Positions 1 to 64,000 of a stretch of DNA of 64,000 bases are shown here, piece after piece; within the stretch, counting starts at the first letter, position 1; every line of letters begins with the position of its first letter. The DNA is taken from NCBI GenBank assembly GCA_964019335.1, contig OZ025666.1, positions 124,001 through 188,000 of the forward strand, read 5' to 3'. The DNA is from Diplonema japonicum (Eukaryota > Protista > Euglenozoa: Diplonemea). The notes under the pieces are model-generated. The model saw only the letters and a program-made list of their open reading frames with translations. It was not told where the DNA came from and ran no database searches. A program made the translations under genes and the position numbers.

Positions 1-2
1 CA

Positions 3-3000
3 CCCTCCTCACTGAACTACGAGGAGTCCCTCTCCACACTGAAGTACGCAGACCGCGCAAAGAAGATCCAGAACGCCGTCACCGTAAACAAGGACTCGAA
101 GAAGCAAGTCATATTTCAGTTGCGTGAGGAGATTAAGATGCTCAAGGAAGAGATCGAGAACCTTAGATCAGGAAATGCTCCGCAGGGCACCTTCGGCATG
201 CACCCCCATCATGATGTGCGTGTGTGGCGCGAAGACCCTTACCTTTTGCAAGTGGACCCCCTTCCGACTTTGAATGACCCCATCCTATACTGGATAGAGG
301 GGGATTCTACTTGCTATATTTCGAGCAATGATCACACCGAAAGCACGGCAATGCGGCACACGGAAGCAACCCCTGGCACACCCCTCGAGTCCGCTGACCA
401 CACCATCAAGTTGCCCAAAAGTAAGGGCGTCCATGACTTCCATGCACTCCTTGTGAAAAAGAACGAAGAGGTCATCTTGATACCCACAGTAGGAGCACCT
501 TACGATGGGAGGGTGGTGGGGCCCACGCCGCGTGCCACTGACGATGCAGCGGAGCTCCTTGTTGATGGATTGCAGGTGGTTGGAGAAGAGAAGCTCATGA
601 GCGGTTCGCACGTCCAGATCGGAGAGTACCAGTTTATCTTCGTGGACCCCGTCAACGCTGGTGACTGCGCCAGGTTTCACCAAAGGTGCTCCAAACTGGA
701 ACGTGCGAGAGCTGCACAAGACAGGATGGTACAGGTGACGGCAAAGAAGGTGCAGGGCATGTTGATCGACAGTGGGCTGGAGACGTCGATGCTGCCATCG
801 CGAGAGGAAGGACTCAGCACAAAGGGGAGGGATGGCGAGCAGATTCTTGTGAGGTGCGAGAGCGGGCCTGCTGTTTACGTGTGGCAGGGAGACACAGACA
901 CTGGCGGGTGGAACCGTGTGGATACCATGCAGGCAGAGCTGGCGACAGCAACATTGCTGGACAAGAAGAAAGCTGAGGTGGAAACAGGGAGGAAGCTTCA
1001 CACCATCCTATCGGGGACCGTCGTGATGGACAGCATCCCAGCAGAGTCGTCCCTGTGTGCTGACGGCCCGACGCTTGATGAGGAACACGGACCCCTTATC
1101 GTGAGGTCACCAGAAACAGGTCTCAAAGTGGTTCAATGGGACACAGCACTGCATAGGTGGGTCACTGTGTCAGAACCCGTTGCAGAGCTGACAACCAGAA
1201 ACTTGGTGCAGAATGCAGAGAGGCGTCGCCGGCAGCAGGATGCTGACAAGTACCGCGTCGAGATTCACGAGAACGTAACAGACCTTGACGGGGCCCGCAG
1301 GAAGATCTCGACTCTGACAGAGGAACTCGAAACGATGAAAGAGGAAATGCGCAGTCATCTTATCACCAAGCAGTACCGCGAGGACGAGTTGCTCAAACAG
1401 CTCACCGATAGGGAGAGGCTGCTGCAGCAACACAAAGCATCGGCAGTGTCCGACCAAGTCATGCTGCAAGACAAAATCGACACTCTCATCGAAGACTACG
1501 AAGAGAGGATCAACAAGAGCGAGTACATCGTACAGGACTTAGAGAACTCCTATGCCAGCGCCAAGTACGAATGGAGGAAAAACGAGACGCTTCTGGAAGC
1601 TGCCTTGGCTACCAAGATGAAGGCACACGAGTCTATTAACAAGCTTAAGGAGGAGGTGCAGAACACAATGATTGAAACGCAGCAATTGAAGACAGAAACA
1701 GAGAAGCACAAGCAAACTATCATCGAGAAGGACAACATCATCCTTAAGGTGCAAGAGGACCTTGCTGAGGCGGAAGGCCTGCGACGTGAAGCTGCATCAG
1801 GAGAAGTGAAGCAAGTGCAAGCGATCATAGACAAGAAAGACCTAACCCTTCTAGCAATCACCGAGGAGAGAGATCAACTAGATGGCAACCTGCGTAGGCT
1901 CTCAAAGCATTACCTCTCTCTACAAGAAGAGCTGAAGGAACAGCAGTCGAGACTCGTTGAATACAGGGAACAAATGGAAGCAGAACAAGAAACATGCAGG
2001 GAAGAGATAGACAAGGCACTGGTTCTGCAGAAAGACTGCGAACAGCTAAAAACAGAAAAGCAGGAGCTTATGAACAAGTTAAAGGCGGTCCTCAACGACC
2101 CCAAGAAGAAGGAACTGGAGCTCAAAGCGAAACAAGAAAACGAGGCTTTAAAGAAGCGTCTCGAGACTCTGGAACAGGAAAGAAAGCAAGCGGAAGGAAG
2201 CAGGAACTACGCGGAGCAGACAGCCAAAGGTGAAAAGCAGAGGGTCTCAGACCTACAGCAAAGGGTGAAGGAGACCACAAGGCAGTACCACCTGATGAAG
2301 GAGACCTGCGACAGGATGAACGACCGCTGCAAAAACGCTACGCAGCAGCTAGCTGTGCAGAAAGAAGAACTGGCAGCAGCGAAGGTGCAACTACTGCAGA
2401 TCAAGCAAGCCCCAGGATACATGACAGGCGCTGAGCAGAGCAGGCGGGACATGGACTTGTCGATACAACTGGAGATGGTGAGGGAAGAGAACCACAGGCT
2501 GCAGCAGAAGCTGGGCGACACACGTATGCTGTACGAGAGGTCGACGGAGTCGGGGAAGCAGATGATCAAAGAAAAATTAGAAGCAGAGGAGAGTCTGAGA
2601 AAGACGAAAAAAGAACACAGAGACTCACAAGCACAGTTGGCTGCTATGACATCCCGAGCCGATAGGCTCAAGGAAATGAGCCAGAAACTTCAATCCGAAG
2701 CACTTAAGAAAGTACAAAGACAGGACGATGACCCACCGCTTTCAGGAAGGAAGACACAACCCTACGGTCCGGGGTTCAACACCCCAAGGAAAAGCGGGAA
2801 CGGGTTAGGAGGGAGAAAGAGAAGTGTTTCTAACGATAAAATGAAAGTTCCAAGTTACGCAAAGCCTACAGGTGCGTGGATTGCAAAGGATGAAGAGTCT
2901 GGAGAAGCCCCCCCTCTGAGGAATACCTCCTCGCATAAAATCAGAAGCAGGAAAGCCAAAAAAGGCCGCCTCCCTAGCCCTACCCCGCAAAATGGAGGGT

Positions 3001-3107
3001 CTTCACCCCCACCGGTGCAGCCCTCCCCACGTGGCGCGCGGATCACGAAGTCCAGCAACGAGATTCTCAAAAAGAAGGATACCGCCATAAAACGAGAGGA
3101 GTATTGA
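3..3107 (+). CDS. Kinesin (kinesin-3-like), 5'-truncated: end of motor, FHA-like region, long coiled coil
   Basis: The frame from base 3 reads PSSLNYEESLSTLKYADRAKKIQNAVTVN (motor C-terminal motif), then an FHA-like segment (LLVDG..L.SGSHVQIGEYQFIFVDP) and coiled coils. Confidence 0.9.
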   Translation, partial: PSSLNYEESLSTLKYADRAKKIQNAVTVNKDSKKQVIFQLREEIKMLKEEIENLRSGNAPQGTFGMHPHHDVRVWREDPYLLQVDPLPTLNDPILYWIEGDSTCYISSNDHTESTAMRHTEATPGTPLESADHTIKLPKSKGVHDFHALLVKKNEEVILIPTVGAPYDGRVVGPTPRATDDAAELLVDGLQVVGEEKLMSGSHVQIGEYQFIFVDPVNAGDCARFHQRCSKLERARAAQDRMVQVTAKKVQGMLIDSGLETSMLPSREEGLSTKGRDGEQILVRCESGPAVYVWQGDTDTGGWNRVDTMQAELATATLLDKKKAEVETGRKLHTILSGTVVMDSIPAESSLCADGPTLDEEHGPLIVRSPETGLKVVQWDTALHRWVTVSEPVAELTTRNLVQNAERRRRQQDADKYRVEIHENVTDLDGARRKISTLTEELETMKEEMRSHLITKQYREDELLKQLTDRERLLQQHKASAVSDQVMLQDKIDTLIEDYEERINKSEYIVQDLENSYASAKYEWRKNETLLEAALATKMKAHESINKLKEEVQNTMIETQQLKTETEKHKQTIIEKDNIILKVQEDLAEAEGLRREAASGEVKQVQAIIDKKDLTLLAITEERDQLDGNLRRLSKHYLSLQEELKEQQSRLVEYREQMEAEQETCREEIDKALVLQKDCEQLKTEKQELMNKLKAVLNDPKKKELELKAKQENEALKKRLETLEQERKQAEGSRNYAEQTAKGEKQRVSDLQQRVKETTRQYHLMKETCDRMNDRCKNATQQLAVQKEELAAAKVQLLQIKQAPGYMTGAEQSRRDMDLSIQLEMVREENHRLQQKLGDTRMLYERSTESGKQMIKEKLEAEESLRKTKKEHRDSQAQLAAMTSRADRLKEMSQKLQSEALKKVQRQDDDPPLSGRKTQPYGPGFNTPRKSGNGLGGRKRSVSNDKMKVPSYAKPTGAWIAKDEESGEAPPLRNTSSHKIRSRKAKKGRLPSPTPQNGGSSPPPVQPSPRGARITKSSNEILKKKDTAIKREEY

Positions 3108-3607
3108 GAACAAGAAACATGCATGAACGATCCCTCCTCCCTCGCCCCGTTCCCGTGTGCTGGCATTTGGTTGCTTTTATAAATATCTCCCTTTTTCTCG
3201 TCCCTTATGGGATTGTGCCCCTTTCCCCCCGAATACTTTTTTGTTCTTTTTTATTTACTTTGCACTTACACATATCCTGTTCGCAATAAATTATCGCGTC
3301 TTTTTTTTTCTGCCCCCCCCCCAAAAAAAAGAAGAAAGTACGAACAGGCACCTATAAAAAAAGGGAAAAGAAAGAAAAGGAGAAGAAAAAAAAATCCCCT
3401 TCTTATTTTCCTTCACCTTTCGACCCACCCGCCATTCTTTTTTTTTTCTTCCCCTTTTCGCGTCCAATTTCTTCCTTCACTTTTTTATTGTACAAAAAAC
3501 AAAAAAAGCGTTTCCCCCCCTCTCTCCCTCTCTCTCTCTCTCTCCCTTTTATTCTCATTCTTTTTTTTTTAAAGTGTTATGAAAATACATATTCCGAAGG
3601 ACAAAAT

Positions 3608-5623
3608 ATGGGCACCAGCGGAAGCAAAGAAGTGACACAATGGAACACACCAGCAACGAGGAATATAACATGTGGTAGATGCGGTGAGGGTTGGGCAGGA
3701 GATGTGAAGTGTGCCACTTGCAGAGAGAACCTTGTGATCCCAAAGAAGTTGGTGAGCAAAGTTAATGCAGGCGACGAAACGACAGTTTTACTGGGCATCC
3801 CTTCTGAGTTCCCAATCGAGGCTGACATGGGAAGGCTCTTCATATACTGGAAGGGGATCGATTCCGTGAAAAAGAAACAAGTCTTTTTCACACAGAAGGC
3901 GGAGTACCTCGACATTCCATCTGCCATTATGGTAAACGACGAGAAGGGGAGGGTTCAATTCCTGTTCAACCCGCTTTCTAAGGTCGTCATCACAGCTGCC
4001 AAAAGGCTGTTCCAAGACCCATCGGACACAAAGGGTGTAGTTAAAGATATTTATGAGACTCTTGTCTCCGTTTGCACCTGGCCAAAGGGTGAGGAGGTTA
4101 ACCCAAACGGGCTGGAAAGACTGCGAATGAACGTTCTCACCCACGGGCCACAACGATTTTACACTTCCCTATTCAAACTTTCCAAACTGAAGTACCACCC
4201 CAACGAATCCAGGCTTAAGCTACAAGGCGGCTTTCCCATGGTATTGAACTTGACAAGGAGGGACACTGCTATTCTTCGAGACGTGAATCCCTCTCCCCTT
4301 ACACCATGTAAACCCCCACCGTCGTCTCAAGGCCTTTACATGTGGACACCCTGCTTGCTCAACATCATCTCGCCGCCTTTGAAGATGCCGGACTTCATTA
4401 GGGCCGACAAGTTGATTGCTCTTTCGTTTTTCTTCAAAGTCCCTCTCGTCGACCGCACGGATGTGTTGAACAAGACATCATGTCTGCGATTGAAGGGAAT
4501 GGACCCTCTCCCCTCGTTCACTGAGCTCGAAAATAGAAAATACAAGGAAACACCCGTCGCGAGCCTGATGGAAGATCGTGCGTTGCAGATTGTCAAAGAC
4601 TCGTGGGCGGCGGGGAAAAAAATTTGTATTCTGTGGAGCGGCGGGATCGATTCCACCGCAGTTGTTGTTTCTTTGCTAAAAGCTGTCGGCCTCCAAGGTG
4701 ATGGCCGTCTCCCAGCATGCCCGGTTGTGGACGGTGTGGCCTCGCCTGTCCTTTTCATTGGATACTCCCAAGCTGCTGTGGCGGAGTACCCTTGGTTCTT
4801 TGAAAACATCCTTGAAAAATACCGGAAAACAGGTGTTTTAGGATACATCCAAATCTCTGAAACTACACCAGTCTCTCTTCAGCTTGATCTGACTACTTAC
4901 CAGTACATCACTGGGGAATGTGGCGACCAGATGTTCGGATCGGATGTGATGTCAAACGCTTTTGACTTAACAGACTCGCAGGCTTGGGAATATTCATCCG
5001 CACCGAACCCGAGTGAACGCGAGCCATTTCTGTCGCCTTTTAAACTCGGTCTTGAAGCTGACTGGCGCGACACCTTACTGGAAAGCCTTGTTCTCAGCGG
5101 TTTAACATCCGCTGATGAAAAGCAAGATTGGGTGGAGTGGCTGACACCACAGCTTGAAAAGGCACCCTTTGCAATCAAAACCACATTTGATCTGTTGTGG
5201 TGGCTGAACTACACTTGTAAGTGGCAGCATGTTGTTCTTAGGATTTTCAATTTCCGAGAAGTCCTCACTGTGAAGCAGCTCGCGGGTGTCACGCATTTCT
5301 TCCGCTCGGAACCGTTTCAGCTTTGGTCGTTTGCAAACCACCATCTTAAGTTGCCCAATAAATCCAACTGGGCAACATACAAAGAGCCGCTCAAAGCTTA
5401 CATCAAGTCTTACACCAGCGACGAGGAGTACTACCGCAACAAGCTGAAGTGTGGCTCTCTCGGCTACATCATGCTCCAGAACGACACGGCAGAACATGAC
5501 ATCCTAGCTGTAGACTCCACTCTTGAGTTCATAAAAGCGGGCGCACACTCCATCAGCCCTTCACTGTTTAGAAAGATATACAACAACTCTGTTAAAGAAG
5601 CTTACCTTCGACGCATTCCTTGA
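3608..5623 (+). CDS. PP-loop (adenine nucleotide alpha-hydrolase / asparagine synthase-like) domain protein with predicted N-myristoylation
   Basis: First ATG after AG gives MGTSGSK; CxxC..CxxC near the N-terminus; ILWSGGIDST PP-loop; ITGECGDQMFG motif. Confidence 0.7.
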   Translation: MGTSGSKEVTQWNTPATRNITCGRCGEGWAGDVKCATCRENLVIPKKLVSKVNAGDETTVLLGIPSEFPIEADMGRLFIYWKGIDSVKKKQVFFTQKAEYLDIPSAIMVNDEKGRVQFLFNPLSKVVITAAKRLFQDPSDTKGVVKDIYETLVSVCTWPKGEEVNPNGLERLRMNVLTHGPQRFYTSLFKLSKLKYHPNESRLKLQGGFPMVLNLTRRDTAILRDVNPSPLTPCKPPPSSQGLYMWTPCLLNIISPPLKMPDFIRADKLIALSFFFKVPLVDRTDVLNKTSCLRLKGMDPLPSFTELENRKYKETPVASLMEDRALQIVKDSWAAGKKICILWSGGIDSTAVVVSLLKAVGLQGDGRLPACPVVDGVASPVLFIGYSQAAVAEYPWFFENILEKYRKTGVLGYIQISETTPVSLQLDLTTYQYITGECGDQMFGSDVMSNAFDLTDSQAWEYSSAPNPSEREPFLSPFKLGLEADWRDTLLESLVLSGLTSADEKQDWVEWLTPQLEKAPFAIKTTFDLLWWLNYTCKWQHVVLRIFNFREVLTVKQLAGVTHFFRSEPFQLWSFANHHLKLPNKSNWATYKEPLKAYIKSYTSDEEYYRNKLKCGSLGYIMLQNDTAEHDILAVDSTLEFIKAGAHSISPSLFRKIYNNSVKEAYLRRIP

Positions 5624-5701
5624 CGAGTCTGATTTTTTTTTTTTTTTTTTGTTTCCCCTCCTCCCCCTCCTTAATTTTCCTGAACATACATATCAGTCGA
5701 G

Positions 5702-6700
5702 ATGCATGCCCTAGGACTGCTATTGGCAGCAGTTTTTGCAGTGAACGAACCCTTGCAGGAAGGGTTATGGGAAGTGGTGTGTGGCGGCAAGGTGGATGCG
5801 ATACTGGCGTTTAGCAGTGCTGGGGATGGGTTCAAAAGCAGCAGCGGGACGGAGGCATGGAACGGTCTGAAGGGGATGATGGACACAAACGGGGCCAACA
5901 TGACGCTCATGAAAGACGGGCAAGAGGCCATTGACGCATGGTTTGAAACTTTTCCCAGTGTAATTGCAAGTGATTCCTGCACGCTGACACTTGGGAAAGT
6001 GAACTGCAGCGCGATGATACGAACTATAAACGACTCACTCGTTGCTACCGTCGCATTCAAGGACGAGCTCACGTTTACAATTACCTCTCCAACAGGGTTT
6101 CGAACCAATTTGTGGTTCGGTTTCTCAACTACACCAGAATCCCTTCAGGGGCGTGACATTATAGGAGTGTCGTTCCTTGACCCTGGGATCTTCATCCGAG
6201 ATGGCTGGGGTGCGGTTCAAGGCAATACATTAACCAGTGTGAGTGATGTTACTAACGGTGGATCCAATAGCATCACGCAAATAAACACCAGCGTCAGCAC
6301 TGAAATATCTTTCCAGCGAGGATTCGACACAGGTGATGCCCGTGACACCCCGTACCAAGACGGCGCAAAGTTAACATGGTTCCTCGGAACAGTCGACAGC
6401 GACAACTTCGTCACCATCATGGAATCCTCCTTTTTCAACATCACAATGATTGCATCTTGCCAAACGCTTCCTCCGCCTCCCTCCGAACCTTTTTTCTCTC
6501 TCACCATGATTCTTATCTTAACGGGCTCTTTTCTCGGGTTCATTTTGATATCACTCATAATTTTTTATCTCTGCATGACTTGCTCCAGGCCTCTTACTCA
6601 CTTTTCGGAATTTTCGCTGGGGGCTGGTGAAGTAGATTTCCAAGAAGAACAAAAGTTGGGACTCACCGCCCTTGAAGTGTCGAATTCCGTCACTATCTGA
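5702..6700 (+). CDS. Type I membrane protein with DOMON-like domain
   Basis: Signal peptide, WFGFS..GRDIIG..ISFQRGFDTGD DOMON-like motifs, C-terminal TM helix. Confidence 0.7.
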   Translation: MHALGLLLAAVFAVNEPLQEGLWEVVCGGKVDAILAFSSAGDGFKSSSGTEAWNGLKGMMDTNGANMTLMKDGQEAIDAWFETFPSVIASDSCTLTLGKVNCSAMIRTINDSLVATVAFKDELTFTITSPTGFRTNLWFGFSTTPESLQGRDIIGVSFLDPGIFIRDGWGAVQGNTLTSVSDVTNGGSNSITQINTSVSTEISFQRGFDTGDARDTPYQDGAKLTWFLGTVDSDNFVTIMESSFFNITMIASCQTLPPPPSEPFFSLTMILILTGSFLGFILISLIIFYLCMTCSRPLTHFSEFSLGAGEVDFQEEQKLGLTALEVSNSVTI

Positions 6701-6741
6701 TTATTGTTTAACGCCACCAAGCCACCAATTTGGTGGCAAGT

Positions 6742-6812
6742 GCGACCGTGGTCTAGTGGCATGATGGATCCCTCCCAAGGATTCGACCCGGGTTCGATTC
6801 CCGGCGGTCGCA
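6742..6812 (+). tRNA. tRNA-Gly(CCC)
   Basis: Acceptor GCGACCG/CGGTCGC+A, anticodon loop CT-CCC-AA, T arm CCGGG-TTCGATT-CCCGG, followed by a T run. Confidence 0.95.
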
Positions 6813-7418
6813 TATTTTATTTATTGTCATTTCCTTTGATCTCGGTGTTGCAATAAGTGTAAAACTTGAATTTACACTTAGCTTTTCAAGAATTTTTTCT
6901 TGACTTCATTTTATCTGAAAAAACACGCGATAAAAGAATGGTTTGAATTGCATTTTGGCGGAACTTTCGTGTGTTCTTCTCTTTTCTCCTGGGAAAAAAA
7001 GGAAGGAAAAAATATCATCGAGCCGTGTTGTAAAAATGTGTGTTGCTTGCTGTCTTCATTGACTTAGCGAGTGATTGGTTCCCTTGAATTTTCTCTCCAG
7101 CAGCGTTTGGAACATAAGTAGGTTCATAATATTCGATTTACTTACTATTTCCCCCCCTTTTTTCTTATCCTTCTCGAACACTGTCTTTCAGCAATCCCCT
7201 CTTGTCCGGACACATGTGAATGTACTTTTCATTTCCTTTTATTTTTGTAGAATTTTCTAATCTCTTCTTTTTTGGTTTAGTTTCTCTCGGGATGGAGACC
7301 GGGGTGGGTGGAATTATTCTTTTTTTTTTTTTCCCGCAAAATAAAAAAAAAAAACTCCAAGCACAAAAAGGGCCTTTGATTATTTGCCTTCTTCGACGTT
7401 ACACTCTTTACACAACCA

Positions 7419-7681
7419 ATGTCTGCAGCAGCTGGTGGTATGGTAGGAGGAGGGCTTGCAGGAGGACAGGCAGTGGCCGCGCCAGCAGCGCCAATTGGAA
7501 GGGTATTAGCTTTTTTTCTTGTAAAATAATATTGTTATCCAAACAGATACCTAAAAAGGTGAAGAGGTGCATCCAGAAGTCCTATGCAGACCTCAACAAC
7601 AACATTGCCAACATGGAACAGAAGAATATGAACCTAAAATCCGGCTACTCTTCTGCTCAGAGAGAATACGCGTCTTCTTAG
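7419..7681 (+). CDS. Small hypothetical protein (~72 aa), two exons (intron 7503-7546)
   Basis: ATG 7419, then a GT..AAACAG 44-nt phase-0 intron joins MSAAAGG..PIGR to IPKKVKRC..YASS*. Confidence 0.5.
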
Positions 7682-7919
7682 GGTCGGCCGAGTGAACCCT
7701 TCACTCCCTCTCCCTTTTCTTCGTTCCTCATTTCCCCTCCCACAAGTATCGATTGGATGTTGATGCCTTTCGCAATTACACGCGAAGCGTAAGTTGGTGA
7801 AGTGTCCCCCACCTTTTTTCTTCAAGTTTTCTATTTTTAATCTGCACTTTTTCCTATGAAACATCGAGACTTAATAAAAAGAAACTGAGAAGAGAATGAG
7901 AGAATCATGAACCTTTGAA

Positions 7920-7991
7920 GGTGGTCACAGCTAGTGGCAGCCCCAGCGACCCTCCATGGATCTGACCACCCGTTCCGACTCACCCAGATCA
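7920..7991 (+). ncRNA. H1: single-hairpin AGA-box H/ACA-like snoRNA, predicted LSU Psi2944 equivalent (yeast snR37 site)
   Basis: Stems GGTGGTC/GAC(T)CACC and GTGGCAG/CTG(A)CCAC. Pocket CAGCT + CGTTCC pairs with LSU GGAACG-UG-AGCUG; AGA (7986-7988) lies 15 nt from the pocket. Confidence 0.85.
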
Positions 7992-8022
7992 CACCAGTTA
8001 TTTTTCTTTCCTCAAGGAGAAA

Positions 8023-8123
8023 ATGATGAAAATATATTCTGTCAGTGCTGGCACCAGAGCAGAGCTGCAGAGGGGTAGCACCCTTTGTGACCATGAGCAC
8101 ATTTTTTAAATTATCGCTGCTGA
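8023..8123 (+). ncRNA. C1: box C/D snoRNA, guide to SSU helix 18 (UCUGGUGCCAGCA)
   Basis: Box C ATGATGA 8023-8029; antisense TGCTGGCACCAGA 8046-8058 before D' CAGA; box D CTGA 8120-8123. Confidence 0.85.
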
Positions 8124-8175
8124 AATAATGGAAAATTTTGAAATAAGAATTAGAAAAAAATTGAGATACTTTACA

Positions 8176-8245
8176 CCACGGGGTGCAATTCTGCTGGGCC
8201 GAACGACCTCATGTTCCTCATCAGCGGGAAACACCCCGGAGATGA
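8176..8245 (+). ncRNA. H2: single-hairpin AGA-box snoRNA, predicted LSU Psi960 equivalent (yeast snR8 site)
   Basis: Stem CGGGGTG/CACCCCG, upper stem GCTG/CAGC. Pocket (GCA)ATTCT + GGGAAAC pairs with GUUUCCC-UC-AGGAU; AGA at 8240-8242. Confidence 0.82.
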
Positions 8246-8272
8246 GGAGGAGGGGTTGTGAAGAAGGCGAGA

Positions 8273-8366
8273 ACAACGAGTGATGACCAACACGAGGCAT
8301 TTGTCTGAACACCTTTTTGCGACGATTATAAAAACGTATTCTACCTTAACTTATCGCTGACGTTGT
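8273..8366 (+). ncRNA. C2: box C/D snoRNA, predicted LSU Am2281 equivalent (snR13/U15 site)
   Basis: Terminal stem ACAACG/CGTTGT; C GTGATGA 8280; guide ACGAGGCATTTG 8292-8303 antisense to CAAAUGCCUCGU; D' CTGA 8305; D CTGA 8357. Confidence 0.9.
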
Positions 8367-8440
8367 GTTGCCGAAATGGGGTATTGCTTTTGGTGTTTTT
8401 TTTTTTTTTTTTTTTTGTTTTGTTTTTGAAAGATAGGCGA

Positions 8441-8543
8441 ATGACGAGACACAAACCATGACTCCAGACAGGTTGCGATGTGACAATCTCAGCCTCATGC
8501 TTGAAACCGATCGAGTCAAACAAGTGCAGGATCAACCACCTGA
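8441..8543 (+). ncRNA. C3: box C/D snoRNA, guide to SSU 5' end (predicted Um8)
   Basis: C ATGACGA (ATGATGA in the copies at 44579 and 46478); GCAGGATCAACCA 8526-8538 antisense to UGGUUGAUCCUGC; D CTGA 8540. Confidence 0.87.
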
Positions 8544-8603
8544 CTTTCCTTCCTTTCTATTTCCTGTGTTGCTCATAAGACCAATATACCCCACAAAGGC
8601 TAG

Positions 8604-8704
8604 CTGATGACAAACCATATTTCTATATTTCACCTCTGACGCTTTGAGGGGTCTGCCCGAAAGGGTGGGCTCAGTTTGAAAATACAAATTTTTCGTCTCA
8701 CTGA
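8604..8704 (+). ncRNA. C4: box C/D snoRNA, target uncertain
   Basis: C CTGATGA 8604; TATTTCACCT before D' CTGA 8636; internal GAAA-tetraloop hairpin; D CTGA 8701. Confidence 0.75.
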
Positions 8705-8748
8705 CAATGCCATTTCTACTCTGGCCTCATGGCACCCCTCTCTTCCCT

Positions 8749-8845
8749 GTGATGATAATGCACTCCGTTTATCTTTGTAGGTTGGGACAACTGAGCACCT
8801 TGTGTGTTGAAGATGCTGCATCAGGATTATTATCTAAACAACTGA
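8749..8845 (+). ncRNA. C5: box C/D snoRNA, predicted LSU Cm2337 equivalent (snR64/U74 site)
   Basis: C GTGATGA 8749; GTAGGTTGGGACA 8777-8789 antisense to UGUCCCnnnCUAC; D' CTGA 8791; D CTGA 8842. Confidence 0.82.
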
Positions 8846-8893
8846 GAAGGAGCAACAAGAGCGGAGGCCTTTTTGACCGACATGAACCTTGAA

Positions 8894-8965
8894 GGTGGTC
8901 ACAGCTAGTGGCAGCCCCAGCGACCCTCCATGGATCTGACCACCCGTTCCGACTCACCCAGATCA
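8894..8965 (+). ncRNA. H1 AGA-box snoRNA copy
   Basis: Same sequence as 7920-7991. Confidence 0.85.
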
Positions 8966-9029
8966 CACGTGTTCTATTTTTCTTTTGTGGAAATATATCT
9001 CAGTTTTTTTTTCTTTCCTCAAGGAGAAA

Positions 9030-9129
9030 ATGATGAAAATATATTCTGTCAGTGCTGGCACCAGAGCAGAGCTGCAGAGGGGTAGCACCCTTTGTGACCA
9101 TGAGCACATTTTTAATATTCCGCTGCTGA
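9030..9129 (+). ncRNA. C1 box C/D snoRNA copy
   Basis: Boxes and D' guide as in 8023-8123. Confidence 0.85.
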
Positions 9130-9166
9130 AATAAAAAAAAGAAAATTGAGATATTTTTTCAAGACA

Positions 9167-9236
9167 CCACGGGGTGCAATTCTGCTGGGCCGAACGACCT
9201 CATGTTCCTCATCAGCGGGAAACACCCCGGAGATGA
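9167..9236 (+). ncRNA. H2 AGA-box snoRNA copy
   Basis: Same sequence as 8176-8245. Confidence 0.82.
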
Positions 9237-9264
9237 GGAGGAGGGGTTGTGAAAGAAGGCGAGA

Positions 9265-9357
9265 ACAACGAGTGATGACCAACACGAGGCATTTGTCTGA
9301 ACACCTTTTGCGACGATTATAAAAACGTATTCTACCTTAACTTATCGCTGACGTTGT
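9265..9357 (+). ncRNA. C2 box C/D snoRNA copy
   Basis: Same as 8273-8366; similarity stops right after the terminal stem. Confidence 0.88.
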
Positions 9358-9435
9358 CCGGCACAGTTTATTTTTGTTTGGAGGGGATAAACACACACAA
9401 TACACTCCTAACCACAGGTGGAATGACAAAGAGGC

Positions 9436-10089
9436 ATGGAGCCTGGGTCACTCACTGTCATACCATGTAGCAATTTCTCGATGATTGCACCTGGAGTGTA
9501 CCGTAGCGGATACCCTAGCAAGAAAAACTTTATGTTTTTGAAAAGGCTTGGGGTGAGGTCGATCTGCTATCTCTGTCCGGAGGAGTACGCCCTGGTGAAC
9601 CAAGATTTTTACGCATCGAACGGGATCAAGATTCTGCAGTTCCCAATGGAGGGGAACAAGGAACCGTTTGTTAACATTCCTGAAGAGCAGGTTAACAGGG
9701 CACTCAGCGCCATCTGCGATACGAGCCATCATCCTATCCTCATACACTGCAACAAGGGGAAACACAGAACAGGAGCAGTTTGCGGGTGCCTACGGAGAAT
9801 CCAAGGGTGGTCCCTTGTGTCCATCATCGATGAATACAACAGGTTCGCTGGTGATAAAAGCAGATCCATGGACCAGCAGTTTGTAGAACTCTTCCGCCCT
9901 CAGATCACTCTAGACAAACGATACATGCCCGACTGGCTCTCTCTCACCGACATGAATCCCCTCTTTGCTGCCAAGGTTGTCGGCGAGGCAAACGAAGAAG
10001 AACCCAACCCCATCGGACCCCATGTCCAGTTCCTTGCCAAGCCCTACATTCCCCGCAAGATTGGGCAGGGCAAAAAAGAAGCTGATTAA
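9436..10089 (+). CDS. SIW14: Siw14/PFA-DSP family phosphatase
   Basis: NFSMIAPGVYRSGYP and the catalytic motif HCNKGKHRTG. Confidence 0.9.
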   Translation: MEPGSLTVIPCSNFSMIAPGVYRSGYPSKKNFMFLKRLGVRSICYLCPEEYALVNQDFYASNGIKILQFPMEGNKEPFVNIPEEQVNRALSAICDTSHHPILIHCNKGKHRTGAVCGCLRRIQGWSLVSIIDEYNRFAGDKSRSMDQQFVELFRPQITLDKRYMPDWLSLTDMNPLFAAKVVGEANEEEPNPIGPHVQFLAKPYIPRKIGQGKKEAD

Positions 10090-10182
10090 AGGCAGTGTTT
10101 AACCCCCGTCCCCAATACCCCTTCCTCCATTACCCCACCACTGCTCCTCTGAGCAACACAGACACAAGGTGTAATCTAAAAA

Positions 10183-10908
10183 ATGCGACGCACCATCCGC
10201 CTCTTTGTTGCTGGCTCCGACTCCTTTATCACAGCACAAGGTAGTAGCATAGCAGGGGTGTCCGTGTTACGACCGACGGAGAACTTTGTAACAGAAAAGG
10301 GTAGGGGCTCATGGGTAGGGTGCAGACAAGCAATGTTTCAAGGCGGGGACTTCTGGGCGTTGGAGAAACGGGTTGTGGACAGTGGGAAGGCAACCGACAC
10401 TGTTGCGGGATATGCTGGAGGTGAAGAAAGGCCGTCGTTTCAACAGTTGTTCCACAAGGGTTCCTGTGGTAATAAAGAGACTGTTCTAGTGGTGTACAAC
10501 CCCAGAGTCACAACCTATTCTGAACTTCTTTACCTTTTTTGGACAAGCCACGATCCAACTGCTACGTACCCACCTTCAACAACCCCGCAAACACGCCGTC
10601 TTGCATCTTCCATCTTCTACTTTACCGAAAAACAGCATGCACTTGCCACCGCTGCCCTTTCCTACATTCAAACCCTCACTACTGCAGCTGTTCACACCAC
10701 AATATCCCCAGCCCCTTATTTCTATGAGGCAGAGGCTTTCCACCAACAACGTTTGTCTCAGCCCGGTTCCAGTTTTCGATCTGCTCCAAAAGGCATCAAG
10801 AAGAAGAAGACGAATCTCCGTATCGAGAGGGAAGAGTTCCTCTTGCATCTCCGACAGATGGAAGAGACGCTGCAAGAAGGTGATGACAGCTTTGCAGTGG
10901 TCATGTGA
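10183..10908 (+). CDS. MsrA-like protein lacking the catalytic Cys
   Basis: FQGGDFWALE (canonical GCFWG), GYAGG, FWTSHDPT, FYEAEAFHQQ; basic N-terminal leader. Confidence 0.85.
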   Translation: MRRTIRLFVAGSDSFITAQGSSIAGVSVLRPTENFVTEKGRGSWVGCRQAMFQGGDFWALEKRVVDSGKATDTVAGYAGGEERPSFQQLFHKGSCGNKETVLVVYNPRVTTYSELLYLFWTSHDPTATYPPSTTPQTRRLASSIFYFTEKQHALATAALSYIQTLTTAAVHTTISPAPYFYEAEAFHQQRLSQPGSSFRSAPKGIKKKKTNLRIEREEFLLHLRQMEETLQEGDDSFAVVM

Positions 10909-10921
10909 TCAACAGGTTCAG

Positions 10922-11998
10922 ATGTGCCGATATGATTATCAACACTACAGGGAGATGATAAGCGAAGAAAAGGAAGCGGAGATTCTAGCCCCTCTGCACA
11001 AAAGCTTGATAGAGGAGAAGGTGGCACAAGCACAGGGGAAGAGAATCACGGAGGAAACACTGCTACTAATAAAGCCAGATGCAACGGCCAAGCATGCTGA
11101 GATCCTAGCGATCATCGACCAGGCTGGGTTTGGGATCGAGTGCGCCAGCATGATCATGACCCGTGGCATGGCACGCATGTTAGTGTCGAGCTTCACACGC
11201 GATGAGACAACCAACGACCAGGAGTGGACAGAGGCCAATGTCGACCACCTCCTCTCAGGCACCGTCCTAGCAGTCGTGCTTCGCAGGGTCAACGCCATCA
11301 ACGAACTGCAGAATATTCTCGGCCCTCCGAGCCCCGCTGAAGCAAAAAAAAACCATCCCACCTCCATCCGTGCCCTATACGGGACCAGCGACATACGCAA
11401 CGTCGCCTACTCCAGCCCAAGTAAGAACCAAGCAAAACGTGATGTGGTACTAGTACTCGGTTACACACCGCAAACAAGTCTTGAAACGGTGAGCAAGGCC
11501 GATAGTAATGAGAGAGATGAGTATAATAAATTAACGACAAAGGAACTCCGTGAAATGGCCAAGAGACAGCTAGAAGAACTCGAGCTTGAACGTGAGAAGC
11601 TAGCACAACGAGAAGAAGATTTGCGGATAAAAGAGGCGAGGGAGATACATGAAAAACTATACCCCGACGGGGTCGAGCCGCTACGCCTCGCTGTGGGTAC
11701 AAGCGATGCGTTCGATTCTGCAGCGAAGATCATCCGGCACTGTGCTTCCGTGAACCCTACAGGGATCCCTGTCACCCCTGAAGATTTGCGAACCATTTTC
11801 GACACACTTGATGTGAATGAGACAGGCGCCATCCCCCGCAACAGCTTTAAAGAGCTCTACACGTCAACGCCTTCCCTTGAAAACTACGGCGTCCCCAATG
11901 ACATCGAGGCCCTCGACGCACAGCTTCTCCCCTACAAGGACAGGGGCATCCCCTTTAATGACTTTTGCGTGCTCTTTTACAAAATTGCTAAACGATAA
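10922..11998 (+). CDS. Nucleoside-diphosphate-kinase-like domain plus EF-hand protein (no catalytic His)
   Basis: EETLLLIKPDA, PTSIRALYGT..RNVAYSS; C-terminal FDTLDVNETGAI EF-hand. Confidence 0.85.
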   Translation: MCRYDYQHYREMISEEKEAEILAPLHKSLIEEKVAQAQGKRITEETLLLIKPDATAKHAEILAIIDQAGFGIECASMIMTRGMARMLVSSFTRDETTNDQEWTEANVDHLLSGTVLAVVLRRVNAINELQNILGPPSPAEAKKNHPTSIRALYGTSDIRNVAYSSPSKNQAKRDVVLVLGYTPQTSLETVSKADSNERDEYNKLTTKELREMAKRQLEELELEREKLAQREEDLRIKEAREIHEKLYPDGVEPLRLAVGTSDAFDSAAKIIRHCASVNPTGIPVTPEDLRTIFDTLDVNETGAIPRNSFKELYTSTPSLENYGVPNDIEALDAQLLPYKDRGIPFNDFCVLFYKIAKR

Positions 11999-12115
11999 CA
12001 GTATTTAAGAGGATCGGTTTCTACCCTTTTGCTCTTCTTTCCAGTACATAACCCCCTTTTTTTTGTGTGAGAATTATAGACGCGCTTTTCTGTTCACATC
12101 TTCTCAGGCAGCTAG

Positions 12116-15100
12116 ATGCAAGAAAATGATGCCGAAATAGAAGATCTGTTAGATAAGGAACTGAGCCTGATCAGCATCGGTGTGGAAGAGCGAGTACCGT
12201 GCAGGGATTTTGAGTACCCTGTGGTGCGATGGAGTGAACAGGAATTGCGGGCAAAAATAGCATCGCCGCTGCTGTCGGATGATCCGTTGGCGCTGCAAGG
12301 GTGCAGTGTGGGCGTGGAGAAGGGTATTGAGAAAACAAAGGTGTTGAGGAAGGTCATCCCGGTCGCGGCAGAAGAAGATGTCGACCTGTCTATGTTGGAC
12401 GATCCTGTGACCTGCTCCAACGGGAAATGGGCAAGTACCGTCGATAGGTTCAAGCAGTTCCTTGGCGAGTCCGAGCAACAGACCATCATGCTACGAGAGT
12501 CCATCGAAGGGTTGTACAGCCTTGAGCTCCCCATACATCTCACCAACGACAAAAAACAGGCACCACAAACCCCGGAACAACAGGACGAAGATCTCCCCTC
12601 CGACACCAACACCCCAGACGACGTGCTGCATCTCTCAGACATCAGCGACGACGAGGAGCGGTCTTTGGTGGACGAAAAAGTCCTCGAAGAGCTCCAGCAA
12701 CGATTCAGAGAAGAAGTCGAAGCCTTGAAGAAGCAAGAGGAACAGCAGAAGAAAGAAACCCTTCTTAGGTGTGAAGAAGAGTTCAAGGAACGCATTCTCG
12801 AACCCGAAGAAAAGCTCACCTCCATCAAGCAAAAAGCAGCTCCCCTTGACATAAACAAAGCCCTGCGTGTGGCAGAGGACACCATGCAACGAGATGTAGA
12901 GTTCACCTCCAACTTGAAGGAAGCAGAGGAACGCATCGACAGAGACATCGCAGAGGCAAAGGAGGAGCTCCAAAAAATACAAGAGGAACAACACCAACGA
13001 CGAAAGCAGGATGAAGAAGAGAGGCAAAAGGAAGAGGAAATAAGAAATGCCAAAGAGAACAAGCAGCTGGAGGCAATGCGGGTTGAAAGCAGAAGAATGA
13101 AGCTCATTGAGAGAAAGCAGTACAGGATGGTGAAAGAGCAGAGCGAAAAGTTGAAAATGGAGGCTGCCGACATAGAGTCCATGCATTCACTTGTGCTGAT
13201 ACAGGAAAAGAAGAATAAAGAAAGGGCACTACAATTGGCGAGACTGGCCAGGCAGCGGGCCGAGCATGATGACATGTGCAAAGCTGAGCATGATCTGGTC
13301 TTTGAAGAAGAAGCATGCATGCGCAGTGCGCTTGAGAAAGATCAGGAAGAGGCATACAAAATTTTCTGCGATCCTTTCACAGCACTCTGCGATTACGCCG
13401 CAAAGCTTCTCCAGCAGCGATACGCTCTTCTCACGAAGCACGGCAAACAAGCTGCACTCATCGCCAAAGAAGAGCTCTCAGTTCGCACTGCTTTTGTAGA
13501 CTGGTCCGAGACTAATATCAAAGCATGGTTGGCTGAAGTGTCTTCATTTTACAACAGCGAAGACACTGCAAGGAGCGCCCTGCGGGCTCATGAAATGGAA
13601 GAGATGCGGAGTGTCATACAAGCAGCGGAAGCAGACCATTACAAGGTAGAAGAAGTGCTTATCAATATTGATCTAGCAAAGAAGAAACGGGAAGCTTTTC
13701 AGACATGCGAGAAGGAGACCTCTGAAGGTGTCATAGAGCTCTCCACCATGTTTAGTTCCGTGGCCACACCTGCTTCTGCCGTGGTTTCTGGTAGGCTGTC
13801 CGCCCTGAGGCTGCAGAGCTCGTTGCGAAGCGACTGGTTACAATTCTCTAATCCAGATGCAGTTACTGTAATCAGGAAGAGGAGGATCCTACCGGTGGAA
13901 GGCACACAAGCATCCGGTGCTAGCAGGCAGAGCACGCCGTCGCCCCACCCGCCGCTGAAGGAGGAGGCCAATGTACTGAGCATGGACCACTTCAGGAGGG
14001 GTTACACTCTGTGCAAGTTAGGATCCTTAGAAAACGTCAGCATCACTTTTGAGAAGCTGACTAAGGTTGTTGGGCCCTTTCCAGAGCTTGTGAACCTTGC
14101 GGAGCTTGACCTCAGCAACAACGTGATCAGCAGTTTCAGCGGGTTCATCCATAGCCTGCGGTGCTTGGACCTCACGGATAACAAGATGACTTGCACAGCG
14201 TTTCTCTCTAACTTGCCGAACCTGCAACGTGTGAAGCTGGACGCGAACAATGTGAGTAATTTGTCACGTGTCGAAGAGTGTCAGCGGCTCAAGGAGCTCT
14301 CTGCAAGGCATAACTGTATCTCTGAGGCCACGAACCTCAAAGAGTGTGTGTCCCTTGTGTCTCTCGACCTCTTCGGCAACAACCTGACCTCTGTCGCTGT
14401 GCCCGACGTTTCTTCTCTCACCTACGTTAACGTCGGCAGGAATGCCCTCACAGACGTGTCAAACATCCTCCGTAGTTGCACGGTCCTCCTCGAGGCACAC
14501 TTCTACAACAACCGCATCACATCTCTCCCATCCCGGATCCACAACGTCCTGCTGCAGTCGCTGCTGCTGAGCGATAATCTCATTGAAAAGGTATGTGCTG
14601 CAACATGGGATACCATAATCTCAATTTACAGATACCTGATCTGTCGCACCTCCCTCTCCTCACTATGCTGGACGTGTCTAGTAATAAATTGCACGATGCC
14701 AGTGGTGTGCGAGGCTGCCTTCACCTCGAAGTCCTGAATTTGGCCTTTAATGACTTGGTATGCCGCATATGATCAACGTGCATACAACTTGCAGACTGAC
14801 GCTGAGTGCATCCTCGTCCCCTGCAAAACACTTTCAAGGCTGCAGCGTCTGGATATCAACGACAACCCTCTATGGGAGCAGGACACGTTCGGGTTGCTGA
14901 AGGATAGTTTCGTACGGTGTCTCCCTTCACTGCGGTCTCTGAACTCCTGCCCTGTGGAGGAGCCGGAGAAGGCAAATGTTTTCACACCAAACGATGTGTC
15001 TCGCATCGTCAGCATGTGCTTGCCGGTGGGCACCACTCCGACAGTTGATGATGAAGCCCATGCTCTCAGCTGTTATGACGACTTGTGCATGATGCAAATC

Positions 15101-15982
15101 AAGGAGCGGCGCAGAGTTGCAAACGACATACGTCAGGGAACGGCACCTCAGCATAGCTTGGAGGACATGACAGAGCAGCAGGTCCAGGCTCATGCTACAC
15201 ACGGCGTGACGCATTTGCAGCACAAATTTAGGACGAATCCTCTGTACGGCAAGAAGCGTGAGCAGTTCAAGCGGCAGCAGGCAGCGTCGCGTATATGCAA
15301 ATGGGTGCGCGGCAGGAAGGAACGAAGACGGATGAACCGTGCAGCTGTAACGGTGCAGGCTGCATGGCTGGGGTACATTACACGGAAGCGATTGCGAGAC
15401 AACACTTGGGTGGACAGTGACACAAGGGAGTACGGGAAGGTGAGTGTTGACTTTGGGCAGGAAGTCGACACCTCTGGCTTCAAGCACATGGGCGAGATCC
15501 TCGGGGCGGCACTGGCGAGAAACGAAGTCCCTGTACCGAAGGACATGGCACCCTTCCAAACTGTAACTGCATCTGTATCTGTGCCTATGCCGACGCCACC
15601 CCCTGAGCCAAAGACTCCGTTGAAAGACGCAATGAGAGAACGACAGCACTCTCCCCCACAGACAGAGGAGCCGCAGTTGGGTAGCGCGACGCTAGCATGG
15701 TCCTCAGGGATGATGAAACGGGAGAAGAAGTTTGAAAAAATAAAGAAACGCCGCATGACAGAAGAGCGTTTCATCTATGATAGATCGAAGACCCTTCAGT
15801 CCCGTAAGAGCCTCATCGAAAAGAACATACAGCAGGCGGCCTCTGCCACCACTTCTGTAAAGAAGCCCGACCCGCCTGTAGACCTCGAAGTTGAGTCCCT
15901 TTCTAGCACACTCAGCACGCTTGGTGACCACAAGTCGCTGAAGAAGACCACCTCCCTACCACCCCTCAATCGGTCCCTTTAG
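12116..15982 (+). CDS. Coiled-coil + LRR + IQ protein (LRRIQ-like); introns 14591-14631, 14758-14794
   Basis: LxxLxLxxN repeats continue in frame across two short GT-AG introns; IQ motif AAVTVQAAWLGYITRK. Confidence 0.85.
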
Positions 15983-16062
15983 ATTAAAACTCAGGATCCC
16001 TTATTTTTAGTTCTCATCCCCCGAGCCGTTAATTGTCCCACAGGTTACTTTAGAAATACAAA

Positions 16063-16655
16063 ATGGTTAACTTCGACGCAGGTGAGCAGACTGAGCGTGG
16101 TTTCCAGAAGCAGGTACGTTTACACAGTTATTTATCACCATCTTAACAGGGGAATGTCTTCTGTGCCACTCGCAGGGTTGTGAAGTCCAGGTTCCAGAAG
16201 AACAGCAAGGGTAACCTCAGGCAGTGGAAGAACGTCGGTCTTGGCTTCAAGACCCCCAAGGAGGCCATCGAAGGGAACTACGTGGACAACAAGTGCCCCT
16301 GGACTGGCAACGTGTCCATCCGTGGCCGTATCCTCCGTGGTGTGATCAAGAGCACCAAGATGAACCGTACCCTTGTTGTGCGCCGTGACTACCTCCACTG
16401 GGTGACCAAGTACCAGAGGTACGAGAAGCGTCACAAGAACTTCGCTGCCCACTGCAGCCCCGCCTTCGCTGTGAAGAAGGTATTTTTTTTCCCTCCCAAC
16501 ACAATGCACCAAACACCTACACACAGGTTGGTGACGAGGTTGTTGCTGGTCAGTGCCGTCCTCTCTCGAAGACTGTCCGTTTCAACGTGCTGAAGATCAA
16601 CCCCAAGGGTAAGTTGAGGCTCGAGACCCGTTTCAAGAAGTTCGCCAAGTTCTGA
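16063..16655 (+). CDS. RPS11: 40S ribosomal protein S11 (uS17) copy 1; introns 16114-16149, 16480-16526
   Basis: [56 protein letters not shown]. Confidence 0.97.
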
Positions 16656-16791
16656 GCGCAATTTACGAATGGGGCTAGTTAGTAGTATCACCACAATCAT
16701 AGTGTTTAGAGACTCTTCTCTTTCCGTTACGTTTAGTGCCGTATCGCTGGTGCCTTTAGTAACTTACATAGGGTAGTATCAACTCAGAAAA

Positions 16792-17397
16792 ATGGTTAAC
16801 TTCGACGCAGGTGAGCAGACTGAGCGTGGTTTCCAAAAGCAGGTACTTTTTACATAACAATGTATCACCATCTTAACAGGGGAATGTCTTCTGCGCCACT
16901 CGCAGGGTTGTGAAGTCCAGGTTCCAGAAGAACAGCAAGGGTAACCTCAGGCAGTGGAAGAACGTCGGTCTTGGCTTCAAGACCCCCAAGGAGGCCATCG
17001 AAGGGAACTACGTGGACAACAAGTGCCCCTGGACTGGCAATGTGTCCATCCGTGGCCGTATCCTCCGTGGTGTGATCAAGAGCACCAAGATGAACCGTAC
17101 CCTTGTTGTGCGCCGTGACTACCTCCACTGGGTGACCAAATACCAGAGGTACGAGAAGCGTCACAAGAACTTCGCTGCCCACTGCAGCCCCGCCTTCGCT
17201 GTGAAGAAGGTATATTTATATTAATATTTTTTTCGCAACAACTTACAACAATGCACCACTACACACAGGTTGGTGACGAGGTTGTTGCTGGTCAGTGCCG
17301 TCCTCTCTCGAAGACTGTCCGTTTCAACGTGCTGAAGATCAACCCCAAGGGTAAGTTGAGGCTCGAGACTCGCTTCAAGAAGTTCGCCAAGTTCTGA
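16792..17397 (+). CDS. RPS11: 40S ribosomal protein S11 copy 2 (two introns)
   Basis: Near-identical exons with synonymous differences. Confidence 0.97.
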
Positions 17398-17558
17398 TGA
17401 GGGCATTCTTCTTTTTTTTTTTTTCTAGGATGGGAGTAGCGTGATCACGAGGATACCCGCCCATGAGTAGCTGTTTGCGTTATAATTATTTCCCCTGGGT
17501 GTAACTAGGCAACAATTCACTGTCATCACTACCCCACACCACAGAGTCTTAGCTCAAA

Positions 17559-18152
17559 ATGGTTAACTTCGACGCAGGTGAGCAGACTGAGCGTGGTTTC
17601 CAGAAGCAGGTACGTTTTACATAACAATGTATCACCATCTTAACAGGGGAATGTCTTCTGTGCCACTCGCAGGGTTGTGAAGTCCAGGTTCCAGAAGAAC
17701 AGCAAGGGTAACCTCAGGCAGTGGAAGAACGTCGGTCTTGGCTTCAAGACCCCCAAGGAGGCCATCGAAGGGAACTACGTGGACAACAAGTGCCCCTGGA
17801 CTGGCAACGTGTCCATCCGTGGCCGTATCCTCCGTGGTGTGATCAAGAGCACCAAGATGAACCGTACCCTTGTTGTGCGCCGTGACTACCTCCACTGGGT
17901 GACCAAGTACCAGAGGTACGAGAAGCGTCACAAGAACTTCGCTGCCCACTGCAGCCCCGCCTTCGCTGTGAAGAAGGTATTTTTTTTCCCTCCCAACACA
18001 ATGCACCAAACACCTACACACAGGTTGGTGACGAGGTTGTTGCTGGTCAGTGCCGTCCTCTCTCGAAGACTGTCCGTTTCAACGTGCTGAAGATCAACCC
18101 CAAGGGTAAGTTGAGGCTCGAGACCCGTTTCAAGAAGTTCGCCAAGTTCTGA
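17559..18152 (+). CDS. RPS11: 40S ribosomal protein S11 copy 3 (two introns)
   Basis: Exons match copy 1. Confidence 0.97.
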
Positions 18153-18304
18153 GCTTGTTTTTTTATGCTTTGAGTGAAATTCTTATCTCGCATGACAACA
18201 TACTTCCCCCCCCCCCCCCCCCCCCCCCACCCTGCCCATGGTAAAAAAAGGAAAACAGAGAAAAGGGGAGCAAAAAAAAAGAGAAAAAAAAAGAAGAAAA
18301 AAAA

Positions 18305-18607
18305 ATGCCGCAGGCACTGAAGGACAAAGAGCAGCTTGTGAACGAGATTATGAAGAACATAAAAACAAGCAACGAGTTACTGCTACAAGCTGAGGCAGGG
18401 GAAGAGTCGAGACAACGCACTCTTGAAGTTGAGAAAGATATTGTGAGATGGCTTGCCGTGGGGCAGGCAGCCGCAACACGTCTGTACGAGCTCTTGAAAG
18501 AAAAGAAACCGGAAATGAAGCTTGAAAACGAAGGCCAGCTTCTACTGAAGCTAGGGATCCCTCATGAGAAGCTTCAGTGGAGCGTGGAAGAAGAGACCTT
18601 TTACTAA
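18305..18607 (+). CDS. Sfr1/Mei5-like recombination mediator (minimal C-terminal domain)
   Basis: DIVRWLAVGQAAATRL..GQLLLKLGIPHEKLQWSVEEETF resembles the Sfr1/Mei5 C-terminal pattern. Confidence 0.6.
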   Translation: MPQALKDKEQLVNEIMKNIKTSNELLLQAEAGEESRQRTLEVEKDIVRWLAVGQAAATRLYELLKEKKPEMKLENEGQLLLKLGIPHEKLQWSVEEETFY

Positions 18608-18740
18608 AAAACAAGGGAATTCTGCTCCCTTAATCCAATCTCTCATACTTTTTTTTTGTTCCTTTTTTTTTTTTTTCTTTTCTTTTAACACTTTCATATG
18701 AGTTCTAAGGAAGGAGGGAACGAAAGAAGGAAAAAAAAAA

Positions 18741-19071
18741 ATGTTGCGCAGGGGTGCGTGTAAAGCGTTTGGGAGGTGCAGAGTGAACCAAGTACCGTGT
18801 CTTGTTGGGTATGGTTGAAGTGTCAATGCAAACTCGGGGGGGGGGGGGGGGAATAAATAAAAACAGGATGAACCAGCTCCCGTCTGCCTTCATGAGGACG
18901 GCGTTGCCCTCCCAGAACCGTTCCTTCGCCACATCCTTGGCCTCGCCAGTAGCTGAGCCTCTGACCGAGGTTCAAGATATCATTGTGGAGAACATGACCC
19001 TTCTTAACTGCACATTGTCGTACATATCAACAGCCACAGTGCACGAGGTCCAAACTGAATTCGAAATGTGA
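18741..19071 (+). CDS. Small protein with mitochondrial-type presequence; intron 18809-18866
   Basis: MLRRGACK.. joins in frame via GT..AAACAG to MNQLPSAF..EFEM*. Confidence 0.6.
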
Positions 19072-19477
19072 AAATTGGACACCACCGATCAACATCATAA
19101 TACCCCCACCCCCCCCCACCCCCCACCCCGGGGTTCTGATGAATCCCATTTCCCGAAAATGGGGATGGGCACGGAGACAGCACAAGCAAACATAGAAGAA
19201 TAGAAAATATAGTTTCTTTTTTTTTCTTCTTTTTTGGGTCTTAAGGCGGTAAGCCTTTTCCCCACGCGATTCTTTGTTGCTTTTTTTTTTTTTTTTTTTT
19301 GTTGATTCTCCTACGAGTTTGCCCCTCCCCATTGGGTTTTTTTCTCTGCCCCCCCCCCCCCCCCACCAGGTTGTAGTAAATGGGGAAAAGAAAGACGCTA
19401 TATTTTGAGGGAAAAGGGGTTTGCTCTGTTCAAAAAAAAAGAAGAAAACAAAACCACTGCTTAAAGGAAGGGGGGAA

Positions 19478-20647
19478 ATGTCGGGGTGTGACAATGGTTT
19501 GGACTTAAGTCTGCTGTGGTGTGCAGAGATGAAGAACGGCCAAGTGAAACCCAGGGTGGGGCACACAGGGACCATAATAAAAAACCAATTCTGGGTTTTC
19601 GGAGGGTATTTCAGGTACGGCAACTGCATAGAAGGGTTGCAGTACTTAGACCTAGACACACTGGAGTGGGGAATGGCTGTGGTACCTTTTGGCCCCGAGG
19701 CCCGCGCATGGCACTCTGCCGTTCTAATCAGCAGCTGTAAATGGCTGATCTTCGGTGGGTTCAATGGATCCTCTTACCTAAACGACTTACACGTTCTCAC
19801 AGTCAAGGACACACGGGGGACTGTTGTGTGGGACAAGCAGCTGAAGGTTAAAGGACAGCGTCCTGTGTGCAAGCAGAACGCATCCATGACAATAGTGCGA
19901 GGCACCATATATGTGTTTGGAGGGTACTCGCAAGGGAAATGTGTTGCCCACCTGCACACCATCGACACAAGGCAGTACGAGTCTGATGGTGTTCTGGAAT
20001 GGGCGCAGCTCAACATTGACCTCCAACACTCGCCTTCTAGAAGGTGCGGCCACAGTGCATGGGTCGCGGCAGACCGCTACATCTACATCTTCGGTGGTTA
20101 TGATAATGAAATGCACTGCCTCGACACTGTGAGCGAGAAGTGGCTCGCTGTTGAAACCCTTGAGCCCCGCCCTGCCTCGCGAAGGTTAGCTGGTTCTGCG
20201 TCTATTTTTAACCCGAAAGCAAAGACTACGCTTCTCCTTCTCACCGGCGGCCTCTGCGACCACACGAACACTACATATGGCGACTCTTGGGTTTTCGACT
20301 GTACATCGCACAGATGGACTGAACTAGAAAACCTTGGTCAGCACGTTCCCAGAGGTCTTGCATCGCACACGCTTGTTCTGCACCACCCGTTGGGCCGCAT
20401 GCTCTGTGCCAACGGTGAAGAAAGCCCCGACGATTGCCTCCTCATCCTCGCCTTCTCGGGAGAGCTCCCCAACAACGAAAAACACTCCTCCATGTTCATC
20501 CTTGCCCTCCAAGCAAAGGACGACACCCCCCCTGAGCACAGCAACCCAAGGCTCACCACCATTGCCAGCCAGTACCAAGCCGCCTCAAGGGTCGCCACTG
20601 TGGGGCCGAAGCCATGCCGTGCGTGTACTATGTGTTCTGTTAGTTAA
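19478..20647 (+). CDS. Kelch-repeat protein
   Basis: Repeated R..H....(I/V)FGG..W motifs. Confidence 0.9.
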   Translation: MSGCDNGLDLSLLWCAEMKNGQVKPRVGHTGTIIKNQFWVFGGYFRYGNCIEGLQYLDLDTLEWGMAVVPFGPEARAWHSAVLISSCKWLIFGGFNGSSYLNDLHVLTVKDTRGTVVWDKQLKVKGQRPVCKQNASMTIVRGTIYVFGGYSQGKCVAHLHTIDTRQYESDGVLEWAQLNIDLQHSPSRRCGHSAWVAADRYIYIFGGYDNEMHCLDTVSEKWLAVETLEPRPASRRLAGSASIFNPKAKTTLLLLTGGLCDHTNTTYGDSWVFDCTSHRWTELENLGQHVPRGLASHTLVLHHPLGRMLCANGEESPDDCLLILAFSGELPNNEKHSSMFILALQAKDDTPPEHSNPRLTTIASQYQAASRVATVGPKPCRACTMCSVS

Positions 20648-20806
20648 ATCTAAAAGGGGTAAATGGGGTTTGGTTGGGTGTTACACGTTAGTTACTTTTC
20701 ACGTTTCCTTTAAAAATTCGGGAGAAAAAAAAATTCCTTCCTTCATTAAACTTGTTCCATTCAGAGAGCGGGAGGGGTGCACAAATAAAGCAATGTGAAG
20801 AGAAAA

Positions 20807-21689
20807 ATGCAGGAATTCGACAGCAAGATCGACCTGAATAATGAATATACACCAAATTTACAAAGGGTTGGAGAGGAGAGCAGCACCGCAGGGCAGGTGA
20901 TGATGTGTGGGGTGTGCGGGAGAGGTGTGGGTGCGTCGCTGCTGCGGATACACCAAAAGCAATGTATGAAGAAAGCGTCACGTAAGGTGGAGCCTGCAGT
21001 AGAGATGAGGAGCAAGGTGTGCAAAACATGCGGCAAGTCCTTCTCGGTGGAGCTACATGCTATACACAAGAAGACCTGCCGCAAGAAATCACAACTTCCA
21101 GCACCGGGGGGTGTACCAGTGCCTGTGTCATCCTTGTCGCAAGTAACAGAAAAGAAAAAACGTGCAAGGCGTTCCCGCCCTAAAGAGGACACACAGACAA
21201 TTGTACTGCAAAGCAACAGGCTAGCTCACGTGGCACAGAACCTCCCACAGCCATCAGAAGACGTGGATTACCAAAAGTATGAAAAGGGGGGGGGAAATTA
21301 AAATCGAACGCAGGCTGAAAAGCAAGTACGACGCCATTATGTCGAACCAAAGGAAGCTGGAATCGAAACTGGAAGGCATCTTGTACCAGATGCAGCCGAA
21401 GGAAAAGGAGAAGAAAATAGTGTCCATCTGCAAACCGCCATCTCACGAAGGGAAGTGCTGCTTCATGAAAGATGGCGCTCAGCGTCGTTACCAACGCAAA
21501 GCGACAGGGGCGGGGGGAGCGGGGTTACTGTTACCTCCGGTGAAGTGTCCCTTGGTGCCGAGCAAGGGCAGCTCGATCCCTTACTTGAAAGACATGCTAT
21601 GTAATACTTATTCGCAAAACAGGCTGGAAACATCGGGGAGGGACCTCCCGTCTCTGATACCTGTTCACAAAAATAGGAGGGTGTTGTAA
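20807..21689 (+). CDS. C2HC zinc-finger protein; intron 21277-21313
   Basis: CGVCGR..HQKQC and CKTCGK..HKKTC; a 37-nt GT-AG intron joins the two track ORFs in frame. Confidence 0.75.
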
Positions 21690-21870
21690 AAGTTTCTTTT
21701 GCTGCAAGTTTTTTTTTTTTTTCTTTTTTCCGCCCCTCTCTCTTTCCCTTTGCTTGTTCTCTTTTCTTCTTTTTTTTTTATCCTTTTGCACAACCGCATT
21801 TCCCCCCCCTATTCCAGAGCCCCGTTGTTGAGGCAGTGGTCGGGGACCAGAGGGAGGGGGTGGGGGAACA

Positions 21871-22535
21871 ATGTCAGGCGAAGGGCAGATTACAACGCTT
21901 CACATCTCCAACTTGCCGGATGACTTCAAAGAACGCGAACTCTTTTTGCTGTACATCGCAATGGAAGGGTTCCAGCACGGGCAATTGAAGTTCAGCAGCC
22001 CGGGGAAGACGCTCGGCTTCGTTACTTTCGAGACCGTGGAACAAGCTGCGGCGGCGATGGAAAAAACAAACGGTTTGGTCTGGAACGGATCCACCCCCGA
22101 GTTCACGCTGAGAGTGGGGTTTGCATCTGCACAGTCTCGTGTCAGAAAGACCGACAAGTCCATCATATCTAACAGACCCAATAGACGGGTCAATTCCTCA
22201 TGGACAGGCTATCGCAGCCCTCCCTCTCAGTACCCACCCGGTCCCCAGTCTCTCCCAGGATCACCTCAGCAAACATCTGGGACCACGCTCTTCGTTGGCG
22301 GGGTGGACCCTGCAATGAACGAGCAAGCTTTGATACACTTGTTTACACTGTATGTGCAATGGAAACCGAAAAAAGCTCCACTTACAGTTACAATCTCACG
22401 AAAATTACCAAAAACGACTCCAAAGCATGGATATGCTTTAACACGCACGAAGAGGCTAAGTACGCCCTCCACCGCATGGATGGATACGTTGGCCAAAACC
22501 AACCGACACCTTTCAAGGTTTGTCAGTTTTTTTTT

Positions 22536-22574
<39 letters not shown>

Positions 22575-22621
22575 CAAACACATCGCAGGTCTCGTTTGCA
22601 AAGTCCGACACAAGGCGGTAA
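21871..22621 (+). CDS. Two-RRM RNA-binding protein; introns 22350-22387, 22518-22588
   Basis: TLHISNLP/GFVTF and TLFVGGV/AWICF..FKVSFAK after splicing. Confidence 0.85.
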
Positions 22622-22888
22622 CATATCCGCGCGCCCTCCCCTTTTTTTTTTCTTTTAAAGTTCACACACCCTCACACCTAGTGTTTTCGTTTCTTTTCTT
22701 TGCTTTCCTTTTTTTTTTTTTTTTTTTTTTTTTTCTTTTTTTTTTTTGTTCTTATTTTTTTTCTGCTTCAGTCGGTTCGGGGCTTTCTCCTTGCTGTTTC
22801 TTTCTTTTTTTCTTTTCTAAGGTGGTGGGGATAACATGGAAATATAAAGAAGTACATCAGATGTGTTGTTCGCTGTTGACCTCCCCGT

Positions 22889-23069
22889 CGGTCATCACCG
22901 GTAGCGCCCAAGTGGAAGAAGCAGATGCTCTGGGTGGCGAACAGGCAGCAAACTACACGGGCTCAGAATCTTGGTTACCCGGGGCGCCCCGGCTGGGGTT
23001 GAGCTGCACACCGCACGCATTAAGGACACGACGCGGAACGCAGAAGAAGCTACAGCTAGGCCGAGGTGC
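22889..23069 (-). repeat. Dispersed repeat copy A (inverted relative to 38453-38588)
   Basis: GGCTGGGGTTGAGCTGC..TTAAGGACACGACGCGGAACGCAGAAG is the reverse complement of the block at ~38465-38520, with further matching blocks on either side. Confidence 0.85.
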
Positions 23070-23329
23070 GCCCCCTGTAATCAAGTAAATGGTGCTTGTG
23101 CAGGGTGCCCCCACCGGCTTCCTGTAAATCATCGAGTTTTCTTTTCTTTCTTTCTTTTTTTTTTTTTATTTATTTTTTTGCCCCCCTCCCTAGTGTTTTT
23201 GGTTGGGGACCCCATAAATAAAGTAGACTTTATTTATTTTCCCTTGTTTTGGCTAGAAACATCAAAAAAAGTAACTTTATTTTTTTCCTCATGTTTCTTG
23301 CAAGTTTGTGATCAGTGGTGGCTGAACTA

Positions 23330-23590
23330 AGAGAACATGTAAAGAACGAGCGTTTCTTCTCTCCAAATAAGAGATGACAAGCCAACTGAAGCAGTGCTTG
23401 GGAAGACCGCTTTCTATGAGTTAGGTAAGATTGTTGCATGTGAGTTGATGCTCCCCAAAGTTGACTTGTTAACGGGCCATACGTTTAGGCGCTCTTGTGC
23501 TACGCAAGCCGCTGCCAGCGGGGCCACATCATCCCAAAGCGAGGCAATGGCCAGGACGTACGTGGACCAAAGCCCACTTTCTCAAGGCAC
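23330..23590 (+). pseudogene. Tyrosine-recombinase (Crypton-like) C-terminal fragment
   Basis: LGK..ELGKIVACELMLPKVDLLTGHTFRRSCATQAAASGA..SEAMARTYVDQS retains HxxR and the catalytic Tyr; the GW segment is deleted and the upstream frame is broken. Confidence 0.7.
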
Positions 23591-24593
23591 AATGTGCGAC
23601 AAGACCCATCCACCAAGCCAGCCACCTTCACCCAGGCCGAGCAGAAGAAGTAGTAGACAGAGTCTGACTAGTAGTTCGACTACTAGTTCTCCCCTTTTTT
23701 CTTTTCTTTTCTGCCATTATTTATTTTTTAGCATGCCAAAAATAAAACGTCCCCAGCCAAAAAACACTAGGTCGGAGGGCAAAAACGATAAATAAAATCA
23801 CAGATTCTGCTATTAAAGTGGACTTTATTTTACCAAAACCAATAGTTTTTTTTTTTTTCATTCTCTAGATCTCGTCTTTCTGCTCTGGGCTTCTTTTTAC
23901 GAGTTGAGAGAGAGAGGGGGGAGGAGGGGGAAATAAAAGTGGCAGTACAAATCTATGTTTTGGAGTAATGGAAGTACATTCAAGTTATTCACCCTGCAAC
24001 AAGGTGGGTGAAAAGAAACACAGAAACAAAACGAAAGCAATTTGTATTTAGGCCTGTGTGAAGCTTTTGAGCCGAAGAACTGAAAAGAAAACGACTTTAC
24101 CGCTCGGACTAAAAGGTGGTATTTGGATTAGGGACGGGTAAAAAAAGGGAGTTGGTGAACACACTTGTTTTTTTCTTTTTTCTTTTTGTTGTTCTTGGTT
24201 TGTTTCTTTCTTAAAGGGTGCTTGTCCGGAAAAGTGGTTTCTTATGTGCCAAGTCGGTTTATGCTTTGATATTCAATCTTTCCCTGCCATAATGACCCCA
24301 GAGTCAGCGCCCTCCCTTTTTTCGTGGTAATCAATGGTCTTTGGGTAGGACACTAGACTAATTTCCCCCACAGGATCTCACAATGATTACGCAGACGAAA
24401 GAAAGAAAGGTAGAAAAAAGCAATTCCCCCTCGCAGACCTCGTGCCCTTCTTAATTTAGTCACATTTGCTTCCTCCTTTTTCCCTTCTTCATTTCTCCTT
24501 GCCTTTTTTCTTTTCATGTTATCTCTGGCACATTGTATTATCGATTTTGAACACATACAACGAACTCATTTATCAACCGTGCTGCATCGACAT

Positions 24594-24666
24594 GGTCGTG
24601 TAGCTCAGTCGGTAGAGCATTGGTCTAATAAGCCAACGGTCCCAGGTTCGAGCCCTGTCACGACCA
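24594..24666 (+). tRNA. tRNA-Ile(AAT)
   Basis: GGTCGTG/CACGACC+A, TTGGT-CT-AAT-AA-GCCAA, GGTTCGAGCC, then TTTTT. Confidence 0.95.
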
Positions 24667-24708
24667 ATCTTTTTATCCCCTTTTCCAAAAGGTGAGAGTA
24701 AATTAAAA

Positions 24709-27109
24709 ATGGCCACTTTCAAGGTTCGTGTTGCATGCGATCTCTACGGCTCGAAACACAATGCCATGTTCCTGTTCAAGCCTCCTCCGTCTGCTCTTGA
24801 CGAGATTATTGCTGAGGCGCAGAGGTTCTATCAAGAAGAAGCCGAGAACAGGAAGCCGGCGGGGAACCCGGGTCCCGCTTTCCAGATTGTTGCTTTGCAA
24901 ATATACGCGGTTTCTGGGAGATGGGAGGATGTTGTTAACGTTGACCAGTTGACAGACGGGTGTCAGTTGTATGCGTTCCAACAGCAGAATGCGGCACATC
25001 AGGATAACTTCGGTGCTATTCCTGAGGCAATCACTGAGGATCTTGAACCTGCATTCGATGGGCAGAGACCGATCACGGTACAGACAGTTGATGGTCCGAG
25101 GGAGCTCCAGGCCTTCGAAATGCTGGACTTGAAAAAAGATGGTATCATCACATTAGACGAGATGGTCGAGGCGTTCCAAGGATTGCACCTCAGGTTCACG
25201 CCTTCACAAGTGCAAGATTTGTTCGTGGTTGCTGACGAGGACAGGGATGGTGTGGTTACCAGGGAAGAGTTCGATAAGTTCGCTGTTAGATTCCCGACCG
25301 TTATCGACTCCATCCACCAAAAGAAGATCGACGACGAGGTTCTCGAGAAGGGTCAGGTTGTTCTCCGCGACGCTCAAGCTGCGCTTCATGCAGAACAAGA
25401 AGTCGAAAAGAAGCTTCTTGAGGATGCTGCTTCCGCATCAAAGAGGGTCCGAGACCTCATGGGACAGATTGCAGACCACAAGATGAACCAAGAAGTGGCT
25501 CTGCAACGTAAACCCGTCGTCGAAGCTCAGCAGCAGCAGCTCATCGAACAAGAACTTGCTTTGGCAGCACAGAAGGAGAAGTTAAAGCAAGCACAGGAAG
25601 ACATCAGGAGGGACATCGAAGAGCAGCTGAACAATGTGTCTACTTCCGTTGGGCTCATCCACAGAGAGTTGACTCCCACCCATCACCAGCAGCAAGCGTA
25701 CCCCGACGCACTCCAAGAGCACATTTCCGCTCAGGTGGATGAAGGTAGACAAGTGTCTGCGTCCTCAAACACTTCGTCGTTTTTCCTGCCCTCCGAGTCA
25801 CCGCGTGTGTCGCACCCTCAGCAGGGTCACTCGCATCTCCCCGCCGCTTGGGACGATTCTCTTCCGCCTACTCCTGCAACGAGGCCCAAGCTTCCCGTCG
25901 GTACTGAGGTCGAGGCGTGCAACTTTGAAACTAAACCCGAGTTCAACGGTTTGAGGGGGAAAGTTGTTGCCTTGAGGGAAGATGGGAAAATTGCTGTTGA
26001 CTTTGTGATCAGAGGCGGCCTCACGCTTGACATGCTTGCAAATAACATCAGAGCTGTGCCTTCACCCACGTTCCCGCCTATTGGCACTGATGTTGAGACT
26101 ACTGGGCCTGCTAAGGCAACAGCAGGGGGTTTTGTCGATTTGAGGGGGCAAACTGGAAAGGTTGTTGGTTGCCGCAGCGGAACACTCCTGTGCGAATTCC
26201 CCCCTAAGGCTGGGCTTTTCGAGATCAAGCCGCAACACGTCCTCCCTATGGAAGGGCCCCCGTCTGGACAGCAGATCATGTCTGCAGTTACCGAGCTATC
26301 TAAGAGACAGGCCCCTCAGGACAATATGGCCATCGAGCTGGAAAAGGCCAGAAGGGAGGCAGAGGTTTTAAGGAAAGAACTTAATGCTGAGAGGACGAAA
26401 TCGCGATCCCAGGCTCCGCAGAGCCCCAACCCCGAGGTCCAAGCAGCCTTGGAGAGGCTGGGCAATTTGAGTTCACCACAGGGGGCCAACCCTTTTATCT
26501 CTGCTCTTCCCACCTCACCAGTTCAGGTATTTCCATGTGCAGCAAAATATTATCACAGTTCCCTCCGACCCTTGTGCCTTCCTCTCTCCTTCCTACCACA
26601 AATGCCTTAAATGCCACGGTGTGTTAACTTAACTGAATTAAACAATCGACAGGACACATCTGCAGTGTGGAGTTCCAATGCCCGCAATCTGAGCCCTGCT
26701 AGGCATGCTAAGGTATGTAAGCAACAAATATCTAATTTCGACCCTGGGCATGCAGAATCCCCCTTGGCGCAGTCGGTAGCGCGTCAGGCTGTTAACCTGC
26801 AGGTCGTTGGTTCGAACCCAACAGGGGGAGTTTTTCACCGAATCTTTATTTGAAGTGGTGAATCCCAGGGCTTTCTTTTTTTGTAATTGGTCTTATCTCC
26901 AAACAACACAGGCTTCGAACAGCCCTGCTGCTGATAGGTACACTTCGCTGCTTCCTTCTACACAAGAGATTCTTAACAAGGTGCATGCTTCTATGTCACC
27001 GCCTGTCGCTTCTGGAGCAAGTGTTGCTGCCACCTTGGCAGGCACGCCACCCAGTTTGAAGAAGCCAACCACATACTCTCTGGGCCCTATTGACCTTTCT
27101 GAGATTTAG
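24709..27109 (+). CDS. BILBO1-family protein (N-terminal domain, EF-hands, coiled coil, extra C-terminal repeats); introns 26527-26652, 26713-26911
   Basis: VRVACDLYGSKHN..WEDV..DQLTDGCQLYAFQ matches the BILBO1 N-terminal domain pattern; two EF-hands; exons join in frame. Confidence 0.8.
26758..26830 (+). tRNA. tRNA-Asn(GTT), intronic
   Basis: TCCCCCT/AGGGGGA+G, CAGG-CT-GTT-AA-CCTG, GTTGG-TTCGAAC-CCAAC, then TTTTT. Confidence 0.95.
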
Positions 27110-27557
27110 ATCCATTGTATACTTATGAGTGAAGCAAACGAGGCTTGTGTACTTGGTCTCTTTTGTTTCTCTTCCTTTCACCCTTCTCTCCTTTTTTTAA
27201 AAAAAAAAAACTCAAAGAGCTTACTTCCTCTCGTAGAATACCCCTTCTCTTTCCCACCTCTTGGAGTTCACAAGATGCTCCTTTGTGATTTCGCTTCCTC
27301 TCCTTGTATTTTGTTTTTTGTTCTTTTATTTGTCCCCTTCGCTACTTGTTGTTGTTTTATCTTTGCCCCTGTTCCCAATCCACTGTCCTTTCCCCCCCCC
27401 TCTTTTTTGTTCCCTTTTTTTTTCAGTGCGAAAAGAAAAGAGAAACCGATGGGGGAAAAGAAAATACCCATCGTTCCCGAACCTTGATTATCTTCCATTT
27501 CGTCTTTTTCTTCTTTTGCAGGATATTATTCCATCACAGATAACCATCATCCACAAA

Positions 27558-29174
27558 ATGAAATCACTGCTTATTGCTAGCATGTTAATGCTTTGTGCAG
27601 GAGGTGCCGAAGCATGGGGTGGGTACCATAGAGGATACAGGTACAGTCTGCCTGGAGATTGGTTGTGGCCGTCTGACAGCCAATTTATGTGGTTCAAGCA
27701 TTTTATCTCTGGGGAAGTGCATGTAAAAGGGGATGACACGTATGCCCCGTACACGTTTAGCACAAGGACTAACCTCCCTCAGCCCGCCGTAATGGTGTTC
27801 CCTGACTGCGTTAGGGACATCCAAAAGACTCTGCGATTCGCGAGGTGGCACAACATGAGGATCTCTGTGTTAAGTACAGGGCATCACATGGATGTGAGGA
27901 ACATTGCCGACAACGCTGTGCATATCGTGATGAGCAACTTTAACGAGAAGACCCTCATTGATGCTGGGGACGACAAGCATATCCAAGTGGGCCCGGGTCA
28001 AACCTTCGGCGAAATCACCGACTTTGTTCAGGAAGAAACCTATGGTGAATGGGTTATCGCAACTGGCGCCGATAGCACAGTGGGTCCCTATGGCTGGTCA
28101 ACCGGCGGCGGCCACGGCTACCTCAGCAGAAAGTATGGCCTTGGTGCTGACCACCTTGTTTCCCTCCGTGTGGTCCTCACAAACGGGAGGGTTGTAACCG
28201 CCTCGGAACACAGGCATCGAGAACTCTTCAGGTCCCTCCGTGGGAGCGGTGGATCTGCATACGGTATCACTGTTAGCATGAGGTTCAAGCTTCACCCCAC
28301 ACCAGAGAAAGTCACAACCTTCTTTGGTGCCTTTTTCCCTCAGTCCCCTGATCACTCTGCCCTCATCATGCAGAGCTACCACAATTTCATCTCAGGTGCG
28401 ACGAAGGAATCTGGCGGCTACTACCTCACGATGGGTTTCATCCCTGGAAACCCTGTATTTATCGTGTCCTTCTGCTATGGCGATGACTGCGACCAGCACA
28501 TCTCAAAGCTGTCAGGGATCCCGGGGTGCGTACCGGGGCTGCTCCCAGGAAACTGCCAGCAGAACAACACCGATACCTACTACAACCTGGTAAACGCCCT
28601 GGCCCCTTCTGCGGGCGGCAACCAGTACACTATTTCGACGTCGGTGTCTGCCGACAAAGCTTTGGACCTTATCAACACAACCACTGCATGGGTGCTAAAA
28701 CCCGAGACCATCCCGATGACGAAGTTCTGCACACAGAGCTCTGTGTTAGGTGGGGAGATGAAGAACCTTGACCTCGACGGTGAGTCGACCTCTGTGTCGC
28801 CTGGGATGCGTAACGCGGACATCCAGGTGACTTGCGTGGGAACATGGGCAGACAGTGCGACCGTGCCGCAGAGGGAGCAGATGGTGTCGGACATGGACAC
28901 ATGGGGTGAAGCTACCATCAAGCCTTTCGGGACTGGGTGGGTGTACTGGAATGAGCCGCAGCACAACTTCCCTGCAAACGACTGGAAGGAGCGCTACTGG
29001 GGCGACATGAGCAACTACAACAGGCTCTTCAGGACGAAGCAGAGATATGACCCTTGGAACTCCATCACCTGCTACCACTGCGTCGGCTGGGACTTCGCGG
29101 AGACCGTCGACCCTGCTGTGTGTCCCGAGCAGGACTGCACCTGTTCTAACAACCCTAAGGGCGCTTGTAACTAA
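27558..29174 (+). CDS. Secreted FAD-linked oxidoreductase (berberine-bridge-enzyme-like)
   Basis: Signal peptide; STGHH, TVG..G..TGGGHGYLSRKYGLGAD, YWNE..YWG..NYNRL..KQRYDP. Confidence 0.9.
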   Translation: MKSLLIASMLMLCAGGAEAWGGYHRGYRYSLPGDWLWPSDSQFMWFKHFISGEVHVKGDDTYAPYTFSTRTNLPQPAVMVFPDCVRDIQKTLRFARWHNMRISVLSTGHHMDVRNIADNAVHIVMSNFNEKTLIDAGDDKHIQVGPGQTFGEITDFVQEETYGEWVIATGADSTVGPYGWSTGGGHGYLSRKYGLGADHLVSLRVVLTNGRVVTASEHRHRELFRSLRGSGGSAYGITVSMRFKLHPTPEKVTTFFGAFFPQSPDHSALIMQSYHNFISGATKESGGYYLTMGFIPGNPVFIVSFCYGDDCDQHISKLSGIPGCVPGLLPGNCQQNNTDTYYNLVNALAPSAGGNQYTISTSVSADKALDLINTTTAWVLKPETIPMTKFCTQSSVLGGEMKNLDLDGESTSVSPGMRNADIQVTCVGTWADSATVPQREQMVSDMDTWGEATIKPFGTGWVYWNEPQHNFPANDWKERYWGDMSNYNRLFRTKQRYDPWNSITCYHCVGWDFAETVDPAVCPEQDCTCSNNPKGACN

Positions 29175-29623
29175 AATATTTCCGCTGTTTTTCTATATTA
29201 TGTGGGTTTGGTACTAACAGTGATACATTGTCGGTAGAAACACACTTTTATTCTTGTTTCCTTTTCTTGTTTGTTTTCCCCTGTGTGCGAATGCTTTTTG
29301 AGTGCTAACCGACCAACACCTGGTTAACCAGAGAGGATCACGTGTGATGATTTTCCCTACTTCTCCGTCTGGAAGACCGATGGAAGCATCAAGACGGCCC
29401 CCCTTCCCCTCCCATATCTTGTTGCGATGGCTCAACATTCTCCGACCTTATCTATTGTCAAATCGAATACTGCGATGCTCATCCTCGCAATAAAGGCGGC
29501 AGGAAAAAAAAAATGCGATTTCTCTTTCACAAACTCGTTCCTCTTGTTTTTCCTTTTTACCTATTACCCTACTAGTTATCTATATCCCTGTTACTCCTTT
29601 TTATATTTTAAACGGCACGGCTT

Positions 29624-29663
<40 letters not shown>

Positions 29664-29678
29664 CACGAAATAAATAAA

Positions 29679-31821
29679 ATGACAGATGCAAGGGTTCGAA
29701 AAGAAGAGATACACAGCAGGAAGTTTGAGCGGGACAGCAAGATGGGCAGGGTGTATGTAAAGCAGAAGAGGCTTGGGCAAGGGGCATTCGGTGAAGGGTG
29801 GTTGTGCGCCGACAGGATCGAGAAAAGGATGGTAGTAGTGAAGATCGGGTCCTGTCCAATTCTGTCGGACAAGGAGGAGTACAACGCGAAGAAAGAGGTG
29901 TGCATCATGCAAGCAATGAACCACCCGAATGTAGTAAAATTCTACGAAGCATGGATCGAGCGCAACGCATCTGGCGACGAGCGTCTTCACATCGCAATGG
30001 AGTACTGCGACTCCGGCGATATCGGAAGTCTACTGAAGAAGAAGCTGAACGACGATCGCAACCTACGCATATTGTCGACCATTGCCAACGAAGCACGCAA
30101 ACAATGCGGCACCATTATCAAAGGACACTACGTCGACGATCTCCTATGCGACAAGGACCTCTTCAACTCCATGCACTCCAAAGTCACGCACATCACAGAG
30201 CGCATCTACACCGACACCGTCGAAAAGGAAGGTAGGATCAATTCCTGGAGCCTCGCTGAGCTCGAAAGCTGGTTGGTGCAGCTCCTGTGGGGCATCTGGT
30301 ACATCCACAAGAAGAAGGTTGTCCACCGCGATATCAAGCCTGACAACATCTTCCTCACAGGAGGCGGCAAGATCATTAAAATCGGCGATTTCGGAGTCTC
30401 CGGCCTCCAAGCCCACACCAACGCGAACCTTTCCACGCGCGCAGGAACACCCCTCTACATGGCCCCTGAGATGTGGGACGGCGGCTCCTACACCGACCGC
30501 GTCGACGTCTTTGCCTTGGGTATTATGTTTTATGAGCTATGCGGCTTAGTCCGCGCTTACGAAGCCACGTTCCCCATGGCCGAGAAGTGGGGCGGTGCAT
30601 GGAGCGCTCGCAGCATCAAGTTCCTCAAGCGTCAAATCGTGTACCCCACCGTGAGGCCCATGCACCTCCCGCAGAAGCAAATCGAAGCAAGCTTCTTCGA
30701 AGTCATAAAGACCATGATCAGAAAGGATCCGAAGGTGAGGCCTACTGCTGGTCAAGTACTGCGCTCCATCAGAATGCAGGCTGTCGCAAGGAGGGTGCTC
30801 GAAACCTTCAGAGACGCAGGGATGACACACGGAGGCGACCCCCTCGTGCAGAACACCGACCAGCGCCACCAGAACATCTACAACCCTGCCAACAACCAGT
30901 ACACGCTGCATGACACGGCGCGCTTCCAGTGCAGCAGCCACGACTCGGAGGTGCTGATGATGACGTCAAGGTCGACGCGCCTCTCGATCCGTGAGAGGCC
31001 TTCGTTCGAGGAGAGGACGATCGGGTACCTCACCAACGGGGACATCGTCGAGGTCATGGAACGTGTGGCGCATGAGGGTGTTGAGTGGTTGAAGTTCGAG
31101 CACGGCTACTGCATCGCAAAGCACGACGGGAAGCGTTTGATGACACCATGCCCAGAAGATCTTCTCTGCAGAGACGAAGCAGGGATGGAGGTGCTGGGGG
31201 CTTACGGCGCAGTTCTACAAGATGTACACGGTCTACTGAAGGATGCCTTGAGGGACAGGATTGACAAGGCGAAGGGGTCTGCTGAAAGTAATTTGAAGGA
31301 ACCGAAGAAAGCAGCACGCAGGAGCAGCTCGCCTGTCGCTGTGGGTGTTGTGAAGCGAAACTGCTCGCCTGCAAGGAGGGCATCATCGCCTGCCGTTGGC
31401 AAGCCTGCAGGCCCCGCCCCACAGCCCCAGCCGAAGAAGGCACCTGTAATGGAGCCGTTTTTGCAGCGCAACTCACCTGTTAAACGTAGGCCTTCGAACT
31501 CGCCTGTTGTGAAGAGGCTCTCTGCCCCTCAGCGTAGGACGTCGTCCCCTGTCAGGAGATGCAGCAGCCCAGTGCGGTCCCCCATTACCAGACCCGCTAG
31601 AACACCATCTCCCGTCAGGAAGGAGGAGGTAAAGTTGCCTGCTAAAAAGTTAAAAGAACAGGTCATCACAAGGCTTGGGAAGGACGAGGCAAAGAGGCTG
31701 TATCAGGAGTACTTTGGATGCTACGAGAGCTGCATCGCCAAGGGGAAGATGAAGCCTGGGGGCACGTGCCAGCAGTTGCAAAAGTACGAACTCGCGCTTC
31801 ATTTGTATGTTTTAGGACAAG

Positions 31822-31860
<39 letters not shown>

Positions 31861-31929
31861 AGAAAACTCGGCAACGACGGAAACTTGGTGAGCAACATCA
31901 GAAAGTGCGCTGAGATGCAGTTTCAGTGA
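29679..31929 (+). CDS. NEK-family Ser/Thr kinase; intron 31805-31862
   Basis: LGQGAFG, HPNVVKFYEAW, IAMEYCDSGD, HRDIKPDN, DFG, GTPLYMAPE. Confidence 0.92.
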
Positions 31930-32616
31930 CGTTAAGAAGCTCTACAGAAGAAACCTACAAACTGTTATATAATTAAGGCAAAGAGAAAAGGAGCTAAAAA
32001 AAAAAAGTAAAAAAAAAGGGGAAAGGGGCACCAAGCATCAACGCAATGAACAAGGAATGGAATGAGCCTCCCCGCGGTTCCTTCTTTTTTATTTTCCATA
32101 TGGAAATGAATTGTGTGCTAGTTAATTGTAGTTGTAGACTTGCTTTGCCCTTTTCTCCGTAGAAGAAGAAAAAAAAGAAAGAAAGAAAGAAAGAAACAAT
32201 GAGCACCGACACCGTCCTCTGTTTCTAAATGCCAAAAATGTGAACGCCAATAGTTAAATGGTTTTTTTTGGCAAATGGAGATGTGAGGGTGGGGAAGGGC
32301 AGTTGTTTCTTTTTTTTTTTTTTTAAACCTATTTTTTTCTTTCTTTCTGTTTCTCTTTTTTTTAAAAAAAAAAGAATATTTTGCCTATTCACTTCTCCCC
32401 CTCCCCCCTTTTTTTATTTCCAGTTTAAACCTTTTCCCTTCCTCTCTGTTTTACACAACACTCGCTCGTAACAGCACATTTTTCTCTCTCTTTTTTTTCA
32501 TATCCTTCGCTTTCTCTCGTATGCCTCCAAACAACCCTTAAGAAAAAGGGTTGTTTTTTCTTCTTCTTTTTCTTTCTCTTTCTTTTCCTTAAATTAACCG
32601 TACACAGGACAAAACC

Positions 32617-33441
32617 ATGGAATATGTCCTGATAGGGTTGGGGATAGCAGGAGTGCTAGGAGGTGTGGGAATGGGTGCTCTAGCGCTTTACAGAAGAGGA
32701 AAATACACAGAAAGGATAAAGGAAGGGGCCAACACGTTTGAAAACGAACGGGGGAAGGAACGGAGCCGATCGGGGAGCAAGCACTTTGTACCCACGATGC
32801 ATGACCACAACAACCACTCCACTGTTATCGATATGGATAGAACCGCACCCTTGTTGAAACACACAATAGAAGCTGTTGAAGACGCAGTCGCCACAAGAGA
32901 CGAGGAAGACATGAGAAGGGAGAGAGAGAGGGAGAAGGAGTTGCTAAAATCAATGCGCGAGGCAAAAAGAAAGCAATCTGAAGAGGCTTCAGAAAGAGAG
33001 CTACAAGAGAAACACCCTAATATCGACGTGTCAGCTTCACTCCACAGACAGCAACATCAAAGAAAAGGTTCCTCCCCCCGCCACACCCATCAAAGCCATA
33101 CCATTTCATCCCTTGCTTCACATCAGTTAGTAGAGGATGCGCACCTCAGCTGGATAGAGGATCAGGACCACTACCACCATCATGACTATCATCATCACGA
33201 TGCTGCGTTGACTTCTAACACATCTTCGCAAAACTACGCTCACTCTCAGCATATCACATCGCCCATTGGGAATCATTCCCACCACTTTGGGAACAAGGTT
33301 TCTGAGGAATACCTTGCTGCGGAGGAGAAAGCCGCCAAATCATTGAAACGCCCGCATAAACACCCACCTCCTTACCGCCGTATCGGGGATACACCGCGCG
33401 TTAGCAGGTCTTCTCAAAAGTCAACCACGCTTGTGCAATAA
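32617..33441 (+). CDS. Hypothetical protein, N-terminal membrane anchor, His-rich
   Basis: 274-aa ORF after ACACAG; hydrophobic N-terminus. Confidence 0.75.
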   Translation: MEYVLIGLGIAGVLGGVGMGALALYRRGKYTERIKEGANTFENERGKERSRSGSKHFVPTMHDHNNHSTVIDMDRTAPLLKHTIEAVEDAVATRDEEDMRREREREKELLKSMREAKRKQSEEASERELQEKHPNIDVSASLHRQQHQRKGSSPRHTHQSHTISSLASHQLVEDAHLSWIEDQDHYHHHDYHHHDAALTSNTSSQNYAHSQHITSPIGNHSHHFGNKVSEEYLAAEEKAAKSLKRPHKHPPPYRRIGDTPRVSRSSQKSTTLVQ

Positions 33442-34152
33442 TATAAAATAAAAGTGAACCTGGGAAGGGGGAGGAGGGGGGGGGGGGGGGGGGGTGATAC
33501 AAAACGAAAGAATAATAAGCCAGGGTGAACCTTTCCCGTTAAGGGAAAGCCATCCCTTCCTCCTTTAAAAGAAGAAGTTGTTGTTTACAAAAAAAAAAAA
33601 AAAAAGTAAATAAATAAATGGAGTTACTATTTTTTGCTGTTGCGGCCCCCCTTCTTTTTGTGCACTGCGGGATCACGACAAAGGAACTCTACTAAACCTT
33701 CTGGAGGTGTTGACATTTCACTCTCTGCCCAACCCTACACTCTTGCCAAACACCTTTCTAGCTTTACCTGTGCCTACACTCCTTCGCTCCTCTTTTGCCT
33801 GATAGATGAAGGAACGGGTCCGATTTGGGACTATTTTGTCTTAGTTTACCCCCCTTCTTATTCTTTTTTTTTCTTCTGGTTCGGTTCTTTCTTCCCCTTC
33901 TATTTTGCATTTCTCCAAAAGTGGTTAATATTTTCTTCTTTTTCTTCTCTCCTTTTCTTTAAAATGTCTCTTTTCTTTTCTTTTTTTAGTTCGAGAACTT
34001 GTTAAAAGAAGAGAACCCTCTTCTCCCCCCCCCCCTTTTTTCATTCTTTCCACCTTTGGTTGGCAGTTGGTAGTAGCAAGCACTCTCCCCTCCCGCCATA
34101 AAGAATCCCCCCTCTCTTTTTTCTTCTTTCCCTCTCCCCTCCTTCGATTGAA

Positions 34153-34188
<36 letters not shown>

Positions 34189-34948
34189 GTGTTGATGCCC
34201 AAAGGCAACTGCATGTATAGGAACACGGAAAGTATCAGAATGGGAAATAGAGGAAGAACAACAAAAAAGAAGAGAAAATAAAAACGTAATTTTTTCCGAG
34301 TTGATGACAAAAAAAAAGAAAAAAAAAGGAAAAAAAAAAGGGGGCCAGTGCTGCTGTCAACATCCGGCCGTGTTTTTCTGTTTTGGTGTTTTCCTCTTTT
34401 TCTGCACAAAGAAAGGGGGAGAAATAACAAAAGAGAACGACATAAAAAAAGCCCCTCTAATAAAAAAAAATAAAAAATAAGTGCGTCTGCTTCCATTCTT
34501 TTTGTTTCTGTTTTTGATGTGCGGGTGCTCACATTGCTGTGCACCCTTTTGATTGAGAGGGATTGCGGCGTCTGCTAGCACGGACGGAGAAAAGATTACT
34601 CGTAGGAGGCAACCAAGCAACCCAAAGTCATTTTCTTCTTTTTGGTTTTGTTTTCTCCCCCCCCCTTCCTTCTTTCCTCCCCCCCCCCCCCTTTAATGAA
34701 AAGGAGACACTAATAGGTAATAGGGAATTACAGGTAGCAAAAGTGCCCTGTATTTTGGAAGAAAAAAAAATCCATTCGCCCTTCATTCTTATTCTTATAT
34801 AGGATTTGCCCCCCCCTTTTTTTTATTTGTTTCTGTTCCTCTGAACCTCCTAAAGCTGTCCTCCCGCATTTCCCTTTGGTGTATATTCCTTCTTTTCTTC
34901 CTTCTTCTTCTCCCCTCCTATCACAAAAAAAGGGAGAAGAAAAAAAAA

Positions 34949-36088
34949 ATGTTCCAGTCACGCCAACAGCAGGAGCAGAATGAAGCAAGGGAATTTATAC
35001 AGAGGTTGTTGGTTACAGCGGCAGTGCAGGGGGTGGTGATGGGTGGTGGAATGTGGATGCTCAACAGAGCGATCCATGGTTCGAGCAGCAAAACAGTGAA
35101 GATCAAAGGGAAGTGGCTTCGGCTAACCAACAGCGAGGCAAGCCTCGTGGAGTCGCTGACAGACGTCGCGGAGATCGACGGCGGGTTCGAAAAGGTGGGC
35201 GGGCTAGAAACCGCAAAACGAATTCTAATGGAAAGCATAGTTGCTCCGTTTCAATACTCCCAAGTTTTTTCCCAGGGATCGCTCAGAACATCTCCAAAAG
35301 GAGTTCTACTATTCGGCCCCCCTGGAACAGGAAAGACTCTTCTAGCAAAGGCTATCGCAAAGGCGTGCCAAGCTTCGTTTCTAGAGGTTAAAGTGGAAAA
35401 CCTCTTCGGGAAATGGTTGGGGGAATCAGAACAGACGGTGGCAGCGATCTTCACGCTAGCAAAGAAAGCTCAACCTTGTATAATATTTGTTGATGAGTTG
35501 GATTCGCTGCTTTCACACAGATCGTCTTCAGACGCTCATGCGTATTCCAATGCAAAGACTATCTTCTTGAGGCATTGGGACGGGTTTTCTACAAACGAAT
35601 CAAAGAATAAAATTGTGGTGATTGGTGCGTCGAACTGCCCTGAAGTCCTCGACTCAGCAGTCATGAGGAGAATGCCTGTTAAGATAGAGATACCTTACCC
35701 GAACCTTGCCGAGCGTGAAAATATTCTTCGTATTTTATTAAAGGAGGAGGATACGTCAAAGGTCGACTTTGCAGAAATCGCTAAATGTACTGTGAATTAC
35801 TCCGGGGCTGATTTGAAGGAGTTGTGCCAACACGCGTGTCGTGTGCAGGCCTTGGAGCTTATCAGCAAGAAGGGTATTCAGCCCACCCCGCCCCCTCCGC
35901 CTCCTTCTTTTTTCGAAACATATTTCGGGGCTTCGCGGACCCCGGTGCCTCCTTCCCCTTATACCCCTCCTCCTCTTGACACCGCTCTCATCATCTCCTG
36001 TACCTCAGTTGTGAAGTCCAACGAGAACTTCTCCGACGATTTGCTGAAGCGGAGAGCTGCCAAACCTATTTTCCAACCGCTGGACTGA
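34949..36088 (+). CDS. MSP1: Msp1/ATAD1-like AAA+ ATPase
   Basis: N-terminal TM; PKGVLLFGPPGTGKT, IIFVDELD, HWDG, MRRMP. Confidence 0.88.
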   Translation: MFQSRQQQEQNEAREFIQRLLVTAAVQGVVMGGGMWMLNRAIHGSSSKTVKIKGKWLRLTNSEASLVESLTDVAEIDGGFEKVGGLETAKRILMESIVAPFQYSQVFSQGSLRTSPKGVLLFGPPGTGKTLLAKAIAKACQASFLEVKVENLFGKWLGESEQTVAAIFTLAKKAQPCIIFVDELDSLLSHRSSSDAHAYSNAKTIFLRHWDGFSTNESKNKIVVIGASNCPEVLDSAVMRRMPVKIEIPYPNLAERENILRILLKEEDTSKVDFAEIAKCTVNYSGADLKELCQHACRVQALELISKKGIQPTPPPPPPSFFETYFGASRTPVPPSPYTPPPLDTALIISCTSVVKSNENFSDDLLKRRAAKPIFQPLD

Positions 36089-36299
36089 GATGTGTTATCA
36101 TAAAGATGTTAGGTGAGATGTTTTGCTTTTTACATTGAGTACATGTGACTTATATCACTTTCTTTTTTCTTTTCTTTTTTTTTTTTTTTTTTTTTTTATT
36201 TTAGTTATTAGGATGCCTGATGGCAGATAGAAGAGGAGGGGGAGGAGAAAGGAAAAAAAAAAAAAAAAAAAAAGAATAGGATAGGATTTCGATGCATAG

Positions 36300-36357
<58 letters not shown>

Positions 36358-36481
36358 CTTCTTTCTCTGTTGTTTCTTTATCTTTTTTTTTTGATGCGGA
36401 GGGAATGTTGCTGTCAAAGTAAAAAAAAAGAAAAAAAAAAGAAAAAAAAAAAAGAGAAGAAAAAGAAAATAGTAAATAGAA

Positions 36482-37946
36482 ATGGCGATGTTCCCCGACT
36501 GCCCGCAGCATGATGTTAAGGTGAAGCTGATGTTCAGCGAGTTTGACGTTCGCAAAACACAAACCATCGACATCGAGGGGCTCATTGTTGTGTTCAAGCG
36601 CCTTGCGATCTCCTTCAGCACTGCGACCATCAACGACCTGTTCGAGAGGGGGGACGCCAACGGTGATGGGGTCATCAACATTTCCGAGTTCAGGCGATTC
36701 TGCGAGTTCTACCCCACCCTGCTCGACTGCTTGTACTACCGAGCGAAGGACTACTGGACCAACGAGGCGCAGAAGGAAGGCATTGACGAGATGAGGCGTC
36801 TCCTCGACGAGCTGCGTGGTGCGGAGGGCATCTGTGAACGCGAGTTGACAAACAGCAAGATCAACGTGGAGGAGGCCGAGCGCCGCCTCCTGGCACAGGC
36901 CCAGTCCCTCGTCGAGTCCCAACGCAAGGAGACAGACGCCAAGGCGCAGATCGACATGGCGCACGAGACCACCGAGAGGGGCCGTGCTGAGCTGCGTGAC
37001 AAGGTCGCCGACCTGAACCGCAACAAAGACATCGAAAGACAAAGACAGCTGGAGCTGTCTGAGAGGCAGAAGACACTTGAGAACTCGATTCGAAGGCTGC
37101 AGCAGCAAGAGGGCGAGGTGACCAAGGCACAGGAGAGGCTCCGCGATATCGAGAGGATGCTTGCCGAGCAGCAACGGGAAGTCGAACGTCAGATCAATGG
37201 CGCCGAGAGATGCAGGGCAGACGCAGAGGAGGAGGAGCGCAAGGAGGCTGAGGCACATGCCATCACAGCAGAAGCGCTGCGCTCCGTGCACCAGGCTGCT
37301 GACGACGTTGCTATGGCAGAAGAGCAACTTGCACAAGTGGCAGAGCAGGAGAGGCAGGCGGCAGTGGCACTTCGCGACGCTGCTGAAGAGACGTCCCGAC
37401 AGCTAGGGAGGAAGGACGCTGACCAGAGGGCACTTCTTGCGGCACAGCAGATGGCAGGGGCACGAGTGACAGAGCTGGCGGCAGCAGCGGAGGCCACTGG
37501 GGAACACGAGAGGCTGCTGCAGCAGCAGATGCAGGAGAACCAGGACTTCGCGGATAAGAGGAAGCAGGTAGATGACGAGGAGGCGCCTCTTGTAGAGCAG
37601 GAGGTCCGTCTGAGGGAACAGAGGGAGAACCTGGAGAGGAAGGAGTCGAGGCTGAGGAATGACTTCACTGCCTTTGCAGGACGCACCACACACCAGAGAG
37701 GCGAGTCACCAAGGCCATCGCCTCGGGGCCCCTCGCCTGTTCCTTCTGCCCTTGCTGCCGTGTCGCCGAAGGCAGCTGAGCCTCTCCCTGTCATATCGTC
37801 CCCACGATCCGTTCCCGCCTACACTGTGGAGGCTGCCAGGTCTTCTTCTTACGCTTACTACTCTGAGGTATGTGCTGCAATATTCACCCAATAACACAAA
37901 GGTGGCTAAACCTACCTCTATCCCCCGCTCTCACCACTACGCGTGA
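36482..37946 (+). CDS. BILBO1-like EF-hand + coiled-coil protein lacking the N-terminal domain; intron 37868-37901
   Basis: DLFERGDANGDGVINISEF..YPTLLDCLYYR followed by a long coiled coil. Confidence 0.75.
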
Positions 37947-38452
37947 GTATGTACGCTGGACTTGCAGTCTTGCTTGTATTTCTTTTTTGTATTGTACATG
38001 TTTTTATTTCCCTTCTCTTCCCTTTTGCCCCTTCCTGTGGAAATGTCCTATTCTTACTCATTTCCCGCTGTACACCATGGTACCATGGCACCGTGCGTTC
38101 TTTTCTCCCCCCTCCCCCTCTTCTTTTCTGCCTTCTTCTTCCGCGTTACAGTATATTAAAACAGAAAAAAAAAAATGATGAAGGAAAAAGGAAATGAATT
38201 CTCCCCCCCCCATTATTTTTTAAGCACTCCTTTTATGACAACCTGTTGAAGTCGGGGTATCAAAATCTCTCTTTTTCAGTTTTTTTTTTCCCTTTCTTCC
38301 CTCTTCTTTTGCTCTTGTTGTTGTTGTTGTTGTTGTATTACCCCCCCTTCCCCCCCAATCCACTCGCATTTTCGGAAACAGCGCCCGCACTGCAAGGACA
38401 GGAAGTTCCACCTTGCTTTACAAGTCTCATTGTCGCCAAAAACCAAGCATAG

Positions 38453-38588
38453 GCACCTCGGCCGCTTCTGCGTTCCGCGTCGTGTCCTTAATGCATGCGG
38501 TGCGCAGCTCAACCCCAGCCCTGGGTAACCAAGATCCTGCGCTTATCTGCAATTTGTTCTTCCACTCAGGCGCTACAGGAGATGACCG
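38453..38588 (+). repeat. Dispersed repeat copy B
   Basis: Reverse complement of blocks in 22889-23069. Confidence 0.85.
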
Positions 38589-38608
38589 GCCAAGTGGACG
38601 GAGGGAAA

Positions 38609-38670
38609 TGCCTGTTTGTCGCACTGCCTGTTCGTCGCACTGCCTGTTTGTCGCACTGCCTGTTTGTCGC
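38609..38670. repeat. 16-bp minisatellite (TGCCTGTTTGTCGCAC) x ~3.9
   Basis: Direct inspection; no spacers between units. Confidence 0.95.
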
Positions 38671-38935
38671 CCCGAGCACCTGTTTAAGATCGTGATTGCG
38701 GCGAGTTCAGGAAACAAGACCAATCCTGCAACAATGTCAGCGTGTCACTGCAGGGATGTACAAATTATTGAGGACTCTCTGCTCTTCGATGGCATCTCTT
38801 AGGTATCTCCTCCTGACGAGGTTTTCATGCTATAGTAGCTTCAGTGCTGAGCTTTTCTAAGGGAAATACAAACATTCTCCCACCAAAAAAAAAAAAAAAA
38901 AAAAAAAAGGCGCCGCGTAAAATAGAACACAAAAA

Positions 38936-39340
38936 ATGTTGAGAGCAACGGGAACGAGGATGGGTGCGTCCCTGAACACGAGAGACCTGTTTAGGCAGAT
39001 TGAGCCCACCCCCATGAGGAACTGGAGGGGCGTGTATGAAGAGAAGCTTGCCCCCCACGCCACCACGAAGGAGGCGATCCACAAGCACATGGAGCACGTG
39101 TACGGGAAGGGGTATGACACTATGAACGAGGCCAACTTCCCCTACCCTCTGATGTACTCCATCCCCTTGTTCCTGTGGATGATGTACCTCTTCTGCGGTG
39201 ATGACTGGGCCAACCCAACTGGCACTGAGCACCCCTGGTTGACCTTCAACCCCAAGAACGCCGACGGGAGCACAGTGATGCCTCTGGAGCCCTGCCACCC
39301 CAGCCCTCTCTTCGCAGAGAGCGTTTCAGTCAGGAACTAG
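38936..39340 (+). CDS. Small single-TM protein with mitochondrial-type presequence
   Basis: MLRATGTR..; strong GC3 bias; hydrophobic PLMYSIPLFLWMMYLFC. Confidence 0.8.
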   Translation: MLRATGTRMGASLNTRDLFRQIEPTPMRNWRGVYEEKLAPHATTKEAIHKHMEHVYGKGYDTMNEANFPYPLMYSIPLFLWMMYLFCGDDWANPTGTEHPWLTFNPKNADGSTVMPLEPCHPSPLFAESVSVRN

Positions 39341-40049
39341 ATGATAATCAAATGGTTTTTTTTTTCTTTTTCTTTTTTTTTTTTATTCGGGAAAAGTGTT
39401 TTTTTTTTTTTTTGGGTTTTCTTTGTTCACCACACAGTGTCTATATCAATCTCCCCCCCCCCCCCCCCCCCCCGATCCTTTTTTATTTCGGAGACATGGG
39501 AGGGCTTTAAAAAAAAAAACGAGATTCTTTTTTATATCCACACCTTTATTTTGTTCCCTCCCCATTATTTATCCCATTTTTTTAAAAAATTTCTTTTTTT
39601 TTTTTACCACCCCGAAGATGAGCAAAGAAAGAAGAGTGCTACTTTCTTTTACCTATGAGAGTAAAGTAAAATACAAAAAGTAGTTTCTTGTTTTTCTTTT
39701 TTGAAATTTCTTTTAGCTCCATATACTCTTATTGTTTTTTTTTATATCTCCCCTTTCCTCATACCTTTCTTCTTCCTGATCTGTTAAATAAACAAATGAA
39801 ATAAAAAATGGGGGGGGGTTTCATCCCTTGTTAATCCACTAAGGAAGAAGTAGTGACGAATATGGGAAACTTATACTGTTATTTTTTTTTTTCCTTTATT
39901 TTTTTTTTATACTTTTTTTTTTCTTCACTCCCATGCTGCCCCGATTGTATTTTTTTAAAAGAACCCTCCCCATTTTTTCTCTTTTGCTTCAGGCAGGGGG
40001 AAAAAAACACACACAAAGGAAGGGAGGAAAAAAAAAAAAAAAAAAAAAA

Positions 40050-40806
40050 ATGAAAAGCGCAGCAAATGTAGTGCGAAAAACCTGGGATACCGCGGAGTAC
40101 GCAAAGAAGGCAGCCGAGAGAAAGATAAGAGAGGAACAAAATGAAAAGTATGGCAGCGTTGAGTGACTCACACAATTTTTTTCCTTTTTTTCTTTTCCCC
40201 CAACAGGTCGAAGAAAACGGAGAAGAAAAAGATGAACTTCCCAGCTTTAAAACCTGATACCGGTAGTGGTGCACCTAGGAGAGAATATCTTTCGGCGAGA
40301 GGTATTTAAACAAAACAAAAAAAAAAAAAAAAAAAAAAAAAAATCCACACACAGACACGGACCTCGAAATAGACGAAAACATAGGCAAGAAAACCCTTCA
40401 GCAGGGTGAGGGGGAGGCAGCATCGGCACAGGGAGGGTTTTACTGCGACACATGTGACATGAATTTCAAAGACTCTCTCAGCTTCGTGTCTCACAAGAAC
40501 GGCAAGAAGCATCAGAAGATGCTAGGCGTGTCCATGGTGGTGGCCAAGTCTAGCCTTACAGACGTTAAAAGCAAATTCGCTCTGCTGAAAGCGCAGAAGG
40601 ATCTAGACGACGCAGGCAGAACTAGAGCCATCGAAGACAGAATGCGAAAGAGGCAGCTCGAATGGGAACAAGACGAGGAAAAGAAAAAGCTGGCCCGACG
40701 GAACGCGAAAAAACAAAAGAAAGAACGAGAGCGCAACGAAAACACGGAAGAGATTCCTGAGGATGACGAGATGATGCGGGTCATGGGGTTTTCCTCCTTC
40801 AAATAA
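40050..40806 (+). CDS. ZMAT2: Snu23/ZMAT2 spliceosomal zinc-finger protein; introns 40148-40206, 40302-40354
   Basis: RKTWDTAEY, REYLSAR, GGFYCDTCD..FKDS..HKNGKKHQ, MMRVMGFSSF. Confidence 0.92.
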
Positions 40807-40887
40807 AACAAAAACAAAAAAAAAAAAAAATCACCACCCAATTTTTTTTTTTTTTTTTTTTTTTTGTCTTGCTGTAAAGTTTTGCCC

Positions 40888-42360
40888 ATGGAAGCATATT
40901 CCCCCCTCCAGGATTGCATGGAATGCTACGTAATAACAGCAACAATGCCACACACCAGTCCAACTCATGGGGTGTAGCCCCCACCCCTGCAACTCCCCCC
41001 CCTGAATGGGGTCCTGGCGTCATCACTGTGACACGCGAATCGCACGAACCAGGACTAGGTATGACATAGTGTTGCGGGAATTCTATTTTTCTTCTTTTGA
41101 AACAATTGTTACAATTCCACAGGAATGACAATTGAGCACTTAGTGCTCATCTCTGTTCGACCCGAAAGCCCTGCAGGGAGAGCTGGCGTACAGGTTATGC
41201 TCGGCAGGAGGATCACCCATGTATGACCCCAGAAAGAAAAACACACTCCAACGCAACAGATAAACGACCAGCCGGTAAGAGACAATTTCGATATAGAAAG
41301 GCTCACACAAGGGCCGATCGCAAGGTTCCGGTTCAGCCCTCTGGTGTCAGGGACATCGGAGGAGCACATGGTCAACACAATCAACAAACTGAAGGAGCAG
41401 GGCGCCAACATGACGTTGCGGCGTCGGCACCGTGACGTGCCCCTTGGGATAGATCTCAGGGAGCCGGGGCTCACCTTAGAGACCATTGACGCCAAGAGCC
41501 CTGCAGCGGATGCAGGGTTGCAGCGTTTCATAGGCCACCAGCTGACACACGCGAACGGGAGGTACGTGACAACAACAACAGACGTTATGCTTGCATCGGA
41601 GGGGCTCACTACTGTTGAGCTTCGGTTCAAGCCCCATATCTGCGGTGTCACCGTAGTGCGGGCTACTGAGCGCACACCATGGGGCTTCTCGGTAGGGTCC
41701 CTCAACCTCGAGGTGATGGAAGTGTACCCCAACAGCCCTGGCGACCGTGCAGGCCTAGAGAACTGGATCAACCACAAGGTCACACACGTAAACGGAAAAC
41801 ACATAAAGTCCTCCCACGACCTGGTTGAAATCATGAAGTCACCTGCAAAAGAGCTGCAAATCCGACTCTCGCCGTGGTCCTCAGAAGAGGAGGCCGAGAT
41901 TCCTTCTGAAGGCCTCAGGCAAGAAGATGTTAAAGTGAACCTCCGTCCCGGCACAGGACTTGGCATGGCCTTGTCCACAATTGGGTTAATATTGGAAAAG
42001 GTGCAACCAGGTTCACCAGCAGACGAGGCGGCCTTGTTGCCAGCGTTCAAAGGATGGAAGTTATCCCACGTCAACGGGCAGGCTGTGAAGACAGTCGATG
42101 AAGTGGGTGAACTGGCATACTCCCCTGAGGCACCGCACGCATGGTTTCGCTTCCAGCAGCTCACTGCGGACACGGTTGTCTCTCCTGACACCATTGCCAG
42201 CGACAACATCAATGTCCAGAAGTACAGGGAATGGCTGAAGAGAAGGTCTTCTGACCGTGACAGAGCCAACTCCCCTCCCGCTTCCCACCCTGGGCTCATA
42301 CACCTCCCGAAGTACTCTTCTCCATTGTTCTTGTCGTCCACAGGACACAAGTTCGCTTAG
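40888..42360 (+). CDS. Protein with four PDZ-like repeats; introns 40930-40958, 41059-41122, 41221-41259
   Basis: Repeated G(M/I/F)..L..V.P.SPA..AG....ITH(V/I)NG; exons join in frame. The 5' exon is the least certain. Confidence 0.75.
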
Positions 42361-42506
42361 CCCTCCGTTCCGTTCCGTTCACCATGTATCTTATGTTCTT
42401 TTTCTTTTCTTTTCTTTTTCTCTTCTTTTTCTTGTTCATTCTATATTCTTACGTTTTTGCGGCCTTCCCGAAAATATGAACTTTTTCGTCACACTGACAA
42501 CGGCCA

Positions 42507-42578
42507 GGTGGTCACAGCTAGTGGCAGCCCCAGCGACCCTCCATGGATCTGACCACCCGTTCCGACTCACCCAGATCA
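42507..42578 (+). ncRNA. H1 AGA-box snoRNA copy
   Basis: Matches 7920-7991. Confidence 0.85.
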
Positions 42579-42637
42579 CACTGTTAAAGTGTTGCTGTTC
42601 CCTTTTTTTTCTCTCAATTATTTAGAATGAACGAAAA

Positions 42638-42736
42638 ATGATGAAAATATATTCTGTCAGTGCTGGCACCAGAGCAGAGCTGCGGAGGGGTAGCACCCTT
42701 TGTGACCATGAGCACATTTTAATATTCCGCTGCTGA
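42638..42736 (+). ncRNA. C1 box C/D snoRNA copy
   Basis: Boxes and guide intact. Confidence 0.85.
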
Positions 42737-42775
42737 AAAAAGAATTAAAAAAAGTGAAGATACTTTTTCAAGACA

Positions 42776-42845
42776 CCACGGGGTGCAATTCTGCTGGGCC
42801 GAACGACCTCATGTTCCTCATCAGCGGGAAACACCCCGGAGATGG
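42776..42845 (+). ncRNA. H2 AGA-box snoRNA copy
   Basis: Matches 8176-8245. Confidence 0.82.
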
Positions 42846-42871
42846 GAGGAGGGGTTGTGAAGAAGGCGAGA

Positions 42872-42964
42872 ACAACGAGTGATGACCAACACGAGGCATT
42901 TGTCTGAACAATTTTTGCGACGATTATAAAAACGTATTCTACCTTAACTTATCGCTGACGTTGT
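42872..42964 (+). ncRNA. C2 box C/D snoRNA copy
   Basis: Matches 8273-8366. Confidence 0.88.
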
Positions 42965-43023
42965 GTTGCCGAAATGGGGTATTGCTTTTGGTGTTTGTTT
43001 TTTTGTTTTTGAAAGAGAGGCGA

Positions 43024-43126
43024 ATGACGAGACACAAACCATGACTCCAGACAGGTTGCGATGTGACAATCTCAGCCTCATGCTTGAAACCGATCGAGTC
43101 AAACAAGTGCAGGATCAACCACCTGA
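43024..43126 (+). ncRNA. C3 box C/D snoRNA copy
   Basis: Matches 8441-8543. Confidence 0.85.
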
Positions 43127-43186
43127 CTTTCCTTCCTTTCTGTTTCCTGTGTTGCTCATAAGACCAATATACCCCACAAAGGCTAG

Positions 43187-43287
43187 CTGATGACAAACCA
43201 TATTTCTATATTTCACCTCTGACGCTTTGAGGGGTCTGCCCGAAAGGGTGGGCTCAGTTTGAAAATACAAATTTTTCGTCTCACTGA
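43187..43287 (+). ncRNA. C4 box C/D snoRNA copy
   Basis: Matches 8604-8704. Confidence 0.75.
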
Positions 43288-43331
43288 CAATGCCATTTCT
43301 ACTCTGGCCTCATGGCACCCCACTCTTCCCT

Positions 43332-43428
43332 GTGATGATAATGCACTCCGTTTATCTTTGTAGGTTGGGACAACTGAGCACCTTGTGTGTTGAAGATGCT
43401 GCATCAGGATTATTATCTAAACAACTGA
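43332..43428 (+). ncRNA. C5 box C/D snoRNA copy
   Basis: Matches 8749-8845. Confidence 0.82.
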
Positions 43429-43476
43429 GAAGGAGCAACAAGAGCGGAGGCCTTTTTGACCGACATGAACCTTGAA

Positions 43477-43548
43477 GGTGGTCACAGCTAGTGGCAGCCC
43501 CAGCGACCCTCCATGGATCTGACCACCCGTTCCGACTCACCCAGATCA
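43477..43548 (+). ncRNA. H1 AGA-box snoRNA copy
   Basis: Matches 7920-7991. Confidence 0.85.
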
Positions 43549-43614
43549 CACTGTCAAGGTGTTTTCTCTTTTTTTTTTTTTGTAGAACATCCCAGCTTTT
43601 TTTTTTTGGAGAAA

Positions 43615-43713
43615 ATGATGAAAATATATTCTGTCAGTGCTGGCACCAGAGCAGAGCTGCGGAGGGGTAGCACCCTTTGTGACCATGAGCACATTTTAAT
43701 ATTCCGCTGCTGA
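43615..43713 (+). ncRNA. C1 box C/D snoRNA copy
   Basis: Boxes and guide intact. Confidence 0.85.
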
Positions 43714-43759
43714 AATAAAAAAGGAAAGAAATACGATTTAAGAAAAGAAGATGAGAAAA

Positions 43760-44151
43760 GTAGCCCAGGCAGTGATGAAAAGACAGGAGTGAGGAGCATG
43801 AGCGGGGAGGGAGGGGGCTGCGCAGAAGGAACCGTACACAGGAAGGGGTCCCTGTTTGGGGGCGGCCTTCCTCCGCAAGATCCTTTTGGGTAAAGTCCCT
43901 GAGAAAAGCGGCGGGCTGGGTTCGCGCTGCTTGCACCTCTCCGGGAGGCCATCCCTGCAAGAGGGTGCGGGTGTGGTTTCTGCACCTGCGCTGTGCGGGG
44001 TTCGCCCCTGCTGCAGCGGCACCTGGAAGGGCGGCAGCGTGGGGCCCGTCGTGAAGACAGTCATGCAGCCACTGGGACCCTTGTCCCGCAACCTCAAGAG
44101 GGCTTATCCTCCCTCCCCGTGCTCCCGCTCTTTGTCTGCTGAGCCTGCTAC
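43760..44151 (+). ncRNA. RNase MRP RNA (RNase P/MRP family) enclosed by box C/D termini
   Basis: P4 AAG(T)CCCT 43893-43900 with AGGGCTT 44099-44105 (bulged U); P1 CGGGGAGGGAGG 43803-43814 with CCTCCCTCCCCG 44108-44119; P2 GGCTGCG/TGCAGCC; P3 with internal loop 43825-43870; CR-IV-like ACAGTCAT; P19 GGGAC/GTCCC; box C 43772-43778; box D 44139-44142. Confidence 0.85.
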
Positions 44152-44191
44152 ATCTTTTTTTTTTTGGTTTTTCCTGGCTTTAAAAAAAAAA

Positions 44192-44291
44192 ATGATGAAA
44201 ATATATTCTGTCAGTGCTGGCACCAGAGCAGAGCTGCGGAGGGGTAGCACCCTTTGTGACCATGAGCACATTTTTAATATTCCGCTGCTGA
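44192..44291 (+). ncRNA. C1 box C/D snoRNA copy
   Basis: Boxes and guide intact. Confidence 0.85.
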
Positions 44292-44329
44292 AATAATAAA
44301 AAAGAAAATTGAGATATTTTTTCAAGACA

Positions 44330-44399
44330 CCACGGGGTGCAATTCTGCTGGGCCGAACGACCTCATGTTCCTCATCAGCGGGAAACACCCCGGAGATGG
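44330..44399 (+). ncRNA. H2 AGA-box snoRNA copy
   Basis: Matches 8176-8245. Confidence 0.82.
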
Positions 44400-44425
44400 G
44401 AGGAGGGGTTGTGAAGAAGGCGAGA

Positions 44426-44519
44426 ACAACGAGTGATGACCAACACGAGGCATTTGTCTGAACACCTTTTTGCGACGATTATAAAAACGTATTCTACCTT
44501 AACTTATCGCTGACGTTGT
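44426..44519 (+). ncRNA. C2 box C/D snoRNA copy
   Basis: Matches 8273-8366. Confidence 0.88.
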
Positions 44520-44578
44520 GTTGCCGAAATGGGGTATTGCTTTTGGTGTTTGTTTTTTTGTTTTTGAAAGAGAGGCGA

Positions 44579-44681
44579 ATGATGAGACACAAACCATGAC
44601 TCCAGACAGGTTGCGATGTGACAATCTCAGCCTCATGCTTGAAACCGATCGAGTCAAACAAGTGCAGGATCAACCACCTGA
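44579..44681 (+). ncRNA. C3 box C/D snoRNA copy (canonical box C)
   Basis: ATGATGA..GCAGGATCAACCAC-CTGA. Confidence 0.87.
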
Positions 44682-44799
44682 CTTTCCTTCTATTTCCTGT
44701 GTTGCTCATTACTTTGCAAGGTGCTTAGCTCTTCCTGATCTTCTTCAGGATTATTTTTCGAAAAAGCTGTGTAGGGAAGGAATGCGGGCAAAAAAACAA

Positions 44800-44873
44800 G
44801 GTGGTCACAGCTAGTGGCAGCCCCAGCGCCACCCTCCATGGATCTGACCACCCGTTCCGACTCACCCAGATCA
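44800..44873 (+). ncRNA. H1 AGA-box snoRNA copy
   Basis: One substitution, in the apical loop. Confidence 0.82.
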
Positions 44874-44926
44874 GATTGCGGAGTGTTCTATTTGCGTGTT
44901 TCGCTCAATTATTTGACGAACGGAAA

Positions 44927-45028
44927 ATGATGAAAATATATTTCTGTCAGTGCTGGCACCAGAGCAGAGCTGCGGAGGGGTAGCACCCTTTGTGACCATG
45001 AGCACATTTTTTTAAATATCGCTGCTAG
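44927..45028 (+). pseudogene. C1 snoRNA copy with lost box D
   Basis: Ends GCTGCTAG instead of GCTGCTGA. Confidence 0.6.
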
Positions 45029-45039
45029 ACAAATCTCAC

Positions 45040-46140
45040 AAATGAACTAAACCAATGACCACTCCAGGGAGCGCAGGGGGCAGGAACATGACAGAGGAGC
45101 CCAAGACATTGAAAGACTGCCGAGTACGATGCTAGCATTCAAGCACCTTAGCTGATCAGTGATATCATCGGGTGCGCTACTGCTTTTGGTGACGAGACAT
45201 TCGCCCACAGTGTCGGCTAGAGCAATGCAAGTAGTGTTCAGCACATAAGAGTTTAAGATATGATCACATTGCTGCACCCATAGCAGCACAGTGTATCTTG
45301 AAATACCTTTGCAAACCATGCGGTAGGTGTTTTCGCACCTCATGTACAGATATTTTTGTTTTTTATAGTATTACTTCCCTCCGTTACTTTGTTATACATC
45401 ACCACAGGCCAAGGCAGGATGTATAAGACCCAGCCAGTCAGCGCTGGTGGGTTCCTCCTGGCAGGGCATTCCCCTACCCAGATGGGTAGGGGTGTACACG
45501 GTTCGCCTTCCAAGGTATTGAGCCAAAGAGTTAGTTTGCAAGTGTCGTACTTGACAAGCGGTCAGTACACGACAGCGGGGGCAGCGGTTCACTTCTTCCA
45601 GGTAGCTGAGGAAGGGAACAGTGAGAAGAAGCGGTTGATCGTGTTGGTGGACAAGGCCACCTTTTCGGCCGACCTCGAGACCGCGATGAACAGGTGCGTC
45701 CTGATATCCAACATCAACGAGATATGGGTGAACAGGGAGCACATCCGTCCCCTTTTGGGCCCTATGACTGTTTTCGACACCTTTATACAAGATCTCTCCA
45801 TCGTTGACTTCATCCGTGTTATCCCATGTACCTTCCACCCTAGCGACCCTGCTAACCTTGTCTGCATGTACGAGTTAGAGGAGGGACAGCTCATATCGCG
45901 TAAGGCGAACTGTCGACCAGCGGCTCTCATGAAGGATGAAGGGATATTCACGAAGTCTGAGCATGATGATGGCCAGAACAGCCAGTTGGAAATCAAACGG
46001 CTTCAAGATATGCTGCAAAGGCAAACTCTTGAGCTTTTTGATGCAAGAACGCAGATCGAGCAACTACGTCACAGTTTGTCTCTAGCGGAGACAAGGAGTG
46101 CATATGCATACGGGGTGATGGAGACACACGGGGGGAACGC
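45040..46140 (+). pseudogene. Deletion-collapsed duplicate of ~47.1-51.5 kb (fragments of the dynamitin-like and SPAG6-like genes, then a 3'-truncated copy of the 50765 gene; ORF 45419-46228)
   Basis: Colinear fragments match ~47144-47202, ~49630-49690, ~49798-49846, ~50413-50460 and ~50670-51518. Confidence 0.85.
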
Positions 46141-46329
46141 GTTCTACCTTAAATTATCGGTGATGCTGTGTTGTTGGGTTGGGTTAGGTTGTGTGTTACA
46201 CTCCTCTTTTTGGGCCTCTTCCCTGTGATGGTGTGTGTTGAGGACACTGCATCATGATTATTATCCAGAAAAAAGAAGAAGAAAAAAAGAGAAGAGAGAA
46301 CAAACAAGCGTCCGACATAAACCTTTAAA

Positions 46330-46401
46330 GGTGGTCACAGCTAGTGGCAGCCCCAGCGACCCTCCATGGATCTGACCACCCGTTCCGACTCACCCAGATC
46401 A
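46330..46401 (+). ncRNA. H1 AGA-box snoRNA copy
   Basis: Matches 7920-7991. Confidence 0.85.
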
Positions 46402-46477
46402 CACTGTCAGAGAGAAGAAAATATTAAAGACCCGGATCATTCCGGCTAGTTTTGGGTAACGGGGCTAACCGAGAAGA

Positions 46478-46580
46478 ATGATGAGACACAAACCATGACT
46501 CCAGACAGGTTGCGATGTGACAATCTCAGCCTCATGCTTGAAACCGATCGAGTCAAACAAGTGCAGGATCAACCACCTGA
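46478..46580 (+). ncRNA. C3 box C/D snoRNA copy
   Basis: Similarity begins just before box C. Confidence 0.87.
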
Positions 46581-46716
46581 CTTTCCTTCCTTTCTGTTTC
46601 CTGTGTTGCTCATAAGATCAATACCTAGTGAGGTGCGTTGTGCATCAGGATCATGTTTCTGAAAATGCTATTTAGAGAGAAAAAAAAGAGAAAAACAAAA
46701 AGAACGTGGCCACCCT

Positions 46717-46812
46717 GTGATGATAATGCACTCCGTTTATCTTTGTAGGTTGGGACAACTGAGCACCTTGTGTGTTGAAGATGCTGCATCAGGATTATTA
46801 TCTAAAATCTGA
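46717..46812 (+). ncRNA. C5 box C/D snoRNA copy
   Basis: Box C, D' guide and CTGA kept; bases just before D differ. Confidence 0.8.
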
Positions 46813-46859
46813 AAAGGAAGGAAAGACCAATCGTGTGACGGAATTAAAAAAAAAAACAA

Positions 46860-46931
46860 GGTGGTCACAGCTAGTGGCAGCCCCAGCGACCCTCCATGGA
46901 TCTGACCACCCGTTCCGACTCACCCAGAATG
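46860..46931 (+). ncRNA. H1 AGA-box snoRNA copy
   Basis: Identity ends exactly after AGA (46926-46928). Confidence 0.85.
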
Positions 46932-46966
46932 TTCTATTTATGTGTTTTACTCGAACGAAAAAAGAA

Positions 46967-47065
46967 ATGATGAAAATATATTCTGTCAGTGCTGGCACCA
47001 GAGCAGAGCTGCGGAGGGGTAGCACCCTTTGTGACCATGAGCACATTTTAAATTATCGCTGCTGA
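46967..47065 (+). ncRNA. C1 box C/D snoRNA copy
   Basis: Boxes and guide intact. Confidence 0.85.
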
Positions 47066-47155
47066 AATTAAAAAAAAAAGGAGTGAAAAAAAAAAAAAAA
47101 AAAAAAAATGGTTTTCTCATAATAAACTAAACAAGTCATCCCAGGGGGCAGGAAC

Positions 47156-48049
47156 ATGACAGAGGAGGCTAAGACACTGAAGGATCTGCCGGGGTACGAT
47201 GCCTGTGGGCAGCATGTGTTCGAGTTTGAAGGTGAACCGTGGGTGGAGCCCGAGAAGGAAAAGGAAGTACATGTCGAGGAAGTAATAACAGAAGAGAGCT
47301 TGAAGCCAGAGGAGGCCAGCGCAGTATTCGAAGGCATGAAAGGTGTTGAGGAAAGGTGTGGTGTAGGGATGCTTAAAGAGCTGCTGGGACCTGACGAGAT
47401 GTCACTGGAAGAGATGCAGCACGAGATCACGGTGTTGCAAAACGAAGTGCTGTCGATGCTCGAGAAGGAGCAGCCTGTTGTGCAAGAGACGGTGGCTGAC
47501 AACAAGATGCTGCAGCAGAAAATCTCGGAGTTGAAAGCAACGGTTGGAAGCGAGGGCAAACCTTCTCAGACCCTCGTGAACATTGTGTCTAAGCTGGAGC
47601 AAAGAACAGCACTGCTACAAGAGCCAACGTTGAGGATGACGCTGGAGAGGGTGAGGAAGGCGACGGCTGCCATGGACGAAGTGATCAAGTTGGGCAAGAC
47701 TACCGACTTGCAGGCCTCTGTAGGCAACGGTGAGGAACTGAACAAGCTGCTTGAGGAGCTTCGTTCCAGAGACTCCGCTAGCGATCCCTTGCAGAACATT
47801 ATAGAACGTCTCGCAACGCTGCGCCCCATCCATGACGCCTGCGATGCGACCACCTCCCTCGTCCGCGAGGCGACTGCCCTGCAAGACGCTACCGATACAT
47901 CTCTCCAACAGTCCTTAGGGACGCTGCTGGCCCTCGAGGAGGACCTCCCCAAGCTCTCTAATCAGATATCTGCCAACACCCTTGCTATCCAAGCAAGAGC
48001 CGATCGATTGTCCAAGAACCTCAAACTCCTTGAAGACAGCAAGAAATAG
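47156..48049 (+). CDS. DCTN2: Dynamitin (dynactin p50)-like protein
   Basis: N-terminal DLPGYD..VFE and L.PEEA..F; C-terminal L.NIIERLATLRPIH; coiled coil. Confidence 0.65.
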   Translation: MTEEAKTLKDLPGYDACGQHVFEFEGEPWVEPEKEKEVHVEEVITEESLKPEEASAVFEGMKGVEERCGVGMLKELLGPDEMSLEEMQHEITVLQNEVLSMLEKEQPVVQETVADNKMLQQKISELKATVGSEGKPSQTLVNIVSKLEQRTALLQEPTLRMTLERVRKATAAMDEVIKLGKTTDLQASVGNGEELNKLLEELRSRDSASDPLQNIIERLATLRPIHDACDATTSLVREATALQDATDTSLQQSLGTLLALEEDLPKLSNQISANTLAIQARADRLSKNLKLLEDSKK

Positions 48050-48108
48050 CTGGTTAGTGTGCCTTCCTTTACCTTTTAGTCCCAACATGATGTCTCACAA
48101 CAGGAGCC

Positions 48109-49107
48109 ATGGGGTACAACTACGAGGATGCCATTGCACGGGACACTTCGGTCGAAGTGCAGGAGGGTGAGTGGGGCAAAGGTGTGCATGCGAAGAAAGA
48201 GGGGATAGAAAAGGGCGATGTGTTGTGGAAGGAAGCCCCCATGTTTGTTGGGAAGTGTAAGACCCTTGGGGAGACGTGCGGGTTCTGCTTCAAGCTAACA
48301 GGGAAGTACGAAGGAAAGACCCCTCTCCCTGCCCTGCCACCAGGATGCACCAAGGAGGCATTCGGCACGTCCAGTGAACTAGGGACACCAGTTCAGTGTG
48401 AGCATGGGTGCGAGTGGTACTGCAGCGAGGTATGCAGGCAGGCTGCTTGGTCAAGATATCACAAGGTGGTTTGTGGGGAGAAGTACAAGGATCTTTTGCA
48501 GCATTTAACCGAGAAGGAGAAAGTTGGGAACCAGCGGGTAGTGTCCTTGAAGATGCTATGTGCGTCGAAAGTGTGCAGCGAGGAGGTTGTGAGGGCACAC
48601 CTGGACAGGCTAGTGGAGCTTCCTGAGGGTTCTGATGACAGTGTACGAACGGAGTATGATGAAGATATTTTCGCACGATTCACAGCGTGCACGGAGGGCA
48701 ACTGGGAGGCTGAGCAGTACTTTAAAATGCTGAGCAAGATGAAGGCCAACGCTGTGGAGCTTGACTTGGGCTTGAGGCTGGACGAAGAAGACAAACTAGA
48801 GCCCGACACAGCTCCCGGAGCACGACGTGCCACTGGCATCTTCGCTCTGCAGGCCTTCGTGAACCACTCCTGCAGCCCCAACGGGCATCGCGTCTTCCAC
48901 AACGGCACCCTCCACTTCGTGGCGGTGAAGGATATTGCTCATTCCGCGCAGGTCGTGATGGCTTACGTGAACCCCTCCAACACTATAAAGGAACGCCAAG
49001 CCAAGCTCAGATCCCACTGGCACATCGCATGCACTTGCGAACGCTGTACAGCTGACACTTTAAAACTGATCCTCTTCAGGCAGCTACTCGGTAACCTGAA
49101 AAAGTAG
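48109..49107 (+). CDS. SET and MYND domain (SMYD-like) methyltransferase
   Basis: GKGVHA, CGFC, YCSEVC..AW..YHK..C, FVNHSCSPN, AY, CTCERC. Confidence 0.9.
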   Translation: MGYNYEDAIARDTSVEVQEGEWGKGVHAKKEGIEKGDVLWKEAPMFVGKCKTLGETCGFCFKLTGKYEGKTPLPALPPGCTKEAFGTSSELGTPVQCEHGCEWYCSEVCRQAAWSRYHKVVCGEKYKDLLQHLTEKEKVGNQRVVSLKMLCASKVCSEEVVRAHLDRLVELPEGSDDSVRTEYDEDIFARFTACTEGNWEAEQYFKMLSKMKANAVELDLGLRLDEEDKLEPDTAPGARRATGIFALQAFVNHSCSPNGHRVFHNGTLHFVAVKDIAHSAQVVMAYVNPSNTIKERQAKLRSHWHIACTCERCTADTLKLILFRQLLGNLKK

Positions 49108-49164
49108 TCATAGATAGATACAAATAGTTATTTAATACCACACTCCTTACCAAGCACCGCAGAA

Positions 49165-50679
49165 ATGACGCAAACAGATGCACAGATTGATGAGCTGTTC
49201 GAGGAGTTCGAGGTAGGCAAGGCGCAGTTCGTGCAGAGTGTGTCGGAGCTTGCGGCAAAACCGCAGCACGTGATGACCCTGCGAAGCAAGGGTGTAGTGC
49301 TTGCCTTAAGACCTTTGCTGGGCGATGCAAACGAGGCTATCCAACAGTCGGCGGCTTTGGCACTGGGACGCCTTGTGTCTGCAGATGTTGAGATGGCACA
49401 AGAGGCTGTTGATGCGGATGCTTTAAAGCTCGTGACAGTGGCCCTGGAGGACAAGGGGAGCTACTTTAAGAAGTCGGCAGCCTACATAATCCGCGCTATC
49501 GCAAAGCACTCCGAACGTCTCGCCCAGTCTTGCTGCGATGCAGGTGCCGTGCCCTCACTCGTCCACTGCCTCACTGACCCCGACATCGCCGTACGCGAAG
49601 GGTCTTCATGGGCTTTGGACTCCATTGCTAAACATTCAAGCAGCTTAGCTGATCAATTGATATCATCAGGTGCGCTGCCGCTTTTGGTGAAGTGTCTTGA
49701 CGAGACGGAGCCTGCTTTGACACGCGTCACCCTCAACACCTTGATCAGCGTAGGAAGACACTCCCCCACACACGCAGGGTGCCTCACCAAGGAAGGTGTG
49801 TCGGCTAGAGCAATGCAAGTTGTGTTCAGCACATTGGAGTCTAAGATCTCGCGCCTAGGGTTGCGGCTGCTGTCCACACTAGCAATGCACGGCACTGAAT
49901 ATGCAGAGATGGTTGTGGTCGGCGAGCTATTCCCCAGGGTGTACAACCTACTGCACGACGCCGATGAGCAGGTGAGGTACGAAACGGCACTACTGGTGCG
50001 CGAGGTAGCGAAGCACACGGCAGAATTGGCCTCCTTGGTGGTGCACACTGGTGGGCTTGGTGCGCTGGTCGCATACGGCAACGGGCAACCTGTAGTCGAG
50101 GCCCTGGGCTACATTAGCAGCCATGCTGACGGACTGGCGTGGTGCGTACTGGAGGCAGGCGGAAGTGGCATGGTGGTACGGGCTGTGTCCGACCTTAGCA
50201 AAGACGATGAGACGCGAACTGCTGCCGCATGGTGTCTACATAAAATAGGGAAACACGGCCCTGAGCATGCACGTGTCCTAACGAACCAGGGTGCCCTTCC
50301 TGCTCTGATGGACGCGTTCCTTGACGACGAAGCGCCTGACGACTTGAAGGTGAATGCAAAACTCGCCCTGAAAGCCATCATAGCTGTCTCGTATGATACA
50401 CGTTCGCTGGAGACATTGCTGCACCCCAAAGCACCGCAGTGTATCTTGAAATACCTTTGTAAGCAGTACGCAGCTATCCTTCCGGAGGACATCGCGGCAA
50501 GAAAGGAGTTTGTAGCAAACAGAGGCCTCAGTACTCTGCAGCGCATTGATGCCCCACCAGGATCAGAGCTGAGCGACGCCATCAGGCGGATCAACCAGTG
50601 CTTCCCGTCGGAGGTGGTCTCCTACTTCGACCCCAGCAGCACGGTTTTCGATACCATCGACTCGTACGTCATACGGTAG
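49165..50679 (+). CDS. SPAG6/PF16-like armadillo-repeat protein (divergent)
   Basis: QFVQSVSELAAKPQ..LRPLL.D...IQQSAALALGRL; AKHS repeats; INQCFPSEVVSYF. Confidence 0.85.
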   Translation: MTQTDAQIDELFEEFEVGKAQFVQSVSELAAKPQHVMTLRSKGVVLALRPLLGDANEAIQQSAALALGRLVSADVEMAQEAVDADALKLVTVALEDKGSYFKKSAAYIIRAIAKHSERLAQSCCDAGAVPSLVHCLTDPDIAVREGSSWALDSIAKHSSSLADQLISSGALPLLVKCLDETEPALTRVTLNTLISVGRHSPTHAGCLTKEGVSARAMQVVFSTLESKISRLGLRLLSTLAMHGTEYAEMVVVGELFPRVYNLLHDADEQVRYETALLVREVAKHTAELASLVVHTGGLGALVAYGNGQPVVEALGYISSHADGLAWCVLEAGGSGMVVRAVSDLSKDDETRTAAAWCLHKIGKHGPEHARVLTNQGALPALMDAFLDDEAPDDLKVNAKLALKAIIAVSYDTRSLETLLHPKAPQCILKYLCKQYAAILPEDIAARKEFVANRGLSTLQRIDAPPGSELSDAIRRINQCFPSEVVSYFDPSSTVFDTIDSYVIR

Positions 50680-50764
50680 GTGTTTACACACCTCATGTAC
50701 AGATATTTTTGTTTTTATGTTTCCCTCCGTTACTTTGTTACACAACACCACAGGCCAAGGCAGG

Positions 50765-51883
50765 ATGCATAAGACCCAGCCAATCAGCGCTGGTGGGTTC
50801 CTGGCAGGGAATTCCCCTACCCGGACAGGGCTGGGTGCAGGTGTACCTGGATCGCCTTCCAAGGTATTGAGCCAACGGCTTAGTTTGCAAGTGTCGTACT
50901 TGACAAGCGGTCAGTACACGACAGCGGGGGCAGCGGTTCACTTCTTCCAGGTAGCTGAGAAAGGGAACAGTGCGAAGAAGCAGAAGCGGTTGATCGTGTT
51001 GGTGGACAAGGCCACCTTTTCGGCCGACCTCGAGACCGCGATGAACAGGTGCATCTTGATATCTAACATTGATGAGATATGGGTGTACAAGGAGCACATC
51101 CGTCCCCTCTTGGGCCCTATGACTGTTTTCGACACCTTTATACAAAAGCTCTCCATCGTTGACTTCATCCGTGTTATCCCATGTACCTTCCACCCTCGCG
51201 ACCCTGCTAACCTTGTCTGCATGTACGAGTTAGAGGAGGGACAGCCCATATCGCGTAAGGTGAACTGTCGACCAGCGGCTCTCGACAGGGATGAAGGAAT
51301 ATTCACGAAGGCTGAGCATGAGGATGGGTTGCGGCGAGTACGGGAGAACAGCCAGTTGGAAATTACACGACTTCAAGACATGCTGCAGAGGCAAAAAGAC
51401 TCACAGATCCTTGAGCTTCTCGATGCAAAAACGCAGATCGAGCAACTTCGTCACAGTTTGTCTCTAGCGGAGACAAGGAACGCAGATGCACACGGGATGA
51501 TGGAGACGTACGGGGGGAATCCACTATTTCTTCCACACGAACGGGGGAGCGTCTCGCCCCCTCCCCTGCCCTCCGACCCGCCTCCTATCCCCCGCAAGCC
51601 TCTGCCTGCTTCCCCTGCAACGATCAATATCTATGCCGGGCCCAGAACCGACTATCCCCACCCCCAGAACCGCGCTGCCGATCTCGTCAACCGTCTCACC
51701 TCCGAACTCGACGCCAGCGCACGCTATCTTGACGGCCTCTCCAAGCCACGCCACCGACGGACCCCAACGAGACGTACTACTCCCAACAAGTCCTCTTCTC
51801 GCCCCAGGAAACCCGTGTCCACACCCCCCCGATTCCCCTCTCGGCTTTCGCCGCCTTCCAACAAGAAGTCTGGTTGGAGGTAG
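50765..51883 (+). CDS. Hypothetical protein (globular N-terminal domain, coiled coil, Pro-rich tail)
   Basis: Long ORF after CAG; paralogous to 45419-46228. Confidence 0.75.
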   Translation: MHKTQPISAGGFLAGNSPTRTGLGAGVPGSPSKVLSQRLSLQVSYLTSGQYTTAGAAVHFFQVAEKGNSAKKQKRLIVLVDKATFSADLETAMNRCILISNIDEIWVYKEHIRPLLGPMTVFDTFIQKLSIVDFIRVIPCTFHPRDPANLVCMYELEEGQPISRKVNCRPAALDRDEGIFTKAEHEDGLRRVRENSQLEITRLQDMLQRQKDSQILELLDAKTQIEQLRHSLSLAETRNADAHGMMETYGGNPLFLPHERGSVSPPPLPSDPPPIPRKPLPASPATINIYAGPRTDYPHPQNRAADLVNRLTSELDASARYLDGLSKPRHRRTPTRRTTPNKSSSRPRKPVSTPPRFPSRLSPPSNKKSGWR

Positions 51884-52004
51884 TTCCCTCTACCTCGTGC
51901 ACCGTACCTAGAGAGTATAGATATTGTAGATTAGTTTAGAGGATTATTTTGTTGCATACCATTGTCTTTTAATCGACATACCAAACAGACATTTTAATCA
52001 CTAA

Positions 52005-53351
<1,347 letters not shown>

Positions 53352-53871
53352 ACCCAACCGTATCTCTCTTTTTTTTTATTGAGGACTAGCAATAGCCACA
53401 TTTCCCCTTCTTTTTTGATATTTTTCTTTTTCTTTTTTTGTAACCCCCTCCCCATTCACCTGTGTTCCCCAAAATGAGTCGGTACCCCAACAAATGCCAC
53501 TACTTCTTTTACCAATAACATTCCACTATCAATATATTGGGTTTTATGAACTTGTAAACCCAATATATTGATAGTGGAATGTTATTGGTAAAAGAAGTAG
53601 TGGCATTTGTTGGGCTCCGCAAACAAATGAAAAAAAAAAAAAAAAAGAAAAAAAAAAAAAAAAAAATGTTTGTGTGTCTTTCCATTCCTAAAGAGTTGAT
53701 AGGCACTGCTCGAAAATTCTTCTTTTTTTTTACCCCCTTTTTTTTCTGCTCCATTTTCTCCTCCCCTCCCCCTGAAAAAAAAACAAGACCCAACCCCCCC
53801 TCCGAAAAAAAAGATTGTTCCTGAAAATGACAAAACAAACAATTCCATACAGGTGGGAAAAGAAATGGAAC

Positions 53872-56778
53872 ATGGATGAATTGCATCATTTCTTAGAACA
53901 AGAAGAGAAGGTGGTGGACAGGTGGTGCGAGGAGAAGGGCTTGGAGAATGTCATGCGGGAAAAGATAAAGGCGATGATCGAAGCCCAGGAAAGGAAATGG
54001 GAGCTGGAGGAGACGGAGAGAGAGAAGGTGCTGTTTAAAGTGAAGAAGATTGCCGATGCAGTCACAGACAACGAAGAGACTACGGTACACGATGAAGTGT
54101 CAGGCTTGGCCCAACTGCTTCAATGCAGCATCGAAGAGCTCCCTCCCAGCGATAGGATCTCAGCCGATAACTTCCTTGCTGCGATCCACCAGGGAGAACG
54201 AACACTTGTTTCCTGTCTTCTCGCAAGTTTTGTATCCAGGCAAGAAAGCCACCCCCTCAGCAAGATTCACCACCACCACGACTTCCACGCGACTCTGAGG
54301 ACTTTCAATAGGAAACTCTGCCTACGGGCCCGACCCAACATGCCTCCACGTTCCGTCCTCAGGACGCTCAAACAAGCCCACAGCGAGCTGCACAAGATCA
54401 TCGCAACCGCAACACCCGAACAATCTTACCTCCTCTCTTCTTGCTACAAGGGGCTTCCTGTGGGTACGCAGTACGAGCAGGGTGTCGAGGCTGCCATTGA
54501 GCAGTGCTCGCAAGGCTGCGGTATTACCCAAGCATCACGTGATCTTGTGTACTCCACGCTCGTATCCTGTGGTTATATCGATACCTTGAATCGTACCATC
54601 AGCGAGGCACATAGGCCTGCGTGCTTGCAGCGAGTCCTCGTGACGCCCCATGACCTGCCCCCGCATCCTCTCTTTGCGTCCTGTGTACACATCGGCAGCA
54701 TCGCCGTCAACGACGGGTTCGCTCACGCTGGGAATCTTGTGAACAGTGGGTTGTACTCGCCCCGGCCTTGCTCTTCGTGGGTGAGCAGTACCGCGCTTCT
54801 CGCTGTTTGCAGCACCATTGCGGGATACGTTGCCGCGCCAATAGTCGACACGGGGCTCCTGCGGTGGATGGCAAGAGAGATCATCACACAGGTGCGTGAC
54901 TGTGACACGGACGGCGTACGAGAGGTGTACGCCTTCCAGGAAAACGTTGTGACAATTGTGGCTGCTGCATGCAAGACCTATCTGGAGCCCGGGTGCTACA
55001 ATACCCATGAGGATGAGGTGGTAGCAGCGCTTGGTAGCGCGGAAAGCACCTTGCTCATGTCACTCATGAGGAGGTGCGTCACAAGACTGGATAGAAACGT
55101 GCCAAAACCGCCGTTCCCAGCGAATGCCTTGCAACGTGCAAAAGCGTTGGCCGCCGTATCCCGACCCGATTTGTTCTGTGCTGGTTTGCGAGAAGCAAGG
55201 AGGGTGGCCATCTTGCAGTCTGTTGCCACCCCCCCAACCGATGACCTTATCCTCTCTTACCTTGTCTGGGTGTACAAAATCGAGCAGAACACCGACAACG
55301 CTGGGCCGGACTCTCTTTGGATGGACCTGTTCTTGATTTTCAAGTTGGTGTTACGGATGCCTTCCATTGACACCGAAGGGTCGTCGCTGCTGCACGGGAT
55401 CAGAAAGGCGACCGGCACAAGGGACCCCCTCACCATATACAGAAGCATTGGGGATGCGCTGAAGGGAGTGCATGAAGAGGGCGGCGTACAGAAGGAGTGG
55501 GAAAAGATATGCTCGACGAAGCTTTCGAACCCCAGGAAGAGGGTCAGTGTTGTGGGACTAAGCGACACCACGTCTCGACGGAAGTCTTCTTTATATGGCA
55601 AAGCCGATGTTCGTGCATGGGAAGAGACGGACGAAGATGAAAAAGAAGACATGGACAAAAACAAAGACAAGGACGAAGACGAGGGAAGTGTGCAAGAGCA
55701 TGAAGAGACAGAAACTGTGCAAAAACATGACGATGCAACGCAGCTCGCGAAGCAGGTTAGAACACTGCTCGAAGCAGGCGACCCTTTACCATCACCCTTT
55801 GACGTTCGTCCTTCTGAAGAGCTCATCGCTCGCAGCATCGAGTGTCTGCAGTCGGAACCAACCATCACGTCAGCTTTGCACTTGGAGATAGCGGCCCATA
55901 ACCCCAAATGGCCACCTCTCGAACTTCCCAGCGGCTTACTACTCAGCATGGCAGGCAGCAGTGCCACTGAAGACGTCAAGCGCGAGGTCTACACATCTCT
56001 CCTCACCGTGGTGTCACTGTCGTCTGCAAAGCGTGATGCAGTGCGAACACAGGACCAGAACACAGCAGCTGCTGGCACTATGCAGCGGGCCTGGTGGTCG
56101 TACTGCGCACGGAAGAGAAAACGTAATGTAGGTGAGTCTTTCTTCAAGCTCATGGAGCTTTTCCAAGCTGGTAGTGGTAAGAAGCATCTGCTTTGCTTGA
56201 GGAAAGCCCACACAAGAGACATCCCTAAAAAGCTGAAGGAAGTTAGGGAGCAACACAAGAAAAACGAGCTAACACGGGTGTTGCAAAGAGCAACGAGGTT
56301 ATTCTTGAGAGCACCCAATGTAAAGCTTGAAGAAGTTCAATGTGTCGAGGAAGAGCTCGACAGACAGCACGCAGTCACTCCTTGCTTGTTGAAGGCTCGG
56401 TGCAGCCTCCTTACATTAAAGGGGAAGTGTGACCCCTCTACATACATTGCGGGACAGGACTACTTCATGAACACGCTAGTGCCGCAGCTAAAAGCTCATG
56501 CTTGTCTGCAGCTTGGGTTCCCGATCGCCCTTGAGTGCTGCAAGGTTTATTTTCACAGGCAGGACTTCACAACTGCATCAGAGCTCTGCACTACCTATAT
56601 CGCCCTTCTGGGGGAAAGTCCTGAGCTTGTGTCTTTCAAGCAGACTTGCAGCGTCATGCTGAATGCATCTGTTTTACTACAGAGAGCGTCCTCGAGGCTG
56701 GCTCTGCCGTCGGTCATTCGGCAAGAAGCCGTGCACAGGCAGGCCCATAGCAAAAAGATCAGTGCTTTACCAAGCTAG
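53872..56778 (+). CDS. Large hypothetical helical protein with IQ-like motifs
   Basis: About 970-aa ORF; AAGTMQRAWWSYCARK. Confidence 0.75.
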   Translation: MDELHHFLEQEEKVVDRWCEEKGLENVMREKIKAMIEAQERKWELEETEREKVLFKVKKIADAVTDNEETTVHDEVSGLAQLLQCSIEELPPSDRISADNFLAAIHQGERTLVSCLLASFVSRQESHPLSKIHHHHDFHATLRTFNRKLCLRARPNMPPRSVLRTLKQAHSELHKIIATATPEQSYLLSSCYKGLPVGTQYEQGVEAAIEQCSQGCGITQASRDLVYSTLVSCGYIDTLNRTISEAHRPACLQRVLVTPHDLPPHPLFASCVHIGSIAVNDGFAHAGNLVNSGLYSPRPCSSWVSSTALLAVCSTIAGYVAAPIVDTGLLRWMAREIITQVRDCDTDGVREVYAFQENVVTIVAAACKTYLEPGCYNTHEDEVVAALGSAESTLLMSLMRRCVTRLDRNVPKPPFPANALQRAKALAAVSRPDLFCAGLREARRVAILQSVATPPTDDLILSYLVWVYKIEQNTDNAGPDSLWMDLFLIFKLVLRMPSIDTEGSSLLHGIRKATGTRDPLTIYRSIGDALKGVHEEGGVQKEWEKICSTKLSNPRKRVSVVGLSDTTSRRKSSLYGKADVRAWEETDEDEKEDMDKNKDKDEDEGSVQEHEETETVQKHDDATQLAKQVRTLLEAGDPLPSPFDVRPSEELIARSIECLQSEPTITSALHLEIAAHNPKWPPLELPSGLLLSMAGSSATEDVKREVYTSLLTVVSLSSAKRDAVRTQDQNTAAAGTMQRAWWSYCARKRKRNVGESFFKLMELFQAGSGKKHLLCLRKAHTRDIPKKLKEVREQHKKNELTRVLQRATRLFLRAPNVKLEEVQCVEEELDRQHAVTPCLLKARCSLLTLKGKCDPSTYIAGQDYFMNTLVPQLKAHACLQLGFPIALECCKVYFHRQDFTTASELCTTYIALLGESPELVSFKQTCSVMLNASVLLQRASSRLALPSVIRQEAVHRQAHSKKISALPS

Positions 56779-56858
56779 ATCGTTATTCGTGCTATTTTTA
56801 TGTTGCGTTTTTTTCCTCTTCCTTTTTTTTCCTCGCACGCAACAATAAGCAGGTGAAA

Positions 56859-58066
56859 ATGTGGCGTCGTGCCATTCTAGCAAGCGTGGGGAGCACCGCA
56901 GGGTGGGCCATTTCTCAAAAGCAGAAGGAATGCGAAGCATGCACATTGGGAACAGCGTGCTGTCTCCTGACTACAGCGGCAATGGGAACGGTGCAAGCCA
57001 TTCTGTATTTCCAGAAAGAGTTGGAAAAAGAGGGGAGGTTGCTACTGGCGATCCGTGCAGATGAAGGGGACCAAGGTGCACAGATGTGTCTTGCAGGAAT
57101 GATGTACGCCGCAAACCCGGATTTGGCGATCGGGCCCTTGAAGCAGTGTTCGGACAAGCTGCCTGACTGCAAGGCGCTGTACGCGCTTCTTGTGAAGGGA
57201 GAGGACAGGAGCAAACTGCTCACAGAGGCTGTGCAGGAGATTAAGACGCAGATTTCGAATTTGGAGAAGTTGCACCCGGATGACCGATTGGTGCAGATAG
57301 CGCCCCCGATGCCTCCTGGTTTCCTGCCCAAGCCGTTGGAAGACGAGGACGAAGTAGAACTTCTGAAATATGTTGGTGCTGACTACACGCGTTCCGTCAT
57401 TTCGGCCATCACGGCGAAGGGAATGCCATCGGTGGACAGCAGCCTGACAGAGACGGAGCTGGACGCGGTGAGATACATCGGCGCGGCAAGGGGGTTCGTA
57501 CCGTTCTTCTACCTGTTGGGCCGCAAAGCCCAACTTGAAGGAAAGAAAGAAATCGCAGCGAACTGCTACTTGGACCTCATGCTAACTACGACACCCGAGC
57601 ATGCCAAGCATGTCATGGCTACCCTCAGCGAGCAGTACATTCCGGTATGCACATTTTAAGCTCCTTCACACATGAAACAGAACGCGACTGAAGCATGGAG
57701 AGATAGAAAGGTGGGCTGGTGGGCCGCTGGTGTGGCTTCGTCAAGGGTCGAACTCTGTATGTTTCTTTCCCCCACCCGTTGTACTTTAAAAAAAAAGGCC
57801 GCCTTTACTCCGAGGGTATCAACCCCGTGGGGCTTACCGATCACGAAGTTCGAGACAATCTCAATCTTGCCATATCCACCATCCCAGACTTGCACAAGTC
57901 TCTCAAACCCCTCTTCCCTAAGGATGACCCTGTTATCTCGCAGCTGATGCCCACCTTGGAGTCCTGCAAGAAAGCACATGGCAGCCCTTACGTCGCAGGG
58001 AACGACCTTGAAATGTGTTCTGAAGGCCTCAGCATCGTGGCCGACTACCTCCTTGAGAGCATGTAA
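56859..58066 (+). CDS. Hypothetical helical-repeat protein with mitochondrial-type leader; introns 57645-57680, 57757-57797
   Basis: Two short GT-AG introns link three track ORFs in frame. Confidence 0.7.
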
Positions 58067-58194
58067 TCGTAGATTGCCAAACAAAGATGAGAAGAAAACG
58101 AAAGGAGAAAAAAAGGAAGAAAGAAGTAGTCTTACGCAGTCTGAAGACGCGAATTTTGTTGTTGTTGTCCCTTTCAAGCACATTACAGGATACT

Positions 58195-60174
58195 ATGCTG
58201 TTTCGTGCAGCAGTCGCTCTGGGGTGCGTTGCCCTGTGCCTGTGTGGTGATTCGTATGACAGGGCGTGTGATGAGATGATGTCAACTGCCCAGCAGGCAG
58301 GGAGGTACTTCAACTCAGGTGATACAAGGAAAGCCGATAAAGCCGTTGCGAAGGTGGAACGCCTGTTCAACAAAGCAAAGGAGATGCTTCCCGATGAACC
58401 GCAGGCTTACATCACGTACGCCACGTTCCTCCTGAACGCAAACATGGTGGAGAAGTCAGAAGCGGTGTGGAGGGAGGTGAAGGGGCTTCTCAAACCGGAA
58501 CTCATCGAAAACAACCCCGGACTGGTCAAGTACGTCAATTCCAGGATCCACAAGTGCAAGTACGCAAGAGTCAGCATGTCTAAGGACAAGGTGTACGACG
58601 GCGGGAAGGGTGACATGTTGGCATCTCTCGAACTCCAAGACGAGCAGATCCAGCTGCGCCCCCTCCCAGAACTATATCACGCACGTGGTACCGTCAAAGT
58701 TCAGATCTCCACCACAGACGAAACGCTTGTCATAAGTGCCATCAACGATTTTAATGCTGCGCAGGAAGCCGCCCTTAAAGGACACCTCGCCGCCCTGAAC
58801 CTCATGGGCCAACGCACGGCGCGCACCTACAACTCATCCTCCAACATGCAACCTTTCTTTGCTAAAGGCACCGGCACACGTGAGGAATACAGCTTTCCTG
58901 TGACCATCCACACTGCCACTTCTAAAACCTCCGACACGGCACATTACGAAGTGGAGCACAAGACGGCGCTTGTGAGAGACAGCATGGTGCTTGGCAGGGA
59001 TGCCGTCGTCACTTCGACGCAGTGTGCCGGGGAGCAGTGGGGGCTCAAGATGGTTACAAAGAAGCTTGCTGCTCTTTATACTCATGTAGGCGATGCAACG
59101 AGGGCCAAGAACGCAAAGGCGATTGTCGAGCCGTTCATGCCACACCCTGGGAAACTTGCGTCGGCGATCAGAGAGAAGTACGGCAATCAGCTTGAAGATC
59201 ATAACACTGACTGGCTTGACGAGTGGTCACACGATGTGAGTCAAGGCTGTGTCGGCACCCTGTACGACCCCACGCAGGGCGGCAGAGTCGATTTGTCCAC
59301 AAACGTCCCCGTCCTTGACGTGTTCGGCGAGCAGCCTGACATCGACCAGAATGGGAACAACCAGTTCCTCACCTTCCCGAGGCAGCCTTCTGGGAAGCAC
59401 AAAAAGGCCATTCTTACAGCCCAGTTCGCTGGGACGTCCTTCTACCACTTTGTGGTGGAGATCCTGCCGAGGTTCGTGATGATCTTGGAAGACGAAAACC
59501 TTCAAGACGACAAGCTCCTCATCCTCATCCCGCAAGACACCAGCAGCAACAAGTTCGTAAAGGGCTTCCTGAAGTTGATGCCTAAGCTCAACATGAAAAG
59601 GCTGCGCGCTTACACAGGTGACGTGCTTGTCGACGAGCTGCACGTGCCTACATGGGCAAACGAGGAGTTCGTTGCCAAGACTCACCCTCCGGCATCGCTG
59701 TTAAAGAAGGTGCGGAAAGCCATTGTAAAAGAACCGCAACCAAAAAGGGACACCATTGTGTACCTCTCGAGGAAAGGAGCCGGTATGCGTGGTCTGGTGG
59801 ACGACGACGTCATGTTTAGCAGACTGGAGGGCTTCGCCAAGGAGAGGGGCATGGAGTGTGTGAAATACAGTACGCCTCTCTCTGTTTCAGAGACTCGTGA
59901 CTTGTTCCAGCGTGCTGCGGTGGTGGTGGGGGTGCACGGTGGTGCGATGTCAAACACCATATTCTGTCAGCCAGAGACACTCGTCGTTGAACTGGGCTTC
60001 ACCTCGCCCTTCAGCTTCGACTTTGTGCACCTTTCTGGTGCGCTGGACCTCGTGCACCACATTTACCTTCTTGATCCTACCCCTAACGGGATGGGTGCTC
60101 CCCTTGTCTCCGTCAACTTCGATTCGTTCTTCACGAAGTTTGCCGATCTGATCCCCCGTCAAGAAGAGCTTTGA
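58195..60174 (+). CDS. TPR + glycosyltransferase family 61 (DUF563) protein
   Basis: Signal peptide; FYHFVVEILPR, VYLSR, VVGVHGGAMSNTIFC..VVEL; ends QEEL. Confidence 0.85.
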   Translation: MLFRAAVALGCVALCLCGDSYDRACDEMMSTAQQAGRYFNSGDTRKADKAVAKVERLFNKAKEMLPDEPQAYITYATFLLNANMVEKSEAVWREVKGLLKPELIENNPGLVKYVNSRIHKCKYARVSMSKDKVYDGGKGDMLASLELQDEQIQLRPLPELYHARGTVKVQISTTDETLVISAINDFNAAQEAALKGHLAALNLMGQRTARTYNSSSNMQPFFAKGTGTREEYSFPVTIHTATSKTSDTAHYEVEHKTALVRDSMVLGRDAVVTSTQCAGEQWGLKMVTKKLAALYTHVGDATRAKNAKAIVEPFMPHPGKLASAIREKYGNQLEDHNTDWLDEWSHDVSQGCVGTLYDPTQGGRVDLSTNVPVLDVFGEQPDIDQNGNNQFLTFPRQPSGKHKKAILTAQFAGTSFYHFVVEILPRFVMILEDENLQDDKLLILIPQDTSSNKFVKGFLKLMPKLNMKRLRAYTGDVLVDELHVPTWANEEFVAKTHPPASLLKKVRKAIVKEPQPKRDTIVYLSRKGAGMRGLVDDDVMFSRLEGFAKERGMECVKYSTPLSVSETRDLFQRAAVVVGVHGGAMSNTIFCQPETLVVELGFTSPFSFDFVHLSGALDLVHHIYLLDPTPNGMGAPLVSVNFDSFFTKFADLIPRQEEL

Positions 60175-60316
60175 CCTTCGACAGAGTGTTAGAAAAACGT
60201 AGCGTGACCGTGTTGAGTATTTTCTTTTTGTTCTGTTTTTTACCTTTAAATCTAAACACACCATTGAAAGAACTGCACATCACTGTTGATGCAAATATTA
60301 AAAAGAGCCCCGTAGG

Positions 60317-61438
60317 ATGCTACGACCGCAGCGCGTGCTGCGGGTGTACATGAACGATCACGAAGCATCGCGGGAACTGAAAAGACTGCTGCACACGAAG
60401 GACAGAATAGGAACATCGAGGAAGAAGCATGTGAACAGAGTAGTGTTAAAGTCGCTGCACCAATTTATGCATGCGGGAGTCCCTGTCGGGACACGGACAT
60501 TTGGAATTGCAATGGGACAGATGTGCCAGCAAGGGCTTGCGAAGGGGTGTGACGAGGTGTACGCTTTGATGAAGCAGAAGGGCGTGCGGATGGATGTGGG
60601 TATCTACAACATGATGATGAAGGTGCATTCGGGGAAGTCATTTGAGACTGTTTCGTTCTTCTGGGATATTTTGAACAGCTCCCCGCCTCTCAAGCCGGAT
60701 GCGATCAGTCACCTCACGTTCCTGCGTGCCGCCGTGGCAGCACGTCCCCCTATTTCTCTGACGGAGCGAAATATCATCATCTCCAATGCTCTGCGCGCCA
60801 TAGGAACCCGACCGAAGGATCTCCTCGTTGTGTACACCACCATTGCACCCTGTCTGCGCCCTCGGGAGGCCAGAGCTTTGTACTACAAACTTGTTGACCA
60901 AGACATCGTTCCTGATATGCGGTTTTACACAGCAATGTTGCGTGCCTGCGTGGAGCATAAAGACACGGGGTTGATGAGCTTCGTCGAGAAGAAGGTAGAG
61001 ACATCGAATCTTGAAAAGGACGCGGTGTACTTAGACACGACGCTGAGGGTGCAGAGCTCAGCGGTTGACTTCAAGGGGATGATGAAGACGCTGAAAGAAT
61101 TTGATGAGCGGCGGTTGCTGCCGACAATCACAACATACTGCACAGTGATCGATCTTTGCAGGAAGGAAGCAGACGGCGACATGCACCGGCCAGAGGTACA
61201 GCTTGCCTGCATGATGTTCGAGCGTGCAATTCACAACGGGTTTGGCTCCTACGCAACACTATTCTACTGCATTCTCCGTCTCCACAAGGAAACAGGTAAC
61301 ACCGTTGCCCTCAATGCATCCAAAGAACGCGCGATCACACACGACCACTACAGTGGGGCGGTGAAGAAGCTTGTTGAAGAAGGACCCCTCCCCTTCCCCA
61401 CCAGCTATGACGACTTCGAAGAAGTCCCAAGAGAGTAA
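60317..61438 (+). CDS. Pentatricopeptide-repeat protein
   Basis: 35-aa repeats (MKQKGVRMDVGIYNMMM; IVPDMRFYTAMLRAC; PTITTYCTVIDLC); MLR leader. Confidence 0.85.
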   Translation: MLRPQRVLRVYMNDHEASRELKRLLHTKDRIGTSRKKHVNRVVLKSLHQFMHAGVPVGTRTFGIAMGQMCQQGLAKGCDEVYALMKQKGVRMDVGIYNMMMKVHSGKSFETVSFFWDILNSSPPLKPDAISHLTFLRAAVAARPPISLTERNIIISNALRAIGTRPKDLLVVYTTIAPCLRPREARALYYKLVDQDIVPDMRFYTAMLRACVEHKDTGLMSFVEKKVETSNLEKDAVYLDTTLRVQSSAVDFKGMMKTLKEFDERRLLPTITTYCTVIDLCRKEADGDMHRPEVQLACMMFERAIHNGFGSYATLFYCILRLHKETGNTVALNASKERAITHDHYSGAVKKLVEEGPLPFPTSYDDFEEVPRE

Positions 61439-61484
61439 TACGTGTTTCCCATTGCCACACCAACACACTGCAGGTTACTTCAAA

Positions 61485-62978
61485 ATGAACCCTGATCTAG
61501 ACAACGACAAACGGCTGCAGAGAGTGGTCCCTATGATTCTCCTGCATATTAACAAAATATACAAAAAGAAAGGGCGAAAAGTTATGACCGATAATCAAGA
61601 GGAACAGGCCACTGCACTGCTGGTTAGCTTGTTGAGGAGCGGGAAAGGGTGTGACGCGGCAATACGAAGGATCGCAGAAGAGATACACACAGAAACACGG
61701 TCTGTGACGCCTGAGGATGAGTCGCAGAGCTTAGCTGAGACAGAGTACTTCGACGAAGAATCGGTCCTGCAGCCCTCACCACCTGCCTCTGTGAGGCATG
61801 GCTCACTGCCCCACCATGTGCGAAGGAAGAGAGTCCTCGCCAAGGATTGGTGGGCTAAAGTGGCGGAGATAGACTACCTCGACTACGAAGACGACAAGCA
61901 GCGACGGCTGAACGAAAAACTGGAGAAAATGCAACGGCAACGGGACGCCTTGGATCAGCAGCTGGAGTACCAGCACCATCAGAAACAGCTGGAGAGAGAA
62001 GAGGCAGTCCGGGAACACGAAGAACTAACCAAAAAGCTTGAAATATGGGAAGACGAAAAGAGGTGTGCTGCGAAGAAGGTACGAGAAGCTTGCGAAGTCG
62101 AGAAGAAGATACGAGACACACAGCTGCAAGTACAAAAGGAGAAAAGGGAGCAGGAACTAAAGGCGAAGAGGGACGAAGAGGAGCGGCTGTACAACTGCGC
62201 AATAGAAGAAGAGAAGAGGGAACAGGAGAAGATGGCTGAGAGGAAGGAGAAGGTGCTGGAGGGCGTGAAACGCAACATGTACTACAACGTGAAGCAGCAA
62301 GCGCTGAAGGATGAAGCCTTGTTGAATGAACAACTACTAGACAAAAAGCTTGCAAAACAACATGCTGAGAAGCTGCAGAAGCAAGAAGAGCTGCGGCAAA
62401 AAGCTTTGCTAGAGATCAGCTCACGGCAAGCTAAGCAACGAGAGATGGGCGAAGCCATGTGCCATTCTCTGATGGAGAAGGCAGCCGCTGACGAGAAGAG
62501 AGCTCTGGAGGCCTGCAAAAAAGCACTGCACGAGGCCAAAGGGGAAGAAGAACGGAGACGGGTTGCGGCTGATGTGAATAAGAGGAAGACTATTAGGTTC
62601 TTGCAGCGGCAGCTGGAACACAAGCAGGATGTGAAGGAGCGCGAGATGGAATGCGACAGGCGGGACAAGGAGAGAACTAAAAAAGATATATTGAATGCGT
62701 CCCAACAAGAAAAGGAACAAACGCGTGTCAAGAAGCACAAAGATATGGCGAACCATGCTGAGGTGGTGAAGCAGATCAAAGCAAAGCAGGACCGTGTTGA
62801 AGAGTCGATGACACGCAACGAGAAGGCTCTCAACAGTAGGCTGCTTGACCGCATCATCACCCGCCTCCCGCAGGTCACACCTCCGCCGTTTACACCATGC
62901 GGCTACCCTCAGAGGGACACCACACCCATTCTACCCCCTTCCCTCCCGTCGAGCAGGTGTGGCAGCGTTATGATCTGA
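61485..62978 (+). CDS. Charged coiled-coil protein (trichohyalin-like, possibly flagellar)
   Basis: E/K/R/Q-rich helical ORF. Confidence 0.7.
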   Translation: MNPDLDNDKRLQRVVPMILLHINKIYKKKGRKVMTDNQEEQATALLVSLLRSGKGCDAAIRRIAEEIHTETRSVTPEDESQSLAETEYFDEESVLQPSPPASVRHGSLPHHVRRKRVLAKDWWAKVAEIDYLDYEDDKQRRLNEKLEKMQRQRDALDQQLEYQHHQKQLEREEAVREHEELTKKLEIWEDEKRCAAKKVREACEVEKKIRDTQLQVQKEKREQELKAKRDEEERLYNCAIEEEKREQEKMAERKEKVLEGVKRNMYYNVKQQALKDEALLNEQLLDKKLAKQHAEKLQKQEELRQKALLEISSRQAKQREMGEAMCHSLMEKAAADEKRALEACKKALHEAKGEEERRRVAADVNKRKTIRFLQRQLEHKQDVKEREMECDRRDKERTKKDILNASQQEKEQTRVKKHKDMANHAEVVKQIKAKQDRVEESMTRNEKALNSRLLDRIITRLPQVTPPPFTPCGYPQRDTTPILPPSLPSSRCGSVMI

Positions 62979-63140
62979 CCTGCCCAGTCTGCAAGTTAAG
63001 TGGTCTCTATTTGGTTATACTGTTTTTCTAAGCAGTTCTTTACAAGAAAAAAAAAAAAGAAAGAAAAAGTAGCTTATTCGCATTAAAACAGAACGAGTCA
63101 GAACTGCCCATCACTCCAGGCACACCAGTCTGCGGCTCCC

Positions 63141-64000
63141 ATGAAGGGAGTCCTTAGGCTGATCCTATGTGTTGTTGCCTTGTTGGTGCTGTGCATGGCA
63201 GTTGTGAATGTAGCAATGGGGGAGGGGAGTGACTTCGAAGGGTACGAAGAGTGGCGGGCGGGTGACGGGGCTGACGTGATGTTCAAAGACGTGCCGTTCA
63301 TGAAGCCCTCGAAGCACGTCGAGAGCCAGGTGAGAAGGCTGAACGTGGAGAACAAGCACAACGAGACGCGAGAGAAAGTGTACAGTATGTGGGAGAGCAG
63401 CATAGCAGGCGAGGAAGGTGTGCATATTATACACACCGTGCAGTGCACGCATGAGGAGCTGTGGCAGAGCTTTGCTTTGGAATTTTCGTGGGAGAAAGTA
63501 AAGCAGAAAGGCGCCCTTACCAGGATCGTCTCGGGATGCGTCCAGTCTGACGGGAGCGTCGCTGCTGGTTACGAGCGGTCGCAGCGGAGGGTTGTCGCTA
63601 GCGACAAGTTCTTCATCTTCTACACACCTGAGGTCGTGGTCAGTGACTACCCCCGGCTGTACCGGCCTGTCTCTGTGTGGCACTGGGTCATGAACGGTCT
63701 CCCCCCTGAGAAGGTCATCGTCTATCTGGACCCCGACACGATCTTCGTGAAGCCTCTCCCACACACACTGATCTCCGCCATTACACCAGGCACGTCCTAC
63801 TCTCATCACAACCCTGTCCTGGAGCGTGCGAAGTGGCACAAGGCGTTCACAGTAGCGTGTGCCCGCTTGAGGTATTCAGGCATCAACCGCAAGGGACGTT
63901 CCTGTCGCCCTGTTGCGAAGCCTGTTCAGTACTCGGTGACTGCGCCCTACGCACTGCACAGGGCAGACATGGCGTCGGTTGCGTCGTTTTGGGTCCGGTT
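63141..64000 (+). CDS. Type II membrane glycosyltransferase (HPAT / serine galactosyltransferase-like), 3'-truncated
   Basis: Open frame absent from the ORF track: N-terminal TM, HTVQC...WQS, GALTRIVSGC, YP.LYRPVSVWHW, VYLDPDTIFVKPL. Confidence 0.75.
   Translation, partial: MKGVLRLILCVVALLVLCMAVVNVAMGEGSDFEGYEEWRAGDGADVMFKDVPFMKPSKHVESQVRRLNVENKHNETREKVYSMWESSIAGEEGVHIIHTVQCTHEELWQSFALEFSWEKVKQKGALTRIVSGCVQSDGSVAAGYERSQRRVVASDKFFIFYTPEVVVSDYPRLYRPVSVWHWVMNGLPPEKVIVYLDPDTIFVKPLPHTLISAITPGTSYSHHNPVLERAKWHKAFTVACARLRYSGINRKGRSCRPVAKPVQYSVTAPYALHRADMASVASFWVR

Follow-up and report, generated by a model that had tools for sequence, protein, structure and literature searches.

A putative RNase MRP RNA with a terminal box C/D kink-turn in a snoRNA array of the diplonemid Diplonema japonicum

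Introduction

In most eukaryotes Pol III transcribes RNase MRP RNA from a gene of its own, and P1 marks the two ends of the RNA. Divergent MRP RNAs have reportedly been recognised in Euglena, Diplonema and kinetoplastids, and P/MRP proteins are said not to have been found in kinetoplastids. Euglenozoans lack conventional small-RNA promoters and have the gene in snoRNA clusters, which raises the question of how their MRP RNA is produced.

The MRP RNA gene of T. brucei is located inside a snoRNA cluster (Barth et al. 2008, Eukaryot Cell 7:86, as related in passages of PMC6411936, PMC3273796 and PMC3091756) and is present in two copies about 10 kb apart on chromosome 10 (supplement of PMC3091756). 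The passages of PMC6411936, PMC3273796 and PMC3091756 that deal with this RNA make no mention of terminal C/D boxes. Euglenozoan MRP RNAs are also the subject of Alm Rosenblad, Lopez and Samuelsson 2021 (RNA Biol 18:139). Telomerase RNA offers another point of reference. In trypanosomes it uses the biogenesis pathway of C/D snoRNAs, and Nop58 and Snu13 bind to it (Gupta et al. 2013; excerpts of PMC4993307), and in vertebrates it has an H/ACA domain for stability, processing and localisation (the same excerpts of PMC4993307).

The locus described here resembles that of T. brucei in being a euglenozoan MRP gene that lies in a snoRNA cluster, has no Pol III unit of its own and is present in two copies on one chromosome or contig. 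It differs in that it belongs to a diplonemid and not to a kinetoplastid, and in length, since the T. brucei gene annotated at 1729478-1729998 of chromosome 10 has 521 nt, compared with 392 nt here. The placement of an MRP RNA within a snoRNA cluster is already known from T. brucei. The part that may be new is a terminal C/D cap; no report of one on MRP RNA was found in the literature searched, which did not take in the full texts of the 2008 and 2021 papers.

Identification of the MRP RNA

The window analysed is a stretch of 64,000 nt of D. japonicum DNA (contig OZ025666.1, positions 124,001 to 188,000). Within it, positions 43760-44151 (+ strand) form a GC-rich block of 392 nt, and the array of short repeats around it is rich in AT. 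A preliminary description, made from the letters alone, had taken this block for an MRP-like RNA, and the covariance models bear this out. RF00030 (RNase_MRP) matches 43802-44119 (+) over its full length (model positions 1-266) with 38.1 bits and an E-value of 3e-9 in a search of the window. Over the whole 62.5-Mb genome the E-value is 5e-8, and the significant matches are this locus and an identical twin, with one further match that is insignificant. RF00030 wins the clan competition at the locus, and RF00009 (RNaseP_nuc) has no match at E <= 1 in the whole 62.5-Mb genome. A separate nuclear RNase P RNA was not detected in the genome by the RF00009 search.

The score of 38.1 bits does not reach the gathering score of RF00030 (50 bits), and at Rfam gathering thresholds the window contains three tRNAs only; the match is therefore reported by E-value. 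The posterior probabilities of the RF00030 alignment are mostly 0.8-1 in P1, P2, P3, CR-IV and P19. The alignment is also confident in CR-I/P4 and CR-V/P4, and it fails in the specificity domain alone. The score lies under the cut-off because this long, GC-rich domain is left unaligned by the model.

All elements of the catalytic domain are present (Table 1). P1, P2, P3 with its internal loop, CR-IV and P19 follow one another in canonical order, and the MFE fold agrees with the alignment for P1, P2 and P19. The P4 pseudoknot can be read directly in the sequence, AAAGUCCCU being complementary to AGAGGGCUUA with U43896 bulged, so that CR-I (GAAAGUCCC) and CR-V (GGGCUUA) occur together with a bulged U. 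A GARAR P8 loop was sought as well; GAGAA is found at 43901-43905, immediately 3' of P4 and outside any predicted hairpin loop. The specificity domain, for which one UUCG loop had been proposed, has two. The whole block folds with -210.8 kcal/mol (MFE), which corresponds to z = -4.98 against dinucleotide shuffles. The sequence features of the preliminary description (P1 and its extension, P2, P3, P4, CR-IV, P19, the boxes and the closing stem) were all recovered where it had placed them.

On these grounds the block is almost certainly an RNase MRP RNA, as far as sequence and predicted structure can tell. A protein-coding reading was rejected, as no ORF of at least 150 aa overlaps the block. 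Two pattern scans of metagenomes with the CR-IV and CR-V motifs gave 0 matches in the first case and 5 chance matches in the second, none of these with Rfam support.

Table 1. Predicted features of the MRP RNA block and its snoRNA neighbours (window coordinates)
Feature	Position	Strand	Basis or remarks
Upstream C/D snoRNA (box C AUGAUGA, box D CUGA)	43613-43714	+	Repeat family D2; 45 nt before the putative capped MRP RNA
Terminal (C/D stem I) helix, 5' strand	43760-43770	+	GUAGC, CC bulge, AGGC; pairs with 44143-44151 in the MFE fold
Kink-turn bulge A-G-U	43771-43773	+	Sequence
Box C GUGAUGA	43772-43778	+	One nt from the stem; register as in genuine snoRNAs of the array
P1-extension stalk, 16-17 bp	43781-43802 / 44120-44137	+	MFE pair table
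P1 base pair	G43802-U44120	+	MFE pair table
P1	43803-43814 / 44108-44119	+	12 Watson-Crick bp; RF00030 alignment, MFE pair table
P2	43816-43821 (GGCUGC) / 44065-44070 (GCAGCC)	+	Rfam alignment and MFE agree
P3 hairpin with internal loop	about 43823-43889	+	Rfam alignment, high posterior probabilities
CR-I / P4 5' strand AAAGUCCCU	43892-43900	+	Matches model consensus GAAAGUCCCC; U43896 bulged
Divergent GC-rich specificity domain	43901-44056	+	Several hairpins in the MFE fold, two UUCG loops; unaligned by Rfam
CR-IV ACAGUCAUGCAG	44057-44068	+	Rfam alignment, posterior probability near 1
P19 hairpin	about 44073-44088	+	Rfam alignment, MFE fold
CR-V / P4 3' strand AGAGGGCUUA	44097-44106	+	Rfam alignment
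Box D CUGA	44139-44142	+	Stem starts right after its A
Terminal helix, 3' strand GCCU-GCUAC	44143-44151	+	MFE fold, motif scan
Downstream copy of the upstream-flanking C/D snoRNA	44190-44292	+	Repeat family D2; 38 nt after the putative capped MRP RNA
H/ACA-like (AGA-box type) snoRNA	44332-44399	+	RF01550, trypanosomatid TB8Cs3H1: weak, 22.2 bits, E 0.03, below gathering

Terminal box C/D motif and stalk

The ends of the block carry the box consensus of C/D RNAs, with box C (RUGAUGA) at the 5' side and box D (CUGA) at the 3' side. The terminal stem has 9 bp, of which CAGGC/GCCUG (43766-70 / 44143-47) is perfect and abuts the kink-turn, and GUAG/CUAC follows. Between the boxes lie a tandem G.A/A.G (43774-75 with 44142-41), a U.U pair (43776/44140) and a G-C pair (43777/44139). 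The register of stem, bulge, G.A/A.G, U.U and G-C is that of the kink-turn of box C/D RNAs, and the stem II U.U and G-C pairs are required for the recruitment of Nop58 in C/D assembly.

The kink-turn is joined to P1 by a stalk consisting of an 11-bp segment (43781-91 / 44126-37, with U44131 bulged), a 1-nt bulge and a 5-bp segment (43793-97 / 44121-25). A 4-nt bulge, AUGA (43798-43801), separates the stalk from the G-U pair at the base of P1. P1 had been given 12 perfect base pairs and an extension of about 17 bp, which the MFE pair table reproduces.

Both strands of the window were scanned for pairs of boxes C and D that lie 50-600 nt from each other and are closed by a 5-bp stem in the kink-turn register. 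The strict geometry was found in four copies of one genuine snoRNA (box spacing about 77), in the MRP pair (spacing 367) and in one minus-strand match. Markov-simulated sequence yields 0.38 chance matches per 64 kb when the spacing is free, and 0.03 when it is restricted to 300-450 and the register must be exact; this null takes in neither the bracketing of P1 nor the continuous helix that joins the motif to P1. The claim that box C, box D and the closing stem adopt kink-turn geometry thus withstands a test of exact register, and the terminal C/D kink-turn is very likely a real, non-random feature of this RNA.

When the MRP core is removed, the two halves of the wrapper pair as a plain hairpin that has no single-stranded guide in the pair table. 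Features of a methylation guide are absent from the block: the sequence that adjoins box D is base-paired in the stalk, and no internal UGAUGA occurs. A guide-less hairpin of this kind suggests that the wrapper is a cap, that is, a module for biogenesis and stability, and neither a present nor a former methylation guide. If the capped MRP RNA is a C/D RNA, it belongs to the non-guide type, like U3 or trypanosome telomerase RNA.

Genomic context and the second copy

The MRP gene lies between two copies of one C/D snoRNA on the coding strand, in agreement with the location in a snoRNA array that had been proposed for it. The long ORFs around the block are all on the + strand, as is the MRP gene, and the nearest tRNA is 17 kb off. 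A T12 run (44153-44164) begins 2 nt past the terminal stem, where it might serve to terminate Pol III. Every unit of the array is flanked by T and A runs, so the T12 run is not specific to the MRP gene. The gene does not look like a stand-alone transcription unit that ends at P1; it is a same-strand member of the snoRNA array.

A second copy of the gene, 100% identical, is located 53.7 kb upstream on the same contig (contig positions 114008-114399). The block had been called single-copy, which holds within the window and does not hold for the genome. The identity between the two copies covers window positions 43609-44162, and so takes in the upstream snoRNA, the spacer and the whole MRP RNA with a further 11 nt; from 44163 the sequences diverge completely. 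The second copy is a recent duplication or conversion. As the identity spans the spacer too, it does not inform on the bounds of the functional unit.

One C/D snoRNA (stem CAACG/CGTTG, box spacing about 77) occurs at 8280-8357, 9272-9348, 42879-42955 and 44433-44510. These positions fall in two separate arrays of the window, and the arrays therefore share units. A TTG-start ORF (45356-46228, 290 aa) that lies inside the snoRNA array has no Pfam match and is probably spurious.

Two ORFs on either side of the array have relatives in other diplonemids. The SET-MYND ORF 48109-49107 has its best matches in Rhynchopus euleeides (51%), Lacrimia lanifica (46%), two ENA assemblies and Diplonema papillatum DIPPA_29620 (37%), and the PDZ ORF 41344-42360 has its best match in D. 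papillatum DIPPA_29618. DIPPA_29618 and DIPPA_29620, the orthologues of the two flanking genes, are both located on one 162-kb contig of D. papillatum, and synteny across the snoRNA array is probably conserved in this species. These matches place the locus among the diplonemids, which narrows the euglenozoan affinity assumed in the preliminary description. A trypanosomatid, at first suggested by the weak TB8Cs3H1 match and by the intron-poor ORFs on a single strand, was rejected on the same grounds; beta-tubulin was too conserved to discriminate. A third ORF, 47156-48049, has a dynamitin domain (Pfam 40.5 bits) and no homologue at E <= 0.001 among 5.8 billion proteins in a word-indexed search. 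Its sequence is either very fast-evolving or lineage-restricted.

Expression and sequence variation

Public runs in the form of assembled contigs, none of them recorded as RNA, were aligned to 43400-44500; the summed contig depth that results is a weak measure. In three runs of the same organism it amounts, over the MRP block, to 3044 (706 million letters), 62 (61 million) and 139 (53 million), where DNA of a 62.5-Mb genome is expected at about 1-11x. As these depths are far over the DNA level, the runs appear to be RNA-derived and the MRP RNA appears to be expressed. In the deepest run the bodies of the snoRNAs reach 25,000-77,000, compared with about 900 in one spacer, and the MRP RNA is probably expressed at a level under that of the snoRNAs. 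Contigs 43693-44105 and 44137-44211 bridge the spacers on both sides of the block, which is compatible with a precursor, with the proviso that contig ends follow repeats.

In the RNA-like run X3, the bins 44103-44176 over the 3' wrapper have depths of 6,200-9,700, compared with 3,044 over the core. This excess could reflect abundant 3'-terminal fragments, or contigs that belong elsewhere.

A fourth run comes from a relative that is about 98% identical and is probably DNA (about 4x). Its 5' wrapper differs at one site, 43790, where U is replaced by C; the U-G pair formed with 44127 thereby becomes C-G, which strengthens the stalk. Over the 5' half, which is the part covered in this relative, box C and the 5' stem are unchanged.

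Protein machinery

Genes for P/MRP and C/D proteins were sought by six-frame Pfam searches of the genome. Three P/MRP families exceed the Pfam cut-offs, namely Pop4/Rpp29 (32.1 bits), Pop5/Rpp14 (52.5) and Rpp30 (69.1). POP1_N and POPLD were not detected in the six-frame search of the genome, in which the controls for these families were also silent. A PRORP is encoded (50.5 bits joined) and, together with the failure to detect a P RNA, makes it plausible that the Pop proteins serve MRP. The genome also encodes fibrillarin, Nop-domain proteins (Nop56/58) and many L7Ae-family genes. Judging from these sequence matches, both protein sets that a hybrid C/D-MRP particle would need appear to be encoded.

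The fibrillarin match (C100:40444-41239) consists of three consecutive pieces with a stop between, which suggests short introns or frame changes. Pop proteins are reported for Euglena, and none is said to be known from kinetoplastids. With Pop4, Pop5 and Rpp30, D. japonicum is unlike the kinetoplastids as reported, and its P/MRP protein set seems intermediate between the reports for the two groups.

Proposed biogenesis and significance

The explanation we favour is that the locus is a diplonemid MRP RNA gene whose RNA is derived from the array, capped and stabilised by a terminal C/D complex, and that the cap is retained; this combination as a whole appears rather probable. Its parts can be graded separately. 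The motif probably functions in biogenesis, and the C/D cap seems somewhat more apt to stay on the mature RNP than to be lost. The array would be transcribed as a single precursor, in which the kink-turn would be bound by Snu13, and Nop58, Nop56 and fibrillarin would join afterwards. Trimming by exonucleases would stop at the protein cap and leave both ends a few nt outside the stem. The cap may stabilise the RNA and direct it to the nucleolus, where the catalytic core, joined to subunits of the Pop4, Pop5 and Rpp30 type, would cleave pre-rRNA. The long helical stalk may hold the C/D proteins off the active site. The preliminary description had arrived at a hybrid C/D-MRP particle, of which the MRP identity, the location in a snoRNA array and the non-random kink-turn stand, and the particle itself has the more limited likelihood given above.

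A broader version would make the mature particle a permanent chimera of MRP and C/D snoRNP on a prolonged P1, of a design common to diplonemids and perhaps to kinetoplastids. This is a tentative idea and somewhat doubtful at present. If true, it would explain how kinetoplastids obtain their 'enigmatic' MRP RNA in stable form from Pol II polycistrons. It would also make the MRP RNA the third catalytic RNP with a snoRNP module, after the H/ACA and C/D telomerase RNAs, and the first ribozyme of the P/MRP family with such a module. More generally, the terminal C/D kink-turn offers a testable answer to the formation of MRP ends, in which a snoRNP cap defines them. A C/D cap would give the P/MRP family a new protein module, which bears on the proteins of kinetoplastid MRP.

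Alternative explanations

The RNA might be the nuclear RNase P RNA, or a dual P/MRP RNA, given that a separate RNase P RNA was not found in a genome that yet encodes Pop4, Pop5 and Rpp30. This appears extremely improbable, as RF00030 wins the clan and RF00009 is silent genome-wide at E <= 1, the P4 strands (AAAGUCCC and GGGCUUA) are of the MRP type, and the PRORP gene could supply the RNase P activity; identity with RNase P RNA was rejected once the RF00009 search of the genome had given nothing. With the MRP identity accepted, the boxes and the stem could still be a functionless product of chance or a relic, for instance of an MRP gene that landed in an old snoRNA gene, and the MRP block does resemble an insertion that duplicated the flanking snoRNA. 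This too is very unlikely. The chance expectation of 0.03 per 64 kb is reached before P1 bracketing and a continuous 16-bp helix are demanded, and without the core the two halves form a perfect hairpin that has no guide region, unlike a former guide snoRNA.

Two further explanations grant the wrapper a function and dispute what becomes of it or what binds it. The C/D complex may act transiently, setting the cut site in the precursor, with the stalk then removed and the mature ends lying at P1. The evidence from motif and context is equal for this and for the retained cap, and the AUGA bulge (43798-43801) with the G-U pair at the base of P1 might make the RNA easy to cut there. The protecting complex normally stays in place after C/D-dependent trimming, however, and we know of no second processing step that removes a C/D-protected stalk. 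Moreover, in X3 the depth over the 3' wrapper is not below that over the core, although summed contig depths measure this weakly. A transient wrapper is unlikely on this evidence. Alternatively, the kink-turn may be the site of an L7Ae-family P/MRP subunit (Rpp38/Pop3-like), with the RNA ending in another way, e.g. at a Pol III stop at 44153-44164. In archaea, L7Ae recognises kink-turns of the RNase P RNA (excerpts of PMC4245976), many L7Ae-family genes are present in the genome, and the T12 run follows the stem. On the other side, the full box C/D consensus is present, including the stem II U.U and G-C, and the motif is placed, as in a snoRNA, at the termini of the RNA rather than in P12 or P16. 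T runs are general to the spacers of the array, and no tRNA-type or other promoter element is found close upstream. We regard this second possibility as quite improbable, and retain the C/D cap as the preferred reading.

Comparison with known systems

The capped MRP RNA is like trypanosome telomerase RNA in being a large non-guide euglenozoan RNA with a C/D domain, and here the use of the C/D pathway is a proposal. The two differ at the 5' end, which is trans-spliced in trypanosome telomerase RNA, whereas the capped MRP RNA is predicted to begin and end in the C/D stem. Vertebrate telomerase RNA is similar in that a module of the snoRNA type is fused to the RNA of a catalytic RNP, but that module is H/ACA and restricted to the 3' end, and the MRP wrapper is C/D and involves both termini.

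Within the P/MRP family itself, kink-turns bound by L7Ae-family proteins are represented by archaeal RNase P RNA with L7Ae and by human Rpp38 (excerpts of PMC4245976). The archaeal kink-turns are found inside the RNA, in P12 and P16. They have no box C/D consensus, and neither Nop56/58 nor fibrillarin is recruited to them.

U3, U8 and U13 are a further likely analogue. They would share with the capped MRP RNA the character of a long RNA of the C/D class that takes part in pre-rRNA processing instead of methylation and has a terminal C/D element for stability. U3, U8 and U13 act by base pairing and are not ribozymes, and none of them has a P/MRP catalytic core.
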